From Candidatus Kapaibacterium sp. (lineage in GTDB: Bacteria > Bacteroidota > Ignavibacteria > Kapaibacteriales > JAEUSM01): a stretch of DNA of 64,000 nt. Below the pieces are notes generated by a model that saw nothing but the letters and a program-made list of their open reading frames with translations, did not search any database and was not told the DNA's origin. The translations under genes and the position numbers were made by a program. Positions 1-64,000 of this stretch are shown here, piece by piece; the first letter of the stretch is position 1; each line of letters starts with the position of its first letter. The stretch covers positions 77,676 to 141,675 of the forward strand of contig JAEUSM010000017.1 of NCBI GenBank assembly GCA_016788785.1, read 5' to 3'.

Positions 1-305
1 AACGGAGTAGATTTTTGGAACACCATCCCTACTTGACGACGTAGTTGAACAACATCAACACTTGGGTTGAATACATCTGTTTCGTCAATGATAATTTTAC
101 CTTGAAATTTTGCAGAGGGTATCAAATCATTCATTCTATTTATCGAACGAAGAAACGTACTTTTTCCACACCCTGAAGGACCAATCAAAGCAGTAACTTG
201 TTTTTCAAGTATATCCATTGAAATATCTTTTAAGGCTTGTTTTGCACCGTAGTAAACACAAAAGTCTGATGCTTTTACTTTTATTTGATTTATTTGTTTT
301 GCCAT
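1..305 (-). CDS. pstB: Phosphate ABC transporter ATP-binding protein (5' part; truncated by window edge)
   Basis: Manual minus-strand translation from ATG at 305: [63 protein letters not shown]...; Walker A motif; directly downstream of pstA. Confidence 0.93.
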
Positions 306-328
306 AATGTTTTACTATAACAAGTATA

Positions 329-1258
329 TCACCCTTGTAGTTGTTTTGTTAATCTTGAACGTATGATTATTGCCGTTAAACTCAGTACAAAGGTTAACAA
401 CAGTAATACTAACGTCGTTGCAAATTGAATAGGAATAGTTTTTTCAACATTCGGAGATTGTGTCGAAAGTACAAAAAGATGATATCCAAGATGCATAAAT
501 TGATCGTTTAATTTATTTGGTAATCCAGGCATTGAATACACCGCTCCAACGAAAATAATTGGAGCAACTTCCCCAGCACCACGTCCAATTGCTAAAATTG
601 ATCCTGTAAGAATACCGGTTAACGAATTTGGAAGAACGATTTTCCAAATTGTTTGAAACTTCGTAGCACCCAATGCTAATGAAGCTTCCCGAAGACTCAC
701 CGGAACTGAACGCAGGGCTTCATTCACTGATATGATGACCACCGGCAATGTTAATACTGCTAAGGTTGCTGAAGCCCAAATAATAGCAGGTTGACCCCAT
801 ATTACCTTTGATGGATTAAATAGTGAATCTAAACCAGCACCAAAAAACTGTATGAAAAAACCTACACCAAAAAGTCCAAAAACAATTGATGGCACTCCTG
901 CTAACGAATTCACTGCAAACAGTATCAATCGAGAAAAGAAACTATTTGGATTGGCATATTCGTTCAAATAAATTGCTGTTATTGTTCCAATTGGAACTCC
1001 CAACATCGTCATAGTTAATACTAACAATGTTGTTCCATAGATTGCAGGAAAAATTCCGCCTTCTTGATTGTTATTTCGAGGTGCTTGGGTAATAAAATCC
1101 CATGACAAACCAGGAACACCTTCAATAACAAAGTTTCCAAGCATCGTCAATAAAAGTCCCAAAACGACAACTACTGCAAAAATAGTAGAAGCAACAGCAA
1201 AAAAGCCAATGAGTTTTTTATTCTGTTGAATCGGCGATGTTATGTTTGTTGCATCCAT
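329..1258 (-). CDS. pstA: Phosphate ABC transporter permease PstA
   Basis: GGIFPAIYGT, LAGVPSIVFGLFG, EASLALGATK and RGAGEVAP motifs; position in pst operon. Confidence 0.93.
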   Translation of the reverse strand: MDATNITSPIQQNKKLIGFFAVASTIFAVVVVLGLLLTMLGNFVIEGVPGLSWDFITQAPRNNNQEGGIFPAIYGTTLLVLTMTMLGVPIGTITAIYLNEYANPNSFFSRLILFAVNSLAGVPSIVFGLFGVGFFIQFFGAGLDSLFNPSKVIWGQPAIIWASATLAVLTLPVVIISVNEALRSVPVSLREASLALGATKFQTIWKIVLPNSLTGILTGSILAIGRGAGEVAPIIFVGAVYSMPGLPNKLNDQFMHLGYHLFVLSTQSPNVEKTIPIQFATTLVLLLLTFVLSLTAIIIRSRLTKQLQG

Positions 1259-1263
1259 TGATA

Positions 1264-2295
1264 TTACCCAACCTTACCTTGAATTTTTTGTAATAATCGG
1301 GTTTTAATATAAAATTCCAAAACGATATTTATTCCAAAACTAATCAAAAAGAGAATACTGCCCAACAAAAACAAAATACCATAGTGATCTGAACCCCAGA
1401 TAACTTCTCCCATTTCTGCACCAATAGTCGCTGCTAAGGTTCGAACAGAACCAGCAGGATTCATAGAAATAAGAGCAGCATTTCCAGTTGCCATAAGTGC
1501 AATCATCGTTTCACCGAATGCACGACCAAACCCTAATAACACTGCAGAAAATACACCAGGAGTAGCAGCAGGAAGCATCACTTTAAACGCTGTTTGCCAT
1601 TCAGTCGCTCCTAATGCTAATGAAGCTTCACGTAATGTCTTAGGCACGGTTTGCAATGCATCATCTGTTATAGTAAAGATTATTGGGATGATTGCAATTG
1701 CTAAACCAATACCACCCACGAGTGCATTTAAACGTAAGTCCAAACCAAATAAATCCTTTGTAAGGGAAGCAATGATGATTAAACAGAAAAAACCAATCAC
1801 AACGGAAGGCATTGACGCTAAAAGCTCAATTGCGGGTTTAATGATATTTCGCCACTTAGCTGATATGAAAAATGATGTACAAATAGCCGCTAGAATCCCC
1901 AAAGGTGCACCTATAAGTAATGCAATGAGGGTGACCTTTAGGGTTCCTATCAATAAGGGCAAAACACCATATTTTGGGTTATCGCCTACTGGTTGCCACA
2001 CTGAATCAAAAAATGTATCCCATACCGTTATAGAAGTTTTAGAAGATTCTTTTTTCAAAGCTTCTTTAACCTTTAACGTTCCAGATTCTGGATTATACAC
2101 TTTGGGAGCAGAATATACTTGAGTGGAAACTGTTGAATTTTTAGATTGAAATAACGAGAAAGACTCTCGAAATACAAACAAGAATATCAAAAATATCAGT
2201 ATTATCGATAAACTTGCAACAGATTTTATCACAAATTCGATAGTGGTTTCGAACCAACGATTTTCTTTTTTGACTAAAAGACTTGTTTTATTCAT
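1264..2295 (-). CDS. pstC: Phosphate ABC transporter permease PstC
   Basis: KYGVLPLLIGTLK, ELLASMPSVVIG, EASLALGATEWQT and RAFGETM motifs. Confidence 0.93.
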   Translation of the reverse strand: MNKTSLLVKKENRWFETTIEFVIKSVASLSIILIFLIFLFVFRESFSLFQSKNSTVSTQVYSAPKVYNPESGTLKVKEALKKESSKTSITVWDTFFDSVWQPVGDNPKYGVLPLLIGTLKVTLIALLIGAPLGILAAICTSFFISAKWRNIIKPAIELLASMPSVVIGFFCLIIIASLTKDLFGLDLRLNALVGGIGLAIAIIPIIFTITDDALQTVPKTLREASLALGATEWQTAFKVMLPAATPGVFSAVLLGFGRAFGETMIALMATGNAALISMNPAGSVRTLAATIGAEMGEVIWGSDHYGILFLLGSILFLISFGINIVLEFYIKTRLLQKIQGKVG

Positions 2296-3127
2296 GTTCT
2301 TTCAATTTCACAGGGTAATAACCAGCCTTATTGACAATAGATTGTCCTTGAGGAGTTAATATCCAATCTATAAATTTTTTGGTCTCACCTTTAGGATCTT
2401 CACGAAGATAGAAAAATAAAAATCTAGAAACTGGGTAGGTTGCATTACCAATAGTTTCTTTCGTAGGAAGATAATATTGGCTTGTGTCTGATTCAGCGAG
2501 AGCAACTACAGAAATTCCTTCTGAAAACGCTGCACTGCTGAACCCAATACCATAAGGATCTTTGCTCACAGCACTTATTAAAGCTGAAGTACCGACTAAA
2601 TTTTGAGCATTTGCAGCAAAATCCTTTTTTTGCAAAACTTTTTCTTTAAAAAATTCATACGTACCAGAACTATTTTCTCTGCTATAGAGAATTATAGGTT
2701 CATCTGGTCCACCAAGTTCTTTCCAAGAAGTTATTTCACCTATAAAAATCTTTTCTACTTGTTTAATTGTCAACTTTTTGATAGGATTGTCTTTATGAAC
2801 ATAAACCGCAATACCATCGGTTGCGACTCGAACTTCTACACCAGAAGTTTGATGTAATTCATTAAGTTTTGTGATTTCTTTTTTCTTTATCGGGCGAGAT
2901 GCTGAACATATATCTGTTGTTGCATTTAACAATGCAGCAATCCCAACACCTGAACCACCGCCAGTTACTTGAAATTGAACTGCAGATTTGTTAGGGTAAA
3001 ACTCCGTCCATAACTGAACCAACATAACCATCGTGTCGGAGCCTTTGATGGTAATACGGTTCTCATTTGGTTGAGAACAGTTCACTAACAACAGTGAAAG
3101 AATTAGTAAAAGAAATGTATATTTCAC
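2288..3127 (-). CDS. pstS: Phosphate-binding lipoprotein PstS (likely GTG start at 3127; ORF track extends to 3208)
   Basis: Lipobox LVNC; KGSDT, GGGSGVG, SASR and RENSSGT motifs; a TATATTTG element at 3174-3181 lies inside the longer ORF, which favours the later start. Confidence 0.92.
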   Translation of the reverse strand: MKYTFLLLILSLLLVNCSQPNENRITIKGSDTMVMLVQLWTEFYPNKSAVQFQVTGGGSGVGIAALLNATTDICSASRPIKKKEITKLNELHQTSGVEVRVATDGIAVYVHKDNPIKKLTIKQVEKIFIGEITSWKELGGPDEPIILYSRENSSGTYEFFKEKVLQKKDFAANAQNLVGTSALISAVSKDPYGIGFSSAAFSEGISVVALAESDTSQYYLPTKETIGNATYPVSRFLFFYLREDPKGETKKFIDWILTPQGQSIVNKAGYYPVKLKEHE

Positions 3128-3173
3128 GGAAAAATGTCTAAATAAGGAAAGAGGTAATTTCTCGTTTTGAGTA

Positions 3174-3181
3174 CAAATATA
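3174..3181 (-). promoter_or_regulatory. Bacteroidota-type -7 promoter element (TATATTTG) for pstSCAB
   Basis: Matches TAnnTTTG consensus; the same octamer occurs upstream of the TonB receptor at 43926-43933. Confidence 0.5.
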
Positions 3182-3359
3182 AATCACCAACACGAAAAAG
3201 TTATGCAATTTGCAATAATATTGAGAAAATACCTAATTACCATTTGTTAACAAAATTTGAAACGATTCTCAATCAAGAATTCTTATTGGTAGTTATAAAG
3301 TGCAAAAGATTTAGTAAATTCGCTATTATAAGAATTTCTATTTACATTCATTGAGTACT

Positions 3360-5879
3360 ATGGCAGCAAAAGTTCGTACATCAACTAAAGCGAAACAACA
3401 ACAAGATTCTGCACCGTGGATTCCAGAACGGTATGCTGATATTATCTGTATAATCGCCTTATCAATTTCAGTCTTTATCTTTCTTTTTCCTGCGACAATT
3501 GGGTCAGGTTCATTTGCATCTGCCGATAATATAGCTTCCGAAAGTTTTAAACCCTATGTCGAACAATCAACACAACGTGGTGAGTTTCCTCAATGGATGC
3601 CATATATTTTTAGCGGTTTGCCAAGCTATGCTTCGTTATTAGTCACTGGAGACCGTTGGTGGGATGTGGTTAATAACTTTTTTGGGGGTATTCCAACTAC
3701 TGTTGCGAAGATATTTCCTGGTTCTGCAACATGGGTAGCTATTTATTATATTATCTATGGTTTGGGAATTTTTCTGTTGTTACGTTCCAAAAAGCTTGAT
3801 AGAACTTCTTCCTTTTTTGGTGCTTTCTCGGCAATGTTTTCGACCTTTATTATCGTTTTGGTTATCATAGGTCATAATACAAAGATACCAACAATGGCAA
3901 TGGCACCTTACATACTATGGAGTTTAGAAAAGTTGCGAGAAAAATTCTCCATCAAATACCTTGTATTTTTGACAGTTGCAATGCAATTACTCTTTGCACC
4001 ATCTCACTTGCAAGTGGTATTTTATGTGTTTTGCATGATTGGTTTTTACTTTCTTTTTGAACTTGTTTCAAGAGTTATTAAAAAAGATGACCCCATTAGC
4101 GTTTTTCGCCCATTAGGACTACTCGTTGTCGCAGGAGCCTTAGCGTTCGCAACTTCATCCGATAGATTCCTTTCTACCCAAGAATATACCCCTTATTCCA
4201 TCCGAGGCTCTGCACCAATCGTACAAAACGACCAAACTAAACAAGACAAATCAGGTGGATTGGATTATAACTATGCAACGAATTTTTCTTTTAGTCCCGG
4301 TGAAGTGCTTACTTGGTTTGTGCCGAATTTTTATGGTTATGGAAAGTTAGCATATAAAGGACCAGAGACTGGAAATCAAGAACGTCATATCCCAACTTAT
4401 TTTGGTCAGATGCCATTTACAGATGCTGCTCAATACCTTGGAATATTCGTATTAGCATTAGCTATTTTTGGTGCCATCACTCGAAGAAATGATACGTTTG
4501 TGCAATTTTTGGCTGGTGTTAGTCTATTTGGTTTACTCCTATCCTTTGGTAAAAATTTCTCGTTGGTTTACGATTTCTTTTACTACTACGTTCCATACTT
4601 CAACAAGTTCAGAGCTCCTGCAATGGCATTGATGATACCGCAATTTACCATACCATTATTAGCAGGATTTGGATTAGCTACGGCTATTCAATGGAGACCC
4701 AATTTGCAAGAGTCACAGAAAAAACTACTCTATGGACTTGTAGGATTTTTTGGACTTTTCTTAGTAATTGGTCTTGGGTACGCAGCAGTTGGAGAAACTG
4801 GATATTTGAGTGATATTGCAAAATCACAAAATGCTGGTCAACTTCCTGCAAGTATCCATAAATTCATTTGGTCGCAAATGATATCTGATTGGTTTGTTAC
4901 TGCATTTATCGGGTTACTTTCTGCGGGAACCTTGCTGTGGTTTGTGCTTGGGAAAATGCAAAAAAATGTTTTTGTGTTAGTGATTTTGGTTCTTTTGGTG
5001 ACGGATTTGTGGCGAGTTGCTTATCGTGCAATGGAAGTAAGTGACAAAAAAACGTCTCAATCGACATTCAGAACTACTGATGCAATTCAGTTTTTACAAA
5101 AAGACAAATCCCTATTCCGTATAGCAGATTTTAATGCGTTTGAATCTCCGAATGCAGCTGCTTATTTTGGTTTACAAAATGTTCATGGATATCACCCTGC
5201 AAAACTTCGTGTGTATCAAGATTTGCTAGATGTCGCTGGTAAAGGTCAAGGTCAAGTCATTCTCAATCCGTTTTTACATAAATTAATGAATGTCAAGTAC
5301 TTACTTGCTTCTCAAGATATTGGATTAGGAGCAGCAACGTTTACTTCGCAAGAGTCTCCTGTTCGCATCTATGAAAATCCCGAAGTATTACCAAGAGCAT
5401 TCTTTGTTCAATCCGTTCAAGTGGCGGATAAATTGACAATTTTGAAAAATTTAGAGGCTGGTAATTTTGACCCTCAAATGGTAGCGTTTGTTGAAGAAAA
5501 ACTCCCTTCGACAATTGATTCGGCAATTTCTACCAACACAGTAAAACCTCTACGTTTTGAAAATGAAAAAATCGCATTTGAAGTGGAAGCTGCTGGAAAT
5601 AATTTGCTCTTTATGAGTGAAGTATACTATCCACAAGGGTGGACTGTTACTATTGATGGACAAAAATCAGAATTTTATAAAACAAATTTTGCATTCCGAT
5701 CTGTCATTGTTCCGAAGGGCAAACATATTGTAGAATTTACATTTGACTCGCCACAATTTGAGCTTGGGAAAAAGCTTTCAATGGGCGCTAATGGTATTAT
5801 CCTCTTAGGTTTATTGTTTGTTATAGGTCAGTTCTTTATGAATCGTAAAAAACAAGATACTATACCAGACAAAGAATAA
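3360..5879 (+). CDS. YfhO-family polytopic membrane protein (GT-C-like glycosyltransferase)
   Basis: PQWMPYIFSGLP N-terminal motif, many TM segments, GYHPAKL, C-terminal SEVYYPQGW...VPKGKHIVEFTF typical of YfhO. Confidence 0.8.
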   Translation: MAAKVRTSTKAKQQQDSAPWIPERYADIICIIALSISVFIFLFPATIGSGSFASADNIASESFKPYVEQSTQRGEFPQWMPYIFSGLPSYASLLVTGDRWWDVVNNFFGGIPTTVAKIFPGSATWVAIYYIIYGLGIFLLLRSKKLDRTSSFFGAFSAMFSTFIIVLVIIGHNTKIPTMAMAPYILWSLEKLREKFSIKYLVFLTVAMQLLFAPSHLQVVFYVFCMIGFYFLFELVSRVIKKDDPISVFRPLGLLVVAGALAFATSSDRFLSTQEYTPYSIRGSAPIVQNDQTKQDKSGGLDYNYATNFSFSPGEVLTWFVPNFYGYGKLAYKGPETGNQERHIPTYFGQMPFTDAAQYLGIFVLALAIFGAITRRNDTFVQFLAGVSLFGLLLSFGKNFSLVYDFFYYYVPYFNKFRAPAMALMIPQFTIPLLAGFGLATAIQWRPNLQESQKKLLYGLVGFFGLFLVIGLGYAAVGETGYLSDIAKSQNAGQLPASIHKFIWSQMISDWFVTAFIGLLSAGTLLWFVLGKMQKNVFVLVILVLLVTDLWRVAYRAMEVSDKKTSQSTFRTTDAIQFLQKDKSLFRIADFNAFESPNAAAYFGLQNVHGYHPAKLRVYQDLLDVAGKGQGQVILNPFLHKLMNVKYLLASQDIGLGAATFTSQESPVRIYENPEVLPRAFFVQSVQVADKLTILKNLEAGNFDPQMVAFVEEKLPSTIDSAISTNTVKPLRFENEKIAFEVEAAGNNLLFMSEVYYPQGWTVTIDGQKSEFYKTNFAFRSVIVPKGKHIVEFTFDSPQFELGKKLSMGANGIILLGLLFVIGQFFMNRKKQDTIPDKE

Positions 5880-5897
5880 AGAGCAGTATCTCTAAAC

Positions 5898-5939
5898 AAA
5901 AAAAAGGAAGGTTACTAGTGGTTACCTTCCTTTTTTTTT
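5898..5939. terminator. Bidirectional intrinsic terminator between convergent yfhO-like gene and coaE
   Basis: A8-GGAAGGT...ACCTTCC-T9 hairpin. Confidence 0.85.
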
Positions 5940-5942
5940 ATG

Positions 5943-6596
5943 TTATTCTTCTATTTCATCTTCGTTTTCATCATCTGGCTTGTCAAATGATTTTGGTGGA
6001 AGCGTTGGTAAAATAGATAGCAAAAAATCTAAGGTTTTGTGTAGTTCTTGAACACCCTTGTTATTATCTACAACAAAATCAGCTTGTTGAACCTTCCATT
6101 TTTGGGATAGTTGAGCATTCATTCGTTCCATTATGGATTCTCGAGATTCACCTGAACGCTCCATCACCCTTGTAATCCTTGTTTCATCTGTTGCATCAAC
6201 AACCAGCACATAATCGAAGCCTTCTTCTAATGACACCTCATACAACAATGCGGATTCGACAAAAACGATAGAAACACCGTTTTTTTCAAATTCCTCTACT
6301 TGTTCCATCATTTTTGCTATTGTTCGAGGATGAACTAATGAATTAACAAACTCCCTATTGCTTTCGTTTTCTTTTCCGAATAGTTTTTTTGCCAAAAAAG
6401 GAGCATTAATACTTCCATTTTCTATTACTTCTTTTCCGAATTTTTCTACCAATTTGTTTTGGAGTTCTTTATCGGAATTCATTATATGTTTTGCATTTTC
6501 ATCTGAGGAGATAAAAGCAAAACCCTTTGATTTGACATACGACCCAACGGTGGATTTACCAGTTCCAATACCACCTGTTATTCCAACTACTATCAT
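5943..6596 (-). CDS. coaE: Dephospho-CoA kinase
   Basis: MIVVGITGGIGTGKS P-loop, LVHP, ESALLYE, RMNAQ. Confidence 0.93.
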   Translation of the reverse strand: MIVVGITGGIGTGKSTVGSYVKSKGFAFISSDENAKHIMNSDKELQNKLVEKFGKEVIENGSINAPFLAKKLFGKENESNREFVNSLVHPRTIAKMMEQVEEFEKNGVSIVFVESALLYEVSLEEGFDYVLVVDATDETRITRVMERSGESRESIMERMNAQLSQKWKVQQADFVVDNNKGVQELHKTLDFLLSILPTLPPKSFDKPDDENEDEIEE

Positions 6597-8455
6597 GCTA
6601 TTTCTTCTTCGTTTTCATTTGTAGAAGCAAAATATTCTTGTAATAATTTTGCTGTTTTTTTACCAATTGCAACTTCTATTTGGGCAGGCTCTGCTTCTCG
6701 AACTCCTTGTACAGAGCCAAATTTTGTCAGTAATTTTGTGGCAGTTTTTTCGCCAATTCCTGGAACTGAGGTTAATTCTGTTTGTAAAGTTCGTTTATCT
6801 CGCAATGACCGATGATAGGTAATCGCAAATCTGTGGGCTTCATCACGAAGATGTTGCAACAACTTCAACGAACTACTCGTTTTTGGAAGTAGAACCGAAT
6901 CAGATTGAAATGGGAAAAACAATTCTTCTAAGCGTTTTGCAATACCAATAACAGTAATTTTTGGGAAAACACCTAATTCTGTCAGTACTTCCACAGCAGA
7001 AGAAAGTTGCCCTTTCCCACCATCAACCATAATCAAATCTGGCAAGTCTTTGTTTTCACGTAACAAGCGAGAGTATCGCCGATGAAGAACCTCTTTCATC
7101 GAAGTAAAATCATCGTTTTTGTCTATGAGTTTGAACTTTCTATACTCAGATTTTCGGGGTTTTCCATCAACAAATACAACTAATGAAGAAACCAAATCCG
7201 TTCCTTGCATATGCGAATTGTCAAAACATTCAATCCATCTTGGTATTTTGTCTAACCGTAAATCTCTTTGCAATGATAAAACTGCTCTTGGAACTACTTG
7301 TTGAGTTTTTTCTTTTTGAATTTGTAACTCACGTAACACAAAATCAGCATTTGTTGTCGCCAAAGAAACTAATTTTTTCTTATCACCAATCATTGGAACA
7401 GTAATACTCAAACTACTACCTTTTCTGCTTTTGAGCCATCTATCCAAAAATTCAACATCCTGTGGTTCATTGGGCAAACAAATTTCTGATGGAATGAAAT
7501 CATTTTCACAGTACCATATTTCTACTACCGATTGAATGATTTCTTCATTCGTTCTGTCCGATGCATTTGATAGGAGAAAGTGTTGTTTGCTGACTAATTT
7601 TCCATCTCGAATTGAAAGAATAACAGTACAAACATTGGTATCATCTCTGGAAATTGCGAAGACATCTCTATCAATTGCATCCGTTGTCACTACTTTTTGT
7701 TTGCTTTGATAATCCTTAAGTTGTTGCAACCTATTTCGCAATCTGGCAGCTTCTTCAAACTCAAACTTTTCGGCTTTTTCATACATTTGTTCCGATATAT
7801 GTGCCTCTAATTCTTTCGTTTTGCCATTCAGTACTTGCATCGCTTGTTTGATGTACTGATTATACTCAGAAGACTCAATAAGCCCCTCACAAGGTCCATC
7901 GCATTTTTTTATATGATAATCCAAACAAACCTTATATTTACCACGTTGAATGGAAGCTTCCGTTAAAGGCAAATCGCAGCTTCTAAATGGGAATAGTGTA
8001 CGCAGTGTTTTCATCAGATATTTCAAATATCGTAAGTCAGTATAGGGACCAAAATATTTACTTCCATCTCGAAGTATTTTCCGAGTGGGGAATATTTTTG
8101 GATACAACTCATTGGTAATGCGAATATATGGGAACGATTTATCGTCTTTGAGCAAGATATTGTATTTTGGCTTATGCTCTTTAATAAGAACATTTTCCAA
8201 AATAAGTGCTTCAGCTTCTGTATCGGTAACGATTATATCAATATCGACTATATGGGTTACTAATGCCTTTGTTTTAGCATCAGCATAACGATTTCCCTGA
8301 AAATATTGACGTACTCTATTGCGTAAGGATTTGGCTTTCCCAACGTAAATGATTTTGTTGTCACTATTTTTAAATTGATAGATACCGGGTGATGTTGGAA
8401 GTCGTTGTAGTTTTTCTTCCAATACATTGCGAACGGTTATTTCTTCAGAATCCAT
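6593..8455 (-). CDS. uvrC: Excinuclease ABC subunit C
   Basis: GIY-YIG (PGIYQF...IYVGKAK), UVR domain, ECFDNSH, DGGKGQL, RDEAHRFA, C-terminal HhH. Confidence 0.97.
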   Translation of the reverse strand: MDSEEITVRNVLEEKLQRLPTSPGIYQFKNSDNKIIYVGKAKSLRNRVRQYFQGNRYADAKTKALVTHIVDIDIIVTDTEAEALILENVLIKEHKPKYNILLKDDKSFPYIRITNELYPKIFPTRKILRDGSKYFGPYTDLRYLKYLMKTLRTLFPFRSCDLPLTEASIQRGKYKVCLDYHIKKCDGPCEGLIESSEYNQYIKQAMQVLNGKTKELEAHISEQMYEKAEKFEFEEAARLRNRLQQLKDYQSKQKVVTTDAIDRDVFAISRDDTNVCTVILSIRDGKLVSKQHFLLSNASDRTNEEIIQSVVEIWYCENDFIPSEICLPNEPQDVEFLDRWLKSRKGSSLSITVPMIGDKKKLVSLATTNADFVLRELQIQKEKTQQVVPRAVLSLQRDLRLDKIPRWIECFDNSHMQGTDLVSSLVVFVDGKPRKSEYRKFKLIDKNDDFTSMKEVLHRRYSRLLRENKDLPDLIMVDGGKGQLSSAVEVLTELGVFPKITVIGIAKRLEELFFPFQSDSVLLPKTSSSLKLLQHLRDEAHRFAITYHRSLRDKRTLQTELTSVPGIGEKTATKLLTKFGSVQGVREAEPAQIEVAIGKKTAKLLQEYFASTNENEEEIA

Positions 8456-8468
8456 TTATGAGTACGTG

Positions 8469-11165
8469 TTATCGGTGAATAAAAGGAACGACAGAACTCA
8501 CTCCTTTTTGTGTTGAGAAAACGCTAAGATATGTTCCAAATTGTAAACCACTCAAATCATAGAATTGTTCACCGTCTCCTAGATGTTGAAACATACGTAC
8601 ATTCTTTCCTAAAATGTCAATTATTCGGACTTCACCTATTTCATTGGAAGAAACTGTTACTCTTTGATTTGTTACAGCCATGGTTGTTTGAGCAATTAGA
8701 CCTTCAATAATAGATGTAGTAACAGGACATGCAACAAAAACGTTTGATTTGTTGGTTATTCCTTGTTGATTTCTAGCAGTAAAGTAATAATAAATCGCAG
8801 TCCCATTCCATTGTGGATTCGTTTTGTATAGTTGATTTGTAATAACAAAACTTCCATCGCCGAGTTTAATCAAAGGAAATTCAACTGTATCTTTGTCATT
8901 ATAAATAACAATTGAAGCAGATCTGATGGAATCTCTATTGTCATAAGGGTCAGAGAGAATAGAAACCCTTGCAGTTGCATGATTTCCACAAACATCAACT
9001 TCTGGTTTCATGAAATTAGGTCCTGCACCCCAAACATAGTAACTAAAAGCACGTAAAAAACGGTAATCACCATTCCATGTTGTATACATTGCACCTTCAA
9101 ATGATTCGTTAGTTTCCATAGTCATTCTCCAATCGCGAATTGTGGACGTATTGCCAACATCGTAATAGGCAGATGCGATTTGTTTGAATCCAAGTTCGGC
9201 AAATTTGTCCGACGATTCTTTTTTTAACGAACCATTCCAATTCATTATGACTGGTTTTGGGTCTACCAAATTCCAAATTCCCCGTAAATCCCCATTTATT
9301 AGATAATAGTTGTTTGTAGCATTATGAAGTGAATCTATCATATCAGACCAAATAACAGAACGTCCATTTTGGTTTACTGAAGTCCGTAGCGTTGAACAAA
9401 GATTGATGTTACCTGCAAGTAATACGGCTGGAGATTTTTTCGCATGTAAACAAGCTGAATCTCGATTCATATTACGAATTTCATCATGCTGAAAGAAAAA
9501 CCATTCAGGAGAATGAAAAAGTGAATCTACGTCTTCAAATTGTTTTTCAACAATCGACGACACCTCCGGTTCAGAGACACATATCATCGTCGAACCGCTA
9601 TATTGATTATCACTTACGGCTGTAAAGGGATGGAAATACTCAACAAAAACGGTGTCTCCATTCGAAATAGATGAACCATTTTTTAGTCTTGGTGAACGAA
9701 CAAAATGGGATGGACCGTAATTTCCTAAATTTGCAGAAACAAAAGGGTCAATAATCGAATCTAAATCTAAACCTTCTTTTGGAATGGTTCCTTTCGTAAG
9801 ATTTCTTATCGTAACTGGAGTTCCTTTTCTACGAAGAATATTCATAAAACCAGCTTCACGAATTTCAAAATCATCAAACCATATCTTTCCTTTATCCCCT
9901 CCCCAAACACCCAAATACAAATTGATTTGTGTATTTTCTAATGTATTGAAAGTTACTTCAATTTTTTGCCAATCTTGAGAGGTAGTTGGAATTGAAAACG
10001 CAGTATAGGTTAATGCTCTATTTCCTGCTAAGGCTAAGAGTCTTACCTCACTACCTGCAAAGTTTTCGGTTTTAAACCATGCAGACATTACATATTGGCG
10101 ATGTGGTTGACATTGGACTTGTCGGTTAAATCGACAATTACCCGATGGATTTCCTGCCACAAAATTAGTACATCGAACAGAAGATGCACCAGATAATTTT
10201 TCGTTGAAATCTTGAAATGTACTTACACCAGCTCCATCGTAGAATGACCATCCACTGAACTGAGTATTTGCATTAACCAATTCGAATCCACCATTCGGTA
10301 ATGAAACTGTTGATACAGGAATTACTCGCAATGAATCTCCTTCAACAACGCAGTTAACTCGCGTAAGAACTCCCTCTGCTAAATGAGGATTATTAGAAAG
10401 GATACCTTCTGACCAACCAAAATTAGCAACTCCTGGAATTGCCTTAACAAAACGTTCATTCCAATAATTAGTAATAGTATCTATATTACGAAAATAGATT
10501 GGAATTTCGTAGGGTAATCTATTAAGTTTAAAATCATGATTACTAAATCCATTCAAACGGTATTTTTCAATTGTATCTGTCAAAGATTTGATTGTTCTTA
10601 CTGCTCCTTGACCACGAAGGTTGTGCTGAGAAAAAATCCAGCGTTCTGGATAGTCAGGATAATCCCAAATTAGACACGATGGTAAAGAAGATTGTGAAGT
10701 AAGTAATTGTTGGAATGATTGGATTGCAGCTGCAAGTCCATCCTCATTATCACCAATGATAACGATAGCATCTGAATGAATGGAAATGATATACCCGTTC
10801 TTATAAGGAGGTTCAACTGTTAAAATCTTACTTTTTGGAAAGGATTCTACAAACTTATCATCTCTTGACATTCCGATATATATTCCAAAATTTGGAAAAT
10901 GCGTTTGATAACTAATTATCGGTACATCTTGACCTTTGAAAGTCTTTATACTTTTTTGAATACGGGAAGTATACGCCGATAAATCTTGAGAAGACCCATT
11001 AACAATAGCTCCAAAATTTGAAGGAATTGCACCAGAAGATGTATCTACTACATACATCTTAGGATAGGGGAATATAGGTGGGAGTTGTTGAGCAGTTACG
11101 AACAATGTCGCGACAAACAATTGAATACCAAGTAGCAATTTCATTTTCGTCACCTGAAAGAACAA
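8469..11165 (-). CDS. Secreted GH20-like glycoside hydrolase with inserted CBM4/9-like domain and probable T9SS CTD
   Basis: Signal peptide; GH20b-like domain ending in WDYPDYPER; NGGFE...WFDDFEIRE CBM-like module; QHDEIR Asp-Glu pair; C-terminal IIDILGKNV...DLSGLQFGTY. Confidence 0.6.
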   Translation of the reverse strand: MFFQVTKMKLLLGIQLFVATLFVTAQQLPPIFPYPKMYVVDTSSGAIPSNFGAIVNGSSQDLSAYTSRIQKSIKTFKGQDVPIISYQTHFPNFGIYIGMSRDDKFVESFPKSKILTVEPPYKNGYIISIHSDAIVIIGDNEDGLAAAIQSFQQLLTSQSSLPSCLIWDYPDYPERWIFSQHNLRGQGAVRTIKSLTDTIEKYRLNGFSNHDFKLNRLPYEIPIYFRNIDTITNYWNERFVKAIPGVANFGWSEGILSNNPHLAEGVLTRVNCVVEGDSLRVIPVSTVSLPNGGFELVNANTQFSGWSFYDGAGVSTFQDFNEKLSGASSVRCTNFVAGNPSGNCRFNRQVQCQPHRQYVMSAWFKTENFAGSEVRLLALAGNRALTYTAFSIPTTSQDWQKIEVTFNTLENTQINLYLGVWGGDKGKIWFDDFEIREAGFMNILRRKGTPVTIRNLTKGTIPKEGLDLDSIIDPFVSANLGNYGPSHFVRSPRLKNGSSISNGDTVFVEYFHPFTAVSDNQYSGSTMICVSEPEVSSIVEKQFEDVDSLFHSPEWFFFQHDEIRNMNRDSACLHAKKSPAVLLAGNINLCSTLRTSVNQNGRSVIWSDMIDSLHNATNNYYLINGDLRGIWNLVDPKPVIMNWNGSLKKESSDKFAELGFKQIASAYYDVGNTSTIRDWRMTMETNESFEGAMYTTWNGDYRFLRAFSYYVWGAGPNFMKPEVDVCGNHATARVSILSDPYDNRDSIRSASIVIYNDKDTVEFPLIKLGDGSFVITNQLYKTNPQWNGTAIYYYFTARNQQGITNKSNVFVACPVTTSIIEGLIAQTTMAVTNQRVTVSSNEIGEVRIIDILGKNVRMFQHLGDGEQFYDLSGLQFGTYLSVFSTQKGVSSVVPFIHR

Positions 11166-11195
11166 TGTAAGAGAGTAGGTTTTTAGAGAACCCTT

Positions 11196-12002
11196 TTACA
11201 ATATACCAAGAATAGTTGATATTGCTAAAACAACAATCATTGAGACGACAATAATCCTGATTGTTTTGATAGTGACAAACTTCAAAAATGAAAATCCAAC
11301 GATAGTTCCAACGACTGCAACGACAGCTGCTACTACTGTTATTGACGTATGTACACTATTCCATGATGCTATGAGCATCGTTGGTATATACACTGCAACC
11401 CTTGCTATATCTATAATAGTTGAACAAGAAGCTGAAGTAGCGATATATTCTTCTGGTTCTAATTCAGTTCCCATCAAAAAGGCTGATCTCATAGCACCTT
11501 GCAATCCTGTTAAACCACCAAAAAACCCTGCAATTGCACCACCAAGAAACAAATACTTTTTACCATATTTTCTCTTTTTTAATGAGGGTATGATGTCGTA
11601 AAGAACTATACCAAGTAAAAAATTTCCAACTACTATTTTCAGTACGCTTGGATTAGCAGTAATGCCGTAGATATCATACGTTGGAAGATTTGGAATCTCC
11701 ACAATGAATCGAAGTAGATATGCTCCTCCAACTGCTAAGCTTGCAGCAGGAATTCCAAATTGAATAGTCGTTTTCCAATTGATATCTTTAAAAAGAATCG
11801 CAGATTTGAATAAACTAACGACCAAGTGAACTATTCCAGTTATCCCAATAGCTGTATGAATTGGTACGGTAATTCCTAAAACTGGCATGAGAACACTGCC
11901 TAAACCAAATCCAGAAAAGAAGGTAATCAGTGATGTAACAAAGGTTACAACAACAATGACCAAGGTATCAATTAAGGAGGAAATTTGTAATAAATAATCC
12001 AT
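11196..12002 (-). CDS. TauE/SafE (TSUP) family membrane transporter
   Basis: SGFGLGSVLMP and GFFGGLTGLQGAMRSAFL repeated motifs; start moved to ATG 12002 because the upstream codons overlap the atp terminator. Confidence 0.8.
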   Translation of the reverse strand: MDYLLQISSLIDTLVIVVVTFVTSLITFFSGFGLGSVLMPVLGITVPIHTAIGITGIVHLVVSLFKSAILFKDINWKTTIQFGIPAASLAVGGAYLLRFIVEIPNLPTYDIYGITANPSVLKIVVGNFLLGIVLYDIIPSLKKRKYGKKYLFLGGAIAGFFGGLTGLQGAMRSAFLMGTELEPEEYIATSASCSTIIDIARVAVYIPTMLIASWNSVHTSITVVAAVVAVVGTIVGFSFLKFVTIKTIRIIVVSMIVVLAISTILGIL

Positions 12003-12007
12003 ATGGT

Positions 12008-12040
12008 AAAAAAAAAGCCTGTTCAACTAAGTAACAGGCT
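12008..12040 (-). terminator. Intrinsic terminator of the atp operon
   Basis: Minus strand AGCCTGTT-loop-AACAGGCT followed by a T run, just after the atpG stop. Confidence 0.8.
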
Positions 12041-12065
12041 ATTTAGTAATGAAAACTATAAACTC

Positions 12066-12953
12066 TTACCCTTTCAACGCTTCAGCACCACCAACAATTT
12101 CCAACATCTCTGTTGTAATTGCTGCCTGACGAGCCTTGTTGTAACTAAGTTTCAATATTTTAATAAGATCATTTGCATTATTGGTTGCAGCATCCATCGC
12201 CATCATTCTCGCAGCTTGTTCAGCAGCATTTGATTCCAACAGACCTTTCCAAACTTGCATATTCAAGTATTTTGGAAGTAAGGTGTCCAGAATTTCTTCA
12301 CGATTTGGCTCGTAGATGTAATCCACAGTTTTCTTTTTCTTGTTCGAAGTGTTTGCAGTTGTTTCTGGTACGATAGGTAAAAGTTGCTGAATCGTTGGAA
12401 CTTGTTTGATAAGTGATTTGAATTCACTGTAAATCATTGTAACGAGATCGTAATCGTAATTCAAAAACCCTTCAGAAAGCAATGATGCAATAGAATAAGC
12501 AGTTGAAAATTGTAATTTTCCAAAAACATCTGGAAATTGTTCTTGAACAAATTCTTCTGTTTTAGACAATTGAGCAATTGATTTTTTCCCAACTAAGACC
12601 AATGATAATTTTGCTGTTGGATATTTTTCCTTCAACTCTGCGATATAGGCAACTGCAGAACGAAGTATCGTCGTATTGAAACTTCCACAAAGACCTCTAT
12701 CAGAAGTAATAACTAAAAATGCTATTGAGGTAACATCTTTACGTTCTTGGAAGAAAGGATGAGCAAATTCTTCTTCAGCTAATGCCAAATTGGAAAGTAT
12801 TTCCGAAAGTTTTGTTGCATACGGACGAGCAGATAAAATAGCATCTTGAGCACGACGCAATTTGGCAGTTGCAACCATTTTCATCGCAGAAGTAATCTTT
12901 GAAGTATTTTGTACAGTTGTTATCCTTTGTCGTATATCGCGTAACGTTGCCAT
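12066..12953 (-). CDS. atpG: ATP synthase F1 gamma subunit
   Basis: KITSAMKMVATAKL, SDRGLCGSFN, ARQAAITTEMLEIVGGA. Confidence 0.97.
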   Translation of the reverse strand: MATLRDIRQRITTVQNTSKITSAMKMVATAKLRRAQDAILSARPYATKLSEILSNLALAEEEFAHPFFQERKDVTSIAFLVITSDRGLCGSFNTTILRSAVAYIAELKEKYPTAKLSLVLVGKKSIAQLSKTEEFVQEQFPDVFGKLQFSTAYSIASLLSEGFLNYDYDLVTMIYSEFKSLIKQVPTIQQLLPIVPETTANTSNKKKKTVDYIYEPNREEILDTLLPKYLNMQVWKGLLESNAAEQAARMMAMDAATNNANDLIKILKLSYNKARQAAITTEMLEIVGGAEALKG

Positions 12954-12973
12954 AATTTTTTAATTGAATCGAA

Positions 12974-13939
12974 TTAGATGTATTGCCAAGAAGTTAATAG
13001 ATAGTTCTGTACATAATCAGAAACTGCATCTTCTAATGTTGTTGGCTGAGTATAAATCCCTTTTGAACGCAATAACTCCATAGAAGCTTGCGTATAATTT
13101 TGATATTGATATTTCAAATGTTCAGGCATTGGAATGTATCGAATGTCGATTGATTTTCCCAAAGCAGTAAAAACTGCAGTCATCAAATCATTCCAAGAGC
13201 GAGCTACTCCTGTTCCAAGATTAAAGATGCCTTTTACGGATGTGGATAGATACAGTTCCCACATTGCATCAATCACATCTTTAATATAGATAAAATCTCG
13301 AACTTGACCGCCATTTGGATATTCAGAAACGTTTGATTCAAACAATTCGACATACCCTTTTGATTGAATTTGATTAAATGCTTTATAAACCATTGAAGCC
13401 ATGTCATTTTTATGATATTCATTCGGTCCAAAAACATTAAAGTATTTCAGACCAATCACCTTTGATTCCATTGAATTTGCAAAAATCCAACAATCAAAAA
13501 GGTGTTTTGAATACCCATACATATTTAAAGGTTTCAGTTCTGGGTTAAAGGTATCAGAATAACCATTTTCACCTAACCCATAGGTCGCAGCACTACTTGC
13601 ATATAAAAACTTGCAACCATGTTCAAAAGCATAGGTTGCTAAAATTTTCGAATACTCTACATTATTATCATAGAGATAATCTGCATTTCGTTCAGTGGTT
13701 GTAGAACAAGCACCCATATGAACTATGGTAGAAATAGATCGACCATATATACCTTTTTGGATTTGTTCACGGAAAGTCTCAATTGGAATAATTGAATGGA
13801 AATTTTTACCAATGAGATTTTTCCATTTTAGGTCAGTACCAAGTTTATCGACTATGATAATATCATTAATACCATTATCATTCAGTTTTTTGACAAAACA
13901 TGAACCAATAAACCCGGCACCGCCTGTAACAACAACCAT
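12974..13939 (-). CDS. rfaD: ADP-L-glycero-D-manno-heptose 6-epimerase (RfaD/GmhD/HldD)
   Basis: TGGAGFIGS, HMGACSTT, YASSAATYG, PLNMYGYSK, YFNVFGPNEYHK, YQNYTQA. Confidence 0.9.
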   Translation of the reverse strand: MVVVTGGAGFIGSCFVKKLNDNGINDIIIVDKLGTDLKWKNLIGKNFHSIIPIETFREQIQKGIYGRSISTIVHMGACSTTTERNADYLYDNNVEYSKILATYAFEHGCKFLYASSAATYGLGENGYSDTFNPELKPLNMYGYSKHLFDCWIFANSMESKVIGLKYFNVFGPNEYHKNDMASMVYKAFNQIQSKGYVELFESNVSEYPNGGQVRDFIYIKDVIDAMWELYLSTSVKGIFNLGTGVARSWNDLMTAVFTALGKSIDIRYIPMPEHLKYQYQNYTQASMELLRSKGIYTQPTTLEDAVSDYVQNYLLTSWQYI

Positions 13940-13940
13940 G

Positions 13941-15500
13941 TTATTTTCTTGTTGATGGAGAGCTAAATTGAGCTACAAATTTTTCAATTGCTTCGTCTAA
14001 ACGAGCACCAATTTCTTTTGTAATTTCTTTTTTCTCAGCAATTCCATTCAATACATCTGTATATCCTGTACGAAGCATATCAATAAATTCGACTTCAAAT
14101 TGACGAAGTGATTCTGTTTTGAATTCATCTAAAATACCTTTTGTAGCACAATAGATTATAGCAATTTGTTCTTGAACTGGTACAGGAGAATATTGACGTT
14201 GTTTCATAATCTCAGATAATGAATAACCACGTGTCAATTTCTGTTGAGTAGATTTATCCAAATCAGAACCGAATTTTGCAAATGCTTCTAATGCTCTAAA
14301 CATCGCCAATTCTAGTTTCAAAGGACCAGCAACCTTTTTCATTGCTTTGATTTGTGCATTACCACCAACACGAGATACAGAAATACCAATATTTAAAGCT
14401 GGACGAATACCAGCGTTGAAGAGGTTTGGTTCAAGATAAATCTGTCCATCAGTAATGGAAATTACGTTTGTTGGGATATAAGCAGAAACGTCACCAGCTT
14501 GTGTTTCGATAACTGGAAGTGCCGTCAATGAACCACCCCCCAAATCATCTGATAATTTTGCAGAACGCTCAAGTAAGCGAGAGTGCAAATAGAAGATATC
14601 GCCAGGATACGCTTCACGTCCAGGTGGACGGCGTAATAACAAAGAAACTTGACGATATGCAGCAGCTTGTTTTGTCAAATCATCATAGACGATGAGTGCG
14701 TGTTTTCCATTATCACGGAAATACTCACCCATTGAAGATCCACTGTAAGGAGCGATAAATTGAAGTGGTGCAGGATCCGATGCATTCGCAGCGACGATAG
14801 TTGTATAAGCCATTGCTCCATGTTCTTCCAACGTCGCGACAACGTTAGCAACTGTAGAACCTTTTTGACCAATTGCAACATACACGCAGTAAACTGGCTC
14901 GATACCGTTCTTTTTCGCCTCTTCAGTATGAGTATACTTTTGATTGATAATCGTGTCTAAGGCAACAACAGTTTTGCCAGTTTGTCTATCGCCAATAATC
15001 AACTCACGTTGACCACGACCGATAGGAATAAGAGAGTCTACAGCTTTAATACCAGTTTGAAGAGGTTGAGTAACTGGTTTACGTTGAATAACTCCTAAGG
15101 CTTTACGTTCTATCGGCAAAGTGTGCTTAGTATTTAAATCACCCTTCCCATCAATCGGAACACCTAATGGATTGACAACTCGACCTAATAACTCTTCACC
15201 AACTGGTACAGAGGCAATTTTGCCAGTACGACGGACTGTATCTCCCTCTTTCACTAATCTATCGTCACCAAAAAGTACAACCCCTGCGTTATCTTCTTCA
15301 AGATTTAACACCATTCCTTGTACACCATTTGGAAACTCGACTAACTCAGATGACATAACCTTTGTTAATCCGTATACACGTGCAACCCCATCACCAACTT
15401 GGAGTACAGTACCAACCTCATAAATATCAACTTCTTTTTCGAAACCGGAAAGTTGCCTACGTAGTATCGCCGATATTTCTTCTGGACGAACTTCAGCCAT
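13941..15500 (-). CDS. atpA: ATP synthase F1 alpha subunit
   Basis: [24 protein letters not shown]. Confidence 0.98.
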
Positions 15501-15539
15501 AATGACACCTTATATTCAATATGTTTTTAATAATGCTTA

Positions 15540-15761
15540 TTATTTATTGCTTAAAAGCAAATATCCTATCAAAAATGGCAGCATTGCTAATACTCCTAAG
15601 CCAATTGCAATGGAAAATGCCAATTTTTCTTTTTCTTTTTTATCTAATTCTGGGTTGAATAATTTTTTAAATGTCAAAAACAACCACGGAATTACCACTA
15701 AGACAATTGACGTTACAACGATGGTTGCAAGCAGGTCAGTTGCCGTTAAATTTTCAAACAT
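15540..15761 (-). CDS. Small hypothetical membrane protein (2 predicted TM helices) inside the atp operon
   Basis: ATG-initiated 73-aa ORF filling the atpH-atpA gap in the same orientation; two hydrophobic stretches separated by a charged loop. Confidence 0.65.
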   Translation of the reverse strand: MFENLTATDLLATIVVTSIVLVVIPWLFLTFKKLFNPELDKKEKEKLAFSIAIGLGVLAMLPFLIGYLLLSNK

Positions 15762-15779
15762 TTTTTCTCACTATCACCA

Positions 15780-16385
15780 TTACACTAATGGTGATTCTTG
15801 AACAAGTTTTTTGTATAGTTGCGATAATTGATATTGAAGAGATCCATCAATAACAACATCCTTAATTTGTACTTTCGCTCCAGCTTTTAATTCAGGCTTT
15901 AAGCGAAACGTAGCTTGTACCGTTTTTCCAGTTCTTTTTTGAAGAGCTTCTGAAATAGAGTTTTGTTGTTTAGAGTCCAAATCAACCGCACTATGAACTG
16001 TTACTGGTAAAATATTATAACACTCATTATATAATTCAATGAATGCATTGACAATTTCAAAGAATAGTTTTTCTCGTTTTTTTTCAGTAAGTAAAATCAA
16101 AAAGCTATAAACTAATGCATCTATTTTACCATCAAAAATTTCTTTTAATATCCCCTCTTTTTTTCTGTGTTGAACGACAGGACTATGCAAAAGTGCTGTA
16201 AGTTCTTTAGAAGACTTGACTACATCAGCAACAAACTTTAAATCAGCTAATACAGTATCAACTAACTTAGACGATGGTTGGATTTTAGAAAAATCTATAT
16301 GAGATTGATCATTAGCACTTCCTTCATGTAAGGCAGTACTCAACAAAGAAAGGGCATAACGACGAGCAATTTTAGTATGTACCAT
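15780..16385 (-). CDS. atpH: ATP synthase F1 delta subunit
   Basis: IARRYALSL, LHSPVV, VTVHSAVDL, VIDGSL; start at ATG 16385, just after the atpF stop. Confidence 0.92.
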   Translation of the reverse strand: MVHTKIARRYALSLLSTALHEGSANDQSHIDFSKIQPSSKLVDTVLADLKFVADVVKSSKELTALLHSPVVQHRKKEGILKEIFDGKIDALVYSFLILLTEKKREKLFFEIVNAFIELYNECYNILPVTVHSAVDLDSKQQNSISEALQKRTGKTVQATFRLKPELKAGAKVQIKDVVIDGSLQYQLSQLYKKLVQESPLV

Positions 16386-16389
16386 TGGA

Positions 16390-16884
16390 TTAATTTTGCG
16401 AAACTTGATCGACAAATTTATTGATAAATTTTGAGTGTTGCTCAGCGTCGACTGTTTGTTCAAGAATTTTTTCTGTTGCAGAAACTACTAATGTAGCAAT
16501 TTCAGTACGTAATTCACGAAGAGCTAATTCTTTTTGACGATTAATTTCTCTTGTTGCTTCTTCAATTTTTTCTTTTTTAATCACATCAGCAGCTTCAGTT
16601 GCATCACGTGTTATTTGTTCAGCACGTGTACGGCCTTCTTTTAAAAGGTTCATCATTTCTGTGTGTGCATCTGCTAGTTTCGCTTTCACTTCCGCTAAAG
16701 TTTTATCAGCTTCTTCTCTTGCCGCTTTTGCGGAAGTTATTTCATTTGCAATGTTTTCTTCACGCAATTTAAGACCCTGCAAAATTGGTTTAAAACCAAA
16801 TTTACCGAGAATGATAAGGAACAAGATAAAATTTATCAGGGTCCAAACTATGAGACCAGGCGAAAAATTTAAAAAATTATCCAT
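16390..16884 (-). CDS. atpF: ATP synthase Fo b subunit
   Basis: PGLIVWTLINF N-terminal TM, REENI, coiled coil, ATEKIL. Confidence 0.95.
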   Translation of the reverse strand: MDNFLNFSPGLIVWTLINFILFLIILGKFGFKPILQGLKLREENIANEITSAKAAREEADKTLAEVKAKLADAHTEMMNLLKEGRTRAEQITRDATEAADVIKKEKIEEATREINRQKELALRELRTEIATLVVSATEKILEQTVDAEQHSKFINKFVDQVSQN

Positions 16885-17003
16885 AGTATAGAGTAGTTTT
16901 GTGTGGTTTGATATCCAACAACAATAAACAAAATTGTATGAAAGGTTGTAGTAATCAAATTACTACAACCATTCAAGTAAATAAAGCGAGTAAACGGAAT
17001 TGC

Positions 17004-17237
17004 CTATTTGAATGCCAAAAGAATACAAACGATAATTGCGAAAAGTGCAGTACCCTCGATAAGAGCTGCCGCAATAATCATCGTAGTTCTTGCATCACCA
17101 GCAGCTTCTGGTTGACGGCTTGCAGCTTCCAAAGCAGCGGCAGCTAAACGACCGATACCAGAACCTACACCAAATACAGTAATACCAACTCCAAGACCTG
17201 CAGACAAATAAGCCATAGCTTTTGCTAATTCACCCAT
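17004..17237 (-). CDS. atpE: ATP synthase Fo c subunit (probably H+-type)
   Basis: GxGxG helix, RQPE loop, ALIEG carboxylate; GAAGGA upstream of ATG 17237 (alternative start 17252). Confidence 0.95.
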   Translation of the reverse strand: MGELAKAMAYLSAGLGVGITVFGVGSGIGRLAAAALEAASRQPEAAGDARTTMIIAAALIEGTALFAIIVCILLAFK

Positions 17238-17292
17238 TGTGTTATCCTTCAAAAATAGAATATGATTAAAATTTAATTACAAAATTGCCAAA

Positions 17293-18363
17293 TTAATGAT
17301 GTGCATGTTCTTCATGAGCATGATCTCCCAATGCCAAGCCAATAAATACTGCAGTCAACAAGGTAAAGATATATGCCTGTAAAAATGCCACCAAAAGTTC
17401 TAAGAAATAAATAAAGACCGAAAAGGATACCGCTATAGGTGCCCAAACCAGACTTTTAAAGAATAATATTAACCCGACTAATGACAAAAGAATAATATGT
17501 CCTGCTGTCATATTTGCAAACAATCGGACTGTAAGAGCAAATGGTTTTGTTATTAACCCCACTATTTCGATTGGAATCATAATTGGTGCCAACCAAGCTG
17601 GGGCCCCACCTAAAAGGTGATGCAACCAAGCTTTGATTCCAGCTTCTTTTATTGCAGTTAAATTAATTATAACAAAAGCAGTAATTGCCAAAGCAGCTGT
17701 TACTCCAATTGCACCTGTATATGTATGCATTCCAGGTAACAAACCAAAAAGATTTGCACCCAAAATGAAGAAAAACAATCCTAAGAAATACGGCATCAAA
17801 CGTTCGCCAACTTTTTTGCTACCAACATTTTGCATAACAACTTCATCTCGGATGTATACCGCTACGACTTCGATTAAGTTATGTACACCTTTGGGAGCAT
17901 CACCTTTTGCTTTTTTGGCTTTTCGACCAGCTGTAATCAACACGAAAAACACAATGAGCATAACCACCCATTGATAGAAAACCAAATTGGTAATTGACAA
18001 GTCAAACCACGGTTTTTCTTGTGTTGCAGTCGATATAATCTGATGTTTTTTATCAAAAGTAAATTTACCAGACTCTAAAAGAGCTTTTGTATTAGGATAA
18101 TAATAGAATTCTGTTCCATTAGTATACACCATGTGGGGCAAATCTGCTATGTGGTATGGTCCCCAATAAAGACCATGATGATCACCCAATTCACCTAACA
18201 AATGTTCAAATACTTGTTCTTTTGGAACATTAGACAAATCATGCGAATCATGTGCACTGCTTGAGTGTGCATCTGAGTGTGAAGTGGATGAAGTATCATG
18301 AGCATCTTTATGATGTTCAGATTGATCAGCTAACAAATTCTCAGCAGGTATAGTATACATCAA
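17293..18363 (-). CDS. atpB: ATP synthase Fo a subunit with His-rich termini
   Basis: KPFALTVRLFANMTAGH, ELLVAFLQAYIF. Confidence 0.96.
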   Translation of the reverse strand: MMYTIPAENLLADQSEHHKDAHDTSSTSHSDAHSSSAHDSHDLSNVPKEQVFEHLLGELGDHHGLYWGPYHIADLPHMVYTNGTEFYYYPNTKALLESGKFTFDKKHQIISTATQEKPWFDLSITNLVFYQWVVMLIVFFVLITAGRKAKKAKGDAPKGVHNLIEVVAVYIRDEVVMQNVGSKKVGERLMPYFLGLFFFILGANLFGLLPGMHTYTGAIGVTAALAITAFVIINLTAIKEAGIKAWLHHLLGGAPAWLAPIMIPIEIVGLITKPFALTVRLFANMTAGHIILLSLVGLILFFKSLVWAPIAVSFSVFIYFLELLVAFLQAYIFTLLTAVFIGLALGDHAHEEHAHH

Positions 18364-18728
18364 AAGATAAAATTGGTTTGTAATTGATAACTATTCAAAT
18401 TCATTTTTTTTTTTTCAGCCTTCGATTCTTTTCGTTTTCGTTCAAACGATAAATGAATGAGTGTTACTTCTATAAGTAGTGAGATAAAAATCCCAATTAC
18501 CAATGCAATCATCATTGCTATGTGGTTGAAATAAGCTATAGTGAGTGCATATCCTACTAACACACTTATTACCACAATTCTAATGACCATGCTACTCAGT
18601 ACCAAAGAAATGCATTTTGACATTTCTTCCTTTTTCATAGCAATATTTCCAACAATGTACCCAACTAAAGAGTTCAATACACTAACTATGAATGCTAACG
18701 AAATAGATATTACTGTAGAGTAATTCAC
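18360..18728 (-). CDS. atpI: AtpI-like ATP synthase accessory membrane protein
   Basis: Hydrophobic 122 aa with MVIR motif, directly upstream of and overlapping atpB. Confidence 0.6.
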   Translation of the reverse strand: MNYSTVISISLAFIVSVLNSLVGYIVGNIAMKKEEMSKCISLVLSSMVIRIVVISVLVGYALTIAYFNHIAMMIALVIGIFISLLIEVTLIHLSFERKRKESKAEKKKMNLNSYQLQTNFIF

Positions 18729-18750
18729 GATTGATAAGTACTATCGTTCA

Positions 18751-18984
18751 TTATAACGAATCTTTTGATTTGGTAACTGTTCGAAAAAATGCAATCATTG
18801 CAACGACACAGAAAAAGAAAACAACAATCAAAATCCCGTACGGTGTAGATTCTAACCAAATATCAATTCCATATCCAATAAGAATTCCCAAACCGATAGT
18901 CGTTGCAAATTGAAAACCAAGTCCTATGTAGGGAGCTAATTGTTTAACAATTGTGCTTTTTGTAGTATTTGTTTCATTTTTCAC
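18751..18984 (-). CDS. atpZ: AtpZ/AtpI-family small membrane protein
   Basis: APYIGLGFQFA...GYGIDIWLESTPYG pattern; first gene of the atp operon. Confidence 0.8.
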   Translation of the reverse strand: MKNETNTTKSTIVKQLAPYIGLGFQFATTIGLGILIGYGIDIWLESTPYGILIVVFFFCVVAMIAFFRTVTKSKDSL

Positions 18985-19104
18985 TGTACTTTACCAAAAA
19001 TTTATGTACAGATGTACAAAAATACCACATTCCAAACAAATATCAAAGGATTTGTTTTGAAAAGTGGCATCTTACTGTGTCAATGTTGTATTTTTACGTT
19101 GCAA

Positions 19105-19758
19105 TTAGGTATTATTAGACTTTTTCTGCAAAAAATCCTTCACAGCATCTATATTTGGTTTTGGAATCGGAGTTGTCTTTGCTTCTTCTTGTGAAGATGC
19201 TTTCAGCTCAGATAATACCCTATTCTTATTTGCAGTTTTTGGGTCAGTACCTAAGGATGGGTCGTCTGGTGAAAACAAAAAGTCATCTTTCTTTTGTTTA
19301 AGTGCACTTTCTGATTCATTTTCTTTCAAATTTAGTTGCTGACGTAAGGTTGCTTCTTTTTGTTCACGTGAAATAGCTGCCATTAATTCTGGTGAAAGTA
19401 TATCTCGAAGTTTATCAAAAATCAAACCTCGAGTAAATGGTTTCGAAACAAAATCTGCAGCACCATTTTTTATTGCAGTAGTCAAATTCTCAACATCAGG
19501 CGAAGCTGTCACGATAACAACGGGAGTTTCTTTGATTGCCTTAATATGTTTTATCATTTTCAAGGTGATTAAGCCAGATATTTCAGGCATTAACACATCT
19601 AAAAAGATGATGACAGGCTTTACTTCCAATGCCATTGCAACACCTTCAAATCCATTTGAGGCGACAACTGGTGTAAAACCAAAACTTTCTAATGTTTTCA
19701 TCAGAATTCGTTGCATCCAAACGTCGTCATCGATAATTATTGCAGGATATTTGCTCAT
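19105..19758 (-). CDS. Response regulator (REC domain plus low-complexity C-terminal tail)
   Basis: IIDDD, FLDVLMP phospho-Asp, VTA, SKPF. Confidence 0.85.
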   Translation of the reverse strand: MSKYPAIIIDDDVWMQRILMKTLESFGFTPVVASNGFEGVAMALEVKPVIIFLDVLMPEISGLITLKMIKHIKAIKETPVVIVTASPDVENLTTAIKNGAADFVSKPFTRGLIFDKLRDILSPELMAAISREQKEATLRQQLNLKENESESALKQKKDDFLFSPDDPSLGTDPKTANKNRVLSELKASSQEEAKTTPIPKPNIDAVKDFLQKKSNNT

Positions 19759-19977
19759 GGTGTATTTGAAAGGTTGTTCGTAAAAATGATATGAACAAAA
19801 CTTAATAAACTTGTACTTTTTGTTTGACCTTTACAAAAATACTAAATTCATGGAACTTTATGAAAAATTCTTTAGTTTTCTACCTCAAATACAATTTCTA
19901 CAATTATATAGTTCCAATTTTTGTATCTTTGTAGTTATTCTGAATTACATTTGTACTGTCATTAAACGAAAAAATAT

Positions 19978-21126
19978 ATGTTCAATACACAATTAAACGA
20001 AACGCAGCTACTAATTAAAGAAACAGCTGCTCAATTTGCTGCAGAACGCGTTTATCCTTCAGCTCAAGAACGAGATATTACTGCTTCATTCCCTTCAGAC
20101 ATAGTTCGTGAAATGGGTGAACTAGGCTTTATGGGAATGATGATAGACCCAGAATGGGGTGGTAGTGGTCTTGACGCAGTTTCTTATGTTGTAGCAATGG
20201 AAGAAATTTCAAAGGCAGATGCCTCAGTTGGTGTCATAATGTCCGTTAACAATTCTTTAGTTTGTTGGGGAATAGTTACTTACGGAACAGACGATCAGAA
20301 AGAACGATTTTTAAAACCATTAGCATCAGGTCAAAAACTTGGTGCTTTTTGTTTGAGTGAGCCAGAGGCAGGTTCTGACGCAACTTCTCAGTACACCAAT
20401 GCTCATCAAGAAGGTGAGTATTGGGTATTGAATGGTACAAAAAATTGGATTACCAATGGAACATCTGCCAATACATATTTAGTTTTTGCTCAAACAGATA
20501 GAGAAAAACGTCATAAAGGTATCACTTGTTTTTTAGTAGATAGAAATACCGAAGGTTTTGAACCTGGTAAAAAAGAAGACAAATTGGGTATTCGTTCTTC
20601 CGATACGTGTTCTATTGGTCTCATGAATGTTCGTGTTCATGAATCTGACATTTTAGGTGGAGTAGGTAACGGATTCAAAATCGCAATGGAAAGCTTAAAC
20701 GGAGGAAGAATTGGTATTGCAGCTCAAGCTTTAGGAATTGCTCAAGCGGCTTTTGAAGCAGCGTTGAAATATTCTAAAGAACGTAAAGCTTTTGGTAAGC
20801 CAATTTGCGAATTACAGGCGATTCAAATGAAATTAGCTGATATGTCAATGAAAATTGATGCCGCAAGACTGTTGATTCACAAAGCAGCATCGATGAAAGA
20901 CAATCATCAAACCTATATTAAAGAGGCTGCTCATGCAAAATTATTTGCATCTAAAACAGCCGTAGAAGTAGCGTTAGAAGCAATTCAAGTACATGGTGGT
21001 TATGGTTATGTACGTGAATATAATGTAGAAAGATATTTACGTGATGCCAAAATCACAGAAATTTATGAAGGCACTTCTGAAATTCAACATATTGTCATCG
21101 CTCGAGAGCTTCTTAAAGCACTTTAA
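19978..21126 (+). CDS. Acyl-CoA dehydrogenase (short/branched-chain type)
   Basis: FCLSEPEAGSD, NGTKNWITNG, KLGIRSSDT, GGRIGIAAQ, EIYEGTSEIQ. Confidence 0.95.
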   Translation: MFNTQLNETQLLIKETAAQFAAERVYPSAQERDITASFPSDIVREMGELGFMGMMIDPEWGGSGLDAVSYVVAMEEISKADASVGVIMSVNNSLVCWGIVTYGTDDQKERFLKPLASGQKLGAFCLSEPEAGSDATSQYTNAHQEGEYWVLNGTKNWITNGTSANTYLVFAQTDREKRHKGITCFLVDRNTEGFEPGKKEDKLGIRSSDTCSIGLMNVRVHESDILGGVGNGFKIAMESLNGGRIGIAAQALGIAQAAFEAALKYSKERKAFGKPICELQAIQMKLADMSMKIDAARLLIHKAASMKDNHQTYIKEAAHAKLFASKTAVEVALEAIQVHGGYGYVREYNVERYLRDAKITEIYEGTSEIQHIVIARELLKAL

Positions 21127-21138
21127 TCCAACTCCTAT

Positions 21139-21168
21139 AAGCCTTTTCAGTTGAAAAGGCTTTTTTTT
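21139..21168 (+). terminator. Intrinsic terminator
   Basis: AAGCCTTTTCA-GT-TGAAAAGGC followed by T8. Confidence 0.8.
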
Positions 21169-21195
21169 ATCATAAAATGAACTTTTGTACGTAAT

Positions 21196-21213
21196 TAGTT
21201 GTTCAAACAACTA
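21196..21213. promoter_or_regulatory. Candidate MarR operator 1
   Basis: TAGTTGTT-CA-AACAACTA palindrome 10 bp upstream of the marR start. Confidence 0.6.
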
Positions 21214-21223
21214 TTAGTTAGAC

Positions 21224-21655
21224 ATGGAAACACAACGAAGCTGTTTAAAAAGCTCATTAGGCTACTTACTAAATATAGCACAATCTACTGTACAACGTAG
21301 GTTGCTTCATGCATTCAAAGATGCTGGATATGACATTACTGTTGAACAATGGACAGTACTTGTGCATCTTTGGGAACAAGATGGCGTCTCTCAACAAGAA
21401 CTTTCTATGGCAACTGGAAAAGATAATGCATCTATCTGTAGATTGATAGATTCATTGGAAAAACGCAATTTAGTAGTAAGAGTTCCGAATAAAAGTGATA
21501 GAAGAATCAATGTTATCTACATGACTTCTGCAGCTAAATCAATACGGACAGATTTGGTACAAATTGCCGAAGATACATTTTCTGATTTACTCAATAACGT
21601 AACTCAATCCGATAAAGAAACATTTTATTCTGTTTTGAAAACTCTCTCAGAGTAG
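21224..21655 (+). CDS. MarR family transcriptional regulator
   Basis: ITVEQWTVLVHLW, SQQEL, LEKRNLVVR, DRR wing motif. Confidence 0.92.
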   Translation: METQRSCLKSSLGYLLNIAQSTVQRRLLHAFKDAGYDITVEQWTVLVHLWEQDGVSQQELSMATGKDNASICRLIDSLEKRNLVVRVPNKSDRRINVIYMTSAAKSIRTDLVQIAEDTFSDLLNNVTQSDKETFYSVLKTLSE

Positions 21656-21672
21656 AAAAAATTTTACTTTTT

Positions 21673-21690
21673 TATTTGCATAAACAAATA
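21673..21690. promoter_or_regulatory. Candidate MarR operator 2
   Basis: TATTTG-CATAAA-CAAATA; same 18-bp TAnTTG-N6-CAAnTA pattern as operator 1. Confidence 0.5.
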
Positions 21691-21721
21691 TTGTTACAAC
21701 ATATATATTACAGGTTCGTCA

Positions 21722-22561
21722 ATGCATAGGAAATCGTTTATTCTAACAGGTTTTGCAGCGATACTTACTTCTAACAGTTTGTATGCTAATGTAAAATCGT
21801 ATTTATCCTCAAAATTTGCGAAAAAAACAATGGAAACTACTGCAAACAGTGCAAATGTGATTTTGCACAAAGCTTCTACAAGAGGTCATGCGAATCATGG
21901 CTGGTTGGACTCTTATCATACCTTTAGTTTTGCCAATTACTATGATGAGTCACGTGTTCATTTTGGTGCTTTACGAGTTCTCAATGATGATAAAATTGAC
22001 GGTGGCACTGGTTTTTCCAAACACCCACACTCAAATATGGAAATAATTTCCATTCCTATTTATGGTGCATTAGAACACAAAGATAGCATGGGCAATACAA
22101 CAGTTATCCAAACTAATGACATTCAAATTATGTCTGCCGGAACTGGTGTTACACACTCTGAATACAATCATTTGAAAGATGCTGTTTCGAATTTTTTACA
22201 GATCTGGGTATTTCCAGCTGAAAAAAATATCGCTCCAAATTACGACCAAATGACGTTAAATCCAGCAGACCGCTATGGGAAATTAGTTCCTATAGTTTCG
22301 CCAGCAGGTGAGCCGGGAGTTACTATCAACCAAAATGCTTGGTTTCATAGAGGAACTTTAGTAAAAGACAGCATTACCAATTACAAACTACATTCTCCTA
22401 ATAATGGTGTCTATGCTTTTATTATCAATGGAGATGTTACTATCAATGACCAACCATTAGAACGTCGTGATGGTGCTGGTTTTACAAATACTCAAGAATT
22501 ACAAATAAACGCCATTTCTGAAGCAGATGTACTGCTTATTGAAGTGCCAATGCTACAATAA
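21722..22561 (+). CDS. Pirin family protein (YhhW-like)
   Basis: RGHANHGWLDSYHTFSF, HPHSNMEI, HKDSMGN, MSAGTGVTHSE, FLQIW. Confidence 0.93.
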   Translation: MHRKSFILTGFAAILTSNSLYANVKSYLSSKFAKKTMETTANSANVILHKASTRGHANHGWLDSYHTFSFANYYDESRVHFGALRVLNDDKIDGGTGFSKHPHSNMEIISIPIYGALEHKDSMGNTTVIQTNDIQIMSAGTGVTHSEYNHLKDAVSNFLQIWVFPAEKNIAPNYDQMTLNPADRYGKLVPIVSPAGEPGVTINQNAWFHRGTLVKDSITNYKLHSPNNGVYAFIINGDVTINDQPLERRDGAGFTNTQELQINAISEADVLLIEVPMLQ

Positions 22562-22593
22562 TTTTTTAATCATATTTATTTAAAGGACTACAC

Positions 22594-23124
22594 ATGTCAA
22601 CTACATGGAAAATTGATCAATCACATTCTGATGTGAACTTTAAAGTTAAACACTTAATGATTTCAACTGTCACAGGAAAATTTGAATCCTATGATGGAAC
22701 TGTTGAACAACCAAACCCAGATTCATTCGAAGGATCTGCAATTTCTTTTACTGCAGATGTAAAAAGCATTTCTACCGGTGTTGCAGATCGTGACAATCAC
22801 CTTCGTTCCAATGATTTCTTTAATGCGGATGAATTTCCAACGATGAAATTTGAAGCTTCTTCGTTTGAGAAAACTTCTGATGACGAATATCAATTGAATG
22901 GTCATCTTACTATTCGCGACAATACAAAACCGGTTTCATTGCGTGCGACATTCAATGGTATTACTTCCGATATGTGGGGAGGAACTCGTGCTGGATTTGA
23001 AATAACTGGTACTATCAAAAGAAAAGAATTTGGCTTACTTTGGAACGCTACTACCGAGTTAGGTGGAGTCGTAGTAAGTGATGATGTAAAGTTAGCATTA
23101 GACGTACAACTTGTAAAACAATAA
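22594..23124 (+). CDS. YceI family polyisoprenoid-binding protein
   Basis: WKIDQSHSDVNFKVKHLMISTVTGKF, RDNHLRSNDFF, RKEFGL. Confidence 0.93.
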   Translation: MSTTWKIDQSHSDVNFKVKHLMISTVTGKFESYDGTVEQPNPDSFEGSAISFTADVKSISTGVADRDNHLRSNDFFNADEFPTMKFEASSFEKTSDDEYQLNGHLTIRDNTKPVSLRATFNGITSDMWGGTRAGFEITGTIKRKEFGLLWNATTELGGVVVSDDVKLALDVQLVKQ

Positions 23125-23132
23125 CAAGAATC

Positions 23133-23175
23133 TTTCATCAATGTCGCAACAACTATTGTTGCGACATTGATGAAA
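23133..23175. repeat. Perfect 20-bp inverted repeat with 3-nt loop
   Basis: TTTCATCAATGTCGCAACAA-CTA-TTGTTGCGACATTGATGAAA. Confidence 0.9.
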
Positions 23176-23190
23176 TTCTGAAAGAAACTT

Positions 23191-24042
23191 ATGGAAACAT
23201 CCATTATTATTGCATCTCCATTGCATCAACAATTAGGTCCTAACCTTGTTATCAATGCACCGATTCCAACACGGCAAATACCAAATGTTGATCCTTTTTT
23301 ACTTTTACACCATTTTGGACCAATTGAAGTAAGTTCAAAACACGATTTTTTAGTTCCACCCCATCCTCACAAGGGATTCGAAGCTATAACATTTCTTTTC
23401 AGTGGTTCCGTTGAGCATAAAGATTCATTAGGAAATTCCGGCATTCTTCATTCTGGTGATATTCAATGGATGACAGCCGGTAATGGTATCGAACACCAAG
23501 AAGGATATCCTTATGATGACAAAACGCAAACGTTGGAAGGAATCCAATTATGGGTAAATTTACCTGCGAGTTCTAAACGTGAAGCACCTCGTTATCAGGA
23601 TATTCAATCAAAAGACATTCCTGAAGTAATAGAAGGTACTTCTGTCATTCGTGTTTTTGCAGGTACTTTTGATGGTAAAACTGCTCCAACAAAAACAGTT
23701 ACTGATTTGACTGCACTGTATGGTAAAACAGAGAAAGGATATAAACGCGTTTTTGACATTCCCATGGGATATAATGCTATTTTGTATACATTACATGGTA
23801 ATATTGAAGTACATTCTGGTGGAGACTTTGTTGCTTCTGAAGGTTCCGCAATTGTAATAAACAATAGTAGCCAACCAATTGAGATAAAAACAACGGTTGA
23901 TTCTCAATTTGTTTTGCTTTATGGAAAACCAATCAACGAACCCATTGCTACTTATGGTCCCTTCGTTATGAATTATCACGAAGAAATCAATGTAGCCATC
24001 CGAGAATACCGTTCAGGTGCATGGGGAAGCGTTGCTCAATAA
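23191..24042 (+). CDS. Pirin family protein
   Basis: DPFLLLHH, PHPHKGFE, HKDSLG, WMTAGNGIEHQE, QLWVNLP, EPIATYGPFVMN. Confidence 0.93.
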   Translation: METSIIIASPLHQQLGPNLVINAPIPTRQIPNVDPFLLLHHFGPIEVSSKHDFLVPPHPHKGFEAITFLFSGSVEHKDSLGNSGILHSGDIQWMTAGNGIEHQEGYPYDDKTQTLEGIQLWVNLPASSKREAPRYQDIQSKDIPEVIEGTSVIRVFAGTFDGKTAPTKTVTDLTALYGKTEKGYKRVFDIPMGYNAILYTLHGNIEVHSGGDFVASEGSAIVINNSSQPIEIKTTVDSQFVLLYGKPINEPIATYGPFVMNYHEEINVAIREYRSGAWGSVAQ

Positions 24043-24051
24043 AGCAAATTA

Positions 24052-25764
24052 TTAAGAAAGTGCTTGAAGCTCTGACGACACAAATTCCATTAATTCTTTG
24101 AGGAATTGTGGAGTCAAGTTAAATTGAATTCCTGCGGCTTCATACACTTCTATCATATTTTTTGAACCACCCAATTTTAACGCCTCAAGGTACGATTGAA
24201 TAGTTCCTTGAGGATTTTTTTTGTAGTTTGCCCACATCTGAACAGCTCCAATTTGAGCAATTCCGTAATCAATATAGTAGAATGGTGAACGGAAAATATG
24301 TTGAAATTGCCAACCTGTATGTTGATACTCTTCTAATCCTTCACGAGAAATCGGTGCCCCTTTCCCAAAACGTTCAGTTAAATCTAACCAACATTGTTTG
24401 CGTTCTTCAGATGTGTGATTTGGATTTTCATAGACCCAATGTTGAAACGCATCTACTTTCGCTATACGTGGCAATAACTCTATTACTCGTTCCAATTGTT
24501 GACGTTTTGCTTGAAGTAAATCTTCTTCATTAGTATAGAATTCATCCCAATAATCCATTGTCAATAGTTCCATAGACATTGAAGCAAATTCTGCTACTTC
24601 TTTGGGGAATGACTTGTAGGCTACAATAGATTGATCTTTCGTTACAAAGGTATGAATCGCATGTCCAACTTCATGAAGAAGGGTTACAACATCGCGTTGC
24701 AAACCAACAGCATTCATAAAGATAAATGGAATATGTCTGTCATATAATGGAGAATTATATCCACCCATTTCTTTAGATTTGCGAGATTCCAAATCTAAAT
24801 GTCCAACTTCTTTCATAATCGCCAAATATTCACCTAAACCAGGATGCAACCTGTTGAATATTCTTATACATCCATCAACGAGCTCTTCGGTGTTTGAAAA
24901 TGGTTTGAGTGAGTTAGAGCCATAAATATCCACAGATAAATCCCAAGGGCGAAGTTCATCAAGACCTAAAATTTGTTTACGAGTTTGTAAAATTTCATTT
25001 TCCAAAGGAAGCACATATTCTTCTATTGCTTTATGAAAGACAAAACAATCTTCAGGAGTATATTCTAATCTATCAAAACTTTTGAATTGAAAATCTCGGA
25101 AGTTTTCTTCACCCGCATTTACCGCAATTTGATGACGTAATGATACTAATTCAGTAAATATTTCATCTAATTGGTTGTATTCATTCACACTTTGTGATGT
25201 GATTAGTTTCCAAACTTCTTCACGAACTGATCTGTCTTCTGATTTTAGATACAATGACAATTGTGGAATTGTTTGCTCTTTTCCATCGTAAACAATGTTT
25301 CGTGAGGCAACAATACGTGAAAATTCATCTGTTTTTTTGGAAACTTGTACTTGCAATGGGATATTTTTTTCTGTAAATAAATCAAAAGAATTTTTGACTA
25401 AGGTACAATATCGTTCATAATAAGTACCTTTCAATTCATCAATAAATTCAGATTCTAATAACTTTTTATTCAATGCCATCCATTGAGGACTAAGCTTTGG
25501 AATGATGTCATTGACAAAAAGTTCATAGCGTTTACGATACTCTTGATTTGATGTATCACGAGATTTATTTATGTATGACCACGCCATTTCTGACGAAGCC
25601 ACTCGTTGAAATTCCTGTAACTTGTCTATCCATTCAATGAATTCTACCACATTTGAAAACGTTGCTGATTGCAATCTTTCAAAATATGGAACGAAATCGT
25701 CATAACGAGATGGGTCAAAATCATTATGTATAAAATACTGGGGTAGACGTTCAGGAATAATCAT
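24052..25764 (-). CDS. pepF: M3 family oligoendopeptidase F
   Basis: LRPWD, DLESRKSK, TLLHEVGHAIH (HExxH), EVAEFASM, FYYIDY. Confidence 0.88.
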   Translation of the reverse strand: MIIPERLPQYFIHNDFDPSRYDDFVPYFERLQSATFSNVVEFIEWIDKLQEFQRVASSEMAWSYINKSRDTSNQEYRKRYELFVNDIIPKLSPQWMALNKKLLESEFIDELKGTYYERYCTLVKNSFDLFTEKNIPLQVQVSKKTDEFSRIVASRNIVYDGKEQTIPQLSLYLKSEDRSVREEVWKLITSQSVNEYNQLDEIFTELVSLRHQIAVNAGEENFRDFQFKSFDRLEYTPEDCFVFHKAIEEYVLPLENEILQTRKQILGLDELRPWDLSVDIYGSNSLKPFSNTEELVDGCIRIFNRLHPGLGEYLAIMKEVGHLDLESRKSKEMGGYNSPLYDRHIPFIFMNAVGLQRDVVTLLHEVGHAIHTFVTKDQSIVAYKSFPKEVAEFASMSMELLTMDYWDEFYTNEEDLLQAKRQQLERVIELLPRIAKVDAFQHWVYENPNHTSEERKQCWLDLTERFGKGAPISREGLEEYQHTGWQFQHIFRSPFYYIDYGIAQIGAVQMWANYKKNPQGTIQSYLEALKLGGSKNMIEVYEAAGIQFNLTPQFLKELMEFVSSELQALS

Positions 25765-25803
25765 TTTTTTTTCAGAGTAAAATCAATAAGGTAAAAGAAT
25801 CAA

Positions 25804-26157
25804 TTAAAATGGGACGTCATCATCAGAAAATGGTGCTGATGCTTCATTGGTATACGAAGAATTGGATGGTGCATCACCTTGACGCTCCATTTTCCAACCG
25901 CGTAGCGATGTAATATACCCAGTATTTCCATCTTTTCCTACATACGAACGACCTGTTAAGTTGAAGAAAATTTTCACAGTTTCATTTTTGCTGTAATCAT
26001 CGAGTAATGAACATTTATCTTGAACAAACTCAATTTTCACAAACTGTGGGTACATTCCATCTTGAACTTCCAAGACCACTTCTCGCTTTTTAAACTTCTC
26101 TGTTATTTGTTGTTCTGGAAACAATTCACAAATGCTTCCTACTACTTCGTACGTCAT
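25804..26157 (-). CDS. DUF3127 family protein (OB-fold, SSB-like)
   Basis: FKKREVVL...YPQ...F.QDKC...FNLTGR...L.GWK pattern; C-terminal DDDVPF. Confidence 0.85.
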   Translation of the reverse strand: MTYEVVGSICELFPEQQITEKFKKREVVLEVQDGMYPQFVKIEFVQDKCSLLDDYSKNETVKIFFNLTGRSYVGKDGNTGYITSLRGWKMERQGDAPSNSSYTNEASAPFSDDDVPF

Positions 26158-26225
26158 CTATTCCTCTTTTTTCAATTCTAAAATACTAAATTACAAAAAA
26201 ATTATCTTTTTCCATACTTTTTTAC

Positions 26226-26906
26226 CTAAACTATCAATCCATCTTTTAATGTTATAGTTCTTTGTGTTCGTTTTGCTACTGCCTCACTATGGGTTGCAAC
26301 AATGATGGTTAACGAGTGTTTCGAACGAATTTCGTCAAATAGGTGTAATATATTTTCGGTATTTGCACTATCCAAATTTCCAGTTGGTTCATCTGCTAAT
26401 AATATCGATGGTTCCGAAAACAAAGCTCGAGCGATAGCCACTCGCTGTTGTTCACCACCCGAAAGTTCATGCGGTTTATTCCCTTTTCGGTGAAGTATTC
26501 CCAAACTTTCCATCAATTGTTCTGCTTTTTTTTGTTGTTGTTTGGAATAATCTCCCGCTATAATCGATGGAAGAAATATATTCTCCAATGCAGTAAACTC
26601 TGGCAAAAGATGATGAAATTGGAAAACAAATCCTATCTCTTTGTTTCGTATTCGAGCGATTGCATCTTGCGATTGTTTGGTCAAATTTATCATATCGTTG
26701 TTGTATCGAAAGAAAATAGAACCAGAATCAACCGAATCCAGAGTACCTATTAAATGTAACAACGTACTTTTTCCAGCTCCAGAAGGACCAATCAACGAAA
26801 CATATTCTCCTTCCGATACAGAAAATGACACGCCCTTGAGTATTGGGGTGTCATCTTTCGATTGGAGTGAGTACGATTTGTAAACGTTTTCTACAGATAA
26901 TATCAA
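26226..26906 (-). CDS. lolD: LolD-like ABC transporter ATP-binding protein
   Basis: GPSGAGKST, GFVFQFHHLLPEFTALEN, LSGGEQQR, ADEPTGNLD. Confidence 0.82.
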   Translation of the reverse strand: MILSVENVYKSYSLQSKDDTPILKGVSFSVSEGEYVSLIGPSGAGKSTLLHLIGTLDSVDSGSIFFRYNNDMINLTKQSQDAIARIRNKEIGFVFQFHHLLPEFTALENIFLPSIIAGDYSKQQQKKAEQLMESLGILHRKGNKPHELSGGEQQRVAIARALFSEPSILLADEPTGNLDSANTENILHLFDEIRSKHSLTIIVATHSEAVAKRTQRTITLKDGLIV

Positions 26907-26916
26907 AGTAATTTCG

Positions 26917-27915
26917 TTAAAATTGTTCTAAAACTCGTACATCATTTTCGTACAGGGCACGAATATCTGGTAATTCAGAGGTAAGCATCGTAATACGTTC
27001 CACTCCAAAACCAAACGCAAAACCAGAGTACACTTCTGGGTCTAACCCGCAATTACGCAATACATTCGGATGAACCATTCCACATCCACAAATTTCCATC
27101 CACGAAACTTCACCATTTTTTTTGATACGTTTCATATCAATTTCAGCACTCGGTTCTGTAAACGGAAAAAACGATGTACGAAAACGAACTTCTGTCGCTC
27201 CAAACATTCGTTGAGCAAAGGCGAACATCGTACCTTTCAAATCCGCAAATGTAACCCCTTTATCTATATAGATACCGTCAATCTGATGAAATTCCGCCAA
27301 ATGGGTTGCGTCCAAGGCTTCATTTCGGTATACTCTTCCAGGCATTATCGAACGAATTGGTGGTTTTTGTTCTTGCATTATGCGAATTTGTACAGGCGTA
27401 GTATGAGTACGTAATAATGTTCCCATTTTGTCCTTGATGAAGAACGTATCTTGCATATCCCGTGCTGGATGATCAGCAGGAAAATTCAATGCTTCAAAAT
27501 TGAAATAATCACTTTCTACTTCCGGACCTTGCGCAACGGTAAACCCCATCTCCTTGAAGATTTCGATACAATGATCCATTGTTTTCATCACAGGATGCAA
27601 ACTACCTTTCGACGGTTTTTTACCTGGCAAGGTAATATCAATAGTAGTAGTAGTAGTACCACTCGAAGATGAAAACTGTTCTTTTTTCTCTGCAAATGCT
27701 GACTCGGCAAAGGATTTCAATACATTCAGTTCTTTACCTACAAGCGGTTTTTGTTCTTTGGGAACTTCACGCATTTTGTCCACTAATTCTTGTACAGTTC
27801 CTTTTTTCACCAAATGCACAAGACGGAATTGTTCTAAAGCATCTGCTGATTGCACAACTTCGATTTCGCTTTTAATTCTTTGTAGTAACTGTTGTATTTC
27901 TTCGAGAAGATTCAT
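26917..27915 (-). CDS. pheS: Phenylalanine--tRNA ligase alpha subunit
   Basis: HPARDMQDTF, LRTHTTPVQ, FPFTEPSAE, GFAFGFGVER; start set at MNLLEE (27915). Confidence 0.97.
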   Translation of the reverse strand: MNLLEEIQQLLQRIKSEIEVVQSADALEQFRLVHLVKKGTVQELVDKMREVPKEQKPLVGKELNVLKSFAESAFAEKKEQFSSSSGTTTTTIDITLPGKKPSKGSLHPVMKTMDHCIEIFKEMGFTVAQGPEVESDYFNFEALNFPADHPARDMQDTFFIKDKMGTLLRTHTTPVQIRIMQEQKPPIRSIMPGRVYRNEALDATHLAEFHQIDGIYIDKGVTFADLKGTMFAFAQRMFGATEVRFRTSFFPFTEPSAEIDMKRIKKNGEVSWMEICGCGMVHPNVLRNCGLDPEVYSGFAFGFGVERITMLTSELPDIRALYENDVRVLEQF

Positions 27916-27935
27916 ATTTACTATGTATATTTTTA

Positions 27936-29057
27936 TTAATTGTAGTTTTGTATAATCATCGTTTTTTTGGATGATTGATTGGATGGAGCGTCTTTGAAAT
28001 AAATACCATTGTAGGTAAATGTTAACAAGAAAATCACGATTGCTATCCACCCAAGTATTGTTCGTTTTGAACCAATTGGTTCGTCATCTTCAACTATTGG
28101 ATGTGGCAATTTAATAAAAAATCTGGAAAGAAATGCCCAAAAGAGCCATCCGCTCCACCCCATAAAGTACCATGTGGCATTTTTATTCACCCATTCCAGC
28201 ACTGGAAGAAAGTAATCTTGTAACGTTATGAAGAAAAATCCCGGTATGTCAATTTGCAAAAGAGAATACAGATACCCAAATCCACTCCCCAAACTAAGAA
28301 TCAGCAATATCCACCACGATATTTTGGCTATGAGATGTTGTTTTCTCCCAAACATTGCATACAGAATATGCCCACCATCTAATTGACCAAAGGGAAGTAA
28401 ATTCATCGCAGTTACAAACATTCCAAACCAACCAACACACAAAAATGGATAATGATAGATTTCATTCATCGGTGGCAGATACGATGGTGCTGAAACAATA
28501 TGTTTCAATATTTCAAAGAGTACTGTATCGCCAAAATATAACCCTGAACTATCCCATTGCGAATATTGATAACTCGGATGAATTGCATATAAATAGTCAA
28601 TCGGAGGACAAGTAAGTAATCCAATAATCAAAAACAAAAAGCAAAAGATAAACCCAACTAATGGACCTGATGCACCAATATCAAAAAGCACTTTTCGAGA
28701 TACAATTGGCGTTTTAGTCTTAATAAATGCACCCATCGTTCCAAAAGGTGAGAAAAATGGGAATGGTATAAAATACGGTAAGGTTACGTCAACTTTGTGA
28801 TATCGAGCAGCAAAATAATGTCCTAACTCATGTGCAAGTAAAAACACCATTATTAAAATTGCATAGGTAAATCCAATTTGCAGTGAGAATGCGTTGATTT
28901 CTTCAATTCCTGCCCAACTTAGTCCTGCGAATATACACGAAACAAAGGTGAGAAAAAAGAGAACACTTGCTAAAATGAATTTTGGCTTTTTCTTCTTTTG
29001 AAAAATTTGAGCTACTTCTTCTTCCGTGAGATAGGTTTGCGACGATTGATTATCCAT
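27936..29057 (-). CDS. Site-2 protease (M50) family membrane metalloprotease
   Basis: AHELGH, PYFIP, GTMGAFI, NLLPFGQLDGGH. Confidence 0.92.
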   Translation of the reverse strand: MDNQSSQTYLTEEEVAQIFQKKKKPKFILASVLFFLTFVSCIFAGLSWAGIEEINAFSLQIGFTYAILIMVFLLAHELGHYFAARYHKVDVTLPYFIPFPFFSPFGTMGAFIKTKTPIVSRKVLFDIGASGPLVGFIFCFLFLIIGLLTCPPIDYLYAIHPSYQYSQWDSSGLYFGDTVLFEILKHIVSAPSYLPPMNEIYHYPFLCVGWFGMFVTAMNLLPFGQLDGGHILYAMFGRKQHLIAKISWWILLILSLGSGFGYLYSLLQIDIPGFFFITLQDYFLPVLEWVNKNATWYFMGWSGWLFWAFLSRFFIKLPHPIVEDDEPIGSKRTILGWIAIVIFLLTFTYNGIYFKDAPSNQSSKKTMIIQNYN

Positions 29058-29854
29058 TATATAGTTGGTAGTAGTGAAGCATATTCTTCCGCTTTCATTC
29101 GTACGGCATCTTTATACGATGGATATGCCATTGTTGGATATAATATAGCTCTTGATACATTAAAGAAAGCAGGACCACCATTGTTTGCATCCATCGTTTC
29201 TTTGGCATCTCCACCTTGAGCACCAATTCCCGGTATAAGAAACGGAACCGTTGGAACTGAAGCACGAATAAACGCCAGTTCTGCTGGATGGGTTGCACCA
29301 ACGACAAAGCCAAGCGTACCCTTTTGATTATATTCCATGCAACGTTCTATGACCGTTTCGTAGAGTTTTTTCCCATCAACGATTTTTCTTTGAAAATCAA
29401 ATGACCCTGCATTCGAGGTCAAAGCGAGTACAAAAACTCCCTTTGATTCGTAGGCTAAAAACGGCTCTAACGAATCTTGACCCATATAGGGGCTGACAGT
29501 AATCGCATCAAAATTCAGCTGAGTAAAAACAGCTTCAGCGTATGCTTTCGATGTATTACCAATATCACCACGTTTAGCATCTGCAATCGTAATAATATCC
29601 TTAGGAATTGACGCAATAGTTTTTTCCAAGGCTTCATATCCTAATTTCCCATATTGCTCATAAAACGCAAAATTCAATTTATACGAAGTTGCTATATGAG
29701 ACGTTGCCTCAACGACATCTTTTCCAAATGATGCAATGGGATTCGACAAGCTATGATAATATTCTGGTATTTTCGTTATATCTGGGTCAATTCCAACACA
29801 CAATTGAGTTTTCGTTTGTTGTTGTCGGAGTATATGTTTTTCTAAAAATGTCAT
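29057..29854 (-). CDS. pyrF: Orotidine-5'-phosphate decarboxylase
   Basis: LCVGIDP, DAKRGDIGNT, GFVVGAT, PGIGAQGG, SRAILY. Confidence 0.95.
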   Translation of the reverse strand: MTFLEKHILRQQQTKTQLCVGIDPDITKIPEYYHSLSNPIASFGKDVVEATSHIATSYKLNFAFYEQYGKLGYEALEKTIASIPKDIITIADAKRGDIGNTSKAYAEAVFTQLNFDAITVSPYMGQDSLEPFLAYESKGVFVLALTSNAGSFDFQRKIVDGKKLYETVIERCMEYNQKGTLGFVVGATHPAELAFIRASVPTVPFLIPGIGAQGGDAKETMDANNGGPAFFNVSRAILYPTMAYPSYKDAVRMKAEEYASLLPTI

Positions 29855-29915
29855 AATTTTGAAGAGTTCTCAATTTTTTAGCAATTTGTAGACGAATTAC
29901 TTTTTCATTAGGTAT

Positions 29916-29942
29916 AAAAAAAGCCTTTGAATCAAAGGCTTT
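29916..29942 (-). terminator. Intrinsic terminator after the M48 peptidase
   Basis: AAAGCCTTTGA-A-TCAAAGGCTTT with an A run on the + strand side (U tail on minus). Confidence 0.7.
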
Positions 29943-29962
29943 GTATCGTAGTAAGCGATGAT

Positions 29963-30757
29963 TTATAGTTTACGTTTAAACTCTTGATAGTTTTTAGCAA
30001 AAAGATTTTGTTCTGTCGGCGGTTTCAATCCAGAATTTTGAATCATTCTATCAAAATTTGTCACTCGGTCTGCAGGGAGTGGGTGTGTCGATAGCATTCT
30101 ATCTACAACAGAGGTTCCACGACCATCTTGTAATTTTTTGAAGAAGAATTTTGCTCCACCAGGAAACCATTTTGTTGTTTTCAAATATGCAAATGAAAGC
30201 GAGTCAGATTCGGTTTCGTTATCACGACTATATGCCAACAGTGCTTGTCCACTAAATAAATTTGCTGCCATTTGGGTGGTTCTACCAGGATTATTTCCCA
30301 AAACAATTTCCAACATCGTTTGCAAACCATACGCTTTTGTCATTTTCTGTGTTCCGTGACGCATTTCTGCGTGAGCTATCTCATGCCCCATTACTCCAGC
30401 AAGTGATGCTTCATTGTCCAACATTTTCATAAGCCCTGTGTATACATAGATATATCCACCTGGTGTACAAAAGGCATTCGCAGTTTTATCATCATTGATA
30501 ACCGCAACCTTATACGCAAAACGTCCACGGTATTTCACTTGAGGAGATTGCAAAATATCATTTGCCATATTCTGCACATAATTCGTCACCTCTGCATTAT
30601 TCAAAATGGGATATTCTCTCGGATTGGAGCGAATTTCAGCGTCTAATTGACTCCCCAATTTCACATCGTCAGAAAGTGGGAACATATTAAAACCACAGGA
30701 AGAAAGCACACTTGTTACAAGCACAAGCAATAGCGGAAGAAGTACATGTTTTTTCAT
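29963..30757 (-). CDS. M48 family metalloprotease lipoprotein
   Basis: Lipobox LSSC; NAFCTPGGYIYVYTG, GHEIAH, YSRDNETESD, LSTHP. Confidence 0.92.
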   Translation of the reverse strand: MKKHVLLPLLLVLVTSVLSSCGFNMFPLSDDVKLGSQLDAEIRSNPREYPILNNAEVTNYVQNMANDILQSPQVKYRGRFAYKVAVINDDKTANAFCTPGGYIYVYTGLMKMLDNEASLAGVMGHEIAHAEMRHGTQKMTKAYGLQTMLEIVLGNNPGRTTQMAANLFSGQALLAYSRDNETESDSLSFAYLKTTKWFPGGAKFFFKKLQDGRGTSVVDRMLSTHPLPADRVTNFDRMIQNSGLKPPTEQNLFAKNYQEFKRKL

Positions 30758-30876
30758 TGGATTTTTTGATGTTTAAAGACAAAAATTCTTTATACTCTTG
30801 CAATATACCGATTTTTTAGAAATCTACAGTATTATGAAATGGTTAGTAAACGAGTATTTGGGTAAAAAACAGTTTT

Positions 30877-31638
30877 TTACCACATTTGATAACTTGCTGG
30901 GTAGGAGACTTTTGCGAGGTGAAGACCGTTAGGAGGAGCTAATTTTTGGATGAAGGAGCGGTTTTGTTGGTGGAAACGGTCGAGAAGTTCTTGGATGGTG
31001 TCTTTTCCTTGACCACATCGTACCATCGCACCGACTAAGGCACGAACCATCGAATACAAAAATCTATTTGCTTTGATAGTGAATATGAATTGTTGATTTT
31101 GCAAATCAAATTTCCATTCGCATTCATTGACGATACACCGATGGTCAGTTACGTCTTTATTACGTTTGGTAAAGGTAGAAAAGTCATGAATGCCTACAAA
31201 CATTTCTGCACCTTGTTGCAAAATATCGAACGATAGTTCTTGCGTTTGTAACCAAGAATAGCGTCTGCTGAAAACAGAATCCTTGAGGGAAACAACGTAA
31301 TGATAGGTTCGTTCTGTGGCAGTAAAACGGGAATGGAAGTCATCACCCTTGGGATGACGAGCGTCTATGATGCGAATATCCGATGGCAACCGTTTTGCGA
31401 AAATAGATGGAATTTCTTGAACATCAATTGGCAACGTTTCAGTAGAAAAATGAGCGACTTGTCCTCGTGCATGAACGCCGACGTCTGTTCTTCCAGCTCC
31501 AACGACATACCCCTCGAAAGGAATAAATCGCTGTAATGCTTTGGTGAGTTCGGATTGTACTGTTCGTTGATTAGGTTGATGTTGCCACCCAGCGAAGTCA
31601 GTGCCATCATATTCCAGAAGCAATGCTATCGTTTTCAT
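30877..31638 (-). CDS. truA: tRNA pseudouridine(38-40) synthase
   Basis: EYDGTDFAGWQ, AGRTDVGVHA, HDFSTF, FLYSMVR. Confidence 0.95.
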   Translation of the reverse strand: MKTIALLLEYDGTDFAGWQHQPNQRTVQSELTKALQRFIPFEGYVVGAGRTDVGVHARGQVAHFSTETLPIDVQEIPSIFAKRLPSDIRIIDARHPKGDDFHSRFTATERTYHYVVSLKDSVFSRRYSWLQTQELSFDILQQGAEMFVGIHDFSTFTKRNKDVTDHRCIVNECEWKFDLQNQQFIFTIKANRFLYSMVRALVGAMVRCGQGKDTIQELLDRFHQQNRSFIQKLAPPNGLHLAKVSYPASYQMW

Positions 31639-31647
31639 TGCGAAATG

Positions 31648-32313
31648 CTATTGCTCAACAACAGGGAGATTCTGCTGTTTAAAAAGATTCATCACAAATT
31701 GTGTAGATGGAGCAGTTCGTGGAATCAATTCGTTCACAATGGTGGTTTTTCCGAATACTTCATTGCGAGTGTACAAAACCTTTGAAATTCCCAGAAAGCG
31801 TTTTTCCAATTCGGTAACTGTCGAATCAGCAAACGATCCAACGAGTACAAATCGTGAGGGTGCCAAATCATTTGTCAAAATACCTACCATTTGCGAAATA
31901 AGTAGACCTTGATTTTTGAGAGAAGTAGGAGTTGCCTCTGTCATCGCTTGTTTCAAAAGTCGCTTATATTCGGCAAGAGAGGTACATTGTTTATACATAA
32001 AGGTCGAACCGAGCACCATTTTTGTCATAGCTGAATCTTTGCCAATGTGTGCTTGGATATTTTCGGTGATACGTACTATATTTGCAGAATCTACTTTTGA
32101 CAATACTACCACATACACTCCAGCAGTAGCAGGAATTTTTCGTTTTGCTATTGGTTCGGTTTTTTTCGGAGTTACTCTATAAAAGTATGCCAACATCATT
32201 GCCGTTATAAACAACAAACCCAACAAGGAATAATATAGCTTCCAAGAGGATTTTTTCGCTTTTGGAACGCCTAATTGTTCTTCTAAAAAGTCTTTTTTTT
32301 CTTGAGAATTCAT
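31648..32313 (-). CDS. Hypothetical single-pass membrane protein
   Basis: 221-aa ORF tightly packed between purF and truA; one N-terminal TM segment. Confidence 0.7.
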   Translation of the reverse strand: MNSQEKKDFLEEQLGVPKAKKSSWKLYYSLLGLLFITAMMLAYFYRVTPKKTEPIAKRKIPATAGVYVVVLSKVDSANIVRITENIQAHIGKDSAMTKMVLGSTFMYKQCTSLAEYKRLLKQAMTEATPTSLKNQGLLISQMVGILTNDLAPSRFVLVGSFADSTVTELEKRFLGISKVLYTRNEVFGKTTIVNELIPRTAPSTQFVMNLFKQQNLPVVEQ

Positions 32314-32319
32314 TGATTG

Positions 32320-33819
32320 TTAAAGTTCTTCAGAAAGAAGTTTACCAGAATCCACTTCGATTTCCACAGGGTATTTCCCTGTAAAACAAGCGTCACAATA
32401 CCCAATGTTTTCATCTTGCGGAACTGCTTCAAAGAGTTTTTCCGTCGTCAAATATTCCAAAGAATCTGCACCGAGATATTGCCCAATTTCTTCAACAGAA
32501 CCCATTTGATTGGCAATTAGTTCCTCTTTCGATGGAAAATCCATTCCATACCGACATGGGAATTTGACAGGTGGTGAAGTAATTCGCATGTGTATTTCTT
32601 TTGGAGATGCTTCGCGAATCATTTTTATCAGTGAGCGTGAGGTAGTACCACGAACAATCGAATCGTCAACAACAACAATTTTTCGTCCTTCAACCACACC
32701 TTTTACAACATTGAATTTTGTTTTAACTTTAAATTCTCTGCTTTCTTGTCCTGGAGCAATAAATGTACGACCGACATAGTGACTACGGATAAGACCAATC
32801 TCATACCGGGTTGGAATACCTTGTTTTTGGTTGACACGAGCATATCCTAAAGTAGAGGTATTTCCACTATCGGGAACGGGTATAACAACTACTTTTTCCT
32901 CTTGATCAGCACCAACAGGAGATTGTTCGGCAAGTTTTTTTCCTAATTTTCTTCTGATTTTGTCCACTGAATGACCAAACACCTTAGAATCAGGACGAGA
33001 AAAATAGATATATTCGAACACACATTGTTTTGCTTTTGGGGTAACATCAACAATTTTATGCGAAGCAATAATGCCAGTGCTAATGGTGTTTTTGTCTATC
33101 ACAATCATTTCATTGTGGCGAACATCACGAACGTATTCTGCACTCAATATATCAAAGGCACAGGTTTCAGAAGCAACAAAATATGCATACGTATCACCAA
33201 TTTTTTTTCTGCCAATACTCAACGGTCTAAAGCCATGAGGATCACGTGCAGCAATCAATTTGTTATTGGTCATGACTACGACCGAAAAAGCACCTTTGAC
33301 TGTTTGGAGAGCTTCTTTTATCTGCTCAACCTTCGTTTTTTTACTACTACGAGCAATGATGTGCAAAAACAACTCACTATCGGAAGTTGATTGGAAAATT
33401 GAGCCTTTTTCACTCAATTTTTTTCGTAAAGCACGAGTATTCGTCAAATTCCCATTATGAGCCAATGCAAGATTGCCCATGTGGTAATTAATGTGGAAGG
33501 GTTGAATATTTGCAACGGAATTTCCACCTGTGGTAGAATACCGATTATGCCCAATTGCGGCAGTTCCTTTTAACGTATCAGTAAGAATTTTTTCGTTAAA
33601 AATATCAAGAACCAATCCTTCATCTTTATGTGTATAAAAACGCGTTTTATCTTTTTCTTTATCAAAATAGGAAGAAACAATTCCAGCTGCTTCTTGACCA
33701 CGATGTTGGAGAGAATGGAGAGCGTAATATGCCATTACAGAGGCTTGAGGATGATTGTACACCCCAATTACACCACAATTGGTTTGCGGTTTGTCAATAT
33801 GTTCTAAATAGGGACTCAA
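32320..33819 (-). CDS. purF: Amidophosphoribosyltransferase
   Basis: Propeptide then CGVIG, LQHRGQE, GHNRYST, VDDSIVRGTT, Fe-S cysteines (CDAC). Confidence 0.97.
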   Translation of the reverse strand: MSPYLEHIDKPQTNCGVIGVYNHPQASVMAYYALHSLQHRGQEAAGIVSSYFDKEKDKTRFYTHKDEGLVLDIFNEKILTDTLKGTAAIGHNRYSTTGGNSVANIQPFHINYHMGNLALAHNGNLTNTRALRKKLSEKGSIFQSTSDSELFLHIIARSSKKTKVEQIKEALQTVKGAFSVVVMTNNKLIAARDPHGFRPLSIGRKKIGDTYAYFVASETCAFDILSAEYVRDVRHNEMIVIDKNTISTGIIASHKIVDVTPKAKQCVFEYIYFSRPDSKVFGHSVDKIRRKLGKKLAEQSPVGADQEEKVVVIPVPDSGNTSTLGYARVNQKQGIPTRYEIGLIRSHYVGRTFIAPGQESREFKVKTKFNVVKGVVEGRKIVVVDDSIVRGTTSRSLIKMIREASPKEIHMRITSPPVKFPCRYGMDFPSKEELIANQMGSVEEIGQYLGADSLEYLTTEKLFEAVPQDENIGYCDACFTGKYPVEIEVDSGKLLSEEL

Positions 33820-34496
33820 AGTAATCCTTCATTTGCAAAAGATGTAAACTGTTCACCAGCAATAATCAAATGATCCAACAATTTCATACCTAAAATTGAC
33901 GCTCCTTGAGCTATTTGTTTGGTGATTTCTTTATCGGCTTTCGATGCTTCTGGATTTCCAGAAGGATGATTGTGCAACAAAATAATGGAAGTTGCACTTT
34001 CCAAAATTGCAATACGGAACACTTCAGGGATATCAACATCACAACTATTTCGTGTTCCAATCCCAACTAAATGATCGCGAATAACTTGATTGGCTGTATT
34101 GAGCAAAAGCACTCTAAATGATTCTTTCCGTTCATCACGTAAGCGATGAATGTAGTAAATAGCAACATCAGATGGAGAACGAAAGACTTGTTTATTGCGA
34201 AATGGGGGAGTTTTGACGCGTCGAGTAAGTTCGCACGCTGCAACAATGACAGTTGCACGAGCGGTTCCAAGACCGGAAATTTTTTTGAGAGCGGAAATGT
34301 CTTGTCGGCAAAGTTCTGTAAATGATCCAAATTCAATAAGAATTTCTTTTGCCAAATCAACAACATTTTTGCCCTTAATTCCAGAACCAACCAATAACGC
34401 CAACAACTCAGAATCACTCAAGGCTTCAGGACCGACTTCGAGTAGCCTTTCCCTTGGTTTATCTTCGTCTCGCCAATTGCTAAGAGCAAGAGCCAT
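33816..34496 (-). CDS. radC: RadC/UPF0758 JAB-domain protein
   Basis: KPRERL, LSDSELLA, HNHPSGNPEASKAD, LLDHLII. Confidence 0.93.
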   Translation of the reverse strand: MALALSNWRDEDKPRERLLEVGPEALSDSELLALLVGSGIKGKNVVDLAKEILIEFGSFTELCRQDISALKKISGLGTARATVIVAACELTRRVKTPPFRNKQVFRSPSDVAIYYIHRLRDERKESFRVLLLNTANQVIRDHLVGIGTRNSCDVDIPEVFRIAILESATSIILLHNHPSGNPEASKADKEITKQIAQGASILGMKLLDHLIIAGEQFTSFANEGLL

Positions 34497-34581
34497 TCTC
34501 TTTAGTTACTATATCGTTGGTAATAAGGTTTTGACGGAAAATCATCAAAATTCGTGTTAATCAACATGACAAGATGAGAAG

Positions 34582-35481
34582 TTAATACGTCTCATCGGTG
34601 TCATCTTTGTTTGATTTTTTCATTCCAATTTGCTCAATTTTCTTCATTAATGACGAAGGATCTTTTTTCTCTAACAAGGAAAAATACTGGAATCCCATTG
34701 AAATATAAGTAATTGTCGACAATAATAATGTTCCAACAGTATAAACTATACCAAAAAGCACATTCAAAATAGTCATAAATATACTATAAGAGTTTGAAGG
34801 TTCGCTGTACATCGTAAGTCCAGTAATCATTGTCATAATCAATGTAGGAACAGAAAATATTTGTGATAACACCCCAACTATCATTGCCATTACGATATAC
34901 ACTCCAAACGTCATCCACCAATTATCTTTTACTAAGGTGAATGAACGTTTAATAGCATCAACTAAGCCCAAATGTGGTTCTTGAAAACGGAGAATAAAAA
35001 TCATCGAAAGGGGTACAAAAAACCAAATTCCTGGGATGATACAAAACAATGTACCAACACCAATCATAAAGAATGTAACAATAGCCGTAACAATGGTTAT
35101 TCCAATTCGTTCTTTAGCAACAGCCCATACTTGAGCATGAGGGATAGGGGCATGATTTTCAGACTTTTCTACAAGATCAATGTAGGTATTGACCATGAGA
35201 ATGGACATCATTGTTGCAAGCAGGAGAAACACATAAAAAATGGAACCAAATATCGCCAAATTTATGATAGATGCTACGCTTCCTTGCGTCAAAGCAGTAA
35301 AATCAAACATTTGCCCATTCATCATTCCATACCCAACACCTCCTACAAATGAGAATGGTCCAGCATAAAAAAGTAATGTCAAAGAAATACTTTTGAAATG
35401 AATTCGTAAAAAATCAAACGTGGCTGAAATTATCTCACCAAAATCACGAGATTTGCGAATCTCAACATACTGTGTGCTCAT
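34582..35481 (-). CDS. Conserved hypothetical polytopic membrane protein
   Basis: RDFGEIISATFDF start, CIIPGIW, RSFTLVKDNWW; about 6 TM segments. Confidence 0.75.
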   Translation of the reverse strand: MSTQYVEIRKSRDFGEIISATFDFLRIHFKSISLTLLFYAGPFSFVGGVGYGMMNGQMFDFTALTQGSVASIINLAIFGSIFYVFLLLATMMSILMVNTYIDLVEKSENHAPIPHAQVWAVAKERIGITIVTAIVTFFMIGVGTLFCIIPGIWFFVPLSMIFILRFQEPHLGLVDAIKRSFTLVKDNWWMTFGVYIVMAMIVGVLSQIFSVPTLIMTMITGLTMYSEPSNSYSIFMTILNVLFGIVYTVGTLLLSTITYISMGFQYFSLLEKKDPSSLMKKIEQIGMKKSNKDDTDETY

Positions 35482-35578
35482 AATTTTTTCTCAAATTTGT
35501 TTGTTCTGTACATTCTATATTGTGCAATACTATAACAAATGTACTATTTTTTTTGGAATCTGACTTCAATTGTTTTAA

Positions 35579-36511
35579 ATGATTAACGAAATACAAAAAG
35601 TTGCCATCATTGGTGCTGGTTCGAAAACCGCTGATACACTCATTCGAGTGCTAACAAAAGAGTTGGATATGAAATTTCTGCTATTTTCTTCACAATTTAG
35701 TGTCGAAAAAGCACAATCCCCAAAAATTGTTCAATATCCTATTTCTGCAACGGATAAAAAGCAATTAAAAGCAGTGTTACTTCACGAACAACCTTCATTC
35801 ATTATTAATTGTGCAGCAATGACGAATGTAGATGGGTGCGAGGACAATAAACAACTTGCATGGAGTTTGAATGTAACTACTGTTGAGACCTTAGTGCAAA
35901 TTTGCAAAATCACCGGCTCACATTTGATTCATTTTTCGACTGATTATGTTTTTGATGGACTCAATGGCCCCTATTCAGAACTTGATAAACCTAATCCCAT
36001 CAGCTACTACGGCAAAAGCAAATTGGCAGGTGAAAATGTTTGTTTACCCTCTGGAATTGATGTAACGGTACTTCGAACCAATGTTGTGTATAGCTCCAAC
36101 CCTAACAAAGGGGATTTTGTACATTGGGTGATTAAAATGTTAGAAAAGGAACTACCAATAACCGTGGTGAGCGATCAATATTCAAATCCTACTATCACGG
36201 ATGATTTGGCATACGCAGTGTTAAAAGTAATACTAAAAGGTTATAAAGGTTTATATCACATTGCAGGATCAAAATACTGCAACCGAGTGGATTTTGCAAA
36301 AAAAATTGCTCAAATTTATATGTTAGATGAGACTAACATTCATCCAATTACGACAGCAGAATTGCATCAAAAAGCGAAAAGACCTTTAAAAGGTGGATTG
36401 CAAACCTTAAAAGCACAAAGTGAGTTTGGGATAGAATTTCTTTCAGTCGAATCGGGTTTGATAATGATGAGAAATCAACTCTTTTCGTTGGGCTATATTA
36501 AACATAAATAA
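35579..36511 (+). CDS. rfbD: dTDP-4-dehydrorhamnose reductase family (RmlD) SDR
   Basis: NCAAMTNVDGCE, STDYVFDG, YYGKSKLAGE, DQYSNPT. Confidence 0.8.
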   Translation: MINEIQKVAIIGAGSKTADTLIRVLTKELDMKFLLFSSQFSVEKAQSPKIVQYPISATDKKQLKAVLLHEQPSFIINCAAMTNVDGCEDNKQLAWSLNVTTVETLVQICKITGSHLIHFSTDYVFDGLNGPYSELDKPNPISYYGKSKLAGENVCLPSGIDVTVLRTNVVYSSNPNKGDFVHWVIKMLEKELPITVVSDQYSNPTITDDLAYAVLKVILKGYKGLYHIAGSKYCNRVDFAKKIAQIYMLDETNIHPITTAELHQKAKRPLKGGLQTLKAQSEFGIEFLSVESGLIMMRNQLFSLGYIKHK

Positions 36512-36585
36512 GATACAAATTTTTTCTTTTTTCTATCGTTGATAGAGTGAAGAAGAGGCTGTTCTTACAACATGACCGTACAATC

Positions 36586-37239
36586 ATGAACAGAAGACAA
36601 TTACGCGAATTAATTATACTCGGTGAATCGACCACTACCGAGTTTAAACGAAAATTTACTACCGCTGAGAAAATTTCACGAGAAGTTGTAGCATTTGCCA
36701 ATACAAAGGGTGGTTATTTACTTATTGGTGTTGATGACGATGGTTCCATCGTTGGAGTAGATTCTGAAAAAAGTGTTATTGATGAAGTTTCTCGAGCGTC
36801 CTCATTTTGGATAGACCCACCCATTGAAACATCTGTTGATATAATCGAGATTGATTACAAAGATGTGATAGTTATTGCAGTGGATGAATCTCAACAGAAA
36901 CCGCACAGAGTATTGACCTTTGATGAGAAAAACAATGTTATTGAACGAAAAGCATACATTCGTCAAGGTGAAAATTCTGTCTTGGCATCGAAGCAGATGG
37001 AACAAGTTCTTTCAAGCAGAAATGCAAATTCCACTCCAGTTACATTATCCATTTCGGACAAAGAAAAGCGTCTTTTTGCATATTTAGATACTCATCAAAA
37101 AGCGACAGTCAAAGACTTTGCACGCTTAGTAAATATATCCGATCGGTGGGCTGCACGATTATTAGTTAGATTAGTTCGAGCAGGTGCTTTGCACATCCAT
37201 TCCACCAACAACGGCAGCGAATTTTATACGTTGGTATAG
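36586..37239 (+). CDS. Schlafen/AlbA_2-domain protein with C-terminal winged-helix-like domain
   Basis: GESTTTEFKR, VAFANTKGGYLLIGVDDDG, AYIRQG; alternative GTG start at 36547. Confidence 0.85.
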   Translation: MNRRQLRELIILGESTTTEFKRKFTTAEKISREVVAFANTKGGYLLIGVDDDGSIVGVDSEKSVIDEVSRASSFWIDPPIETSVDIIEIDYKDVIVIAVDESQQKPHRVLTFDEKNNVIERKAYIRQGENSVLASKQMEQVLSSRNANSTPVTLSISDKEKRLFAYLDTHQKATVKDFARLVNISDRWAARLLVRLVRAGALHIHSTNNGSEFYTLV

Positions 37240-37247
37240 AAAAACCC

Positions 37248-37781
37248 TTACTCGTCGAACCAATATTGTATGCCAATACGGATCATTGGCTGGAACGATG
37301 CTTTTGAAGCTTGTTGGTATGGTTCTGTATAGAGAACACCAGCAATTGAGGCGTGAAAGATTTTATAGATTACTTCGTAGGCAGGTCCAATCCAAATAGC
37401 TTTGTTGGATATTGTAGAATCATTTGAGGGGGTGATAGCCCTATTATATCCAAACAATGCAGTCAATTGTTGCTCAAAATTTCCTTTTTGATACAAGGTA
37501 TAGAAAATTCCTCCTTCCAAACCTATCCGCTCACCAGCAAATACAGACATTCTCACTCCTATTTCGCCATCTGTTACACCAGCATTTATACCAATCGCTT
37601 GGAAAGGATATGCCATTCCATTCGCACCAATAAAAACATACGGCGACGGCTCCGAAACGAACGCTGTATCGTTTGCTTGTTGAATTCTACTATACATTGA
37701 CGCTGCATTCAATGATAAAGCTTGAGCTACTATTAAAGCAAAAAAGAAAAGGTAATACCGCAACCAGTTGAATGATATCAT
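37248..37781 (-). CDS. Hypothetical exported protein, possibly a small outer-membrane beta-barrel
   Basis: Signal-peptide-like N-terminus, alternating beta-strand patterns, C-terminal IGIQYWF. Confidence 0.55.
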   Translation of the reverse strand: MISFNWLRYYLFFFALIVAQALSLNAASMYSRIQQANDTAFVSEPSPYVFIGANGMAYPFQAIGINAGVTDGEIGVRMSVFAGERIGLEGGIFYTLYQKGNFEQQLTALFGYNRAITPSNDSTISNKAIWIGPAYEVIYKIFHASIAGVLYTEPYQQASKASFQPMIRIGIQYWFDE

Positions 37782-37823
37782 ACAACTAATAACGATTTAC
37801 CTTTATTTTCGTTTAGGTTCTTA

Positions 37824-38768
37824 TTACTTTAGTATCAATTTGTAGTGCACCATTTCTTTCTCGTCAATAAACTGAAGAAGTGCCTCAGCATTTGTCAACG
37901 ATACCGTTACAAAACCGTGCATTGCTTTTGCGAATTTTGTTCCTTCCACATTTCCAGTTGGTCTGATTTCTGAACCTGCACCTGAAGTTATGAAGTGAAG
38001 CCCATCTCGTTCAATGTGTTGCAAATCGTGTTCGTGTCCATTCAAATAGGCAGTTACATTGTATTTTTTGAGCAACGGTACAATGTGTTGAACCAATTCT
38101 TTTTGCTCACCTTTACGTTTTCCACCAGAATAGATATGATGATGACCAACGACAAATTTCCATTTTGCTGATGATTTTTTTAATTCATTTTCCAACCATT
38201 GAAGTTGTTTTTTGGTATCTTGACCTTTGACATTGTACTCTTCGTTATGTGCTTGATAATCCTCGATAAATGGATTGGTATCGATATAAAATAACTGCAC
38301 TTCGGTTTTTGGAGTTGCGTCTTCTAACAAATGTTTTTTTGTATAATATCTTGAAGGAAAATTCCATCGACGAGAGCGTTTCATATAGTCGATTTGAGCT
38401 TGAACATTCCCACGATAATCATGATTACCAACGACAGTATACCAAGGAATATGCAACGGATGAGCTTTATAAGGAATTTCGAAGGAATTCATCCATTGAA
38501 TATCATCAACGCTTTGCACTCCAACAGGGTAAAAATTGTCTCCGGTTGAAACGATAAATTCAGCATCGGATTTTTCAACGATATTTGCAAAAGAAGGTAC
38601 TAATTTCATTTGGTCTTCATTCCCATTTCTCCCCCAATCACCAATGACTACAAAGGTAAATGATTTTTTGACGGTAGTAAATGCTTCTTGAGAATGACAA
38701 GTGAACAGAGCGGTAAAAACAACGATAATGTATGCTATTGTTGTTCTTATAAAGGTTAGGATTTTCAT
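37824..38768 (-). CDS. Secreted purple/tartrate-resistant acid phosphatase-like metallophosphoesterase
   Basis: GDWG, GDNFY, GNHD, GHH and GHEH metal-binding motifs; signal peptide. Confidence 0.92.
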   Translation of the reverse strand: MKILTFIRTTIAYIIVVFTALFTCHSQEAFTTVKKSFTFVVIGDWGRNGNEDQMKLVPSFANIVEKSDAEFIVSTGDNFYPVGVQSVDDIQWMNSFEIPYKAHPLHIPWYTVVGNHDYRGNVQAQIDYMKRSRRWNFPSRYYTKKHLLEDATPKTEVQLFYIDTNPFIEDYQAHNEEYNVKGQDTKKQLQWLENELKKSSAKWKFVVGHHHIYSGGKRKGEQKELVQHIVPLLKKYNVTAYLNGHEHDLQHIERDGLHFITSGAGSEIRPTGNVEGTKFAKAMHGFVTVSLTNAEALLQFIDEKEMVHYKLILK

Positions 38769-39712
38769 TATTTTTTCTTGGAGTAATGATAGATAAATTC
38801 TTGTGGACTCTTTGAGCGTTCGCTGACAGTAAAAAAACTTTCACCATCTTGAGAAAAACATATTCCTTCTCCTTGTTCTTCGGCTACAATGCTAATACAA
38901 CGAGCATCTTTTGATAAAGCAGTTGCAATAGTTTCATTTGTTAAGCGGTTCCAATGATAGGCTTTTTCATAATCTCTTAGAATGATTTGGTCTCCTTTTG
39001 AAGAAATATCACCTGCAGTGATAAGACGATAGGGTATGTTTCCTAATTTTTTGAGCATTCGAACTTCCGAATTGACAAATGGAGCTTTCGCTTGATAAAC
39101 TCCTACCGATGCTTCTCGTTTAGAAACTATATACACATCATTGTTTTGTGGGTCAACCATAATTGTTTCAGCATCTCTTTTACCGTCAGGATAGCGGAAT
39201 CGAATAGAAAGTGTTGGTTGAAGAACTATAGATGACGATTGTTGCAACTGAATTGCTGTTGGTTCTTCAAATACCGAAATAGTTTTAATATCTCTTACTG
39301 AATTATTGTCCCCATTATCAGCGACAAATATAGACGATTTATTCGTTATTGGATCTACATTCAAAGCAATGTCTTCAATATCAGTAAAGCCATATTCGCT
39401 TTGTAACCGAACTGAAGCAATCGCAACTCCGTCTGAATTCAAAAGGTGTAAAACCCCTCGACCTCCATCGTCATGAATCCAAAAATAACCTGGCATTGTA
39501 TGACTTGTTACAATTCCAGATGCTTCGACTATCTCTAAAGGAGCAAGTTTTTTTACAAAACTGAAAAGTGTTGTGTCTCTACCAGAACAACGAACACCCA
39601 TTGATATTGTATCAATGGGTGTTTCAGTTGTTTGATTTGTTGATTGATTGTTCATTGAACAACCAATCAAAATATTTGTCAATACTACTATTATAAAAAG
39701 TAGTAACTTCAT
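38768..39712 (-). CDS. Lipoprotein, probable beta-propeller (phytase-like/SdiA-regulated-like)
   Basis: Lipobox LIGC; EASG, DIEDI, ADNGDN, DAET, TAGDIS and QGEGI acidic blade motifs. Confidence 0.6.
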   Translation of the reverse strand: MKLLLFIIVVLTNILIGCSMNNQSTNQTTETPIDTISMGVRCSGRDTTLFSFVKKLAPLEIVEASGIVTSHTMPGYFWIHDDGGRGVLHLLNSDGVAIASVRLQSEYGFTDIEDIALNVDPITNKSSIFVADNGDNNSVRDIKTISVFEEPTAIQLQQSSSIVLQPTLSIRFRYPDGKRDAETIMVDPQNNDVYIVSKREASVGVYQAKAPFVNSEVRMLKKLGNIPYRLITAGDISSKGDQIILRDYEKAYHWNRLTNETIATALSKDARCISIVAEEQGEGICFSQDGESFFTVSERSKSPQEFIYHYSKKK

Positions 39713-39713
39713 C

Positions 39714-41024
39714 TTAATATTTCAATCCTTTACCGTCAGTTGAATAACATCCGATATCCGCAGAAGGTCCTTCAATAGTTCCATTTGGTATTGATGTCAA
39801 TGCAGGAGTAAAGTTTGTTTTTCCTTTTCCAATTGCTGGAGAACCAGTTTTTAGACGGAAATTATAAGAAGAGTAAGTGTTAATTCCTGCAAATGGAGAA
39901 AATGATGTTCTTAATTGGTCTTCAGTGAATGCCATAACATTGTAGTTCACAAACATTGGGTCATTAGCACCTGGAGTTTGTGACATTACATCAGAGGCTT
40001 GTTGCACAGAAACCGAACCTGGAGTTGCTGCTAAAAAGTCTGCAACTAACGATGGGAAAGAACCATAGAAAAAGTTATTACCATATTTTGTGTTAGCTGT
40101 ATCAGGTAGATCCGAACCAGAAACTAAACGAAGTCCATAACGACAATTTACAATCAAGTTGTTATAGATTTGTCCACGAGCTCCAGCTTCGATATTGATA
40201 GAACCACCACGACCAGCTTTTGTTCTTCTGTATCCACAATTTACAAAGGTATTGTTATAAATATCAACATTACACTGAACAGTACTTCCACCTGAATTTG
40301 AAGTTTTTGCACCATTAGTTGCTGCTCCAATGAAAAGGTTATAAGCAATAACACCAACAACCCCACTTTTAATATTCACACATTCACCCCCTGAAGAACC
40401 TTGCATTTCAACAATGTTTCTTGAAAATGAACATTTTCCACCTAAAAATCGAACTGCATCATCAGCTGTACCTGAAATGTATGAATCTTCAATAACAACA
40501 TTTCCATTCACATTGTTATAAACAACTGCATAACGTGGATCGCCATCTTCGTAAACACCCACATATGAGTTTGGTCCAGCAGGTCCACCAACGTGCGTAA
40601 TTTTTGTCCATTTGATTGTCATTTCTGGAGAAGTTTCAAATCCTTGAATACCACCCCAATACCCACGATCATAATTTTCAATAGTAGCTAAGTTTGAAGG
40701 AACTGTTAGAACAACAGGTTTATCTTTTGTACCTAAACTTCTGAACGTCCCTAATACGCGAACTTCTGGAGAAGTTGCTACAGTTTGACCATCTCCTTGG
40801 AATAATAATGTCACACCTGCTTCAAGTGTCCATGTTTTTCCTTCTGGTACAACGATGTCACCAGTTACTCTGTACGTACCTGCTTTTAACGTACCTTCTT
40901 GATTACCAGAAATTCCAGTAGTGTCAGTTGGAGTTGGATTGACAGGATTTTTTTTGTCATCACTACATGATGCAATGGCACCAATAAGCAATAAGAGAAC
41001 GAATAGTTTTTGCAATGTTAGCAT
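39714..41024 (-). CDS. Lipoprotein with parallel beta-helix repeats
   Basis: Lipobox IASC; LTLEAG-like TWTLEAGV, YWGGI, DDAVRFLGG, IYNNTFVNC, IYNNLIVNC, DPMF, SPAIGKG. Confidence 0.75.
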   Translation of the reverse strand: MLTLQKLFVLLLLIGAIASCSDDKKNPVNPTPTDTTGISGNQEGTLKAGTYRVTGDIVVPEGKTWTLEAGVTLLFQGDGQTVATSPEVRVLGTFRSLGTKDKPVVLTVPSNLATIENYDRGYWGGIQGFETSPEMTIKWTKITHVGGPAGPNSYVGVYEDGDPRYAVVYNNVNGNVVIEDSYISGTADDAVRFLGGKCSFSRNIVEMQGSSGGECVNIKSGVVGVIAYNLFIGAATNGAKTSNSGGSTVQCNVDIYNNTFVNCGYRRTKAGRGGSINIEAGARGQIYNNLIVNCRYGLRLVSGSDLPDTANTKYGNNFFYGSFPSLVADFLAATPGSVSVQQASDVMSQTPGANDPMFVNYNVMAFTEDQLRTSFSPFAGINTYSSYNFRLKTGSPAIGKGKTNFTPALTSIPNGTIEGPSADIGCYSTDGKGLKY

Positions 41025-41053
41025 AAGAAACCTAAAAAAAGTAATGTATAAAA

Positions 41054-43894
41054 TTATAATGTATATCGTAATCCAAGTTGTACAGTTCTATTATATAAAT
41101 CCCTTCTCACTAATATCCTATCTGGATTATCTTGCAATGGAGGATTACCTATGAGATTTGTACTTGGTTGTTTGATAAAATGTTCCAATGGCGTGTCTAA
41201 GAGATTTCTCGCTTTAAAGAAGAAAGTTAGGCCAATGTCAGAAAGTTCTTTTTCTATTGAAATATCCACCTGAAGTGTTGTACGCTCCCATTCATCGTTG
41301 TCTTTGAACGGAGATATAATTGCCAAACGTTCACCAGTTAATATACCTGACAGTTGAATATCCCAACCAGCTTCAATATCTTTATACAAAAGTGAGATAT
41401 TCCCTATATGTGCTGATTGTCCTTGTAATGGTCTGGTTTGAGATTCTATTCGTTCAGAGAGTGAACCAACCTTTATAACTGTCGTGTCTATATTAAACTT
41501 GACAACATCTGCTTCGGTTACACGATATCGAATAGATTTATCCGTTGTTATTGATGAATTTGTGTAGGTATAGTTAGCACGAATTCCAAATTTATTAATG
41601 TATTTTGTAAAGTCTGCTTCTATACCGTAGTTCGTTGCAACACCAAAATTTTGTGTTGTCATTGCAATAGAGGTTCCTTGAACTTGTAACGCACGTTCTA
41701 TCGGATCTTGAATTCGCTTATAAAATACACCCAAGAGTATTTGATCTAATGCCTCAGGGAAAAATTCGAATCGAATGTCAACATTATCGGCAGTAACTCT
41801 GTTTAGGTTCGGATTTCCTTGTTGGCGGTAATCTTCTTCAAAGATATTATAGGGAATAACCTCAAAAAATCCGGGTCTACTTATTGAACGAAAATAATTT
41901 GCTCGCCAATTGATTTGTTTTGTTGGCATGTATTTGAAGTGAAGTGAAGGCAAAAGGTCGCTATATGATCTATCACCCGTTGCTCCAGGAATGGAAGCAT
42001 CACTTTCAGTAATCCACGATAGAGCGGTATGTTCGAATCGAACACCAGCTAAAATTTGATAATTCCCAAACTGTATTTTTGATTGTGCATATCCAGCAAA
42101 GACATTCTCATCAATGGTATAATTCAATGCGTTTCTATTAGAACCAGCAGGATTGAAGATTCGAAAGGTCGTTTGGGTCAAATCACCAGTATATTCTTGA
42201 TTTGAAGGGTTTGGTCTGATGAGATATCTATCAAAAATATTTTCTCTTGCTTTCAAACGAACCATACCACCGATTTTGTAATCAATTGACATTTCTTCAT
42301 CTCCAGTTGTGTAGAGTAGATTCGCATAGGAAGCGATATCTCGGTCAGAATTAGAAGTCCATCGACGCAGATAGTCTTGGTCATAAAATATAGGTAAATC
42401 TCTATGGTTTCCATTGGAATCCAATTTTGATTCAGTTGTTAACTGCAACGTCGCCATATCTGGGTCGTTATTCGTTGCGATTGAATATACTGTTGACCAA
42501 TCAAATTTGAGATTTTCTTGTAAAAGGTGAATACCTTGTAGTGTTCCGTTATAAATATTTTGAATTTGTTGACGAGAACGGTATTCAATTGCTACCGTTC
42601 CTTCACCAGAACCAACCCTATTCCTTGCTAAGTTGGTATCAGTAATAAAACGTGATTGTTGGTCTACCAATCGAACGTAGGCATTGTATAAACTAATTTT
42701 ATTCAGCGGTGAAAATTCATAGTCCAATTTGCTATGCAAACCTGAACGTATTTGATGAACGGAAAACTCTCTTCCCAAAACAGAGTTAAAGGCTGTGGAG
42801 TTGTTTTCACGATTGACATCTGTTGTGAACAAATGGCTGGTTGTTCCTAAAAACTGACTTTGGTAACTTGTTGCAAGGATTGCCCCAAATTCTTTTTGTT
42901 CACCAAATCGATTACCAATAGTAAACCCTGCTAATAAATTTGGCATTGGGGTTACTGGAGAAAACTTTGACGCTTCCAATGGAAAATCTGCCATTGTTGC
43001 TTGATAACGTGTTCCATCTGGTGCTGGTGGGTTTATCTGATTTGGTGATAAATGTGATTGAACAGATGTATTAAATTCTTGAAACTTTCGGCTATTCGGA
43101 CCAAAATACTGCAAGTTCGCACCAGTCGACGCATTTGCTTTAAAAAGAAAATATTCTGGTGCATTCTTCATTACCAAATTCACCACACCACCAATTGCAT
43201 CACCTTCCATATCAGGAGTTAATGCCTTTGTAACTTCTAATCTATCTAAAAGTTCTGCCGGAAATATATCCAAAGGAATATAGCGGTTGGAGTTATCGGG
43301 AGAAGGAATTTTTACACCATTAATTAGTGTATAATTGTAGCGTTTATCCATTCCACGAACAATTGCATATTGACCATCTCCGTTTTGATTCCGTTCAATG
43401 GATACACCTGAGACTCTTTGAATAACTTGTGCTACTTGAATATCGGGTGAAACTTCAATTGTTTTTGCAGATACGATATTTAATACTGTTGGAGAATTTT
43501 GTACGGATGTTCTTGCACTTGCTTCCGTAGAAAGATTTTTGCGACCTTCTACAACAACCTGATCACGTTTTAGCTGCGAAGGAAGCATTGCAAAGTTTAC
43601 TCTTGCAGAGTCTGAGGTTGGTGATATAATAATAGATTGCTCAATGGTTTGATATCCAATATATCGAACTACAACAGTATATGTTCCATTTGGAATACCG
43701 GTAATTCGAAATCTTCCATCCAATCCTGCTTTTGCACCAAATTTGGTGTTTCTCAGTGATACGGTTGCTCCAATGAGTGATTCATTAGAGAGTTTATCCG
43801 TTACTTTTCCGCGAAATGTTTGTGCGGAAATCCCTTGAAAAGAAACAACAAATACAACGAAAATCGAAACGACGAATAAGAAAAAATACTTCAC
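41054..43894 (-). CDS. TonB-dependent receptor with N-terminal carboxypeptidase-regulatory-like domain
   Basis: ESLIGATV...DGRF N-domain, plug VQRVSGV...VRG...NGV, EVTKALTPDMEGDAIGGVVNL, NLLD, C-terminal LGLRYTL. Confidence 0.93.
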   Translation of the reverse strand: MKYFFLFVVSIFVVFVVSFQGISAQTFRGKVTDKLSNESLIGATVSLRNTKFGAKAGLDGRFRITGIPNGTYTVVVRYIGYQTIEQSIIISPTSDSARVNFAMLPSQLKRDQVVVEGRKNLSTEASARTSVQNSPTVLNIVSAKTIEVSPDIQVAQVIQRVSGVSIERNQNGDGQYAIVRGMDKRYNYTLINGVKIPSPDNSNRYIPLDIFPAELLDRLEVTKALTPDMEGDAIGGVVNLVMKNAPEYFLFKANASTGANLQYFGPNSRKFQEFNTSVQSHLSPNQINPPAPDGTRYQATMADFPLEASKFSPVTPMPNLLAGFTIGNRFGEQKEFGAILATSYQSQFLGTTSHLFTTDVNRENNSTAFNSVLGREFSVHQIRSGLHSKLDYEFSPLNKISLYNAYVRLVDQQSRFITDTNLARNRVGSGEGTVAIEYRSRQQIQNIYNGTLQGIHLLQENLKFDWSTVYSIATNNDPDMATLQLTTESKLDSNGNHRDLPIFYDQDYLRRWTSNSDRDIASYANLLYTTGDEEMSIDYKIGGMVRLKARENIFDRYLIRPNPSNQEYTGDLTQTTFRIFNPAGSNRNALNYTIDENVFAGYAQSKIQFGNYQILAGVRFEHTALSWITESDASIPGATGDRSYSDLLPSLHFKYMPTKQINWRANYFRSISRPGFFEVIPYNIFEEDYRQQGNPNLNRVTADNVDIRFEFFPEALDQILLGVFYKRIQDPIERALQVQGTSIAMTTQNFGVATNYGIEADFTKYINKFGIRANYTYTNSSITTDKSIRYRVTEADVVKFNIDTTVIKVGSLSERIESQTRPLQGQSAHIGNISLLYKDIEAGWDIQLSGILTGERLAIISPFKDNDEWERTTLQVDISIEKELSDIGLTFFFKARNLLDTPLEHFIKQPSTNLIGNPPLQDNPDRILVRRDLYNRTVQLGLRYTL

Positions 43895-43925
43895 TTGAAC
43901 CTATCATAATCAAAAAATTTGATTA

Positions 43926-43933
43926 CAAATATA
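43926..43933 (-). promoter_or_regulatory. Bacteroidota-type -7 promoter element (TATATTTG) for the TonB receptor operon
   Basis: TAnnTTTG match about 30 bp upstream of the GTG start. Confidence 0.5.
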
Positions 43934-44058
43934 TTCTATAAAAGTCGTAGATACTTCTCTATTATGGGATAGTAACGTATGATATTATCAATAGTTTACA
44001 GTAGAAAATATGGCACAAAACGTGGTGTTATCGTTCGGTAAAGTGAAGCGTTATTTTG

Positions 44059-44087
44059 GTAACAATATCGTAACAATTTGGAAACAG
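44059..44087 (-). promoter_or_regulatory. Pho-box-like triple direct repeat (11-bp period)
   Basis: Minus strand CTGTTTC-caaa-TTGTTAC-gata-TTGTTAC, upstream of a phosphatase-containing operon. Confidence 0.5.
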
Positions 44088-44693
44088 TTATTTAATAAAT
44101 TCCGCTAAATCGTCAGAATTTTTCAGCCAAAGGAGTTGGGTGTCTTCTACTAATGCGATGACAGCTTTTTTTGCTCGATCCAAATCAACGGAATGGTGAT
44201 AAGCAAAATGCCAAATGTCAATTCCTCCATAACTAATTTCCAAACTAAGTAATTGTTCCGTTGTTATGGATTTATTCGCATAAACACGTTCTTTTATGGC
44301 GTCAATAATGATTGGACGCTCTTCTGCAACAAGATGTTCAGGTACGAAATAGTAGTTATCAACTGTTCGCAAATCGCAAATGGGGAATCCTCGTGAAATG
44401 TCTTTGAAGAGTGGCAAAAAAGTTAATGACACTGCATAATGCGTTTCCCCAGATTCTTCTATCCACAAATCGTCCCAAACAGCTCGGTCATGCTCTTTGA
44501 GCCATTCAAAAAAAGCGATTTCGTGTGCTGGGAGTTGTAGTAATCGTGATTGCGAAAATGGAGACGACGCTATTTCCTCCAATTGTTCTGAAGTTAAGGA
44601 ATTGAACGTTTCTTCTGACATAATAAGAACATCTTCACGTGAAGGATGAAGTTCAAAAAAAGAAAAGATATCGGAATTTTGAATAGAACTCAC
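44088..44693 (-). CDS. Hypothetical soluble acidic protein downstream of clpS
   Basis: 201-aa ORF starting 4 bp after the clpS stop; globular-looking, aromatic-rich. Confidence 0.75.
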   Translation of the reverse strand: MSSIQNSDIFSFFELHPSREDVLIMSEETFNSLTSEQLEEIASSPFSQSRLLQLPAHEIAFFEWLKEHDRAVWDDLWIEESGETHYAVSLTFLPLFKDISRGFPICDLRTVDNYYFVPEHLVAEERPIIIDAIKERVYANKSITTEQLLSLEISYGGIDIWHFAYHHSVDLDRAKKAVIALVEDTQLLWLKNSDDLAEFIK

Positions 44694-44697
44694 CTAC

Positions 44698-45036
44698 TTA
44701 GCACTGAATTTCGGTTAACAATGCTATCTCTTGTAAAATGCCACTTACTTGTAAACATTCTTCAATATTTCCTTCGTATACCATTGCTTTACCTTTGGTA
44801 TGTACTTCCCATGTCAAGGTTTCTGCTTGGTCATAAGTGCATTGCGTAGCTTTGACAATTTGTTCAGAAACTTCTTCGAAGGTGTGGTGTTCATCGTTGT
44901 ACAAAATTACTTTTGCTATCAGAACGACATCTTCTAATTCTAATACTTCATACTCAAATTCTGGCGTTGGATTTTCGCGAGTTGCTAAAACGTTGTACTG
45001 TACCATTTTTTGATTCATTGTAATTTGTTCTATCAT
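44698..45036 (-). CDS. clpS: ATP-dependent Clp protease adaptor ClpS
   Basis: KVILYNDEHHTFEEV, QAETLTWEVHTKGKAMV. Confidence 0.9.
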   Translation of the reverse strand: MIEQITMNQKMVQYNVLATRENPTPEFEYEVLELEDVVLIAKVILYNDEHHTFEEVSEQIVKATQCTYDQAETLTWEVHTKGKAMVYEGNIEECLQVSGILQEIALLTEIQC

Positions 45037-45125
45037 TGAAATTAAATTTCGTTCTATTCGTTCAAAAATAAACTGTGTTACTTTGTTGACGTTAATTTAC
45101 GTATATAATTGCTGTTTATACTTGT

Positions 45126-46589
45126 TTGCAACCTATGATTTTAAAAAATACACCTATCTTGTCGGAATTAGAATCGCAGTACCTTCCACCATCGCTCCAA
45201 GAGTGGATTGAGTCATTGGCTTCAAAAACTACTGATGGCGAAACTGTTTTTAATAGTTTGCACTCAAAAACAGATGATGGCATTGTTATTCAGCCAATTT
45301 ATACTAACAACGAAAAAGAAGTTGTAGATATTCCCTTTTTACGTAATAGAGCATGGCAAACACTGACGACCATGCCAACTGACATAGAAAAATGGGTGGA
45401 ATGCACCAATACTCCAAGCTCAGAATCGATGAATGCGTTCTATGTACCATTGGAAGAAACAGTTTATTCTGCGTCTTTTGAGTCAAACCCTGTTACTGCA
45501 TTAAAAACATGTTTGGAGCATAGCAATCAAGTCGGAAAAACTGCCCTAACTTCGCCGTTGTTTTCATCTGTCAATGCACATCAAATCGAATCATTGATAC
45601 CTAAGTTATCGCAACAATCTCACTATGTACTCTTTGACCCATTTCATTATGTTACTTATCATAACCAAATTCCATCCAGCAAGGAAGCATTGCTTCAACC
45701 ATTAGTAGATTGGTGTGGTGCTTTGCATTCGACACAATCCAAAACAATCGGTGTTAATACTTCCGTTGTGTCATTAGGTGGAGCAACGTCAGTACAAGAA
45801 ATTGGGTATGCAATAGCCTCAATGGTGGAATATCTTCGTTTTGCAGATTCCAAAGGAATTGATGCTGAGGCGTTGTTACAAAAAATGGTGTGTACCTTAT
45901 CCGTATCTACGAACTTTTTTGAGGAAGTGGCGAAAATCAGGGCTATCAGAATTGTGTGGGATTCGGTGTTAGAATATTTGGGTGTGGATAAATCAAAACG
46001 GACAATGGAACTCCATACTGTTTCTGCAATGAAAAATCTTACAAAAAAAGACCCATTTACGAATGTATTGCGTACTGCAACTTCGACTATGGCAGGAATT
46101 GTCGGCAATGCTTCTGCTATTCTTATTCCACATTTTGATATACTCCACACTATCGACCCAACGCCATTTTCGCAAAAAATAGCTCAGCAAATGCATCATA
46201 TTTTTGCTTTCGAATCAGGATTGAATGACGTCGTAGACCCATCAAAAGGTTCCTTTTTCCTTGAAGAACTCACTGCTCAAATTGCCGAAAAATCCTTAGC
46301 CTATTTCAAGCGTATTGAACAAAACGGTGGAATATATCAATCATTAACTGACGGTAGCTTCCAAGCAGACGTGAACGCTGCAAAACAAGCATCACTTCGT
46401 CAATACACCGACAAAACAAAAAAAATCGTCGGTACAAGCTACTCTCCATCGGAGACAACCTACCCACAAGACGCCGTTTGGAACACCCCACACTCCACAA
46501 AAAAACATCCCACAATTCATTCATTGCAGGATGGTTTTCAAACTATTTCCCAATTCGACAGAACTCGCAACTCAGAAAGTTTTGAGTAG
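45126..46589 (+). CDS. Methylmalonyl-CoA mutase family protein (non-catalytic beta/small-subunit-like)
   Basis: TDDGIVIQPIYT, GATSVQEIGYA, FFEEVAKIRAIR, DPFTNVLRT, DPSKGSFFLEELT; no DxHxxG B12 motif. Confidence 0.8.
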   Translation: MQPMILKNTPILSELESQYLPPSLQEWIESLASKTTDGETVFNSLHSKTDDGIVIQPIYTNNEKEVVDIPFLRNRAWQTLTTMPTDIEKWVECTNTPSSESMNAFYVPLEETVYSASFESNPVTALKTCLEHSNQVGKTALTSPLFSSVNAHQIESLIPKLSQQSHYVLFDPFHYVTYHNQIPSSKEALLQPLVDWCGALHSTQSKTIGVNTSVVSLGGATSVQEIGYAIASMVEYLRFADSKGIDAEALLQKMVCTLSVSTNFFEEVAKIRAIRIVWDSVLEYLGVDKSKRTMELHTVSAMKNLTKKDPFTNVLRTATSTMAGIVGNASAILIPHFDILHTIDPTPFSQKIAQQMHHIFAFESGLNDVVDPSKGSFFLEELTAQIAEKSLAYFKRIEQNGGIYQSLTDGSFQADVNAAKQASLRQYTDKTKKIVGTSYSPSETTYPQDAVWNTPHSTKKHPTIHSLQDGFQTISQFDRTRNSESFE

Positions 46590-46676
46590 GTAGGATTGGT
46601 TGGGAGGTAATTTAAATCAAAAACCATTTCAAAGTTGATTTGAAGTAGCTTAAGATTAATATTACACTCTATAAAT

Positions 46677-47432
46677 CTAAGGATTATTCCAACAATTTGT
46701 ATAACATGGTTTAGACCCATATTTACTTTGTAAAGAACAGTCAGTAACAGACGTTATTTTGGTTTCTTTAATTCGTAATATTAAGGATCGGGATTCAGAG
46801 TTTCCTGCCTCAGGGTCTGTACTACTTACATCTGTACATACTTTATACGTTTTCTTACAACAATTATAACCACACTTCTGCCATTTAGTATATACAGCAC
46901 ACCCAGGGTACAAAATAGATTCAGGATATGGAGGTGTATATCCTCGATCACAATTGCGAGTTGAACTTCCTACTATAGCATAATTACATTCTAAAAAAAT
47001 TCCACAACTTGCAGTGAAAAAATTCACCCAAGTCACACTATCAATACAACCAGTGGTTGAATTTCTAATCCAAGGCAAAGAATCATGACCTCTTTGTACC
47101 CAATGATCTTGCATTAATCCTAATTCAACCGAAGAGCGTAGAGAGGCAAATTCATAGTGCTCCATTTTAAATTCTCTCAAGAATCCAGCATTATCAACTG
47201 TAGAAACACTTAATATATCAATCTCTAAAACACCATTACAGTACCTATACCGATAAGTAACAAATGCAAATTGATCAAATTTAAAACTAAGCTGAACTCT
47301 TCTATTTGGAACAGTTTCTCTCCATTCACAATTTGACGAATCACCTGGACATACAATGTTATTATCCCATTGACAAAATACTCCAGTAAATGACGTCAGA
47401 AAAACAATGATTGAAATTATATAAATTTTCAT
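46677..47432 (-). CDS. Secreted cysteine-rich hypothetical protein (paralog B)
   Basis: Signal peptide; 16 Cys; shares motifs with 49498..50280. Confidence 0.8.
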   Translation of the reverse strand: MKIYIISIIVFLTSFTGVFCQWDNNIVCPGDSSNCEWRETVPNRRVQLSFKFDQFAFVTYRYRYCNGVLEIDILSVSTVDNAGFLREFKMEHYEFASLRSSVELGLMQDHWVQRGHDSLPWIRNSTTGCIDSVTWVNFFTASCGIFLECNYAIVGSSTRNCDRGYTPPYPESILYPGCAVYTKWQKCGYNCCKKTYKVCTDVSSTDPEAGNSESRSLILRIKETKITSVTDCSLQSKYGSKPCYTNCWNNP

Positions 47433-47442
47433 TTGCTATTTC

Positions 47443-48021
47443 CTAATTATTAATAATAATTCTCATGCTTTCTAAATTTTCAAATGTTCGAAGAACCAAT
47501 TGATATTCACCATTTGGAATATTCTTTAACGGAATTTGAAATCTATGTTGTCCAATTTCTACATTTTGATTGAATAGATTATAATCCATGGGACTATTAA
47601 TTGAAAGTAAACTAATTTCAACAAAAGAAACGTTAAAAAGTTTGAAACCAATTTCTAATAAAATATCTTTTTTATTGAACTCTGCTGTTAAGCTTAATGG
47701 TCCTTGTGATTGAAACTGATTTTGAGTTTTACTCCAAGTCCCATTATTTACTATAGAATATTTTTCACCTGATAAAGTTTCATACTCAATAGTCAGCGGT
47801 TTTTGTGCATTTACAAACTTTGAAAAGTATTTACTACTTGGTAATACATTAATTTCTGTCCATGTAGATTTCCCATTAAATTCGAAAATTGACCCATCAA
47901 CTCGTTTAATTATAAATACAACATTGTTTTCTAATACGTTCTCGTCAAAAATATTTTTTTTTGTTTGCGAAAATGAAGAAGATATACAAATTATAAATGT
48001 AAAGAGACATATGACTTTCAT
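47443..48021 (-). CDS. Small secreted protein with T9SS-CTD/FlgD-like C-terminal Ig domain
   Basis: Signal peptide; C-terminal IGFKL...VEISLL...GQHRFQIPLKNIPNGEYQLVL...IIIN. Confidence 0.65.
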   Translation of the reverse strand: MKVICLFTFIICISSSFSQTKKNIFDENVLENNVVFIIKRVDGSIFEFNGKSTWTEINVLPSSKYFSKFVNAQKPLTIEYETLSGEKYSIVNNGTWSKTQNQFQSQGPLSLTAEFNKKDILLEIGFKLFNVSFVEISLLSINSPMDYNLFNQNVEIGQHRFQIPLKNIPNGEYQLVLRTFENLESMRIIINN

Positions 48022-48026
48022 TAAGC

Positions 48027-49496
48027 TTATTCCTTTATAAATACTGATTGAATTATAGATTTGTTATTTTTGAAAATCATAACAATGTAACATCCACTAA
48101 TCAGATTTTCTGTATTTATTCTAATTTGATTTTCATTAGAAAATGTTCGTTCTTCTTTAACTACATTTCCATTTATGTCACTTAGTTTATAGAATATTTC
48201 TTGATTATTACCAATTTTTGAATTTTGAATGGTAATTATTTTTTCAAAAGAAACTGGATTTGGGTACAATTGGATATTTTCTATTTCTCTATCTTTGATA
48301 GAAGTTATATTATCAGGAAAAAATTGTAATAAGGGAGGACCATTTCTTCCAGCGTAAATACTTTTTGTTTCACCTGAATAATCTATAAAAGAATAGGATG
48401 GTGACTCTAACATGAAACTACTATTACCTCCATTATAGAATATAGAATTTTTAAATATAGTCTCATTAGTATATTCTGTAAAAACTTTTCTGTCTGAGTG
48501 AAGTTTATATATTGAAGGATAGAAATGTGGTTTAATTTTTAAATGAGAATAAACAAACCAAATATTATCTTCATCATCAATAGAAAAAGAATTAGAACGA
48601 TATGTACTTTTTTGTATACCTATATTGTCATTGTATAGAAAAATAGTACCATCTTGTTTTATCTCTACTAAACCAACGAAATTTATGAATAACTTTCTAA
48701 TTCCAGTGGAATCTTCTTTAATTTCATCATACGATTGAGTTAACAACCAAAATGAACCTTTTGAATCAAACAAATAGTCAGTGAATCTAACATTCTCTTG
48801 TATGAATCCAAAGTTTTTAAGATTTGGAATAGTGTCCTTCCTTAATATATTACCTTCAACAGAATATGTAACATATTCCCATTTGTATTTTCTATCTGCT
48901 TCTTCAAAGGTAAGAATAGTATATGTACCATTCTTATTTAACTTTAGTTTTTGATACGCAGAAAAAAAACCTTCTTGGGGTTCAGACCAGCGTGACTTAA
49001 CAGTTGTAAAAACACCATTTTTAAACTTTAGTAACTCATGATAAATTTTTCCAATATGAACTACACTCCCTGTACTTCCAACAACTATCTGTGAAAAAGC
49101 AGTAATCAATAACGATGAATCTGCTAATTCAATCATTCCTTCGAATCTGCGACGATGATATAAAGTATCGTAAATTGCATGCTTTTTCCAATCTTTTCCA
49201 TCATATTCCCAAAGATGATATTGACCAGTAACATAAAGATTATCTGTATACTTTGAAAATATACATTGTGAATTGTGTAAATGAATCGTCGGCATAGTAT
49301 CTTGAGATATATTTTGCCAATTTTTTCCATTGAAGAACTGAGTTGTTATAATGTCATTACCATTTTGGGGTATACTAAATGTTAATGCTTTGTTCCCCTT
49401 TGTAGACAATGAACTAGTTGCTCCAACAAAGGATGAATCAAAAATTTGAGCATTTAATGAAACTGTAAAAACAAAAAATAGAATTATTGTTTTCAT
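48027..49496 (-). CDS. T9SS type A CTD protein, probable beta-propeller
   Basis: Signal peptide MKTIILFF (ATG 49496); FDSKGSFWL and IDDEDNIWF blade motifs; CTD LYPNPV...DINGNVV...ENLISGCYIV...FIKE. Confidence 0.8.
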   Translation of the reverse strand: MKTIILFFVFTVSLNAQIFDSSFVGATSSLSTKGNKALTFSIPQNGNDIITTQFFNGKNWQNISQDTMPTIHLHNSQCIFSKYTDNLYVTGQYHLWEYDGKDWKKHAIYDTLYHRRRFEGMIELADSSLLITAFSQIVVGSTGSVVHIGKIYHELLKFKNGVFTTVKSRWSEPQEGFFSAYQKLKLNKNGTYTILTFEEADRKYKWEYVTYSVEGNILRKDTIPNLKNFGFIQENVRFTDYLFDSKGSFWLLTQSYDEIKEDSTGIRKLFINFVGLVEIKQDGTIFLYNDNIGIQKSTYRSNSFSIDDEDNIWFVYSHLKIKPHFYPSIYKLHSDRKVFTEYTNETIFKNSIFYNGGNSSFMLESPSYSFIDYSGETKSIYAGRNGPPLLQFFPDNITSIKDREIENIQLYPNPVSFEKIITIQNSKIGNNQEIFYKLSDINGNVVKEERTFSNENQIRINTENLISGCYIVMIFKNNKSIIQSVFIKE

Positions 49497-49497
49497 T

Positions 49498-50280
49498 TTA
49501 GCATCCATCCTGACAAGGAATATCATAATCATCTTGTTTTGTACATTGAGGAGTTTTTTTTGCTCTGCTAATCGATAAAGATCTAATTTCTACAATCATT
49601 CTTTTTATTGGTGGGTTAACCGGAGCAGGATCAATTACTTCCCATCTTCGTAATTGATACGTTTTTTGACAACAGACAGTACCACACGGTTGCCACTTGT
49701 AAATATGTAGAGAATCTGCACCAAAAAGAGTTGAATCGATAGGTAGTGGTGGATCATATCCTGTATCACATTCTACTGCCTTTCTCCATACATAGTAACT
49801 GCATTTTAGCCAAACACCACATGAAGCCTTATATAACTGCACAACCGGAGTGGTCACTTGACCTGTTTCTTCCCATTCCATAAAATCATTGTTATTATAA
49901 TGGTGCTGCAATAAATAAATATCTGCCAAATCGCTAAAGGCATTATACTGATAGTGATATCTATTTATACTATCTAGGAATCTGCCGTTATCTAATGCAA
50001 TGGCAGAATCTATATACATTTGGTTAATTCCATTACATATTCTGTATCGATAATATATATGTCCAGTTATTCCACTTCCCATATTTCCTAAATAATTAGA
50101 ATAACTCCAATCTACGGTACAAGAGTCAGAGTCTGCACAGTTAAGTGTATCTTGCGAATACACATTTTCGACGGTAAAGATGAGTAAGAATACACTCATC
50201 CACATAATTAGTTTGAGGATTTGGTTCATCCCTTGTTGTTTTGTAGAATGTTCCAACGAAGAAAGACGATTTGGTTTCAT
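49498..50280 (-). CDS. Secreted cysteine-rich hypothetical protein (paralog A)
   Basis: Signal peptide ending VYS-Q (alternative start 50229); 12 Cys; shares motifs with 46677..47432. Confidence 0.8.
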   Translation of the reverse strand: MKPNRLSSLEHSTKQQGMNQILKLIMWMSVFLLIFTVENVYSQDTLNCADSDSCTVDWSYSNYLGNMGSGITGHIYYRYRICNGINQMYIDSAIALDNGRFLDSINRYHYQYNAFSDLADIYLLQHHYNNNDFMEWEETGQVTTPVVQLYKASCGVWLKCSYYVWRKAVECDTGYDPPLPIDSTLFGADSLHIYKWQPCGTVCCQKTYQLRRWEVIDPAPVNPPIKRMIVEIRSLSISRAKKTPQCTKQDDYDIPCQDGC

Positions 50281-50599
50281 AGGAGACTCTAATGAATTGT
50301 AAAAAATGTGATTTACATATAAACCACTTTGAAATAGAATTCTTTCAAAGTTACGAAATAAATTTTACATTGTGCAAACTTTGAAACAAAAAATTTCTTT
50401 ACTAATATCATTAAGATACTCTTAAGCTCGGTTTATGGGGGGGTAAGGTTGAAATTTTTATCTATTTTAAGGAAAATTTTATCTTTAGCCTATTCTAAAA
50501 TTCAATTACTCTATTTGGATATAGGGTTTGTTTCAATATTCCTTTATTCTCAATTGATTTTGTATGCGATTAGGTGTTGTGAATTTTTAATTTTAAAAT

Positions 50600-50645
50600 A
50601 AAAAAAGCCCCAATCACATCATTATAATGAAGTGATTGGAGCTTT
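50600..50645 (-). terminator. Intrinsic terminator after the carboxyltransferase
   Basis: AAAGCCCCAATCAC...GTGATTGGAGCTTT imperfect stem with U tail on the minus strand. Confidence 0.65.
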
Positions 50646-50664
50646 GATTTTGATATAGGTACCT

Positions 50665-52326
50665 TTATACTTGCACTACTCCGGCTTTCCATTCGGGGAT
50701 GGAGTCGTTGTGGGAGGCTACTTCCAATCCACGTGAGACGATAAAGCGAGTGTCTAATGGAGAGACAATGCCGTCTACCCACAAGCGTGATGCTGCATAG
50801 ATGGGAGTGGTTGTTTGGGAATATTTGGCAGTGATTTCGTTCAAAAGTTCCTGTTGTTCTTCTTGTGTGATTTCTTTGTCAGCTCGTTGCATCGATGCCA
50901 ATTTGATGGTCAGCAGTGTTTTGGAGGCTTGAGCTCCACCCATCACCGCTATCAGGGACGTTGGATATGCATAAATAAGACGTGGGTCGTATGCTTTGCC
51001 ACACATTGCATAGTTCCCAGCACCATAGGAATTGCCAACGATGAAAGTAAATTTGGGAACGACAGAATTGGAAACCGCATTCACGAGTTTTGCTCCGTCT
51101 TTGATGATGCCACCTTGTTCGGCACGAGTACCAACCATAAATCCAGTAACATCTTGCATAAATACCAACGGAATATGGCGTTGATTGCAATTCATAATAA
51201 ACCGGGCAGCCTTATCAGCCGAATCAGAATAAATCACACCTCCAACGTGCATTTCACCTTTTCCAGTTCGGGCAATCTCGCGATTATTCGCGACAATACC
51301 AACTGCCCACCCATCAATCCGAGCATACCCACAAATAATGGTTTTGCCGTAATCAGGTTTATATTCATCTAATTCGGAATTGTCCAAAATACGAGCCAAC
51401 ACCTGATACATACTATAGGGCTTTGCTCTATCAGCAGGAATAATTCCCAAAATTTCATTCGGATCAAAAAGCGGTGGTTTAGATTCGATTCTATCAAAAA
51501 GCTTCTTTTTACCTTTTGCAGGTCCGAATTTTCCAACCAAAGAACGGATGGTTGCGATTGCTTCTTCGTCATTTGCCACTTTGTGATCAATAACTCCACT
51601 TACGGCTGAATGCATCGTCGCACCACCTAATGGCTCAATGGTTGTTTTCTCACCAATTGCAGCTTCCACCAAAGCTGGTCCAGCCAAAAACACACTACCA
51701 GTTCCTTCGACGATAATCGCCTCATCCGACATAATCGGCAAATACGCTCCACCTGCAACGCATGGTCCCATAATAGCAGCGATTTGCGGAACACCCATAG
51801 CACTGAGTTGGGCGTTATTGCGAAATTGACGTCCAAAATGTTCTTTATCAGGAAAAATTTCATCTTGCATTGGCAAAAAAACACCTGCAGAATCCACAAG
51901 GTAAATGACCGGTAACTTATTTTCAAGAGCAATTTCTTGAGCTCGCATATTCTTTTTCGCCGTAATGGGAAACCATGCACCGGCTTTCACCGTCGCATCG
52001 TTAGCAACAATCATACACTCGCGACCTTCGATAACTCCAATACCCGTAACAACTCCGCCAGAAGGACATCCACCTTGCTCTTCATACATCCCTTCGCCAA
52101 CATAAAGACCAATTTCCAAAAACTGTGAACCTTCATCAACCAATAAGTTGATACGTTCACGTGCTGTGAGTTTACCTTTTGCTTTATGTTTTGCAATGGA
52201 TTTTTCACCACCACCAGTTTTGATAATGTTACCACGTTCATCAATCATTCGCCATAATTGCATATTAGCGTCATAATTGATTTCGTATTGAAGGTCGTGT
52301 TGTACTTCTGAGCCTATAGTTGCCAT
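50665..52326 (-). CDS. Acyl-CoA carboxylase carboxyltransferase subunit (methylcrotonyl-CoA carboxylase beta-like)
   Basis: GKLTARERI, ANDATVKAG, YLVDSAG, CVAGGAY, GSYGAG-like GNSYGAGNYAMCG, ASRLWVDG; start set at ATG 52326. Confidence 0.9.
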   Translation of the reverse strand: MATIGSEVQHDLQYEINYDANMQLWRMIDERGNIIKTGGGEKSIAKHKAKGKLTARERINLLVDEGSQFLEIGLYVGEGMYEEQGGCPSGGVVTGIGVIEGRECMIVANDATVKAGAWFPITAKKNMRAQEIALENKLPVIYLVDSAGVFLPMQDEIFPDKEHFGRQFRNNAQLSAMGVPQIAAIMGPCVAGGAYLPIMSDEAIIVEGTGSVFLAGPALVEAAIGEKTTIEPLGGATMHSAVSGVIDHKVANDEEAIATIRSLVGKFGPAKGKKKLFDRIESKPPLFDPNEILGIIPADRAKPYSMYQVLARILDNSELDEYKPDYGKTIICGYARIDGWAVGIVANNREIARTGKGEMHVGGVIYSDSADKAARFIMNCNQRHIPLVFMQDVTGFMVGTRAEQGGIIKDGAKLVNAVSNSVVPKFTFIVGNSYGAGNYAMCGKAYDPRLIYAYPTSLIAVMGGAQASKTLLTIKLASMQRADKEITQEEQQELLNEITAKYSQTTTPIYAASRLWVDGIVSPLDTRFIVSRGLEVASHNDSIPEWKAGVVQV

Positions 52327-52336
52327 ACGGTATATA

Positions 52337-54469
52337 TTAAATTTGAATTGGAGAATTAGTTGAAAGTGATTCGATAATTGCAAACGTAGTTTTTGTTACC
52401 AAGTACAATTGCTCAAATGGAATTGGCATTTCTTTTCCGTTTTTGATAGCGTCAATTGTTGCGAAGACTTCTTCTTTTTGACCCTTCGAACCATCGAATT
52501 TGAAACGAGAATTGGATTTGTTTTTGTACACATCAACTGTTTGAAAATTATTCATTATCGCACTTTTATTTTCACAATGAACTTCGCAATATTCTTTTGA
52601 TAACGAAGAATCCCCATTAGCAAGATAGGAAATTGAGCCAACCGATCCATCACTGAATGATATAATAATAGAAACATTATCGTAATTGGAAATGGCAGTG
52701 CTATCACTTTGAATTGATTTTGCGAAAACGGACACAGGTTTTGCTTGAGTAAGAAACAGCAATGTATCAACAAAATGGCACACTTCACCAATAATACGTC
52801 CACCTTGTTCTGCATGTTGCACCCATAATGTTTTCGGTACAAACCCAGCATTGACGCGATAATGAATCATCATCGGTTCATTTCTATATTGAAATACGGA
52901 TGCAACCTTTGCAAATGACGCACTAAAACGGCGGTTGAAACCGACCATTACCCTACCATTATGTTTGGCAACAGCCTCAGCAATTTGTTTTAATTCAGCT
53001 GAACTTAGACACAACGGCTTTTCGACAAAAACTGGTTTGTTTTTTTCAATTGCCGCAAGAACATATTGAAAATGGGAATCATGACGAGATGCACAGAAGA
53101 TAGTCGTAACATCGTTATTTGCAATTATCTCATCAGGAGAACTTACCGCAAATTGAAAACCATTTCTTTCTGCAGCAGATCGTGAACTGGTTGGAGTGCT
53201 ATTTGCAACACTATGAAGTTGAATACCTTTTTCTTTGAGCGGTGGCAAAAGCATCGATTGTGCAAAATTCCCTAATCCAATAAACCCAACGGAAATTGAG
53301 GAAGTTGCTGCGAAGCTTTTTGCAATTACAACGGATTGAACAGGTACTTTAGAAATATCATATTGAAGTAAAATTCCCAAAGAAAATTCTTTTGATTCGC
53401 CAGTTACCAATCCGTACGCTTTTTGAACGCCATCTAATTGAAACGTATGGGTCGTTAAGGCTTTAAAATCCAATGCACCTTGTGAAAGCAAATCCAAAAT
53501 TGCTTCCATATTTCTATTTTCTGTCCAACGAACATATCCAACAGGATAATCAATACCCTCTTCTTCGTAGAGTGGGTCGTAACGACCGGGACCATAACTA
53601 CACGAAATTTTTAATTCAATTTCTTTTTCGTAAAATGGAGAACGTGGTACATTCATACTAACCGCACCGACAACAACAACACTCGATTTTTTTCGAGCCA
53701 TTGTTATTGCCAATTCTACTGGCTGATTGCTGGAGGTACCTGCAGTAATGATAACAGCATCCGTTCCATACCCACGAGTGAAAGAGTTGATGGTTGGCAA
53801 AGACTCAGATGTACTTGGCAAAACAAGGTCGCAACCATTTTTTTCAGCAATTGGGAATAGTGAAGTATCAATATCTAACCCAATAACCTTACAGCCTGAA
53901 CTTTTAAGAAGTTGCACAGTGATTTGTCCTAAAAGCCCCAAACCAACAACTGCAACAGTCTCACCCAAACGAATATCCGCTTGACGAACACCTTGTAGGG
54001 CAATCGAAGCTAATGTTGTATATGCTGCATCTTCGAATGAAACAGAATCAGGAAGTTTGCAAACAAGATTTTTTGGAATGGAAACATATTCTGCGTGGTT
54101 TGCATATCCTGCACCTGCACAGGCAACCCGGTCACCAATGGCAAATTCTTCACAGCGAGATTCCACCACAACACCACTAACACTATATCCTAAAGATTTA
54201 TAGGAATCTAATTTCGATTGAATTTTATCGTATGTTTGTTTCAATCCATCTTTTTTCACCATATCAATGACTTGGCGAACTGCTGCAGGTTGCTTTTTAG
54301 CACGTTGTAACATAGACCCTTGAGAGTTCGTTACCGAAGTTCGTTCTGTCCCTGCACTAATAAGTGAGTAAAAAGTTTTTACAATTACACTATTGGGTTG
54401 ACATTGTGGGTGAGGAACTTCGACTGCGGAAACAATCCCTGTTTTTTGGTGTTGAACTACTTGTAGCAT
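52337..54469 (-). CDS. Bi-domain oxidoreductase (MDR-type dehydrogenase fused to Gfo/Idh/MocA)
   Basis: SLISAGTE, GLGLLG, SCSYGPGRYD, RWTENRN; then GLGNFA, FVEKP, VGFNRRF, GEVCHFVD. Confidence 0.88.
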   Translation of the reverse strand: MLQVVQHQKTGIVSAVEVPHPQCQPNSVIVKTFYSLISAGTERTSVTNSQGSMLQRAKKQPAAVRQVIDMVKKDGLKQTYDKIQSKLDSYKSLGYSVSGVVVESRCEEFAIGDRVACAGAGYANHAEYVSIPKNLVCKLPDSVSFEDAAYTTLASIALQGVRQADIRLGETVAVVGLGLLGQITVQLLKSSGCKVIGLDIDTSLFPIAEKNGCDLVLPSTSESLPTINSFTRGYGTDAVIITAGTSSNQPVELAITMARKKSSVVVVGAVSMNVPRSPFYEKEIELKISCSYGPGRYDPLYEEEGIDYPVGYVRWTENRNMEAILDLLSQGALDFKALTTHTFQLDGVQKAYGLVTGESKEFSLGILLQYDISKVPVQSVVIAKSFAATSSISVGFIGLGNFAQSMLLPPLKEKGIQLHSVANSTPTSSRSAAERNGFQFAVSSPDEIIANNDVTTIFCASRHDSHFQYVLAAIEKNKPVFVEKPLCLSSAELKQIAEAVAKHNGRVMVGFNRRFSASFAKVASVFQYRNEPMMIHYRVNAGFVPKTLWVQHAEQGGRIIGEVCHFVDTLLFLTQAKPVSVFAKSIQSDSTAISNYDNVSIIISFSDGSVGSISYLANGDSSLSKEYCEVHCENKSAIMNNFQTVDVYKNKSNSRFKFDGSKGQKEEVFATIDAIKNGKEMPIPFEQLYLVTKTTFAIIESLSTNSPIQI

Positions 54470-54475
54470 TCTTTA

Positions 54476-55771
54476 TTATTCTTCAGTTTCTTGATTGGTT
54501 GGTAAAAATATGATAGTATTCCACTGATCATTGGAAAGATACTCTTGAGAAACATTCAAGATATCATCTTCAGAAACAGCGTCAATTTTTTCTAACGTTG
54601 ATTGAATATTTTCGTACGTATCATTGTCGGCTTCGGTTTTCAGTAAAGAATTCATCAAAGAAGACATACTTTCCATTGAAAGAATGATATTTGTTTTTAA
54701 CTGTTCTTTGGAACGTTTTAATTCCGATTTTGATATTTTTTTCTGCGAAAAAAGGTCTAATTCTTTAGCAATTTGAGATTGAACCTTTTTTACGGTTGAT
54801 TCTTCCAGACCTGCGTAAATAGAACACGTTCCACAATCGGTCATTAATTGCAAATTAGAATAGATGGTGTAGGCATTACCGTATTTTTCACGAATATTTT
54901 GATACAACCTCGAACTCATACCCTCACCTAAGGCGTAATTATAAACGGAAAGTGCATACCGTTCATTTGACAAAGAATCTGGAGTTTTTGCTGTCATCAA
55001 AATATGAGCCTGTTGAAACGGTTTTTCAACTGTTTGAATGATACCTTTTGTAGTAGCACCGACTTTGGTTCTATTTTTAGGTTGCAGAAACGATTGAGGT
55101 TCAAGAAAGAAATATCGTTCAGCTAAAGCACAAACTACATCGTGATTAACATTTCCAGTAGCAGAAATAACAATTGATTTTGGAGAAAAAAAGGTTTGAT
55201 GAAAGTTTCGGAGCGTTTCTTCTGTAATTTGTTGCACACTTTGTTCGGTACCAGCAATTGGCATTGCCAAAGGATGATCAGCAAAAAGTATCGTATCTCC
55301 TATGTCAGAAATTAATTCTTCTGGATCATCATTATAAGATTTGATTTCTTCAATGATAACACCACGTTCTTTTTCTATATCATTTACATCAAACGCAGGA
55401 TGGAGAACTAAATCTGAAAGTTGTTGAAAAATTTTTGAAAAATAGGGTGTTAATGCACGTACATAAAAGCAAATAGATTCTTTCGTTGTATAGGCATTGG
55501 TATAGGCACCAATATTCTCAAAATCTTGAGCAATTTTGCGAGCAGAACGAGTGAGAGTTCTACGAAAAGCGATATGTTCAAAAAAATGAGCAGTTCCATT
55601 GATAAAATGTTCATCATCCCGACTACCTGCATTGACCATAAATCCTAAGGAAAATGATTCCACTGTAGGAATATGTTCTGTTACAATACGAAGTCCGTTA
55701 GGTAAAACAGTTCTTTGAATCGTTGTTCCAGAAAAATGTTGGGATGGATAATGCTGTTTTTTATGTCTCAC
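54476..55771 (-). CDS. M16 family zinc metallopeptidase
   Basis: LPNGLRIV, AHFFEH (HxxEH), NAYT, GMSSRLYQNIRE; start uncertain (GTG 55771 chosen). Confidence 0.92.
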   Translation of the reverse strand: MRHKKQHYPSQHFSGTTIQRTVLPNGLRIVTEHIPTVESFSLGFMVNAGSRDDEHFINGTAHFFEHIAFRRTLTRSARKIAQDFENIGAYTNAYTTKESICFYVRALTPYFSKIFQQLSDLVLHPAFDVNDIEKERGVIIEEIKSYNDDPEELISDIGDTILFADHPLAMPIAGTEQSVQQITEETLRNFHQTFFSPKSIVISATGNVNHDVVCALAERYFFLEPQSFLQPKNRTKVGATTKGIIQTVEKPFQQAHILMTAKTPDSLSNERYALSVYNYALGEGMSSRLYQNIREKYGNAYTIYSNLQLMTDCGTCSIYAGLEESTVKKVQSQIAKELDLFSQKKISKSELKRSKEQLKTNIILSMESMSSLMNSLLKTEADNDTYENIQSTLEKIDAVSEDDILNVSQEYLSNDQWNTIIFLPTNQETEE

Positions 55772-55808
55772 GTTGTAGTTTTTCTTAGAAGAATACCTAC
55801 AAAAATAC

Positions 55809-55845
55809 AAAAAAAAAGCCATGTTCTTATGAAAAGAACATGGCT
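55809..55845 (-). terminator. Intrinsic terminator after the fibre-like gene
   Basis: AGCCATGTTCTT-loop-AAGAACATGGCT with an A run on the + strand side. Confidence 0.85.
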
Positions 55846-55864
55846 ATGAAAAAACTAATAAAGA

Positions 55865-57166
55865 TTAGATATTTCTAACAAAACCAGTAACAGTCCAAAT
55901 ACCGTCGATGTGAACTAATGTAATACCATAAGTTTCACCAGCAACAATTACTTGGTTAGCAAGACCAGGAACGTTACCACCAGTAAAGCCAGTACCAGTA
56001 CCTAATAAATTAGAATAGTGGATAAACATAACTTGACCGTTTACACCACCGTTAATTGTGATAGCATCATCATTAGCATTTGCATCAGCATTAATACGAA
56101 CTGCAGAGAATAAACTAGCGTCAACAGTAATTGCATCAGCAACAACATTTTGTTGAGCAGTTGCAGCGTGACCTAGTTTGAAACCACCAGCCGTAATTGT
56201 AACAGCATTAGCAGTTGCATTAGTTGCAGTAAGACCAGCATTGAAAGTAGCAGCACTAGCGAAAGTACCTGGAGTAGACCAACCAAGGCTACGAGTAGCA
56301 AGATTATACGTTAAAACAGTACCATCTACAGTTGGAGCAGTAACCCAACGAAGAGAGTCATTAGCACCAGTACGAGCTAAAATTGAGTTATCACCAGTTG
56401 TGTAAGGTCCACCTAAAAGACCATTACGTTGGATAGCAAGTTTACGCTGAGTAATTGCTGTATCTTGAACTTTGTTTGTAGTAACAGCTGAATCACGAAT
56501 ATTCATATTCATAACTGCACCAGTTGCTAGTGTTGGGTTAGGATAAGATGCAGCTAAAGCACCACCTGCTTGACCAGATGGAGGTAAAGTTGCATTTGGA
56601 GATAACTTAGCTTGAGTAATTGCACCGTCAGCAATTTTAGCAGTAGTAATTGCATTGTTTGCAACCATTGGATTTGGGTATTCACCAGTTAAATCACCAC
56701 CAGCATTCCCCATTGGGATAGCCATAACACCAGTTGCAAGCATTGATTGTGTAACAGCACCATCAGCCATGCTCATAGCCATTTGAGCCATTTGAGCATT
56801 AGTTGCAGACATTGCGTACGGAGAAGAAGTCAAAGCAAAACGTGCATTGAAGCCAACGTTTAACACATTAACATCTAAGAAGTATTGTTTGTCAAATGGA
56901 ACACCATTTAACGACTGAACACTACCTAAAACAGTAGCAAATACACCGTCAACTACGTCAACTACTTGTGATTCTTGCCATACAGCAGTTCCACCAGCAG
57001 ATGTTTCATAAAGACCGAAAACAAAACTGTAAGTACCAGTTGATAACGGTTGACCGTTTGAAAATACCATACCTTGGTAGCTCATTCTGTCAACTTGAGC
57101 GAAAGTTAGAAGTGGAGTCGCGACAATCATCGCAACAACCGCTAAATGAAGCATAAATTTCTTCAT
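55865..57166 (-). CDS. Secreted repetitive fibre/adhesin-like protein
   Basis: ACAGGAG SD then MKKFML; signal peptide; SYQG...WQE...DGVF...LGS...PYA N-domain; AxxA repeats; 2x GxAGGxLxxxYPNP; several AITxxKxxD decamers. Confidence 0.75.
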   Translation of the reverse strand: MKKFMLHLAVVAMIVATPLLTFAQVDRMSYQGMVFSNGQPLSTGTYSFVFGLYETSAGGTAVWQESQVVDVVDGVFATVLGSVQSLNGVPFDKQYFLDVNVLNVGFNARFALTSSPYAMSATNAQMAQMAMSMADGAVTQSMLATGVMAIPMGNAGGDLTGEYPNPMVANNAITTAKIADGAITQAKLSPNATLPPSGQAGGALAASYPNPTLATGAVMNMNIRDSAVTTNKVQDTAITQRKLAIQRNGLLGGPYTTGDNSILARTGANDSLRWVTAPTVDGTVLTYNLATRSLGWSTPGTFASAATFNAGLTATNATANAVTITAGGFKLGHAATAQQNVVADAITVDASLFSAVRINADANANDDAITINGGVNGQVMFIHYSNLLGTGTGFTGGNVPGLANQVIVAGETYGITLVHIDGIWTVTGFVRNI

Positions 57167-57220
57167 TGAAAAACTCCTGTTAAATAGATTATAATATAAT
57201 TTCAAAATTTAAATACGTTT

Positions 57221-57775
57221 TTATCGAGCAATAACAACTGATTCACGTTTTACTTCGGTTCTACCGTTAGCATACGTTAAAGCAATTTCAGTAATGTATT
57301 TTCCAGAGCTAACTTGAACTCCAGATACATTTTTACCATCCCATGGTAAATTGACAATTCCAGATTGTTGTTTAGCTTCTACTAAAGTAGTCACTACTTG
57401 ACCATTCATATCAACGATACGAACAGTTGCAAGAGCTGGCACTTCTACATTATAAGAAATGGTAGTAGAAGTTGTAAAAGGGTTTGGCGATAAAGCAATT
57501 CCCGAAGTTTGAGACATTTCATTTACTGATGTAACTGAAGATGCCATTGGAAGCCAAAAACCAGAATATAGTTTATTTTTACCATTAACAGTCACTCCAG
57601 CAGCACCTTGGCCAACTGTTCCTGTCATCAAAGTAGAACCTATTTTCTGTTTCATGCCACCACCTGCTACTACACCACGAGATTTGTTCGTTTGTGCAGT
57701 CGCTTGGCTGAAACTAACAACAATCAACAAACATGTTGCTATTGTTAAGCTTGCTACGTTAAAAAAGCGATTCAT
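57221..57775 (-). CDS. Small secreted protein with T9SS-CTD/FlgD-Ig domain
   Basis: ACAGGAG SD; signal peptide; VVAGGG...GTVGQ...SGFW module; SPNPFTTSTTISY...WDGKN..G..VSSGKY. Confidence 0.8.
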   Translation of the reverse strand: MNRFFNVASLTIATCLLIVVSFSQATAQTNKSRGVVAGGGMKQKIGSTLMTGTVGQGAAGVTVNGKNKLYSGFWLPMASSVTSVNEMSQTSGIALSPNPFTTSTTISYNVEVPALATVRIVDMNGQVVTTLVEAKQQSGIVNLPWDGKNVSGVQVSSGKYITEIALTYANGRTEVKRESVVIAR

Positions 57776-57855
57776 GGATTTTCTCCTGTTTCTTATATAA
57801 AATATTGATTTTCTTGAAAGTCAAGCACAGAATAAAATCTGTACAAGTTGATTCT

Positions 57856-57970
57856 AACAATAATTATGCCACATCCCATAACGATATATGTTTATAAACA
57901 TTCTTGTTTCCAATGTTCTGTTTTTAAAAACGTATACGTATACAAATGTAGATAAACAACAATAGTGCCA
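57856..57970 (-). promoter_or_regulatory. Two sigma54-like -24/-12 motifs
   Basis: TGGCACTATTGTTGTT (57955-57970) and TGGCATAATTATTGTT (57856-57871), both facing the 57775 gene. Confidence 0.45.
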
Positions 57971-58062
57971 AGAATAAAATCTAAGAAAACTATTTATTGC
58001 CGACTACAAAAATACACAATTTTCTTTAGATTTAAAAAAAAATCTCATTTTTCTCTAATTTT

Positions 58063-59067
58063 ATGATGAATGCTGTTTGTTTTCAGTCAATTGATAATCC
58101 CACACCAACAATCATTTCCGTACCAATTCCAAGCCCAAAGCCAAAGGAAGTTGTTGTAAAAATTACAGCAGCTTCCATAAATCATCGCGATGAATGGATA
58201 CGAAAAGGTCAATATGCTCGAATGCAATGGCCTGTATTTCCTGGCTCTGATGGTGCTGGTATTGTGACTTCAGTTGGTGAAGAAGTAGATCCTGCAGTTG
58301 TTGGAAATTCTGTCATTATTGATCCTACACTGGTTTGGGGTGATAATCCTTTAGCTCAATCTGAAAATTTTTCCGTATTAGGAATGCCTACTCATGGTAC
58401 ATTTGCTGAATATGTTGCTGTTCCATCAACACATATTCACGAGCTACCTTCTCATTTGACTTTTGAGCAAGCGGCTTGTTTACCGATTGCAGGAGCAACC
58501 GTTTATCGATCTTTATTTACTCAAGCAACTGCAACAAAACAATCTACTGTTTTTATAACTGGTATCGGTGGTGGGGTTGCATTAACAGCTTTACAATTTC
58601 TTGTTGCTTTGGGTGCAACGGTTTTTGTTAGTTCAAGTTCACAAGAAAAATTACAAAAGGCTATTGAATTAGGAGCTTCAGGAGGTGTTTTATATACTGA
58701 AAAAGATTGGCATAAAAAGGTACTTTCTATGTCCGGAGGTATTGATGTAGTTATTGATGGTGCTGGTGGGGATGCGTTTAATTCCCTTATTACAATTACG
58801 AAACCAGGTGGAACTATCGTAAGTTATGGTGCAACGAATGGCGAAGTTTCGAATTTTTCTCTTCCAAAGTTATTTTGGAAACAGATTCGATTACAAGGTA
58901 CAACAATGAGTACAAATGAAGAATTTGCAAATATGGTTTCATTTGTTCGTGAACATAGAATTGTTCCTGTTATTCATTCAGTTTTTCCTTTTAATAACGT
59001 TGAAGAAGCATTTGCGGAATTTCAATCGGGTGCCCATTTTGGTAAAGTAGTTTTATCGATTTCATAA
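58063..59067 (+). CDS. MDR-family (quinone oxidoreductase/alcohol dehydrogenase-like) oxidoreductase
   Basis: ASINHRD, GSDGAG, GTFAEY, TGIGGGVA, YGAT, HFGKVVL. Confidence 0.9.
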   Translation: MMNAVCFQSIDNPTPTIISVPIPSPKPKEVVVKITAASINHRDEWIRKGQYARMQWPVFPGSDGAGIVTSVGEEVDPAVVGNSVIIDPTLVWGDNPLAQSENFSVLGMPTHGTFAEYVAVPSTHIHELPSHLTFEQAACLPIAGATVYRSLFTQATATKQSTVFITGIGGGVALTALQFLVALGATVFVSSSSQEKLQKAIELGASGGVLYTEKDWHKKVLSMSGGIDVVIDGAGGDAFNSLITITKPGGTIVSYGATNGEVSNFSLPKLFWKQIRLQGTTMSTNEEFANMVSFVREHRIVPVIHSVFPFNNVEEAFAEFQSGAHFGKVVLSIS

Positions 59068-59068
59068 T

Positions 59069-60415
59069 ATGCAAATTTCTTCCATCATTGGACATGCGGC
59101 ACAATGTAGTTCCATTATTCTTAAATCTACAAAACCAGCAGATACTGTTGTGTCTGAATATACAAGAGAGAGAAAATATCTTGGTAGTACCGACAGAAGG
59201 ATTCTTTCCGAATTGGTATTTATGTATTTTCGCAATCGGACAATTGTTGAAGTATTGGTTCAAAGCACTTTTACATTACACAATAGTACAGCTTTAAATA
59301 CTAATGCAGATAAGCTGTTTTTACTTGTAACATATATTCTGTTTTTTCAAAAAAATGAAGATACTCTTAGAGTTACAATGGATACGTTACTACGATTTTT
59401 TGACTTATCTGAAGAAATTGCTATAGAAATCCATTCTACAATTCTATCAAAGCATTCCCAATTATCGGATATTACAACAATTGATACTGTTTCAACTTTC
59501 TATTCATTACCAAAGTGGATATTAGAGTGTTTTCAATCAAATATGTTGCTTAATAGATCATTGACAGATTGTAAAGATTTAGCAAAATCAACTACAATAC
59601 CTGCTCCATTATGTATTCGAGTTAATACGAGAATTACCACTTCAAACGATGTCCTTCAACGACTTCATCATGCCGGAATCGAAGCGAGATTCAGTGAATT
59701 CGTTCCAAATTGTATTGTTATCAACCAACGCGTTTCACTTTTAGAAACAACACTATACAAAAGTGGAGCAATTGAAGTTCAAGATGAAAGCTCCCAATTG
59801 GCCGCATTTGCTCTTGCTCCTGAAGAAGATTGGGATATATTGGATGCGTGTGCTGGTGCAGGTGGAAAAACGCTTCATATGGCTACGTTACAAAATGATA
59901 GTGGAAGAATTGTATCTTCGGATATTGAGTGGAACAGATTAAAACAAATTCAAAAACGCAACGAACGACATAGATTTACTTCCATTTCAACCCATTTATG
60001 GGGAAACAAGAAGCAAAAGCTCTCTATTTCACAATTTGACGGGATTCTCATCGATGCTCCATGTAGTGGTTTAGGTACTATACGAAGAATGCCCTTACAA
60101 AAATGGAAACTTTCTAAAGATAGTATCACTAAATTAGCAAAAAATCAATTAGAAATTTTAGAAACATATTCGTCATTTGTTAAGCCAAATGGAATAGTAG
60201 TTTATGCTACTTGTTCATTTTTACCACAGGAAAATGAGGAAGTAGTATTCAGGTTCTTAGAAAAACATCCAGAATTTTCTCCTGATTCCTTGATTCCGGG
60301 GTTTTCAAAATTTGCAGTAACCATGAAGCCAGATTCGGATTTTTGTACGACGATGTTACCATCTGTTCATGGTTCTGATGGTTTTTTCGTAGCAAGGTTA
60401 AGAAAAAATGGATAA
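59069..60415 (+). CDS. RsmB/NOP2 family RNA m5C methyltransferase
   Basis: VQDESSQ, DACAGAGGKT, DAPCSGLG, YATCS, DGFF. Confidence 0.92.
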   Translation: MQISSIIGHAAQCSSIILKSTKPADTVVSEYTRERKYLGSTDRRILSELVFMYFRNRTIVEVLVQSTFTLHNSTALNTNADKLFLLVTYILFFQKNEDTLRVTMDTLLRFFDLSEEIAIEIHSTILSKHSQLSDITTIDTVSTFYSLPKWILECFQSNMLLNRSLTDCKDLAKSTTIPAPLCIRVNTRITTSNDVLQRLHHAGIEARFSEFVPNCIVINQRVSLLETTLYKSGAIEVQDESSQLAAFALAPEEDWDILDACAGAGGKTLHMATLQNDSGRIVSSDIEWNRLKQIQKRNERHRFTSISTHLWGNKKQKLSISQFDGILIDAPCSGLGTIRRMPLQKWKLSKDSITKLAKNQLEILETYSSFVKPNGIVVYATCSFLPQENEEVVFRFLEKHPEFSPDSLIPGFSKFAVTMKPDSDFCTTMLPSVHGSDGFFVARLRKNG

Positions 60416-61022
60416 AAAATCTGTGTTTTTAGATTTTGGTGCAGTTCTTTATGAAATTGATTATAAAAGGACTCGAGATTTTTTTAAACTTCTAACTGTT
60501 GATTTGAACGAACTTGATTTTTCTGTTGATAGTCAACTTGATTTGTTCACAGAGTTTGAACTTGGGCTACGTACAAAAGAGGAATTTTTGAAGAAGGTTA
60601 AAGTCTTGTACTGTCGTGAAGAAGTTTCAATTCAACAAATTATTGATGCATGGAATGCTATTTTAATCAAACCATTTCCAGATTCTGAACAAACTGTGAA
60701 GCAATTGAATGAACGTGGTTATAAATTGTATTTGCTCAGCAATACGAATGAAATACATTTTGAAAAATTCCAACCTGAAGTTGAACATATTTTTTCTTAT
60801 TTTGATAGATTGTTTCTTTCTCACCAATTACATCTAAGAAAACCAACAAAAGAATATTTTCAGTATGTTTTGCAACATACTTCCCTCCAACCAAATGAAG
60901 TCATATTTATCGACGATTCTTCTCAACATTTAGCCACCGCTAAATCTATGGGAATTACGTCCTATAAAAAAGAACCAAGTGTAACACTGTCAGAATTATT
61001 GCACAGTGTGAACATTCTTTAA
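60408..61022 (+). CDS. HAD family phosphatase (YihX-like)
   Basis: FLDFGAVL, LLSNTN, RKP, FIDD. Confidence 0.88.
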   Translation: MDKKSVFLDFGAVLYEIDYKRTRDFFKLLTVDLNELDFSVDSQLDLFTEFELGLRTKEEFLKKVKVLYCREEVSIQQIIDAWNAILIKPFPDSEQTVKQLNERGYKLYLLSNTNEIHFEKFQPEVEHIFSYFDRLFLSHQLHLRKPTKEYFQYVLQHTSLQPNEVIFIDDSSQHLATAKSMGITSYKKEPSVTLSELLHSVNIL

Positions 61023-61050
61023 CAGTAAACACTTCCTTTGACTTGAGAAA

Positions 61051-61887
61051 ATGGACACCTTTTACATCTTACTTACAGGCTCATTAACAGCAATTGTTTG
61101 CTCAATTGTTGGAAGTTATTTAGTTGTGAGAGGATTTGCAATGGTAACAGATGCTCTTTCCCATTCAATTGTTCCTGGAATTGCACTTGCATTTCTATTC
61201 ACTGGTTCTCGAGATATTGTTCCGATGTTTTTAGGTGCAACTTTTTTTGGTCTTTTAAGTACCTATCTTATAGAAACATTACAAAAGAAAGTTCGTGTCC
61301 AAGCAGATGCTTCCATTGGAGTTACGTTTACTTGGTTTTTTTCTATAGGTATTTTACTAATTTCCTATTTCTCAGGAAATATCGATTTGGACTTGGATTG
61401 TGTTTTATATGGAGAAATTGCATTTGTTCCAATAGATGTTTTGCTTATAAACGGAGTATCGTATGGACCACGTGCATTATGGATTGTTGGATCTACGTTC
61501 CTTGTTGTTGCTATGACATTGTTTACTTCTCGGAAAGAAATGCGTTTAGCACTTTTTGATCCGTCATTTGCTATTTCCGTTGGAATTTTACCCGTTGTAT
61601 GGCATTATGTCTTAATGACCTTGGTAACGCTTACTACAGTTGCAAGTTTTGAAATCGTTGGTTCTATTATTGTCGTTTCATTATTCATTGTACTTCCTGC
61701 GTCTGCCTATTTATTAGCAAAATCTTTGTCCTCAATGATTTTACTCTCCTCACTTTTTGGGATTGTCGCCACATTTATGGGATATTACATTGCGATGTAT
61801 TTCAACGGCTCTATTTCAGGAGCAATATCTATTGCAACGGGAGCTATTTTTACAGTATGTTTTTTGCTTCATATAGTGAAAAAATAA
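61051..61887 (+). CDS. Mn/Zn ABC transporter permease (ABC-3 family)
   Basis: DALSHSIVPGI, DASIG, DLDLDCVLYGEI, FDP, ASFEIVG. Confidence 0.9.
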   Translation: MDTFYILLTGSLTAIVCSIVGSYLVVRGFAMVTDALSHSIVPGIALAFLFTGSRDIVPMFLGATFFGLLSTYLIETLQKKVRVQADASIGVTFTWFFSIGILLISYFSGNIDLDLDCVLYGEIAFVPIDVLLINGVSYGPRALWIVGSTFLVVAMTLFTSRKEMRLALFDPSFAISVGILPVVWHYVLMTLVTLTTVASFEIVGSIIVVSLFIVLPASAYLLAKSLSSMILLSSLFGIVATFMGYYIAMYFNGSISGAISIATGAIFTVCFLLHIVKK

Positions 61888-61921
61888 AAAAGAGCCACTC
61901 TCTCTAAGAAAGTGGCTCTTT
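61886..61921. terminator. Terminator between convergent permease and atpC
   Basis: AAAGAGCCACT...AGTGGCTCTTT hairpin. Confidence 0.8.
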
Positions 61922-61946
61922 ATAGTTACATTGCAAAATATAGAAT

Positions 61947-62357
61947 TTACTTTTTCAGCAGTCGTGCTTTTGCTTGTGCAGTTTCAATAGCTCGTTTAGC
62001 ATCATTGCGTTCTTGCATTGTTGTAGCAGCTGCCAATACAGTTTGAGCTTGTTGTACTTCACTATCAATCATTTCTTGTGTTAAGTCAGTTGATTTTAAA
62101 GCAGATTCAACAACGATAGAAACAACATTATCCAACACTTCAATAAATCCAGAACCTGTTGCGTACCAAATTTCTTTGGAATCATCAAGTGAGATTTTAA
62201 TTGCTCCTCCAATTAACGATGAGGTAATCGGAGCGTGATTATACAACACTTCAAATGGTCTATCACTTCCCGGCACTGAAATAGCATTTGCGTATTCCGA
62301 GAAAATAATACTTTGAGGAGTTACAATTTCGATTTTTAACAGTTTATCGTTCGCCAT
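61947..62357 (-). CDS. atpC: ATP synthase F1 epsilon subunit
   Basis: IEIVTP, NHAP, GFIEV, C-terminal helical hairpin; directly downstream of atpD. Confidence 0.93.
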   Translation of the reverse strand: MANDKLLKIEIVTPQSIIFSEYANAISVPGSDRPFEVLYNHAPITSSLIGGAIKISLDDSKEIWYATGSGFIEVLDNVVSIVVESALKSTDLTQEMIDSEVQQAQTVLAAATTMQERNDAKRAIETAQAKARLLKK

Positions 62358-62359
62358 GA

Positions 62360-63784
<1,425 letters not shown>

Positions 63785-64000
63785 TTAACAGTATAGATTT
63801 TTTTTAAGAAAAACAAAAATACTGAAATCTTTGCACAAAAGCCAATTTTTTCCGTAATTTCCTACTATTATAGTAAACTTTTTTGGTTTTCTTTGAAATA
63901 CCATACATCTTTCCCTGTAAAAATACGTCTTCAATGATATTAAAATATACCCTGATTTGACCAATGAATTCATTGCGAATTATACTATTGTTGTTTCTTG

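Follow-up and report, generated by a model that had tools for sequence, protein, structure and literature searches.

A Cys-rich protein family encoded ahead of CTD genes: a candidate T9SS-linked extracytoplasmic module in one order of uncultured bacteria

Introduction

Substrates of the T9SS are currently recognised by their CTD, and predictions of the Bacteroidota secretome rest on this rule. To our knowledge, dedicated partners of T9SS cargo have so far been described only for type-B cargo, where they are PorP/SprF proteins, and we know of no Cys-rich partner of PorA. PorZ has two propellers and is a member of the attachment complex. Published work describes type-B CTD cargo as linked to a PorP/SprF-like accessory gene, whose product binds the cargo and decides its fate (PMC12618676, PMC9143113), the CTD of PorA as binding PorY and activating PorXY-SigP (PMC12152298), and the T9SS as carrying folded proteins (PMC9251779).

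The locus considered here resembles the PorP/SprF shuttles of Flavobacterium johnsoniae and of Porphyromonas gingivalis (PorP-PG1035) in pairing a T9SS cargo gene with an accessory gene of its own. It lies in a 64-kb stretch of DNA, referred to as the window, and consists of genes for two Cys-rich proteins (CysA and CysB; the family is called Cys below), a propeller-like CTD protein (P) and a small protein (S).

Results

A tightly packed four-gene cassette

An ORF check of the window placed the four ORFs on the reverse strand, tightly packed in the gene order CysA, P, S, CysB. The features are as follows.

50346..50378, reverse strand: promoter-like motif TTTG-N21-TAACTTTG, lying ~65 nt ahead of CysA's first ATG
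49498..50280, reverse strand: CysA, a 260-aa ORF with a Sec-type signal peptide and a mature domain of ~218 aa holding 12 Cys
48027..49496, reverse strand: P, with a signal peptide, an N-terminal domain of ~390 aa and a type-A CTD
48036..48269, reverse strand: CTD of P, a PF18962 match covering residues 422-499 of the 501-aa ORF
47443..48021, reverse strand: S, 192 aa, in which a degenerate type-A CTD follows the signal peptide and ~100 aa of N-terminal sequence
46677..47432, reverse strand: CysB, 251 aa, a diverged CysA paralog with 16 Cys in the whole ORF and the last gene of the cassette

All four ORFs lie where a sequence-only reading of this DNA had put them, with the gaps of 1, 5 and 10 nt that it gave if P starts at 49496. 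This codon is an internal Met of a 501-aa ORF that opens at an alternative start, 49532, and for CysA it is Met18 (50229) that may be the true start. The paralogy of CysA and CysB was borne out by BLASTP (31% identity across 197 residues, E 4e-28). The signal peptides proposed for all four proteins were also borne out, each protein having an n-region containing K/R, a 12-residue hydrophobic core with a mean Kyte-Doolittle hydropathy of 2.5-2.9 and a cleavage-like site (SQ, AQ or CQ). The N-terminus of P, MKTIILFFVFTVSLNAQ, was judged a signal peptide by inspection, with a core mean of 2.60. These calls come from a crude script and inspection rather than a dedicated predictor; the same script scan found no later membrane-span-like segment in CysA, P, S or CysB.

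RNA-library contigs from two studies span all four genes and bridge 3/3 junctions, which is compatible with a single transcript without proving one; the stretches of the cassette that such contigs leave uncovered are evidence of nothing. The motif upstream of CysA, whose form we take to be the promoter consensus, is a weak lead only, the window holding nine matches where 4.4 would be expected (sd 1.95). A scan for sigma-70 promoters and terminators returned 33 sites against 24.9 expected and was thus uninformative. The GC content of the cassette (30.3%, against 36.0%) is the lowest when set against 532 stretches of cassette length that lie clear of it.

CTDs of P and of the S family

The CTD of P is recognised by both HMMs, PF18962 (Por_Secre_tail; 42.7 bits, cut-off 27) and TIGR04183 (33.9 bits, cut-off 23), and PF18962 is found in 30/30 P homologs. 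In contig coordinates the same CTD is at G000:C15:125711-125944 (G000 being the window's genome), where the genome-wide PF18962 scan scores it at 46 bits. Searched against PDB sequences, the P profile matches PorZ (5M11) best (E 5.4e-6) and does so in the CTD only, its positions 368-474 aligning with residues 637-741 of the chain. For the remainder of P, a Reg_prop search of the window protein gave no match; among its orthologs Reg_prop (PF07494, cut-off 20.4 bits) is found in those of loci L007 (E 1.6e-10, 40.3 bits) and L040 (E 3.3e-10, 39.3 bits), and below the cut-off in those of L005 and L031. Judging from these orthologs, the N-terminal domain of P may be a Reg_prop-like propeller.

The case of S is one of family resemblance. 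Searched against Pfam and NCBIfam, the window S has no PF18962 or TIGR04183 match even at E<=1, and it is absent from the genome-wide PF18962 scan at E<=0.001. In alignment A6 it has FNK in place of the PNP of most S orthologs, and it keeps the NGEYQLVL segment and a hydrophobic end. Five of the ten S orthologs scanned have PF18962, four of them above the 27-bit cut-off, and the S-family profile aligns with that of the P family by hhalign (probability 96%, E 4.3e-9) over 117 columns that end at both C-termini. The S profile also matches a solved T9SS CTD chain (8glk_D, E 1.7e-5), and 25/30 Atlas feature neighbours of S are Por_Secre_tail clusters, small proteins. At the level of the family, S carries a CTD homologous to that of P. 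The claim that only the middle two proteins have CTD-like ends stands for P, by HMM, and for the CTD-less Cys pair, and holds for S only at family level; the CTD of the window S is degenerate and misses both HMM thresholds, and this copy may not be exported. The S tail aligns to the P tail and Cys pairs with both, which makes the region they have in common a candidate surface for docking.

A Cys-rich family outside the described families

The sequence-only reading had recognised no described family for CysA or CysB, and our searches of Pfam, NCBIfam, PADLOC, PHROGs and, by profile, the PDB agree. None of 112 family members matches Pfam at E<=1e-3, neither CysA nor CysB has a match in NCBIfam at E<=1 or in PADLOC and PHROGs, the best E in the PDB profile search with the family is 0.39, and an Atlas search with CysA returned unnamed Bacteroidota clusters only. 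The sole Pfam row for the pair, Nodulin_late, scores 16.9 bits (cut-off 30.4) and falls on the signal peptide. The open-access literature that we searched holds no description of the family or of the Cys/CTD arrangement.

No Cys representative (0/137) exceeds 274 aa, and therefore the family never bears a CTD of its own; nor is any member fused to another domain. A 532-aa Cys-rich CTD protein near the L071 cassette was considered as a Cys-CTD fusion and set aside, the family HMM reaching 3.7 bits with filters off and aligning as two short collinear pieces. Members of the family have between 11 and 22 Cys residues, most often 16. The combination of at least 12 conserved Cys and a signal peptide points to an oxidising environment outside the cytoplasm, and the domain of ~220 residues likely holds six or more disulfides. 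His is absent among the conserved non-Cys residues of the family alignment.

A first model of CysA (pLDDT 73) gave no Foldseek match in the PDB at E<=1e-3, and VIA placed its best neighbour at Z 5.2. The second, an AF2 model with a pLDDT of 90.3, predicts a compact alpha/beta domain with two helices. The Foldseek check that had been proposed for CysA, made with this second model, again returned no match. Its best VIA Z was 4.8, the neighbours at that level being CamS-type lipoproteins (3n2q, 2qx2) and a GNAT (2g3a), and 0/48,161 chains reached Z 5, which is no proof of a new fold.

In the Cys tree, tandem duplications are lineage-specific, and CysB falls closest to the Cys gene that ends the second cassette of the same genome. 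A claim of unusually fast evolution of the Cys and P genes was dropped because the flanking genes of a relative in the same genus span 54% to 91% identity and so give no usable baseline.

The recurring unit is a Cys gene followed by a CTD gene

We counted the neighbours of 59 Cys genes or fragments from 51 sources, of which four abut a contig end, leaving 55 evaluable; in three cases two rows hold one and the same sequence, taken from two records. The count excludes loci L001-L004 and L010-L025 (which repeat the window, L005 or L026-L034 in shorter form), the context loci L071-L082, and L034 and L044, which have no HMM-passing Cys ORF of at least 60 aa. Homologs had been expected to neighbour CTD genes consistently, and they do so, with 45/55 directly followed on the same strand by a CTD gene of the P or S type. 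The following gene is P in 28/55 (20 by HMM and eight by a phmmer link to CTD-positive proteins of 450-545 aa), S in 17/55 and an unclassified protein of P size in 3/55. Among the seven with neither P nor S next, four are a terminal second Cys gene with P or S directly upstream; the other three are at L029 (a Por_Secre_tail protein upstream), L027 (a lone Cys gene) and L008 (an 81-aa remnant). Given that the window's genome of 2.97 Mb has 147 PF18962 matches at E<=0.001, this adjacency cannot be chance.

Because 45/55 Cys genes directly precede P or S, the recurring unit is the pair of a Cys gene and a CTD gene. Two Cys genes flanking two CTD genes, the arrangement emphasised in the sequence-only reading, is correct for the window and does not extend to a conserved unit. 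Writing C for Cys, the gene orders seen are C-P, C-S, C-P-S, C-P-C, C-P-C-S, C-S-C-P and C-P-S-C; many cassettes have one Cys gene ahead of each CTD gene (C-P-C-S, C-S-C-P), and the stoichiometry of Cys to CTD genes varies (1:1, 2:1, 1:2, 2:2). The gap between the two members of a pair is -11 to +30 nt in most cases.

The dependence runs in one direction, Cys depending on a CTD neighbour and P not depending on Cys. The window's genome has seven P-family genes against four Cys genes, all four of the latter within two cassettes, and 5/7 P paralogs have no adjoining Cys gene; at a locus of genome G573 that is syntenic with L007, P is kept alone. P-family genes thus mostly function without Cys, and Cys is therefore not required for P secretion.

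The family is patchy, occurring in 50/254 genomes and 30/82 genera of the same order, and in our sample of the phylum it was found in that order only, whose members are uncultured bacteria of sludge, bioreactor and soil samples. A genome of the same genus lacks the cassette at the syntenic site and has it in decayed form elsewhere; the module is therefore dispensable.

The translocon is represented in the window's genome by SprA (TIGR04189, 674.6 bits, above cut-off). The GldM model matched nowhere, control genomes included, and that search was hence uninformative. The same genome has a second complete cassette, next to which lie genes for an ECF-type sigma factor and for a regulator of the AraC type.

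Discussion

The reading that we tentatively favour sees Cys as a subunit without a CTD, stabilised by disulfides and predicted to bind its CTD-bearing neighbour, in a T9SS-linked extracytoplasmic module. Such a module would be a two-gene unit, a Sec-exported Cys protein without a sorting domain followed by a type-A CTD protein that may be either P (propeller-like) or S (small, beta-sandwich-like). After Sec export and the formation of disulfides in the periplasm, Cys would bind the CTD-bearing neighbour, which would in turn be recognised by the SprA/PorV pathway and attached at the surface, the pair then acting as a surface or secreted complex with a ligand-binding or adhesive role. In some lineages a dedicated ECF-type sigma factor would control expression of the cassette. 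Binding, co-export and a surface location are predictions of this proposal. In its favour are the adjacency and its one-sided dependence, the absence of a CTD in every Cys protein, the Cys-rich composition with a signal peptide, the pairing of Cys with both P and S, the lineage-specific tandem duplications, the RNA-library contigs, the presence of SprA and the passage of folded proteins through the T9SS. Against it stand the P-family genes that do without Cys, the varying gene order and stoichiometry, the degenerate CTD of the window S and the loss or decay of the cassette in a congener. A complex prediction of CysA (43-260, A1) with the N-terminal domain of P (18-405, A3), run three times without controls, gave scores of 0.75, 0.00 and 0.05 and counts neither for nor against binding.

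A bolder form of the favoured reading holds that Cys is a new fold, that CTD-less passengers are carried through the T9SS by a dedicated CTD carrier encoded alongside, and that S is such a carrier pared down to hardly more than a docking piece and a sorting domain. We consider this form improbable on present evidence. For the favoured reading in either form, the open-access literature searched gave no precedent of a CTD-less passenger through the T9SS.

Another way to read the cassette is as a periplasmic signalling device, in which S, and perhaps P, would act in the manner of PorA, and Cys would be a periplasmic receptor or modulator of the CTD that feeds an adjacent sigma/anti-sigma pair. 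The PorA precedent speaks for this, as does the gene context: loci L071, L072 and L073 (one family) have the order ECF-type sigma factor, ~400-aa protein, 160-aa protein, Cys, S, the 160-aa gene directly upstream of Cys is common to seven loci, the sigma factor of the second cassette is homologous to that of L071-L073 (E 1.9e-12), and AraC-type regulators follow in L005 and L071. However, the ORF check found no regulator beside the window cassette, and most P-bearing loci have none in the flanks seen. The name anti-sigma is a guess from the position of the ~400-aa protein, which has no Pfam match, and secreted proteins next to a sigma factor may merely belong to its regulon. We judge signalling unlikely. 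Equally unlikely, in our view, is that the proteins are co-regulated and act independently, Cys being a free secreted or periplasmic binder (of a polymer or metal, for example) that is co-inherited for one niche function. The patchy distribution, the low GC content and the loss or decay in a congener are what accessory niche genes would give; against it, immediate adjacency on the same strand survives many rearrangements and independent duplications, and the linkage is therefore tighter than co-regulation alone requires.

Cys might also be a cargo-specific periplasmic chaperone or inhibitor that binds P or S transiently, keeps it soluble or inactive and stays behind at export. It lies upstream of the CTD gene, often translationally coupled to it across the short gaps given above, it lacks a CTD, and it needs a CTD neighbour when the reverse is not so. 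Yet 5/7 P paralogs of the window's genome manage without such a helper, P and S have no enzyme or toxin domain needing inhibition, and six or more disulfides with a rigid modelled fold are unusual for a holdase, so that we rate this role as rather improbable. The sequence-only reading had offered an effector-immunity pair as its alternative, one partner being a secreted toxin and the other protecting the producer. Paired genes, variable sequence, patchy distribution and tandem duplication would suit it, but both partners have signal peptides, P-family genes mostly stand alone, commonly without Cys, and the conserved non-Cys residues of Cys lack His. Searches of Pfam, NCBIfam, PADLOC and PHROGs with the four proteins and with orthologs brought up no domain of a toxin, nuclease, peptidase or defence protein; the scan for toxin domains, which took in the four proteins and 29 neighbours (Pfam, NCBIfam, PADLOC), is blind to toxin folds that have no model. 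This alternative thus found no support, and we consider it very unlikely.

The significance of the favoured reading of Cys as a partner of CTD proteins is that a family which never bears a CTD and is nearly always encoded directly ahead of a CTD gene is a candidate signal-less passenger or cargo-specific periplasmic partner of type-A cargo. The family further offers a confidently modelled domain of ~220 residues without a solved structural neighbour. Were the passenger form true, the T9SS would have its first case of secretion by hitchhiking, and its secretome would extend to proteins that lack a CTD. The reach of these points is limited by the restriction of Cys to one order of uncultured bacteria.

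Comparison with known systems

PorP/SprF proteins serve type-B cargo, whereas the cassette described here has type-A CTDs. They are outer-membrane beta-barrels, while Cys is modelled as a soluble, disulfide-rich alpha/beta protein of ~220 aa that would bind its cargo, and the Cys gene precedes the cargo gene, unlike the PorP/SprF arrangement. Cys as a shuttle of this type was rejected, with no Pfam match and a model that is compact alpha/beta and not a barrel. PorA of P. gingivalis, as described in PMC12152298, is small, little more than a CTD, and is linked to an ECF sigma pathway; S is likewise small, a likeness of description only, and adjoins an ECF-type sigma factor in some lineages, whereas the window cassette has no regulator, unlike the pathway link of PorA. 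PorZ (PG1604, PDB 5M11) combines a beta-propeller with a T9SS CTD, as P is proposed to do, in a chain of 758 residues against ~390 aa for the N-terminal domain of P. Hybrid two-component sensors of Bacteroidota have Reg_prop (PF07494), as do the P orthologs at L007 and L040; unlike these sensors, P lacks Y_Y_Y, kinase and receiver domains and is predicted to be secreted cargo. Finally, in Tat hitchhiking and peroxisomal piggybacking the machinery and the membrane differ from those of the T9SS, yet the principle, a signal-less subunit carried by a signal-bearing partner through a system that moves folded proteins (PMC9251779), is the one proposed here for Cys and its CTD-bearing neighbour.

A conserved cassette of exported proteins

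The four genes lie head to tail, with intergenic gaps of 1, 5 and 10 nt:

CysA: 49498-50280, minus strand, ORF for a Cys-rich protein
P: 48027-49496, minus strand, ORF for a propeller-like T9SS cargo; alternative start at an upstream in-frame ATG at 49532
S: 47443-48021, minus strand, ORF for a small CTD-like protein
CysB: 46677-47432, minus strand, ORF for a Cys-rich protein

CysA and CysB are paralogs (31% identity, E 4e-28). A crude script combined with inspection found, at the N-termini of all four proteins, a basic n-region, a strongly hydrophobic 12-mer and an SQ, AQ or CQ site, and in none of the four a membrane-span-like stretch beyond the N-terminal one. The T9SS sorting domain (CTD) of P is of type A and exceeds both curated cut-offs; the label 'propeller' for P rests on Reg_prop matches in orthologs. 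The window's S falls below every CTD HMM threshold (Pfam, NCBIfam and a genome-wide PF18962 scan), 5 of 10 S orthologs match PF18962, and the family profile of S, which also matches a solved CTD chain, aligns with that of P over the latter's last 117 columns (probability 96%, E 4.3e-9); the CTD of the window's S copy is degenerate. The genome as a whole contains SprA, above cut-off, and 147 PF18962 matches at E<=0.001. Because P passes the CTD cut-offs, the S family has a CTD and SprA is present, the observation made in the sequence-only reading, of two signal-peptide-bearing Cys paralogs in tight array with two CTD proteins, stands. We conclude that the cassette is a real, conserved and undescribed T9SS-associated module of narrow range, with a candidate new fold.

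The Cys family

Among 5.8 billion proteins, a word-indexed search returned 22 relatives, none of them named or with a Pfam domain; an HMM run in full over 1.84 billion cluster representatives returned 137 at E<=1e-3. These representatives are 52-274 aa long, so no member is fused to another domain. The family occurs in 8 of 401 sampled genomes of the phylum, all 8 from the window's order, and within that order in 50 of 254 genomes and 30 of 82 genera. L006 and L007, MAG contigs labelled Chloroflexota and Ignavibacteriae, carry Cys genes identical to those of G615 and G569, two genomes of the window's order. L009, a 'Hyphomicrobiales' contig, carries the cassette, and since the family tree nests its Cys genes among those of the window's order, we infer that it is probably also mis-binned.

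Members contain 11 to 22 cysteines (mode 16, in 46 of 112), with 12 conserved or nearly conserved Cys positions. The earlier view that CysA and CysB fit no recognised family is upheld by Pfam (0 of 112 members), by the lack of any NCBIfam, PADLOC or PHROGs match, and by a PDB profile search whose best E was only 0.39. An AlphaFold2 model of mature CysA, built from 112 aligned sequences (pLDDT 90.3, pTM 0.82), has long antiparallel strands and two helices. Because Foldseek returned no PDB match for it at E<=1e-3 and, among 48,161 chains, an exhaustive structural aligner reached Z 5 with none, the modelled fold is a candidate new one; its structural score is well under the usual value for unmatched models, by the tool's own note.

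Cys genes precede CTD genes

We surveyed the neighbours of Cys genes in 51 sources (the window, a second cassette in the same genome, 4 genome-collection loci, 9 extended relatives, 10 metagenome loci and 26 further relatives), classifying ORFs with HMMs built in this analysis. The survey, in which three pairs of rows are one sequence from two records each, holds 59 Cys genes or fragments, of which 4 are at a contig edge and 55 evaluable.

Gene directly downstream of Cys on the same strand (evaluable Cys genes)
P-type: 28/55
S-type: 17/55
P-sized, unclassified: 3/55
Neither: 7/55

In four of the 7 exceptions, Cys closes a cassette and P or S lies immediately upstream; the others are one gene behind another CTD protein, one lone gene and one remnant in a same-genus genome. 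Gene orders, with C for Cys, include C-P, C-S, C-P-S, C-P-C, C-P-C-S, C-S-P, C-S-C-P and C-P-S-C. Given these downstream counts and varied orders, the invariant unit is a Cys gene followed by a CTD gene, rather than the flanking arrangement described in the sequence-only reading. The interpretation in that reading is partly supported: Cys homologs do adjoin CTD genes (45 of 55 precede a P- or S-type gene) and match no curated family; the complexes and co-export that it proposes are putative.

The dependence runs one way. Searching with a profile of the P N-terminal domain gives matches in 107 of the order's 254 genomes and at 7 places in the window's own, only 2 of which adjoin Cys genes. Since two further P paralogs inspected there stand alone, with signal peptide and CTD, and G573, another genome of the order, has P alone at a locus syntenic with a congener's C-P-S cassette, P can do without Cys, but Cys hardly ever occurs apart from a CTD neighbour. 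Every P homolog from the protein database carries PF18962, and many lie on contigs equal in size to those of Cys homologs.

Duplication and decay of the cassette

The window corresponds to C15:77676-141675 of genome G000 (2.97 Mb, 18 contigs). This genome contains a second complete C-P-S-C cassette, in the window's gene order, at 2872-8920 of locus L005 (G000:C18:58000-71000), encoding Cys, P, S and Cys proteins of 245, 494, 193 and 232 aa. Upstream of this cassette is a DUF1573 protein; downstream come a sigma-70-family protein (187 aa, regions 2 and 4) and an AraC-type regulator. Because CysA clusters with the leading Cys gene of this cassette (support 97/77) and CysB is nearest to its last, the tree, whose branches are long, suggests that the whole cassette was duplicated.

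In the same-genus genome G410, a contig is collinear with the window on both flanks of the cassette (M16 peptidase, oxidoreductase and carboxyltransferase on one; mutase-like, ClpS, 201-aa protein and TonB-dependent receptor on the other). Between them, where the cassette interrupts the block at window 46590-50664, it has only ~900 bp with an 81-aa Cys remnant. A decaying cassette lies at a different genomic site (L075, G410:C88, 2177-3912), where a P gene in three pieces (141, 102 and 220 aa) comes after a CysA leader interrupted by two TGA stops. The window's cassette has 30.3% GC against a window mean of 36.0% (sd 1.6), and no other stretch of that size in the window is as AT-rich (0 of 532 non-overlapping windows are as low); P and S are at 26-28%. 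The cassette behaves as a dispensable accessory island, gained in the window's lineage or lost in G410.

The signal peptide is usually less conserved than the mature part of a protein. The reverse holds among 18 CysA-type orthologs, whose signal peptide (residues 18-42; residues 1-42 are window 50155-50280) averages 77% identity against 51% for the mature part; no comparable conserved leader was seen in P orthologs. Because most differences from the decayed G410 copy in this stretch are synonymous, in an alignment read by eye, the comparison points to constraint on the leader peptide itself.

Regulation and expression

At window 50600-50639, directly behind the carboxyltransferase gene, a T-run preceded by an inverted repeat was read by eye; the scan tool omitted it because its loop exceeds the permitted size. 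It looks like a carboxyltransferase terminator, which would make the cassette a separate transcription unit. Two studies yielded assembled RNA-library contigs that align to the cassette at >=99%; together these reach into each of the four genes and span the three junctions between them. They may stem from DNA carry-over, and contigs cannot demonstrate a transcript. In contigs from two runs of one study, an extra T follows 47953, in an A-run just behind the S signal peptide, which would shift the S frame in those strains; depth there is only 2-3.4, and assembly error is possible.

In one other family of the order, three loci (L071, at 6920-11338, L072 and L073) share a row of ECF-type sigma factor, ~400-aa protein, 160-aa protein, Cys and S, one continuing with an AraC-type gene. 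The sigma factor is homologous to that beside the second cassette; the ~400-aa and 160-aa proteins have no Pfam match, and the latter's N-terminus looks lipoprotein-like by eye. A further L071 gene (11696-13294) encodes a 532-aa protein that is rich in Cys and carries a type-A CTD. By eye its motifs are reminiscent of the Cys family, but the family HMM matches it only partially, collinearly and below threshold.

Possible roles and relation to known systems

We regard it as firm that all four proteins leave the cytoplasm, that the T9SS signal is carried by P and the S family and never by the Cys family, that Cys is tied to its CTD neighbour and not the reverse, and that P and S share a C-terminal region. 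The simplest mechanism fitting these points, which we favour tentatively, is that Cys would bind its CTD-bearing neighbour and depend on it for export or surface attachment. The T9SS could allow such carriage because it moves folded proteins (PMC9251779). We consider unlikely a PorA-like module that signals in the periplasm to an ECF sigma factor, for which PMC12152298 offers a precedent, and likewise the view that the proteins are co-inherited yet act independently. That Cys is a transient, cargo-specific chaperone or inhibitor seems more doubtful still, and an effector-immunity pair, the alternative named in the sequence-only reading, is very improbable; no toxin-like domain was found.

Among known systems, PorZ is matched by P solely via the CTD. 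The nearest described logic is that of type-B CTD cargo, which is paired with cognate PorP/SprF shuttles (PMC12618676 and PMC9143113). Because its cargo is type A rather than type B and the partner a soluble, disulfide-rich protein, the cassette is a variant of the PorP/SprF logic and does not belong to that family.
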